Shown here in pieces: positions 1-26,272 of a DNA stretch of 26,272 bases. Both the position numbers and the translations under genes were made by a program. Under the pieces are notes generated by a model, which saw only the letters and a list, made by a program, of their open reading frames with translations, was not told where the DNA came from and did no database searches. The stretch is from Catajapyx aquilonaris (taxonomy: Eukaryota): the NCBI GenBank assembly GCA_000934665.2, contig KZ538278.1:62001-88272 (forward strand). Direction: 5' to 3'. Numbering within the stretch: the stretch's first letter is position 1; each line of letters opens with the position of its first letter.

Positions 1-178
1 GTATGTGTTAGAAAGGGGCATTGAACGACAATGGTCACAGACACAATAAAGGATGGCAATATTGCTTTCTGGACCGTCTAAGGCTCTAGGAATTTAGAAG
101 TTCTTGGTGCCCCGTATGTTAACCTACAGTAGGCTATAATTCAAGATAAGCACAAAGAAAATTTTGAAATGTCAGTTA

Positions 179-384
179 TAGTTCGGTCAACATAAGAACG
201 CAACCGAGTGGCGGACAGGATGCAACACTGGAATCAGAAGTGATCTGTATGGCCATGCCAATGCAATGTCAGAAATAAGTGGAACCTACAACAGATCATA
301 TCGTGTTTATGCACAGATCACTTCTCATTCCAGGATTGCATCCTGTGCCTCACACTCGGTTGCGTTCTTATGTTGACCGATCGA
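179..384. mobile_element. Small TA-flanked MITE (Tc1/mariner-type), ~65-bp inverted arms
   Basis: TCGGTCAACATAAGAACGCAACCGAGTG (183-210) is the exact reverse complement of 353-380. Similarity continues inward to ~247/314. TA lies at 177-178 and 385-386; the outermost 4 bp are degenerate. Confidence 0.8.
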
Positions 385-3300
385 TAGCAGGGTACAGTGA
401 CAGGACTTTTAACAATGTTTTTCTCAGGGTGGAAGCTTTCAACTCTTTTAGAATATCATATATCCAAAAATCCAAAAATCACCATTTAGAACCCAGTTTT
501 TTTTAGTGCCCTATTCACGCACTAACTTGTAAGTCTCTCCCTATTTGAGAATCCGACTCTTCGTATACGTCATAGATGAATGTACATTGTACAGTAACAA
601 GTCAAATATTCATAGGGCGGAGGGCATGAGGGTCACTTGGCTGTGCGTATATGATTCACGTTCAATATTGTCCCAAAACTTTTTGCAGGGCATGTATTAG
701 GCCCATGTCGCATTTTCCAGTGACAAATACTCTGTAGCCAGCTAGTTTACACCGCTGTAAATAACAAAGTCTCCTGGGTTAAAACACAAGGAACATAAGA
801 AATGTAATTGACTGTAATCCCCCGGCTCAATTGTCAGCAAGAAAAAGCAGAGGGAGAAGCGAAGAACTTTTCAAAGCTCCTCCAGCCAATCGATCGTACA
901 TAAAAGTGTTCAGTGTTAAGGTGGCGCATAAATCTCCAATCACTTGGGAAATGACCAAAAAAGGCTTCGTTTGGCTTCCTTTCCACGTCCTGATGTGACT
1001 GGGGACCACGTCGCAACTCCAGCACCCAGAAAATTTTGATAAATGATGTAAACCTTAAAACCCCCAGATGAAAGCTGGTTCCCATCATTCCTCGGAAGAC
1101 ACCACCAACCATCAGCAAGCGTCCTGAGCTGGCAGGCTTGCCGGAGAGAATTATATTAGACTCGATGCTAATAATGCCTGATGACAGCTGATTCCTGTGA
1201 CTTCATTAGGGTTCATTACTGAAATGGCTTCAAGATTAACTGGGTGCATTGCAGCGAAAACGGCACAGGTCCAGAAGCAAGTTGGCTCCCCCAGACTGGC
1301 AAGCTATAGTTGTAATAGCATATGACACGTCCCATGTATAAGCACTTAATGTGTTGACTAGAAAATGGATAAATTTCGTAATTGACTTCTGGTGGAAACC
1401 GGATGAAGGAAGGATAAACACGTCTTTCGTAGTAGATCACTTGAGAAAATGATCCAGCCGAAGCCCCTCTGTTGACCTGCTGTCACAAAGTAAACTTGGC
1501 TCAAATTGAGGAAGGCTCAGAATAACCTGGTCATCACGGGTGGAGCGTTTCTCAAAGAAAACGACAGCAAATATAGATTCGGTTCGGCTACTTTTCCCCC
1601 CCCACCAGGCTCAATTAACAAATTGCAAGGATGATCATAGTTACCTGACAACTGAAAGCGCGGATAGGTTGTAAAGTGCGGACATGACCTGCTTAAGCGT
1701 TACCTGGGTAGGGCTCAAACGCAGCGATTAAAGGTGTCCCCGTACAAAACTCTACCATAAAAACACCTTTCGTACTAATGAAAAGGCCATCTAGAGGCTG
1801 GCAATTATTTCCGAGCGTGACTGCCCCCCAATCGTCATCCTCACATCTGAAATTGGCAAGGCCCCCCCATTATATTTTTCCCTCCATTACATTCCTGCAC
1901 AGCAGCACCTGCTCTTGGCAATACATCCATAATTGCTCCCTGCCATTGTTCCCTCCCAGTCCCAAATAAATGGCCGGAAATGGAGCGCCCTCAAATTCGA
2001 TTTCTCCAAATAGAGAAAAGACTGCAATTCACAAAACGGAGATCTTCAAAATGGGGGGGAATACGCAAGCAAAATGTAAATGCGGGCAAAGATGACGGCT
2101 TTTGGATACAGTGGAGTAGGTTTATAGGCCACTCAAGTCTTGCTGGAAATGATTAGACGGGCCTTATTGGATTAGAGTCGGCAGGCAGCCGTCTGTTCCT
2201 CTGAGCCACTGATATTTCCTTGGCCCACATAATCCTAATGAACTGCGTCCCAGCGGATCACTTGGACGCGCCGCCGGTCACTTTCCATCTTCCTAATGAC
2301 GTCGTCTTCCTTTTAATGGTCGGATGACCCGTCCCCTTTCATTCATTAGCAGGCTTTGCTTCGGTTTCTCCAGAAACCTCGCTACAATGGTCAGTTGCTA
2401 GGAAATTCCGCCCTAACAAACCTGCTGAGGGTTAGGGATAATAGGCATATACGCTTACTGTACGAATACAGGCCTTATTATGCTGGACCCGGCCGGCCCA
2501 ATTACGACCAGAGATTCTCGGGGCTTATCGTTTTCAGGATTTCATCTCTCAGAATGTATGGCTAGCTGTATATGTGGCATGAATAGGTGCTCTGGCATTG
2601 TTGAGGTACACAACAAGAGTGGTGCTCGATAATGACCTGGGTACGGAGAAGAGGCGCACTTCGTGTCCAATTAGTGGACAACATATAGTTCCTGCGGCAG
2701 TTTTGCTACGAAAATAACTGCGACTCCCACGTGGCAGCTTATCTGCGATGAAATCTTGCCACACGGAGAGCAGAGAGACTGTCAGATCCTATTCCGGCGT
2801 GGGCTTCAAGACGTAACAAGTACTGTACACGCGAGAGTAATTTGAGGATTTCAGGAGCTTACCTGTATGTTATTTTCTGATCGGATCAGAACCGAAGTAG
2901 GTCTAGTGGCGGCATTATCAATCTGAGACACTGCAGTACCTATATACGTAGTTTAGTGCAGGAGCACTCAAATCTTACAAAATTAAGTATATATTGCCAT
3001 TTGTTTTTATTATTTTAAAAAAAAAGTGCGACACTGCCAGCGAATAATCCAAAGCCACAGGTTACGCTCTTTTACAACCTCGTTGAATAATTAACCAACC
3101 ATAACCGAGTCGAGAGTAAAGTATTAAAATGCAAATTGTGAACCGTAAACAACGTAAATTAAAACAACAATGGTCAGCATCCCGCCTAATGAAATTTTAA
3201 ATTTCATTTTTAAAAGTCCTGCTCCGACCCAGTTTCACCCTGCCCGAATGCGTCCATAAAATGAGGTTTTCCCTTTCCCATAACGACTGAATGGGACGTG

Positions 3301-6300
3301 TCGAGAAGAGCAGTAAACAAATCACGTGACTGCAAGCTAGACATAAACACGCACTTTGGCTGTCACTCGGGGAATCAAAGGTGTGCCACTTCCCGATAGA
3401 TGTTTCCGACATCCCCTGAAAAAAAGATTGAGCTGACACTCCCATAGACCACACCCCCCCCCNNNNAAAAAAAAAGGTGGACCACCACTGTTGTGATTGG
3501 ATAAAGCTAGAGTTATGTCGATGTAAAATTAAACTCCTCCAAGGTTCTTCCGACGGCTTTTAATAGACCAAAAGCGTTTTAAAAAGTGCATTTAAGCCCC
3601 AGGTGTCCAATTTTACCCCTGACTTATTCTCCGCAAAACGAGTGCATTTTAAGTCTAGGGGAAGGGGGTTTACAGCCCCGTCTCTTTTATTCGCTGTTTA
3701 TTGCCACGTTTGATGTGTGCGAAGAGCTGGGTTCGTTGGGACACATCCGCTTACTCGCTTACCAAAGGGTTTTCCATCTTCGCGTCATACTTTTGCATCC
3801 TTCAAATTATCTTCTTTCAACACTTTTGAAGCCCTACCACGTATCTGGGGAGGGATTTTACGACCCGCGTCCAGATTCGTTGGAAAAGGGTCGGGTGTGT
3901 ATGGACTTGACAGTCATGCTATACATATCCAGACCTGCTGGCGACTATGTAGCTCATAGTGTGTGTACTTTATAGACACGCTACTAGAATTTCTCCGGAA
4001 ATAACGTGCTAGATCCATGTAGTACTCAAGTAACCAAGTTCCGAGTGCTTTGTCTAAATTATGCTTGCTCAGAACTTTACGTGCATATTGCTTTTACGAA
4101 CACTTTTGTGCATAACGATCACACTTTTCTTCACTGCTTTAGCACCGGCAGTAGAAAATAATAGCTTTTTATGTGGATCTGCATGCAGTCTGTCATAAGA
4201 CATAGTCGTCACATCTTTTTTTATATTATTGTCAGCATAAATGTCAATGATGGAAAAGTGAACAGCGATCCATTTTTTCCCACCCAAAAAAGTTCACTGA
4301 TGGCCGCTGAAAAGTTTCCTCTTATTCCATTCTATACCATTTCCTTTTCCCCTCCTTGGTTTCCCCTCCTACGACTGCTATCTTTAACCTCCACTATAAA
4401 GATTTCCCCTCCTATTCGTTCCGAGAGTCACGTAAGCTACGTGACTTTTGACAGAAGGCCAACCCATCAGAGTCCAACGATTGAAATGTGACTGCAAAGA
4501 ATCTGCTACGACGGCAAAGAGTGGGACACGACAGTCATGTTCAAAAAAAAAAAAAACACGTCTGACAGGCGTTTATTTTCTGCGTCTCGCCACATGAGTC
4601 AAATGACGCCGTATAAAAAGGCAGTTTCATTTCAGAGCCCTTACACCCCAACTCCGGCCGCTATTGAATTTCTCAACATAAAAAAGTGCTGGGGGGCCTC
4701 AGTCCAAAGGGGAANGGGGGGGTCCAATAGTTCTTCGCCTTGAGCTGACTGCAGGAGAACAATACACGTCTTGGTGCTATTGTTTTCTAACCAGCACAAA
4801 AGCTGAGGGGTTAGTGAAAATACACTTTGGGGGCCACCTTGACCATGCCATGATGGTAGAGTTCATAAACTAATCGCACTTCTAAGACTGATGTTTATAC
4901 TACTGCTGTACTGCACACACTATTTACGCAAGTGAGTTACTCGTACAAAAACGGGGGCTGCAACTGCATTGCACTTAGTAAATAATAAATGGCGTTGGAG
5001 CTAACAGGTAAACAACTCAATATCTCATTTCCTGTGTCCCGCACCATGGGGTCGACTATAGTCAATCTGCTCTAGTCCAGGAGAATGGGACTTGGCCCCT
5101 CATCTCTATCTCTCCGAGATGAGCAGATACAGCCTGCACACAAGCACTGCAGACACGTTTTCAATTTCCTCCCTCCTGCCACGTGATGGATGGAAGTCGA
5201 ACAAACATTGCCACTAGTACTACCTTTCCTCCCTTCCCTCCTCCCAATCTCCCCGCTCTCCCTCTGCCAGCTTGCCCTGCCCTCTACTACGCCACAAACC
5301 CCAACCTGCCATTTAATCTTTCTTCCAGATTGGATCCCACAACCCCCAGCTGGGATTTTGTTTTTGCCTGCTGTAGTCAACTCCGCCATCCCAGGATCAT
5401 ATATGGCACGTGTAAAATTGCTTCCAGATTGAAATTAAATCCCTGCAAATGAAACTGGCAATAATGCTGGGGGGGTTAGTCGTCAAGGAAACTCAAATGT
5501 CAAATCGGAGGTCCCACTACTTGGAAAGATCGCTTTAAAGACACATACGTTCGATGGTTTGACTGTGTGTTTGTTAGTTATCCATAGCATGGCTCATTAA
5601 TACCTGCACATGTAGCGGCCCCGAACACGGTTTAATTCATGCAATAATAAAGTAGTCTGCAGCAGGCCTCTCCAATTCTGGCTGCCGGTGCTATTAGAAT
5701 TGATTATTTTTGTCGAAGGTCATGCTCATATGTAAACACTGCGCTTTCTCATATCTGCCTATTGCCTGCAGTTTACACAAGTCTTATGAACTCGACTAGT
5801 CTTTTGTCAACTCAATATCTAGGCGTTTCTCCCGGTCTTCACGTTAATGATTTGCCTTATTTGTTCAGATCTTTCCGATAAATTTATTGCTTAAATTATG
5901 CAGCTTATTTGACAACGTTATTCAAATAGAGTACCAGTCATTGTCTGTCAGTTCGCAGGTGACGTGGAGGACTAAAGTGCCCGATAAAGAGTGATTACTA
6001 AGACGTGTGGCATTGGTTTCTGTGCACATGATGCTCGCTTATTTTTGACACGTTTCAAACTAACAAGTAAGATTCGAAATAAAATTTGAATAGTTTCTTA
6101 CGGGCACGCAATTTTAGTTATAAATAAAACACACATCTTCCTTTCACAGTAACACAAGAAATAATCGCATACTAACTTGTAATTATAAATCAGCAGTAGT
6201 GTAGCAGTATATTGTATACACATCTAAGATACACTAATACGAGTAGCACGTAAGAATCCTGAAAACATAATGTGCTCTGTATACCCATGCAGCCAGAACA

Positions 6301-9300
6301 ATGAAGCCATAAAAATTATAACATGCACGTGTATGCAGCATACAAGTACAGTATTCAGTCGTATCTCTATAATGCTGCATGTTAATTTGTCTCAGCATTT
6401 TAACAGACAATGATTATCACAGAATACAAATTGCTGAATCCTGATTCACTGCATTCTGCTCTACCATAAAGACAGGAATAGTATTGCCAGCTCCTCTCAA
6501 GAATGCAAATCTGATAACTTCAAGTTTGCCAACAGATGTGCCATTCCTGCAGTAGTACGAAAGTCCATTGCAGAAAAGCTCAGCATGGCTTGCATTTGAA
6601 AGCGGCTCTGACTCTTTTGAGCCGACTCGGCCCTTACATAATGAGAAGCCTGCGGTATATGTTGATGCCCAATGCTAATGGGGCATAAAGAAGTTGCTCT
6701 GTGTTCTCTGAAGCATAAGACACGAGACCGCTGCCCCACACAGATAAGCTGTAAACGTCCGGAAAGCTGAATTACACTATGCTTGTGTTGACTGGAAGCT
6801 ACGACCATAAAACACACTTCATTAAATATACCGGTACCTCGGAGTGCATCCTGGCGCTTCTTTGCCTTGGAAAACCGGAAGATATAACTTCCAACTGGTT
6901 GGATGCTGCTATGTGCACAGCCTACAGACCATACAGACGATACAGTGTATACGGTATATAAGCCTACGTTACTTTTCAACTAGCGGTAAAATCGTAGAAA
7001 CTCCCTTGTTCACTAAATTAATTTACCATTGACAAAGGATAATACACAATAATTCCCATACAAAACATAGTTGAAAGGTACCTGACGGCCGATTGTTTAT
7101 TACAATAATCACTAAATCGTAATAAACACTGGTAATAATTCAATGAAATAGCAGCAGTATAAAACAAATACATGTATGTAGTGCAGTGTCCACAGCGTGT
7201 CTGTAAATATAATTATTGCGAACTGTCCGCACAAGCTAGGCCATTAGCAATATGGGATGTGAAGGTTTTGCGTGGGCTTGAATAACCTGTAATGATGTCA
7301 AATTCAGCTTAGAATTTGGTTTGGCGAGGTTTGTTATGTAAACGTCACAAAACTGTTTATAGACTTTCGAACAGTGCTGTGGGAGGAAAGGGCTACTGGC
7401 ACACAGCCCCAACTGCAGCACTTATCCTCTCATGTATGCAAACCTTGTGCTCAAGGTGAATAACGCCTATCACAACATACAGGATAAACACATCCCAAAC
7501 GTTTTACAATGAGTTCTACACATTCTTCTAAGACCGTGGTTCTACTGAAGACATTCTCTCAAAGTATGCATGGGCATTACAATACCCGATAGCCCTTTAG
7601 GTCAGTGATTAATTATTGATAAGATGCGAAGGTAACTATGGCAATCTGGATATGAAGAATGTCTTATGGTACCGAAGACATTGACCCTCAATCACCACTA
7701 CAAAAACACCATTGCTTGAAATATAAAAGCAAATTCGAGAACAAGCTTTACAGAGTCCCCCGCTCCCCTCTTCCCAGAGTCTGCCAAAAAGGAAATAAGC
7801 CCTACTGTACTGCACATTGGCTACTCCGGATAAAATCGGCTGCCAGTCGCTGCCAGAAATTGCATCTCTTGGTCGGATGAGTTAGTTCATGCGACCAGCA
7901 GGATTACCAATGCCACATTTCAAGTAGCCAATCCTTAAACTATTCACCCGATCTTAACTGCCAAACACGAGTGGCCCTCCCCATTCCCAGGTGAGAAAGG
8001 CTCCTAGAAATATCACCCAAAAGGCCTCTGGTCTGATTCAAGGAATAGGAGACCAAAAACATTACTGCTCTCCGGTCTTTGACCGGATAAGTCATTCCGA
8101 GGTGAAGCGCTGCGTTTCGTCAGCCTCCGCGCCGCCTACGTACAGTATAATATGTGGGCGCTCAATCAAAATATGGCTTAGTTTATTGTACTTTTGAGCA
8201 TCAGGCCACATTATGGTCTTCATAATGCCATAGTATTACAAAGTATGAGCCAAATTAGGATATCTTCGTTAGTTTGCCAAGATACGATTAACTTGTATAG
8301 GACGACAAAGGAGACTTATAAACCAAGAAACGTGATTTTTTACACCGGGCAAGCACTCCAGGTCCAGGCGATCGCACCAAACACACAATCGCGAATGGGG
8401 TGCATTCAAGGTGTATCACCGGTAGTAGAGGTTGGCATCGTGTATCAAACTGTAATAAAATGGTCATGCCCCGTGGTACAAGATGGAGCAACGTGCAATA
8501 GCTTCCCCTGCCGAGGCTTCGAAAATGAGTAAACAAGCTTGCAAAATAATAAATAAATTACTGCAGTTTATACGCAGTGAACACATGCGGAGTGGACAAA
8601 TTGCGCTTTGTCCCTCTTTTGTGGCTAGCATCGTGCATGTCAGCGTTGGACAACCACGCAACATCTGTTGTGATGCCAACTTCACTACAAAAAAAACTGA
8701 ATCAGGAGCAAAGTTATTTCACCAATTATTGCTTTAGCCGCCAACTACCCTTGTCAAAACAACGCTATGGTAAATGCTGGTAATTTGTGGTACCGCGCGA
8801 ATTTTTCACAGCCACAGGAACCATTCTCATGAGTCAAAAACGAACCCACCCAGTGTCCCACAAAATGCGATTGAAATCAGTGTCCCAATTCTCATCCGAT
8901 TATATCTACCCCCGTTCAGTTATACTAATTCTAGTGAATAATTAGCCCCTATCTTTCTCATCCAACCCGTCGGATAACAACGAATCTGGTCACCCTACAC
9001 TCAACCCTGCAACGTATTCGAGCCGTCACTCTTGAAACATCCAGCAGCTATAGCTGGCGCAAAGCGGGGCGCTAAAGATAGCACATATGGGCTGCTTGGC
9101 AGGGGATAGGCCACACATGTGCCTGCTGAAAGTAACGGCCATGAGTAGACATCCAATGATGATGAATGATGAGAGTGTGACTTCCTGACTGACACACTCC
9201 ACAAGACGTGATAAAAAGCAGTGCTTGAGAGTAAATGGTGCATGGTACTATTGTGTTTGGCCGCCGAGGGCGATCCCCGGTTATTTTCCGGCTGCAATGA

Positions 9301-11216
9301 GCCCCGGTATTGCGCAACAAAAACAAGCTAATCGGAAGGTCGCATGCATGTGTTTGTTTATAAATACCGGGCAGGGCTGATGTCACAAGGCTTTTTCACT
9401 TCATCAAATGTTCCGGGCCTCCGCTGGTAACTGCGGTGTTCTATGAAATTATGACACTCGGCCTGTTCAATATTTGTTGGCACGTTGGGTCAGGGTAGGT
9501 AAATCTGCCTTTCACACGGATGGCTCTCTCATTTCATTAGCATGTAAGCCACTACAGTGTCGTTGCAGCCGTACTTTCCGGAGAATTGACTTGTGCCATT
9601 TGAACATGTTTACAACTTTATAAACATGTTTTCTGCTCATTAAACAGTAATTCATAAATTACTACGTAAACGGCTATAAAAACATGAATGAGTTTTCCAG
9701 TTATGCTGCATGAAATTGCACCTGCACCAGTGGGCATGAATTTGCGGGCCTGGGCCACCGCATTTCGCCTGCTTAGCACTATGATATTTCACCTCACAAA
9801 ACTCGACAGTTTCAACATCGGCATGATACTGCATAATGGCATCTCATCATATTCATCTCCCAATAACATACCTGACACACGTTGATTGCTAGGGGCTAAA
9901 TGAAAATTTCTCCTGATTACATCTAGGCATGTATCGTGCCCACAAAAGAAGCCTGGAAACATGTACCGGTACCTTTTGACCTTTGTACCCTCGAGGCAGC
10001 AGTTCTCATTTTGGCAGAGCTTATGATGACCCCACCCCGCCCCCTGCAAAATGGAATTTCCAGCCCCAACTAGAGGTACATTGGCAGTGTGTGTCAGGCG
10101 CCGGCAGGCTTGATAACGTTAATCCAACCTTGTCTTGCAGCCACAAATTGTCCTTCCTCCATCAAAGCGCTTTTTAATGGGAGAACACGATCGTGTTAAA
10201 AATTTCGCGCCCGGAATCCTCATCATGTAACCCCTAAGCGGTTTGCATGAACACTACAAAAAAAAAGAAAAAAAACACGAGCAGCAACATATAGCATAAG
10301 CTACATACCGGAGGTGGCAGGCATTGAAGTTTCAACCTTCCCCACAGCAAAGATTCACCTGAGCACCTTTTTGACGACCAGGTAAAAGCATCATGCCGAA
10401 CTAAAGGCTTGGGGAGCACCAGACAAAAAAGCCTCTACGGGGGCAGATATAAATTTTGTGCAACGTAGGCGCTGTGTGGGCATAAAAGCTATTAAACCCG
10501 ATCCCAGTGCTGATGTACGAGCAATATCTGAGGGTGGCACATCTGATCAAGTGGTCAAAAAAGCTTTCAGATCTACAGCCTGTCTAGGAATTGTTGCGAT
10601 GGTGACTTGAGTGCTTGCCCTTTGGAATATACTACAGCAATGCCAGAGGTTGAACCGGAGTTCACGCCCATAGCCCAGTATTAAGTTTCCACGTACTTTG
10701 AACCCGTGCCAATGGACTCTGAAATCTAATTTTGCGTGACGTTTTGTTGACTGTCATGTTAAAGTGGCTTACATGCAGAATATAGAAGGAATGTCGTTTT
10801 GACTCGAATCCAACACCATAAATTAAGTTAGCCGTGATTTTTGGCGGATAAAAAGTAGCTGAGTGATTTCATTTGGGGCCAGAGAAGTGCACTTTTCCTT
10901 ATATAGATATACCGTCTCTGCTGAAAGGCACAATATGGTTGTAAATTTAGGGAATATTTCCCCATCCCCTCCCCAGAGACAGAAGTATACGGATGGGGGC
11001 TATTTGGAGGGAACGCCCTGGAAAATCTAGGATGCTTTATAGGTTCAAATGCAGGCTGTAGTGTGAAATCCGTGTGGAACTGTCATTCGACCTGTGACTA
11101 TGAACTTCAAACACTAGGTATGGAATATCCTGGCAGATATGCATCCCTTCCTGCGACCGTAGGTGTTGCCATGCAATTTTCATAATGTATTCCGATGTCA
11201 TTATGTGTCACAGGCA

Positions 11217-11414
11217 GGGGAGACGGAGTGGCGTTGCGGTAACGTACGCGCCCACGGATGTTAAGGTCCCGGGTTCGAACCCAACCCGGGGATACCCCCT
11301 TCATCTCGTGGAGAGTTCTCGGGTCGTCTCTGGCTTCGTTTCGGGTGGTATTTCCGACAGACTAAGCCACCCAGGGGAGCTCACAAAATGACCTTACTGG
11401 TCGATGCACTGCAC
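11217..11414 (+). mobile_element. tRNA-derived SINE, 5' part (Pol III head and body)
   Basis: A-box-like TGGCGTTGCGG (~11230) and B box GGTTCGAACCC (~11272-11282) at tRNA spacing, followed by non-tRNA body sequence. Confidence 0.8.
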
Positions 11415-11620
11415 AAAAACGTCTCCCCACAGCCAACTCCACATCGACACCTCGCCTGCGCCTGCGCCTGCGCATGCGCTGTTCCGTTCATCGCCGATCC
11501 GATCACTCCATCGGATATATGCTACTCCGTAGCAGCTACTGCGATTCCGCTATCCGCTATCCTGCTATCATATATGGTTGTAGTCATATCCGTACGTAGG
11601 GCTGTATACGCAACGAGTGA

Positions 11621-11647
11621 AGGTTAGGTTAGGTTGGGTTGGGTTAG
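11621..11647 (+). repeat. Short (TTAGG/TTGGG)n telomere-like tract
   Basis: AGGTTAGGTTAGGTTGGGTTGGGTTAG read directly. Confidence 0.8.
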
Positions 11648-11810
11648 TACATCGTACCCCTACCCCCTGCCCACATCAAGCAGTGAAAATTAATATTCCA
11701 GCACTGAAAATATCAACACGCTCGTCCCCTCCACGTCATTAGTCATTTAACGGCGGCCTGACCTCTGCGCAGTATAAGAACCCCCCGTCGGAATGAGCCA
11801 TCCCAGCGAT

Positions 11811-12083
11811 GGCTGCTGTAGCGTATCGGTCAGCGCGCTCGACTAAAGATCAGGGGCCGAATTCAGAGAGGTTGCTTAACGTAAACGCGCCCGATTAAAT
11901 CCTTTTAGTCATCCTCGATTAGCAAATTTAAAAGTGCTAGCAAGTGCGATTAGGGGGCGTTTAGCGCTAATCGCCGTCTTTGTATTAGCAGGTTGGTTAA
12001 ATTTGCTAATCGAGGATGACTAAAGGATTTAATCGGGCGCGTTTACGTTAAGCAACCTCTCTGAATTCGGCCCAGAAGGCTGC
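11811..12083 (+). mobile_element. Second tRNA-like SINE head, split by a MITE, B box lost
   Basis: Removing the MITE gives GGCTGCTGTAGCGTATCGGTCAGCGCGCTCGACTAAAGATCAGAAGGCTGCAGG, which looks like the 5' two-thirds of a tRNA (A box TAGCGTATCGG). The sequence stops being tRNA-like where TTCGA is expected. Confidence 0.55.
11854..12073. mobile_element. Young palindromic MITE, probably PIF/Harbinger-type
   Basis: ~78-bp arms (11854-11931 and 11997-12073) are identical apart from a 1-nt indel. Termini are GGGCCGAATTC...GAATTCGGCCC. The flank duplication is CAG (or AG). Superfamily is inferred from the termini and short TSD. Confidence 0.9.
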
Positions 12084-12380
12084 AGGCCCCCCTTCGTCGG
12101 CTTTTCTTCTGTGTCTTTTTTTTCACTCAGTCCCTCCTTATTTTTATCCAGGAATTTATTTAGTACCGTACAGTGCCCTGCAGGAAGTATTGTCAGTCAC
12201 GCGTCATTTTATGGCGAAAATGCAAAGATACCTAGTCGCAGAATAGCGCAATAGCTGAAGCGGCTGCTGAGTAGCAGCTCTCATCTGAGCTTCCCGGCCT
12301 CCCGCACGATGGCGCGCAGGCGAGGTGTCGTTGTGGAGTTGGCTGTGGGGAGACGTTTGTCTATGCGTTTGTCACTGCAC

Positions 12381-12500
12381 CTTGCACATCCCCTCCCAGT
12401 CCCCCTGCCCGTAGGCCCGGGCGCTTCTATAACATGGCCTCCCCGAATACCCCGTAAGTGGTGGCAAGGGGTATTACTAAAATAATAATAATAATAATAA
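12381..12500 (+). mobile_element. SINE 3' part with stem-loop and (AAT)n tail
   Basis: TACCCC-GTAAGTGGTGGCAA-GGGGTA stem, then TTACTAAAATAATAATAATAATAATAA. It resembles the 3' end of the complete SINE at 13379-13682. Confidence 0.65.
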
Positions 12501-13378
12501 ATATATCGCAGGCAATGGAAGTGTTGCAAGTGTACTCTTTGATTACTACTAATGTCTACTACTGTCTCAGTGGCAATGCTGGAGAGACCAAATTACTTCG
12601 CTACATAGAGTGACCCACTGGTGTCCAGCTGTTTCCTAAATAACCTGTCTGAGCCATTATCAAATACCCTGCATTTCGGCTCAAACCTGCCTGGGCTTCA
12701 TGCTCGAGGTTTGCGGTACATACGGTTCTCCTGGATAGCATCTAATACATTTTGGACCAGTTCCCATCCGAAAGATGCCGAGAGAACTCTGCATACCCTC
12801 TAGCCTACGAGTGGGAAAAATATCGTATGTTACATTTCGTGGACTCGGAAAGCCGCAAAAAATAATATCATATTATGGGGAAATCAAAGCGCAGGGAGCT
12901 GTAAGATTCCTTTCAGTGCTGAAATTCGTGCAAAAAAAATGCTATTCTCCCCCACCCCTATGGTGCTTGCTTTTTTAGGAAGATTTCCTACCTTCCAGAC
13001 ACCTGAAGAGACAAAATAGCTCGCAGCCAGCAGTAAATCTTTTCCCACCTTTGTCGCAGCACGGCTGGTGGTCTCGCTGTAAGACGATTGATGGAATGAA
13101 ATAAATCCTTGGGCGCAAAATAGACTGCAATTTGTTCCTGAGACTTGTGGCTCAAATTCTTTGTGCAATAGTATACCTGAATCTTGGTCATGGCATGCTC
13201 GAAGCTATCAAAACATTGTATCATTCAGTGAATATTTGTTATAATTTAACATTCATACTGCAAATAACTGATCCATTTTTATATTTGCTGCCAAATTTTG
13301 TTATATGAAATGGACATGATCAGAGATTTGGAACCTTGTAATATTAATGGTGTGACATTGATGAAGACAGGTAGTGTA

Positions 13379-13682
13379 ATAATAATAATAATTAATTCTT
13401 AATAATTTCATACCCCGTTATCAGCCGGCGGCTCTTTAGGGGGGAACTTTTGTTTTGTCTGGAACTCTTTGCTTGCATTTTTACTTATTGCTTTTTGGGA
13501 GAGGATAGGAAAGGAAGGGGGCGGCTGTGGCCTGTTTATTAGGAAACAACTCCGGAATTCTCCTGGAGAAACCGTGGGCAACCACAGAAAACCACGGTTA
13601 GAGTTGCCGGCACCGGGATTCGAACCCAGGACCTCCCGATTAGCAGTCGGACGCCTTATCCACTATGCCAACCTGCTTCGGT
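13379..13682 (-). mobile_element. Full-length ~300-bp tRNA-derived SINE with 17-bp TSD
   Basis: Minus strand has A box TGGCATAGTGG, B box GGTTCGAATCC, a central domain, a 3' CCCC...ACGGGGTA stem and an (ATT)n tail. TGAAGACAGGTAGTGTA is repeated perfectly at 13362-13378 and 13683-13699. Confidence 0.93.
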
Positions 13683-13832
13683 TGAAGACAGGTAGTGTAT
13701 AATGCAGGCTTAATTACAGGAGAGTTCGCATTTTCATCTAATCGTATTATTATCAATATTCTGTAACTGGAGTTATCTGAAGAAGTTAAAATGCGCACAT
13801 GCAGCACACATTTATGATCAACAACAAACGAC

Positions 13833-13838
13833 TTTATT
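13833..13838 (-). terminator. Candidate polyadenylation signal of the convertase gene
   Basis: AATAAA on the minus strand ~475 nt after the stop codon, followed by GT-rich sequence (GTTTGTTGTTG...TGTGTGCTGCATGTG). Confidence 0.4.
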
Positions 13839-14310
13839 TCCAATAAGATAACGGAAACTGCACAAAGAACATGAATGTAAGAAACACTTGATCAACGGTT
13901 AATAGCAGTCATTTTATCACTACAAGGGTAACTCTAATTTCGGATAATAATTACAGTCGATGTTAAAATACAATTTTTCTTCTAAGCATCATAATTAGAC
14001 TGTATAATACCCTTTACCCTTGCTTTCTGTCATTCTTTTAAAAAACCATTACAAATGATCCTTGTATCCATGTTCAATGATCAGCTTGAATTATTGTACC
14101 CAGCATTTTACATCAGGCATAGAAAATATGGAAGAATACATGGGAATGCCTCATGACATGCAACATGTTGCGTCATGATATTGCTTTAGGTGATATGTTG
14201 GAAGCAGTTTTCCTCACAAACTAGAGCAAAATTGACTGGAAGCTGTGACTCATCTCGTTGACTAGAAATGGAATAGCATATTGTCTCAGGTACTCAGACT
14301 TTTGAAATAA

Positions 14311-14544
14311 CTACAAATTCTCTTCCAGTTCATTGCTTGACTCTTGCTGGCCTTCATTGTGAGCCCTACTCTCCTCTGTAGCCACCTCTTCCTCTTGGCT
14401 TCCACCACGCTGCGCTTCTTCTCCGCCCCCGTTTTCCAATTGCCGATATGAATACTCAGCTTTATTGTCAGTGCTGCAGCAGCTATCCTCCACCAGCTGG
14501 TAAAACGTCACGGCTGTCAGAAGGATCCCTGTCAGTGTCAGAAT
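14311..14544 (-). CDS. PCSK7: Terminal coding exon of PC7-like proprotein convertase (TM segment and cytoplasmic tail)
   Basis: Acceptor ...TTCGTTTGGCAG|ATT is phase 0, matching the phase-0 donor at 21124. It encodes ILTLTGILLTAVTFYQLVEDSCCSTDNKAEYSYRQL...ELEENL*. The hydrophobic start parallels vertebrate PC7 TLVLVGCFTVFWTVYYMLE (recalled from memory). Confidence 0.75.
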   Translation of the reverse strand: MLTLTGILLTAVTFYQLVEDSCCSTDNKAEYSYRQLENGGGEEAQRGGSQEEEVATEESRAHNEGQQESSNELEENL

Positions 14545-15842
14545 CTGCCAAACGAATTTTTCGGGCTCAGTTACGGTCGTCATGAGAGCAGATTGGATCT
14601 GCTGTACGCTCCCTCATGCAGTCCCAAGTCGATTTTTTTTCCCCATGACACATCAAATCTCTGCAGTGGCACGCATTCACAGGTACTTTAGACTCGAATG
14701 TTGGCAGGCATAGATTCTCAGTGTCATGCACAATACAATGCCATTAATTAGACAATATTCACCCATGCAATGCATCACAGAGTTAACCTGATCTTATGCT
14801 AACTAACAATGTAAATGCTAGAATAAGACCAGTTATTATTCATCCAAGTTAAATGTTGGAAATTACCATATTCCCTTCAGTAACAGTTTTGCATAATTCT
14901 TATACTGCCTGGTACATGTTAATGAAGCTAAGCGGTAAAACAACTGCTGGTGGGTAACTGAAGCCGAATGACAGTTTTTAGGCCCCCTGCACATAGGTAA
15001 AACTTCACTCAGAGAGCCAAAATGGAATATATATAAAAAGCCGCATTCTTATGCCACACTAACTAGTTATATGACTTTTCAGATCGAGCAGAAAAGAGAG
15101 TTAATCAAGTGGCGCACAGGGTGGGTCTCACCAATACATTCTGGTAGCTTATTATCGCATACAGAGCTTATTGCAATGTGCAGATGCGGCTTTTTTCTGT
15201 AGGACTGCACACTTCTGGATATTTCGAATTATGCTTCATGATGGATGCATGGGAATGTTTGATAAAGTGGTTTCTCAACACTTCAGAATATTCCAGAGTA
15301 CGAAACACATGCAACATAAACCATAGTTGCAATTGTCTAGATTTACTGCACCCGTAGGGACAGTTGCAGGCCTACTAGGCAAAAGAAACTAACCACGCAT
15401 ACAGTATTGGGTGCTAAAACTGGACTGTTGAACGCAACTGGTGGTGTGGCTATGTAATTATGTTCTTTCCCTGTTGCATGAGTTCACTGGACAGACATGT
15501 CATGCTGAAGTTTACAATATAGAATATACCATATACATAACTGTAGACAGTCATCCCTCGGTATAGGACACCATCTGCGCCACATATAATGTCATGGGTT
15601 AGGAACGTGTCACAAATAAAGGTATTTAACAAGGTAAGAGAAATTAGAAGTGCTAAAAAAATTTGGCCTATAATACATCTCTAGTACATCTCAAGCATAG
15701 TATGCTTGGGTCACTCAAGGCTCCGTGTGCAGCAGGGCCCCCGGATTAACATCCTTTGATTTCGACCCCTCAAGCTTAAAGATGTGTTGGCACCATTTAA
15801 AGCCTCCCACCCATTGGCCAATTCCCCCCCCCCCCCCCCCCC

Positions 15843-16273
15843 NNNNNNNNNNNNNNNNNNNNNNNNNNNNNNNNNNNNNNNNNNNNNNNNNNNNNNNNNN
15901 NNNNNNNNNNNNNNNNNNNNNNNNNNNNNNNNNNNNNNNNNNNNNNNNNNNNNNNNNNNNNNNNNNNNNNNNNNNNNNNNNNNNNNNNNNNNNNNNNNNN
16001 NNNNNNNNNNNNNNNNNNNNNNNNNNNNNNNNNNNNNNNNNNNNNNNNNNNNNNNNNNNNNNNNNNNNNNNNNNNNNNNNNNNNNNNNNNNNNNNNNNNN
16101 NNNNNNNNNNNNNNNNNNNNNNNNNNNNNNNNNNNNNNNNNNNNNNNNNNNNNNNNNNNNNNNNNNNNNNNNNNNNNNNNNNNNNNNNNNNNNNNNNNNN
16201 NNNNNNNNNNNNNNNNNNNNNNNNNNNNNNNNNNNNNNNNNNNNNNNNNNNNNNNNNNNNNNNNNNNNNNNNN
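15843..16273. other. Assembly gap (N run) flanked by poly-C and poly-G
   Basis: N run with a C homopolymer on the left and a G homopolymer on the right. Confidence 0.99.
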
Positions 16274-16484
16274 GGGGGGGGGGGGGGGGGAAGCGCGAGG
16301 CATAGATATGAATGGTGGCATTTCCATGGGAACTTGAAAAGTGGGATCTTGTTGAAAGGAGGAGTGAGAGGAGTTTTGCTTGTTGTTCGAGTCGGCTCAT
16401 TTTCGGAAGCTGAAACATGCTGCATTAAATTCCTCGTAAAAAGTAACCCCGTGCTAGTTTACAGTGGATTCCCCTGGATTTCTA

Positions 16485-16926
16485 CAGGGTTCGGAAATTT
16501 AACCTATTGTCGCTTTGGGAAATGATAGAGGGGTTATAGGCGATCACTTTGAGTATATGCAACATGGGTCTCTGACGCATAGTTACCCAGATAATTAGCA
16601 TTAAATAAAAAGTGCATTATCCCAGCTTATAGGTTTCGGATACTGCTTACGATACTTCCATCGCCTTGGGCCCTAGGACATTCCCTCCTACACCTAAAAG
16701 GATTGTAAATTAAAATTAAATTACATGGTAACACCTTAAATTTAAATGAAAAAGGTAACGTCGCCTGGAGAGATGCCTATGTGCCAGGATATTTTACCCC
16801 TTGTATTTGAAGCACATTATCTCGGCAACTATGCGTCAGAGATCCATGCTGCATATACTCAAAGTGATCGCCTAGAACCCCTCTATCATTTCCCAAACCA
16901 ACGGTAGGTTACATTTCGGAACCCTG
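16485..16926. mobile_element. TA-flanked Tc1/mariner-type MITE, ~115-bp inverted arms
   Basis: Termini TA|CAGGGTTCGGAAAT...ATTTCGGAACCCTG|TA. Inner match TTTGGGAAATGATAGAGGGGTT.TAGGCGATCACTTTGAGTATATGCA is present on both arms. Confidence 0.9.
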
Positions 16927-17755
16927 TATAACGAACAAACCCACAAACTTCCTAAAATATACATGGATATAGATATGTTGTAAAGGATAGTTTTCTCCCC
17001 TCTGACTACAATTTTTAGTGCAAGTTGTTCACACTAATTCCATATTAAAAAGTGAAACTAAGACTTGGTTTATCCAGTCTAGTAACGCAAAATTCCTATT
17101 TAAAAGTTTCAATTTTGCACATTTCCCCTTTAAAATCAGCACAGGAGGCAGTAGAAATGTCAGAAAAGCTCAATTTTAATATCACAAGCAATGATAGGTA
17201 ACAAGCGATTTTTTGAGTTGCATATTGTACAATAAAACAGTTATCATCGTTAATCTGACCAAAGGATGAATTTGACATTTTTGCTCAAATCAAGTTATGG
17301 CATCTGCCAGCACCATCAAGTGTTGGGTCACATTCTGACAAAATGGGGAACATGTGGGTCATGTGGCTTCAGAGTTATAGCGGAAAATAAAAAGGCCATA
17401 GCCTACTATGTATTTGTATAGCGGATTGCAGGTTTGTTTTGGCTCTCCTGTACAATTACGAAAATGTTGAATTCGTCCTTTTGTCAGATTAACAACGATA
17501 TTATGAAATAAATGACTTTGCAACACTGGTTTAAATTGGGGTATTATAAAGAAAGAACATGATTTTGGATACATTAATCTCATTACTTCCAGTTTTAATG
17601 AAAAATTGGCATCTCAAAAAACCAGTCACAATCTATCATTGCTTGGAAGTGAAATCATGTAACATTTCCAGCACCGCCACACCTGTCATAATTTCTACCA
17701 TAAAAATTGTTCAATTAATTTAAAATACAGGTTTTTTTTGCAATACTGGAATATA

Positions 17756-17910
17756 CAGGGTGGTCGAAAAAGAATGCCATGATTCTAAAACCTTATAACT
17801 CGAAAATTTGTAGACATATCTGAATGATTTAAGTTTTGAAATGTTAAGAAAGGTCTAAAGTTTTGGGTCTTAGCAGAGTTTGTTTCATCATGATCTTCAT
17901 CTGTGGCTAA
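17756..17910 (-). mobile_element. End fragment of a Tc1/mariner-superfamily element (same family as 26138-26272)
   Basis: Starts TA|CAGGGTGG. 17768-17900 aligns in direct orientation with ~26138-26272 (GACATATCT.AATGATTTAAGT.TTGAAATG...GTCTAAAGTTTT). Confidence 0.7.
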
Positions 17911-18149
17911 GAAAATTTAAATATGGTAAGCGGTGTCATCCTTAACCCGATCAGACATGCCTGGAGTCACCATTGTGATCATATTCCACGATGGAGATCG
18001 TCCGCATTCGAATTTCAATTGGCGCCTCTTCAGAAATGATCAGAAGGGTCCAATTAGTCTATGTGCAAAGCAGCACCTTTTAATCACAAAATGCATAGTT
18101 CACCTCATTTTTCGTCCTTAACCACTGGACTATAACCACCACCAATCGG

Positions 18150-18500
18150 CAACAGCAGTACACTTGGACCAACGATGTACTAATTATTTCCTCCGGTAAC
18201 CGTACAACTAACAATGGGCTGTGAGAGACGCACTCAGCGCAAACAGCAGCCACAACTTATGCACTGGAACTGTACCAATTTCTCTTCAGGTGTGTCTTCA
18301 TTTTTGGCGGAAGAAAGAAGTTGCAGGGCACAAGATATGGGCTGTATTTGCCAGATGAGGAAGTAAGGGGAAATTGAGTCTTTGGAGGGCATCGGCACTT
18401 CTGGGTGTGTGTGTGCCGGTCGAGCATTATTGTGGTGAACAATGACATCCTTTCCTGGGTGCATACTGTTCATGTGTGCCTAAAACCTCCACAGGGTGTC
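18150..18500 (-). pseudogene. Mariner transposase relic, C-terminal half
   Basis: Frameshifted translation gives PGKDVIVHHNNARP (mariner HHDNARPH) and YSPYLVPCNFFLPPKMKTHLK (YSPDLAPxDF). Confidence 0.88.
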
Positions 18501-18559
18501 CACATGCACCTCAGAATGCACATGTTTGCGACCAGTCAGGAACTCGACATGCATGACAC

Positions 18560-18875
18560 CTTATCCAGAGACTCAAATTTCCTGCACTTCCTCATCCGCC
18601 ATATACAGCCCAGATCTTGTGCCTTGAGACTTCTTTCTTTCTCCAAAACTAAAGACACCCCTGAAGGGAAATCAGTACAGCTCCAATGCATAAGTTGAGG
18701 TTGCTGTTCGCGCTTGGTTCCACTCCGGGAGCACAGAATTGTACGCTGACCGGAGGAACAAACTAGTACGTTGTAGGCGAAAGAAGTGTCCTGTTGGTGG
18801 TGGTGGTGATGCAAAAAAGTAAATATATGGTTTTGAAGATGACATTTCAAGCTTTCATTTGATGTCACCCTCATT
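18560..18875 (+). pseudogene. Inverted second copy of the mariner C-terminal half with probable 3' TIR
   Basis: Translates as LPHPP/YSPDLVP*DFFLSPKLKTPLKGNQYSSNA*VEVAVRAWFHSGSTELYADRRNKLV...KC...GGDAKK*. Ends TTTGATGTCACCCTCAT, which resembles a mariner TIR. Confidence 0.88.
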
Positions 18876-19447
18876 GTCCTGTGACATGTAGGCCCTATTC
18901 AAAAATCTATGTGTATGGAGGCAAAAATTATTATCAGCATGCCCTCGTATTTTTATCTTATTGGATTGGTATTTTTCATATGGAATTTTCCCCGCTATTG
19001 GAGTACTTGGGAATTCTGAGTTTGAAAATTAATTCTGAATTCTATCTACGCCTAATTGGAATTCAGAGAGATAACGTTTACCAGACCAAGTGAACATTAC
19101 CATACAATTTAAGGGCGTTTATCTCACAACCAAACCAACTCTTTTTACTCATTGTTTGAAGGGGGGAGAGGGAAGGTGAGAGAAGTGTGTGTGGAATTCG
19201 ACAGGGATAATCTATCAAGGGCACTGTTGAACCCATCGGATGAGCAATTGAGGGTACTTTTTAATTTTTTTTCTTACATAGCGGACTGGGTGCACAATAT
19301 ATTGTTAATGGATTTGAGATACAGTGAGATTGTACACATTTATATAACTCTGTTGGATATGTATTTAAAATTATATGAAAAAAGGGTATTGGATGTATGG
19401 AAGTCTGAGTTGTCCCTCCCTGTGTTTGGAGGCAGGGAGGAAAATAA

Positions 19448-20063
19448 CGTTGTTAGGCATCGGAAATCCTCTAGGTGGGTGAAGGACAACTTTTCAGGAG
19501 GGACAAAAAACCAATTAAAACCTTTGAAGTGGCATGTGTGTGATCCAGATTTTTTTATTAAGGCATGTTTCTCATAATGCATGTATTGCACTAAGAATAA
19601 ACAGAATTCATATGAAATTCCAGGAAATAATACGCATTTCTTAGTGATTATCACACATAGCGGATTTTAACAAGTCACATGCCCCACATAGCTGAATTTT
19701 GTTCATGACAGATAAATAATTATAATTATAAAATATTATTATTTCAATTATTAACTCATAGTTCAGTTGGACATTAAAATAATTTTTATCATTACGGTGC
19801 TAAGAGAAAGGAACTTGTCATCTTCTATACACTTCTATACAAATCCGCTATGTGTAACACGCACCACATAGCTGAATTTCTTTGAACTAATTGCTCCACA
19901 TAGCGTATATGGTCAGATAATGGTCCTTTTTTCCTCATTTCTGGCTGTTGCCACACTTGGCGGGTTTTCACAGCAGATGCACATGGCGGTTTTCGTCACA
20001 TTCCACTATAAACCTCATTTCAGCCAAAGTCTCCACATAGCGGATTTCCGATGCCTAACGACG
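19448..20063. mobile_element. MITE with ~31-bp TIRs, 4-bp ATAA TSD and iterated CACATAGCGGATTT motifs (Sola-like by inference)
   Basis: Termini ATAA|CGTTGTTAGGCATCGGAAATCC...GGATTTCCGATGCCTAACGACG|ATAA. Motif copies occur near 19654, 19685, 19842 (reverse), 19864, 19896, 19980 and 20033. Confidence 0.85.
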
Positions 20064-20399
20064 ATAAATATTATTATTATTTTTTTATTATTATTATTAT
20101 TAACTCTTTTTACTCCCCTGAATTTTTATAATTTTTGCCTTTTCTATTCTGCTTGCACTATAGTGTTGTGCAAACATCACCTCAGCTGCTAATGCTCACG
20201 TTAGCAGGGTCAAAATACCAGCCAAGAGGTGATATTCCGAAGCCACAACACCAGCAGCCGGTCGCGGGTCCAGGGTCACCGTGACTGATATGTGTAATAA
20301 ATTGAAAATGATTGATTAGACTTGATCCATACATTGCTACATGAAGTTGATTTCATAGCATGTGAGGTGGTCCTTCTCATTCGCACCACCAGAGAGTTT

Positions 20400-20485
20400 T
20401 AATTTATTTACTTATTTATTACCCCGTTCTCCGACCATTTGGTCGTTTTGGGGGGGGACACATATCACCATTCACACACACACAC
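20400..20485 (-). mobile_element. Truncated SINE/LINE-type 3' tail
   Basis: Minus strand reads (GT)nGAATGG...CCCCCCCCAAAACGACCAAATGGTCGGAGAACGGGGTAATAAATAAGTAAATAAA, the same architecture as the other SINE tails. Confidence 0.6.
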
Positions 20486-20775
20486 CCAGACTTGCGCTCA
20501 ATAAGCTGTGGGAACGTTGAAAACTCAACTTTTCGAAGCTAGTGTAAACTAACCTAACCTACCCTACCCTAACGAACCTAGGCTGAGAAAAATGGACTTT
20601 GTGAAACGCTGCAAATTGAAATCATGGGGGCATGTCCCCAATATAACGGTAGCGTTCTGGTGTGTGAAGATGTGGGGACCCAAAATGTCCCCACAAGAGA
20701 AATTGTGGGGACAGTAGTCCCCACTGTTACAGTAAAAACACATACTTCCAGTCCCACAGCTTATTGAAGACTAGA
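20486..20775. mobile_element. (CA)n-flanked element A with internal CCTAA/CCTAC tract
   Basis: CA tracts at 20473-20485 and 20776-20791. Perfect 16-bp IR TCAATAAGCTGTGGGA (20498-20513 and 20752-20767). CCTAA tract at ~20548-20580. Several GTGGGGAC/GTCCCCAC motifs. Homologous to element B. Confidence 0.85.
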
Positions 20776-21123
20776 ACACATACACACACACGCCACCCGA
20801 TAGCGACCTACAGTTATGGTGACTGGTGACCCACGACCAGCTGCAGGTGTTGTGGGAATATCGTTTTTTGGCTTGTACGAGTATGTTGACCCTGCTAACG
20901 TAACAATTAGCAGCCAAAGTGATGTTTGCACAACACTATAGGCCAAGCAGAATTAGAAAAGGCAGAAATTTTCAAAATTCCGGGGAGTAAAAATAGTTAG
21001 TTTGGTCATCAGAGACACTTGCCAAAAGAAAAGTGTAATTTGTATCCCTGCATGGACCTCAACAGATGTGCACTGTGGTCACTTTGACTGGTAGCATCAT
21101 GCAGAAGCAAATGTAAAACTTAC

Positions 21124-21433
21124 CCTAAGCCAGACAACAGGCATTGGTTGAACAGTAGGGAACTGTGGTGGTGGTTGTTGACACTTGACATCAGAGGTGT
21201 TGAACGCTAGCTTGTCTACCCTGGACGCTTGCTCCACTAATTTCTGTCGATGTTGAAAATTCTCCTTCGTCATGGGAGATCCATGAAGAATTAGCTGCCA
21301 GGAGATAAAGCTTCCCCTTGGGTGCGGGGCCATGTCGCCTTCATCTGAGACTATTAAAGTCCATGTCCCATGAGGCTCTTCACCCCAGCATCGTACAGTT
21401 GTAAAGGTCCACCCATTTAGACCCTCTCTTGAC
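21124..21433 (-). CDS. PCSK7: Internal exon of PC7-like proprotein convertase (end of P domain and juxtamembrane linker)
   Basis: Acceptor TTTCTACACAG|G and donor AGG|GTAAGT bound an open frame SREGLNGWTFTTVRCWGEEPHGTWTLIVSDEGDMAPHPRGSFISWQLILHGSPMTKENFQHRQKLVEQA.... WTFxTVRCWGE, WQLxLxGS and RQxLxExA match PC7 (recalled) rather than furin (MTTHxWxE) or PC2. Confidence 0.92.
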
Positions 21434-21664
21434 CTGTGTAGAAACGTGCAAGATGCATCACATTACTCATGGAAACTGTACTGACAGTGAGACTTCAGAA
21501 ACCTTCATGCTAATGCAATGAAGGGAATAATACTTATAAGTGATCAGTCCTGCATGGAGCATAAATGTCAATAAGTATCTCTTCAGATAATAATTCTACC
21601 TTTGATTGTGGAGGCATAAGCAGGGTGATGCATGAATGACTAAGGCCCACACACACACACACAC

Positions 21665-22009
21665 CCACTCTTGTCTTGACTAAGGCGTGGGGACGGACAT
21701 TGATCACTTTTCACTGCGAGTGTAAACTGATCTAACCTAACCTAACCTAACCTAACCTAACCTACCCTACCCTACCTAACCTACCCTACCCTAAGTAACC
21801 TAGGCTGAGAAAAATGGACTTTTGTGAAACCCTACAAATGAAAATAGTGGGGACATGTCCCCACTAATTTACACATGTCCCCACTGTAATGGTACACTTC
21901 GCGTGTGTGAGACTGTGGGGACCGACAAATGTCCCCACAATTGGAACTGGTCCCCACAGCTACAGTAAAACCACAGACTTCCGTCCCCAGACCTTAGTCA
22001 AGACCTGAT
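21665..22009. mobile_element. (CA)n-flanked element B with internal (CCTAA)n
   Basis: CA tracts at 21648-21664 and 22010-22030. IR TCTTGACTAAGG..TGGGGACGGA, 22/24 (21674-21697 and 21980-22003). CCTAA/CCTAC array at 21732-21794. Shares AACCTAGGCTGAGAAAAATGGACTTT with element A. Confidence 0.88.
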
Positions 22010-22030
22010 CACACACACACACGCACGCAC

Positions 22031-22275
22031 ATCCCTATCCTTGTGAGGTTTTTCCAAAATTTAAAATTTAAAACTAACCTAACCTACAAAAAACACACCA
22101 AATTTTGGGGAAATATATTTTTACTGTCTTTATGAGGTATTTGTCGATTTTTCCCTATCCTTGTGAGGCGAGTGTTCACTATGAGGTACAGGACAACTAC
22201 CTCGTAATGACAAAATTCCTCACAAGGATAGGAAAACGCGCAAAAACACTCCTCACAAGGATGGCAATGCGCGTC
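22031..22275. mobile_element. (CA)n-flanked element C, related architecture with CCTATCCTTGTGAGG motif
   Basis: Motif is forward at 22033-22048 and 22153-22168, and reverse at 22218-22232 and 22251-22264. AACTAACCTAACCT at 22072-22085. CA tracts at 22010-22030 and 22276-22287. Confidence 0.8.
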
Positions 22276-22591
22276 CACACACACACATTCCTGCACATTA
22301 GCATGGTTCCTAAATCCTGATTTACATGTGCACTGCAGCATCCTGAGAGCATATTCTCGCATAGAATTCCATTCCTAGCTGGGAAAAACACCTAGCACGT
22401 TATCGCACCTGTCATGCTTCCTTCCACACAACCTTGAATATAATTGTCCAGAGGGAAGCTTGTCCCTTCACAAACTCATGCTTCAAGCAGTAAATATTCT
22501 TTGCTTTACAAAATTTTACATAAAACTGCACATCCTATACATTAGTAGTTAATTTATGTAAACATGTAAATTACATTATTTTAAACTAATA

Positions 22592-22958
22592 CATGGTGTA
22601 TATTGTAATTCGGGACAGACTTCTAGGATGTGTAGGAGTTGCCTAGAGAAGCAATTTGCGATAGGCACCCATGGTCGGAAACCCATCCAAATGGTGCTAC
22701 AGGGCCTCCAAGGCCCATTTTCATCCCTTTATCGCAACAAGCCATCATTGTTGTGTTTTCCATTGTGTTCGTTGTTTAGTTGTTATACACAATTTCATTC
22801 AATAATTGAACAATATTATTGTTACAATAATGAATTTTTGAAGGCCACGTAGTGCAGATCAGATTGGTTTCCGACCATGGGTATCCCATCTCAAATTGCT
22901 TCACTAGGCAGCCCCTACACACCCTGTGAGTCTGTCCCGAGTTACAGTATACACCCTG
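22592..22958. mobile_element. TA-flanked Tc1/mariner-type MITE, ~120-bp diverged arms
   Basis: Termini TA|CATGGTGTATATTGTAATTCGGGACAGACT...AGTCTGTCCCGAGTTACAGTATACACCCTG|TA. Inner match ACCCATGGTCGGAAACC. Confidence 0.88.
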
Positions 22959-23163
22959 TATATTAAATTACTAGTAATTTAATCCCTTCATGCCCACACT
23001 ACACATTGTGAGGAAATTCATATTTCCTATATGCAGAATTTTCTATGGTGCCATCTCAGGGGTTATTCACTCATCATATTCCCTGCATATCAGTTGTGTA
23101 TTCCAGCATATTCTGGTGTAGGCCTATTGCCAAATAGTGTGCACTTTCTTACTAATTCTGATA

Positions 23164-24048
23164 CAGGTAAAATCTCGTTACAACGAAACCCGCAGGACCG
23201 GGCAAATGTTTGCGTAATAACGGAATGTCGTTAAATCGAGATTGGTTATTTATTTTCCTAAATGCAGCGTGCCTTAGAGGTTACACACAAATATCACTTC
23301 TGATCGCCCGAATTGTGAATTAAGAGGGAGAGAGGTCAAATAAGTCAAAAATAAATAAAAAATCATGCTCTGTCCAGAAAAGCAGTCATTTTGGTTTGAA
23401 CCAAGCGTTGCGTCAGGATTCACTTTTAGGTAAGTTTCAACACCAGCAACGCGATGGAAGATTGCATCCAGGATGTCAATGCAAGTGGTCAAGAAGCGCT
23501 TGGCTCTTTCCATTGCAGAAAGTGCATCTCTGACCGTCATCGTCTCTTTGTGATGCTCTTCCCCGACTTCTTCACCCTTGTTGTAACTGTCCTCTGAGTT
23601 ATGTGCGGGAACCATATTGGTACTTCTTGGCGCCACCCCCGCAAGTATGTTCGAATCTGTCAACTCCTACGGCACACTTGTACGTCATCATCTGCTGCTA
23701 CAAAATCGTGGAAGGTAACTTCATCCGGCATGCTGCGCCGGTGCTCTCAGCGACGGACCTCCACACAGGTCGTCAGGGTCATCTGAGTGTTCGGCATCCT
23801 GGTCACTCAAAACAGGCACTGCCGACCCCGCGAAGAAACTTTTACCCCAACATTTCGTTATATCTGGTTCAATACTAGACGGGAACCACCTTCCGTATTT
23901 GGTGTACTGAAAATTTCGTAGTAACGCATTTCGTAATAACGGGATTACAAATACATTGATCTTACGGCTGGTCAACCAAAATTTAAATTTTGTTTCGTTC
24001 TATTGAAATTTCGTTGTATTGGTATTCGCTAAAACGAGATTTGACCTG
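23164..24048 (-). mobile_element. Internally deleted Tigger/pogo-like DNA transposon with C-terminal transposase relic
   Basis: Termini TA|CAGGTAAAATCTCGTT...AACGAGATTTGACCTG|TA with repeated TTTCGTT subterminal motifs. The frameshifted minus-strand peptide ITKCWGKSFF...EVTFHDFVAADDDVQVC/LTDSNIL...TVRDALSAMERAKRFL is typical of Tigger-type C-termini. Confidence 0.85.
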
Positions 24049-24156
24049 TATTCAGTTGGAAGATAAGATAAACTTCACAGCAGTGTAAAATATTTCTGAT
24101 CCACATGTGCAAAAACTTTCGAAGGAATTTGTTTCCAAAAGTGAGGGACCAGTTGG

Positions 24157-24295
24157 CAGTGATGGGCACTAAATACTTGAATGTAATTAAATACTAAATA
24201 CTAACTACTGTATAAAAATGTAATTAAATGCTAAATACTAAATACATCAAAAGTATTTAAATACTTTTGTAAATACATTTCAAATACATTTTTTT
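24157..24295 (+). mobile_element. Probable hAT-like element end with AAATAC subterminal repeats
   Basis: CAGTGATGGGCA followed by ~8 (T)AAATAC units. No matching opposite end was found in the window. Confidence 0.5.
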
Positions 24296-24404
24296 GTCAA
24301 TATGCAAGAGTGCAACTAATATTATTTCTTACCATCATTCTTTGGATAAAAAGAAGAAAACGTAACAGATTTCTACTTTTATATCTATTCTATAATTAGC
24401 TATA

Positions 24405-24984
24405 CAGGGTGTTTCAGAGTCACAGGTCAAGCGCGCGCGAGGGGGTGGGGAAAAATCGCACATGGCGACAACCCGGTTGGTTTTATAAACAATTAGAAAT
24501 ACGGCAGTAATCAATTTATTTATTACGGCCGTACGGCGTGATGTCACATCCTACTTTCTGTTCGAATCGAGTGGCGTGGACTGACAGGTGCGCTTGCTTG
24601 AACTTGTTGAGCAGCTTTTTAGCCTTGCGGGTTGCACTGAAAAAGGCACTCTCCTGCTACACCGGCAGGGTACTGAACACACCACTGTACAGTACTTTGT
24701 ACAGTACCCTACTGGTATAACATGAGAGCGCCTTTTTCAGTGCAACCCGCAAGGCTAAAAAGCTGCTCAAGCAGGTTCAAGGACTTCAAGCAAGTGCACC
24801 TGTCAGTCCGCGCCACTCAATTCGAACAGAAAGTAGGATGTGACGTCACGCCGTACGGCCGTAATAAATAAATTGATTACTGCCGTATTTCTAATTGTTT
24901 TATAAAACCGACCGGGGTTATCGCCACCTACGATTTTTCCCCACTCCCTCGCGCCCGCTTGACCCGTGACTCTGAAACACCCTG
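24405..24984. mobile_element. 580-bp foldback MITE, TA-flanked, ~270-bp arms
   Basis: Termini TA|CAGGGTGTTTCAGAGTCAC...GTGACTCTGAAACACCCTG|TA. The arms pair almost to the centre (~24675/24705). Confidence 0.95.
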
Positions 24985-25239
24985 TATATTACCAAGACTT
25001 CAACTTCAGGAAAAGGCTAAGTTAATAATAACACTGGGGAACAAATTTTTGGTTGAATTAATACCAGCACTTGTTCTTTCCTAATTTGAGTGTGCGGAAT
25101 TCAAATCTGATGTTAGTTTTTCACTGTAAGCTCTAGATTATCTACAATTCAAAATTTTTAGAATTTGCAATTTGGCTTCGCATGATGACATGATCTGTCT
25201 GAGGGATTTATGGTCAGACAGTCTTAATATTAGGCTTAA

Positions 25240-26039
25240 CCCCTTCGGCCCCAGATCGGCCCGAACCCCACAGTTTTTAGCTTACGCGTACTCCGAAGAT
25301 ACGGACAAGATATTTTGCAAATAATAACAGCTATACTTACGAGATCTGGGAAAACCCTATGAATGTGTCTGGAACCATTTTACTCGTCTAGAAGTCCCTA
25401 AATTAATTTCCAAAAAAGGGCTATAATAACTCGAAATTGGACTACTGCCGCCCAACTTTTAGGCTGATTTGATTATGAAATGCATGAAAATATGCGGAAT
25501 AACAACCATAAGAACCATGCCAGACGAATTTGCTGAAATCGTCGTACTTTGCGAGAAATAAATTAATATTTATTTGCGGCTTTCTAGCACTTAGGAAAAC
25601 TCTTAAATGAGTATGAGATGAATTTTCTGAAATCGTCGTACGTCATGTGAAACAAATAAATTTGGGAGTTTTCCGAAGTTTTCCGAAGTGCCAGAAAGCC
25701 CCGCAACTAAGTATTAATTTATTTCTCGCAAAGGACGACGATTTCAGCAAATTCCTCTGGTATGGTTCTCAAAGTTGTTATTCCGCATATTTTCACGCAT
25801 TTCATAATTAAATCAGCCTAAAAGTTGTGCGGCAGTAGTCCCATTTCGAGTTATTATAGCCCTTTTTTGGAAATTAATTTAGGGACTTCTAGATGAGTAA
25901 AATGGTTCCAGACACATTCATAGGGTTTTCCCAGTCTCGTAAGTGTAGCTGTTATTATTTGCAAAATATCTTGTCCGTATCTTCGGAGTACGCGTAAGCC
26001 AAAAACTGTGTGGTTCGGGCCGATCTGGAGCCGAAGGGG
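25240..26039. mobile_element. 800-bp piggyBac-like foldback MITE, TTAA TSD, ~360-bp arms
   Basis: Termini TTAA|CCCCTTCGG...CCGAAGGGG|TTAA (TTAA at 25236-25239 and 26040-26043). The arms are highly similar inward to ~25600/25665. Confidence 0.95.
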
Positions 26040-26137
26040 TTAAACCTGTCTTGGTAAAGACATATGCATTTTTATTCACAAAAAGTCGTAGGTGCATCAC
26101 TATATGCATTAAAGTCTGAAAAAAGTTACATTTTTTT

Positions 26138-26272
26138 GAAAAGAATGTCCCAATTTAAAAATCCTATAACTCTAAAACTTGTCGACATATCTTAATGATT
26201 TAAGTATTGAAATGATGAGAAATGTCTAAAGTTTTTGTCTTACCTAAGTTTGTTTCAATATGAGCTCCATTT
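26138..26272 (-). mobile_element. 3' end of a Tc1/mariner-superfamily element running off the window
   Basis: Homologous to 17768-17900. The minus strand at the window edge reads NGAHIETNL, like the GxHxE C-terminus of Tc1/maT-type transposases. Confidence 0.65.

Follow-up and report, generated by a model that had tools for sequence, protein, structure and literature searches.

The window, by which we mean the whole stretch of 26,272 nucleotides that was analyzed (Catajapyx aquilonaris, assembly GCA_000934665.2, contig KZ538278.1, positions 62,001 to 88,272), carries three short elements, here named A, B and C, set among CA repeats. Their parts, all on the forward (+) strand and numbered from the first letter of the window, are as follows.

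20473..20485 (+), left (CA)n flank of A, with a CAC core at its end, 20483-20485 (sequence, junction table)
20486..20488 (+), three-base slot left of the A body, here CCA; it varies among 24 A copies and may hold coupling bases
20489..20776 (+), body of A, with inverted repeats 20498-20513 and 20752-20767
20545..20573 (+), CCTAA/CCTAC tract of A (Tandem Repeats Finder)
20777..20791 (+), right CAC core and CA-rich flank of A (sequence, junction table)
21648..21664 (+), left (CA)n flank of B, with a CAC core at its end, 21662-21664 (sequence, Tandem Repeats Finder)
21665..21667 (+), variable three-base slot left of the B body, here CCA (junction table, triplet comparison)
21668..22009 (+), body of B, with inverted repeats 21673-21697 and 21980-22004
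21732..21802 (+), CCTAA/CCTAC tract of B, its length differing from copy to copy
21841-21957 (+), internal GTGGGGAC/GTCCCCAC copies of B, putative arm-type binding sites
22010..22023 (+), (CA)n common to B and C, serving as right core of B and as left core and slot of C
about 22024..22275 (+), body of C with a decayed left tip and inverted repeats 22025-22048 and 22251-22274
22074-22087 (+), short CCTAA tract of C (sequence)
22150-22188 and 22198-22236 (+), internal inverted pair of C (sequence)
22276..22287 (+), right CAC core and (CA)n flank of C (sequence)

Tandem Repeats Finder places CA runs at 21648-21668 and 22010-22031. A and B align with 81% column identity, while C has no similarity to either of them in a BLASTN comparison within the window. 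An earlier note on this DNA had described a common layout for the three elements, kept by C in spite of its unlike body, and this description holds: the CA flanks lie on one strand, the CCTAA-type tract shares that strand, and motif copies occur in both orientations. The tract is a mixture of CCTAA and CCTAC units in A and B, and in C amounts to only two to three units. Inverted termini, which the note had reported as absent, do occur, as imperfect terminal inverted repeats of 16 nt in A (100%), 25 nt in B (92%) and 24 nt in C (83%). The elements had been placed at 20486-20775, 21665-22009 and 22031-22275, where they are indeed found, but the bodies span 20489-20776, 21668-22009 and about 22024-22275, with three variable bases to the left of each.

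Between A and B, at about 21286-21435 on the minus strand, lies an exon that encodes a proprotein convertase P domain (PF01483), presumably of a PC7-like protein, so that the elements are probably located in or beside introns of that gene. A is itself nested in another inverted-repeat element, whose 96-nt arms (20123-20218 and 20881-20976) match at 79%. The longest 'inverted repeats' of the window arise from a run of N (15824-16290) between C and G homopolymers and are an assembly gap artefact.

All three elements are copies of dispersed non-coding families, the ends of which are sharp. In the genome searched (286 Mb in 20,583 contigs), BLAST gave 712 candidate copies of B, 304 of C and 687 of A, of which 40 each were scored, and a 24-nt internal A/B anchor had 265 exact matches, 125 forward and 140 reverse, against none for the control. 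Two sets of copies underlie the counts given below. The junction-table set (32 B, 24 A and 26 C copies) consists of the best BLAST hits and their neighbours and is therefore biased to full-length copies; 12 of the 38 rows of the family C table were removed as reverse-strand double counts or as spanning two copies. The anchor set, which leaves out copies already in the junction-table set, derives from the first 100 of the 265 matches, picked without regard to flanks, which yielded 85 stretches and 83 copies; both ends are present in 69 of these, a few rows being out of register by indels and one right end being mis-called. Family B is young, with no substitution outside the tract in 23 of 32 copies, while family A is older, at about 9.6 substitutions per copy from its consensus. 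The families are real, high-copy and in part very young elements. No copy was present in 200 kb sampled across 20 large contigs. Tandem or local duplication was rejected as an explanation. Several further subfamilies with other end sequences were also seen, and in some places a single CA tract contains members of different subfamilies arrayed head to tail, all pointing the same way (L005, L012, L017, L041, L046, L048, L214, L255, L263). The genome has 66 matches to PF00379 (Chitin_bind_4, a cuticle domain), which fits an arthropod host.

The view of the earlier note that these are non-autonomous, orientation-specific mobile elements agrees with the dispersed copies, their favour for CA repeats and the fixed orientation in the junction tables: (TG)4 on the element strand occurs in none of the 82 junction-table copies and in none of the 69 two-ended anchor-set copies. 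The tabulation of flanks and orientation that the note had set as a test, made here on the two sets of copies, gave a non-random orientation, the tract in 83 of 83 anchored copies and a flanking CA tract (left, right or both) in 58 of 69 two-ended copies, with a weaker tendency in family A (10 of 24, the other 14 having no CA tract on either side). Microsatellite targeting was accordingly upheld as a preference for CA repeats with a fixed orientation, but not in the form of CA tracts on both sides as a rule, given that 54 of the 69 two-ended copies have a CA tract to the left and 32 have one to the right, with 28 flanked on both sides and 11 on neither. A CAC stands at the left and right junctions, respectively, in 30 and 28 of 32 B copies, 24 and 22 of 26 C copies, 17 and 12 of 24 A copies (junction table), and 55 and 56 of 69 anchor-set copies. 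The constant target is the CA/CAC core; long (CA)n flanks are common and are not required. A frequent landing pad is a distinct palindromic element that has a short CA run inside it and 1007 candidate copies in the genome (L002, L004, L007, L018 and others; L243:233-330); the CA runs of its filled copies are longer than that of the empty copy at L007.

At the junctions, each family reads CAC-NNN-body-CAC-NNN, with the inverted ends flush against the 6-bp slot CAC-NNN. The two NNN are identical in 5 of 32 B, 7 of 26 C and 1 of 24 A copies, where shuffling gives means of 5.8, 8.7 and 0.6, and in 14 of 48 anchor-set copies as compared with 14.6 by shuffling. Since they agree at chance level only, a 6-bp target duplication is ruled out in both sets. 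The same variant core is found on both sides at L024, L063, L222 and L286, as would be expected if identity rather than sequence matters. In more copies than share a variant core, many young B copies among them, the third core base differs between sides, so that only CA, and not the full CAC, may be shared.

These counts bear on a DDE transposon, Dada-like or other, which would make a 2-3-bp CA/CAC target duplication, with the left triplet as captured flank or as part of the target. DDE MITEs typically have inverted termini and internal repeats, and the few copies with a variant core common to both sides would agree with a duplication. The third core base, however, differs between sides in many young B copies, and cut-and-paste transposition is not known to leave a foreign triplet of fixed length at one end. 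Overall, we regard a DDE mechanism as quite improbable. Dada elements resemble A, B and C in being target-specific animal DNA transposons, but they use a DDE enzyme and make target duplications of 6-7 bp according to the accessible parts of a published account (PMC8869645); duplications of that length are excluded by the NNN counts, and assignment to Dada is ruled out.

The most telling feature is the variable three bases at the left junction. Nine different left triplets occur among the 23 B copies without substitution outside the tract, which indicates that the left NNN is not a product of decay, and no link was seen between left NNN and copy relatedness in a tree comparison. ACA is richer in the left than in the right NNN, with 11 versus 1 of 24 in family A and 33 versus 20 of 48 in the anchor set. 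The left NNN is therefore not a plain sample of right flanks, and the excess requires either donors that are mainly copies in CA tracts or a triplet passed on from the left junction.

An empty-site comparison, likewise proposed by the earlier note, was made on 11 insertions into other repeats, picked by eye, for which three models of the empty site were matched to uninterrupted units. The model with the core once and the right NNN kept was best at L055 (41 of 42, against 38 and 31 for the other models), L059 (40 against 37 and none), L090 (36 against 34 and none) and L087 (36 against 33 and 31). At L078 the no-duplication model was ahead, 33 against 31 of 42 in a CA-rich context, and six of the 11 cases were ties or self-matches. 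One core plus the right NNN thus fits best in four of 11 cases, where the left NNN is foreign to the site; the reciprocal product, with the left NNN from the target and the right one foreign, was not seen among the 11. A search for an empty allele at one locus (L006) found no joint skipping the element in contigs of four runs.

Bases carried in from elsewhere could also be the 'fuzzy end' of an HUH-type (Replitron- or Helentron-like) single-strand transposition, copied from the parent flank, although we consider this unlikely. Replitron-1 is described as inserting orientation-specifically, with short terminal direct repeats and parent-flank bases at one end (PMC10288648, available sections). 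In those sections its fuzzy ends and duplications vary in length, whereas the slot in our junction tables is of fixed length and symmetric between inverted ends; other Replitrons lack a fuzzy end or a variable duplication, inverted termini are not described there, and the hosts are plants, algae and protists (PMC10288648). Both B strands fold strongly (z -6.2 and -6.8), which would suit such a mechanism, but this folding follows from the inverted repeats alone. The single junction configuration seen is likewise as expected from single-strand exchange. Helentrons use T-rich targets, and targets of that type were not seen.

Our preferred reading, to which we give a probability of roughly 0.6, is that a tyrosine recombinase acting in trans, most likely a CryptonV-type enzyme, mobilizes A, B and C as non-autonomous DNA transposons, although no coding partner was found. 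Judged by analogy, the junction pattern resembles a tyrosine-recombinase overlap with partial identity. The element would be excised in circular form, its two inverted ends serving as core-type sites on either side of the 6-bp overlap. Integration would require identity only on the CA(C) side, which would set the orientation and make every CA unit of a microsatellite a target, and the remaining overlap bases would come along from the previous site and land at the left junction. The internal motif copies may act as arm-type sites; most speculatively, the telomere-like tract, which lies between the left end and these internal sites, might serve as a spacer or be bound by a host factor that recognizes telomere repeats. 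Circular excision, integration into CA(C) in a fixed orientation and the carriage of bases are suggested by the overlap of IntDOT, the microhomology of Cryptons and the insertion of CryptonV elements into microsatellites. Against this reading stand the missing coding partner, the small number of clear empty-site cases (four of 11, with L078 leaning the other way), the absence of the reciprocal product, the ACA excess of the left NNN, its lack of a link to copy relatedness, and the presence of inverted termini.

CryptonV elements are animal tyrosine-recombinase DNA transposons, some families of which insert specifically in microsatellites (PMC8869645, citing a Repbase report), a precedent that reduces the novelty of the microsatellite targeting found here. 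No recombinase gene with A, B or C ends was found; insertion into microsatellites is shared, though it is weaker in family A. The terminal direct repeats of Cryptons reflect target microhomology (PMC13465315), which agrees with CA(C) at both ends of our elements, a single copy of it in the empty unit in the four clear cases of 11, and an NNN that is not duplicated. An active CryptonF, CryptonF-1_cRei of Chlamydomonas, has CACCG at its ends, inserts at CAYCG and leaves by clean excision (PMC9977147), and Starships behave like Cryptons in this respect (PMC10104507). Like A, B and C, it and other Cryptons combine a short end repeat matching the target with an increase in copy number, and non-autonomous derivatives exist in animals (PMC9977147; PMC3212892); in the accounts available, however, the whole 4-6-bp repeat matches the target, whereas here two to three bases match and three are free. 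One general feature of Cryptons is not shared, as they are generally described without inverted termini (PMC13465315; exceptions in supplement 1 of PMC3212892) and animal CryptonA and CryptonI are reported there without terminal repeats (PMC3212892), while A, B and C carry inverted repeats of 16-25 nt.

A parallel to the left triplet comes from CTnDOT, whose integrase IntDOT acts on an overlap that joins a conserved dinucleotide to a variable coupling sequence. Imperfect inverted core sites flank this overlap, and arm-type sites lie deeper inside the element; identity between the partners counts rather than the letters, and the position of that identity fixes the orientation (PMC2817482, accessible portion). 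CTnDOT differs from A, B and C in being a bacterial conjugative element with a 7-bp overlap containing GC, as against animal elements with 6 bp containing CA(C) and only one product configuration seen (PMC2817482). On balance, A, B and C probably act like recombinase transposons with a coupling sequence and are probably of CryptonV type, departing from the general Crypton pattern in their inverted termini. Coupling sequences are also used by Tn916.

Searches for a coding partner, which were insensitive, covered the same genome in its 20,583 contigs. A PF00589 profile search gave no candidates. PF12012 (DUF3504) was matched at two loci only, one of them within a multi-exon woc/ZMYM-like gene, and element ends were absent from both in the 40 kb examined. 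A pattern built on a recombinase motif had two matches compared with seven in the control, with no supporting frame at the one inspected, and no long copy occurs among the 83 anchored copies. A near-identical frame of 220-230 residues, without a Pfam match, adjoins C copies in two contigs (L035, L037).

Crypton-type transposition chemistry in animals is inferred, and the young B family, with sharp ends and a putative three-base tag of the previous site, allows a direct test of the circle-and-recombine model and, at 340 bp, could serve as a substrate in the hunt for the enzyme. Genome engineering would profit from an integrase that inserts in one orientation and needs no more than CA(C) at its target.

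The earlier note had also mentioned CA-flanked look-alikes with a six-base tract, and such elements do exist in vertebrate-like contigs. A pattern neutral between five- and six-base repeats, which included the CA flank, found 75 stretches in a metagenome collection, all in record sets MDSO, MDSP and MDSQ, and none in viral contigs. These look-alikes, a strongly CA-rich set, share the layout of CA flanks, inverted ends, internal inverted motif copies and a CAC at the right end, with the tract on the CA strand about 30 bases inside the left motif, and some have the same terminal six bases as family A. Their contigs carry animal exons, one of which is nearest to vertebrate brain fatty-acid-binding protein (an indicative match, the PDB being rich in vertebrates). 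One metagenome contig (L141) joins an animal-type element to two long frames resembling bacterial leucine-synthesis enzymes and is probably a chimeric assembly.

Tract units are spaced by six bases 81 times and by five bases 49 times in 65 look-alikes, as against five bases 460 times and six bases four times in 82 arthropod copies. The vertebrate telomere motif is TTAGGG. For the present host, the telomere motif is inferred from its arthropod affiliation; TAACC/GGTTA is named as the arthropod motif in the accessible text of one paper (PMC10871703). The suggestion that the tract follows the host telomere motif is thus consistent with the five-base units here and the mostly six-base units in the vertebrate-like contigs, a comparison of two host sets only. 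In the genome, (TTAGGG)8 has no match, while (TTAGG)12 has 13 matches in seven places, none of them a long terminal array. Six of these seven places lie in sequence unrelated to the A, B and C families, so the tract is not peculiar to them.

The view that the tract has no role in transposition has close to an even chance of being correct. The tract would then be filler, added by telomerase or grown by slippage where a deletion gave rise to the short elements, or else a passenger that many repeats have in common. The number of units varies widely, the units are degenerate and C has only two to three of them; 12 perfect units lie outside the families in six of seven places, as does the tract at window positions 11621-11647, and an origin by telomerase would also account for the match to the host repeat length. 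What speaks for a role is persistence, at least two units standing upstream of the anchor in all 83 anchored copies and the tract being kept in 32 of 32 B and 24 of 24 A copies, together with a place and strand that are the same in A/B-type, C-type and vertebrate-set elements with differing bodies. Filler added by telomerase or slippage and a host-factor site are about as likely as each other. A far-reaching version of the recombinase reading, which we regard as rather unlikely, would posit an animal-wide group of recombinase transposons that integrates in IntDOT style with a carried coupling sequence. A host protein that binds telomere repeats would act as its architectural co-factor, and the tract would co-evolve with the telomere motif of the host, having five-base units in arthropods and six-base units in vertebrates. 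If the tract is a host-factor site, it would link telomere proteins to transposition and account both for a class of short interstitial telomere-like sequences and for common flanks at CA microsatellite markers. No description of the layout, the carried triplet or the host-matched tract was found in the open literature, Repbase Reports and subscription papers lying outside that search. CCTAA tracts also occur in unrelated repeats, in the window at 11621-11647 within nested inverted repeats (11417-12358) and elsewhere at L096, L101, L102 and L104-L106.
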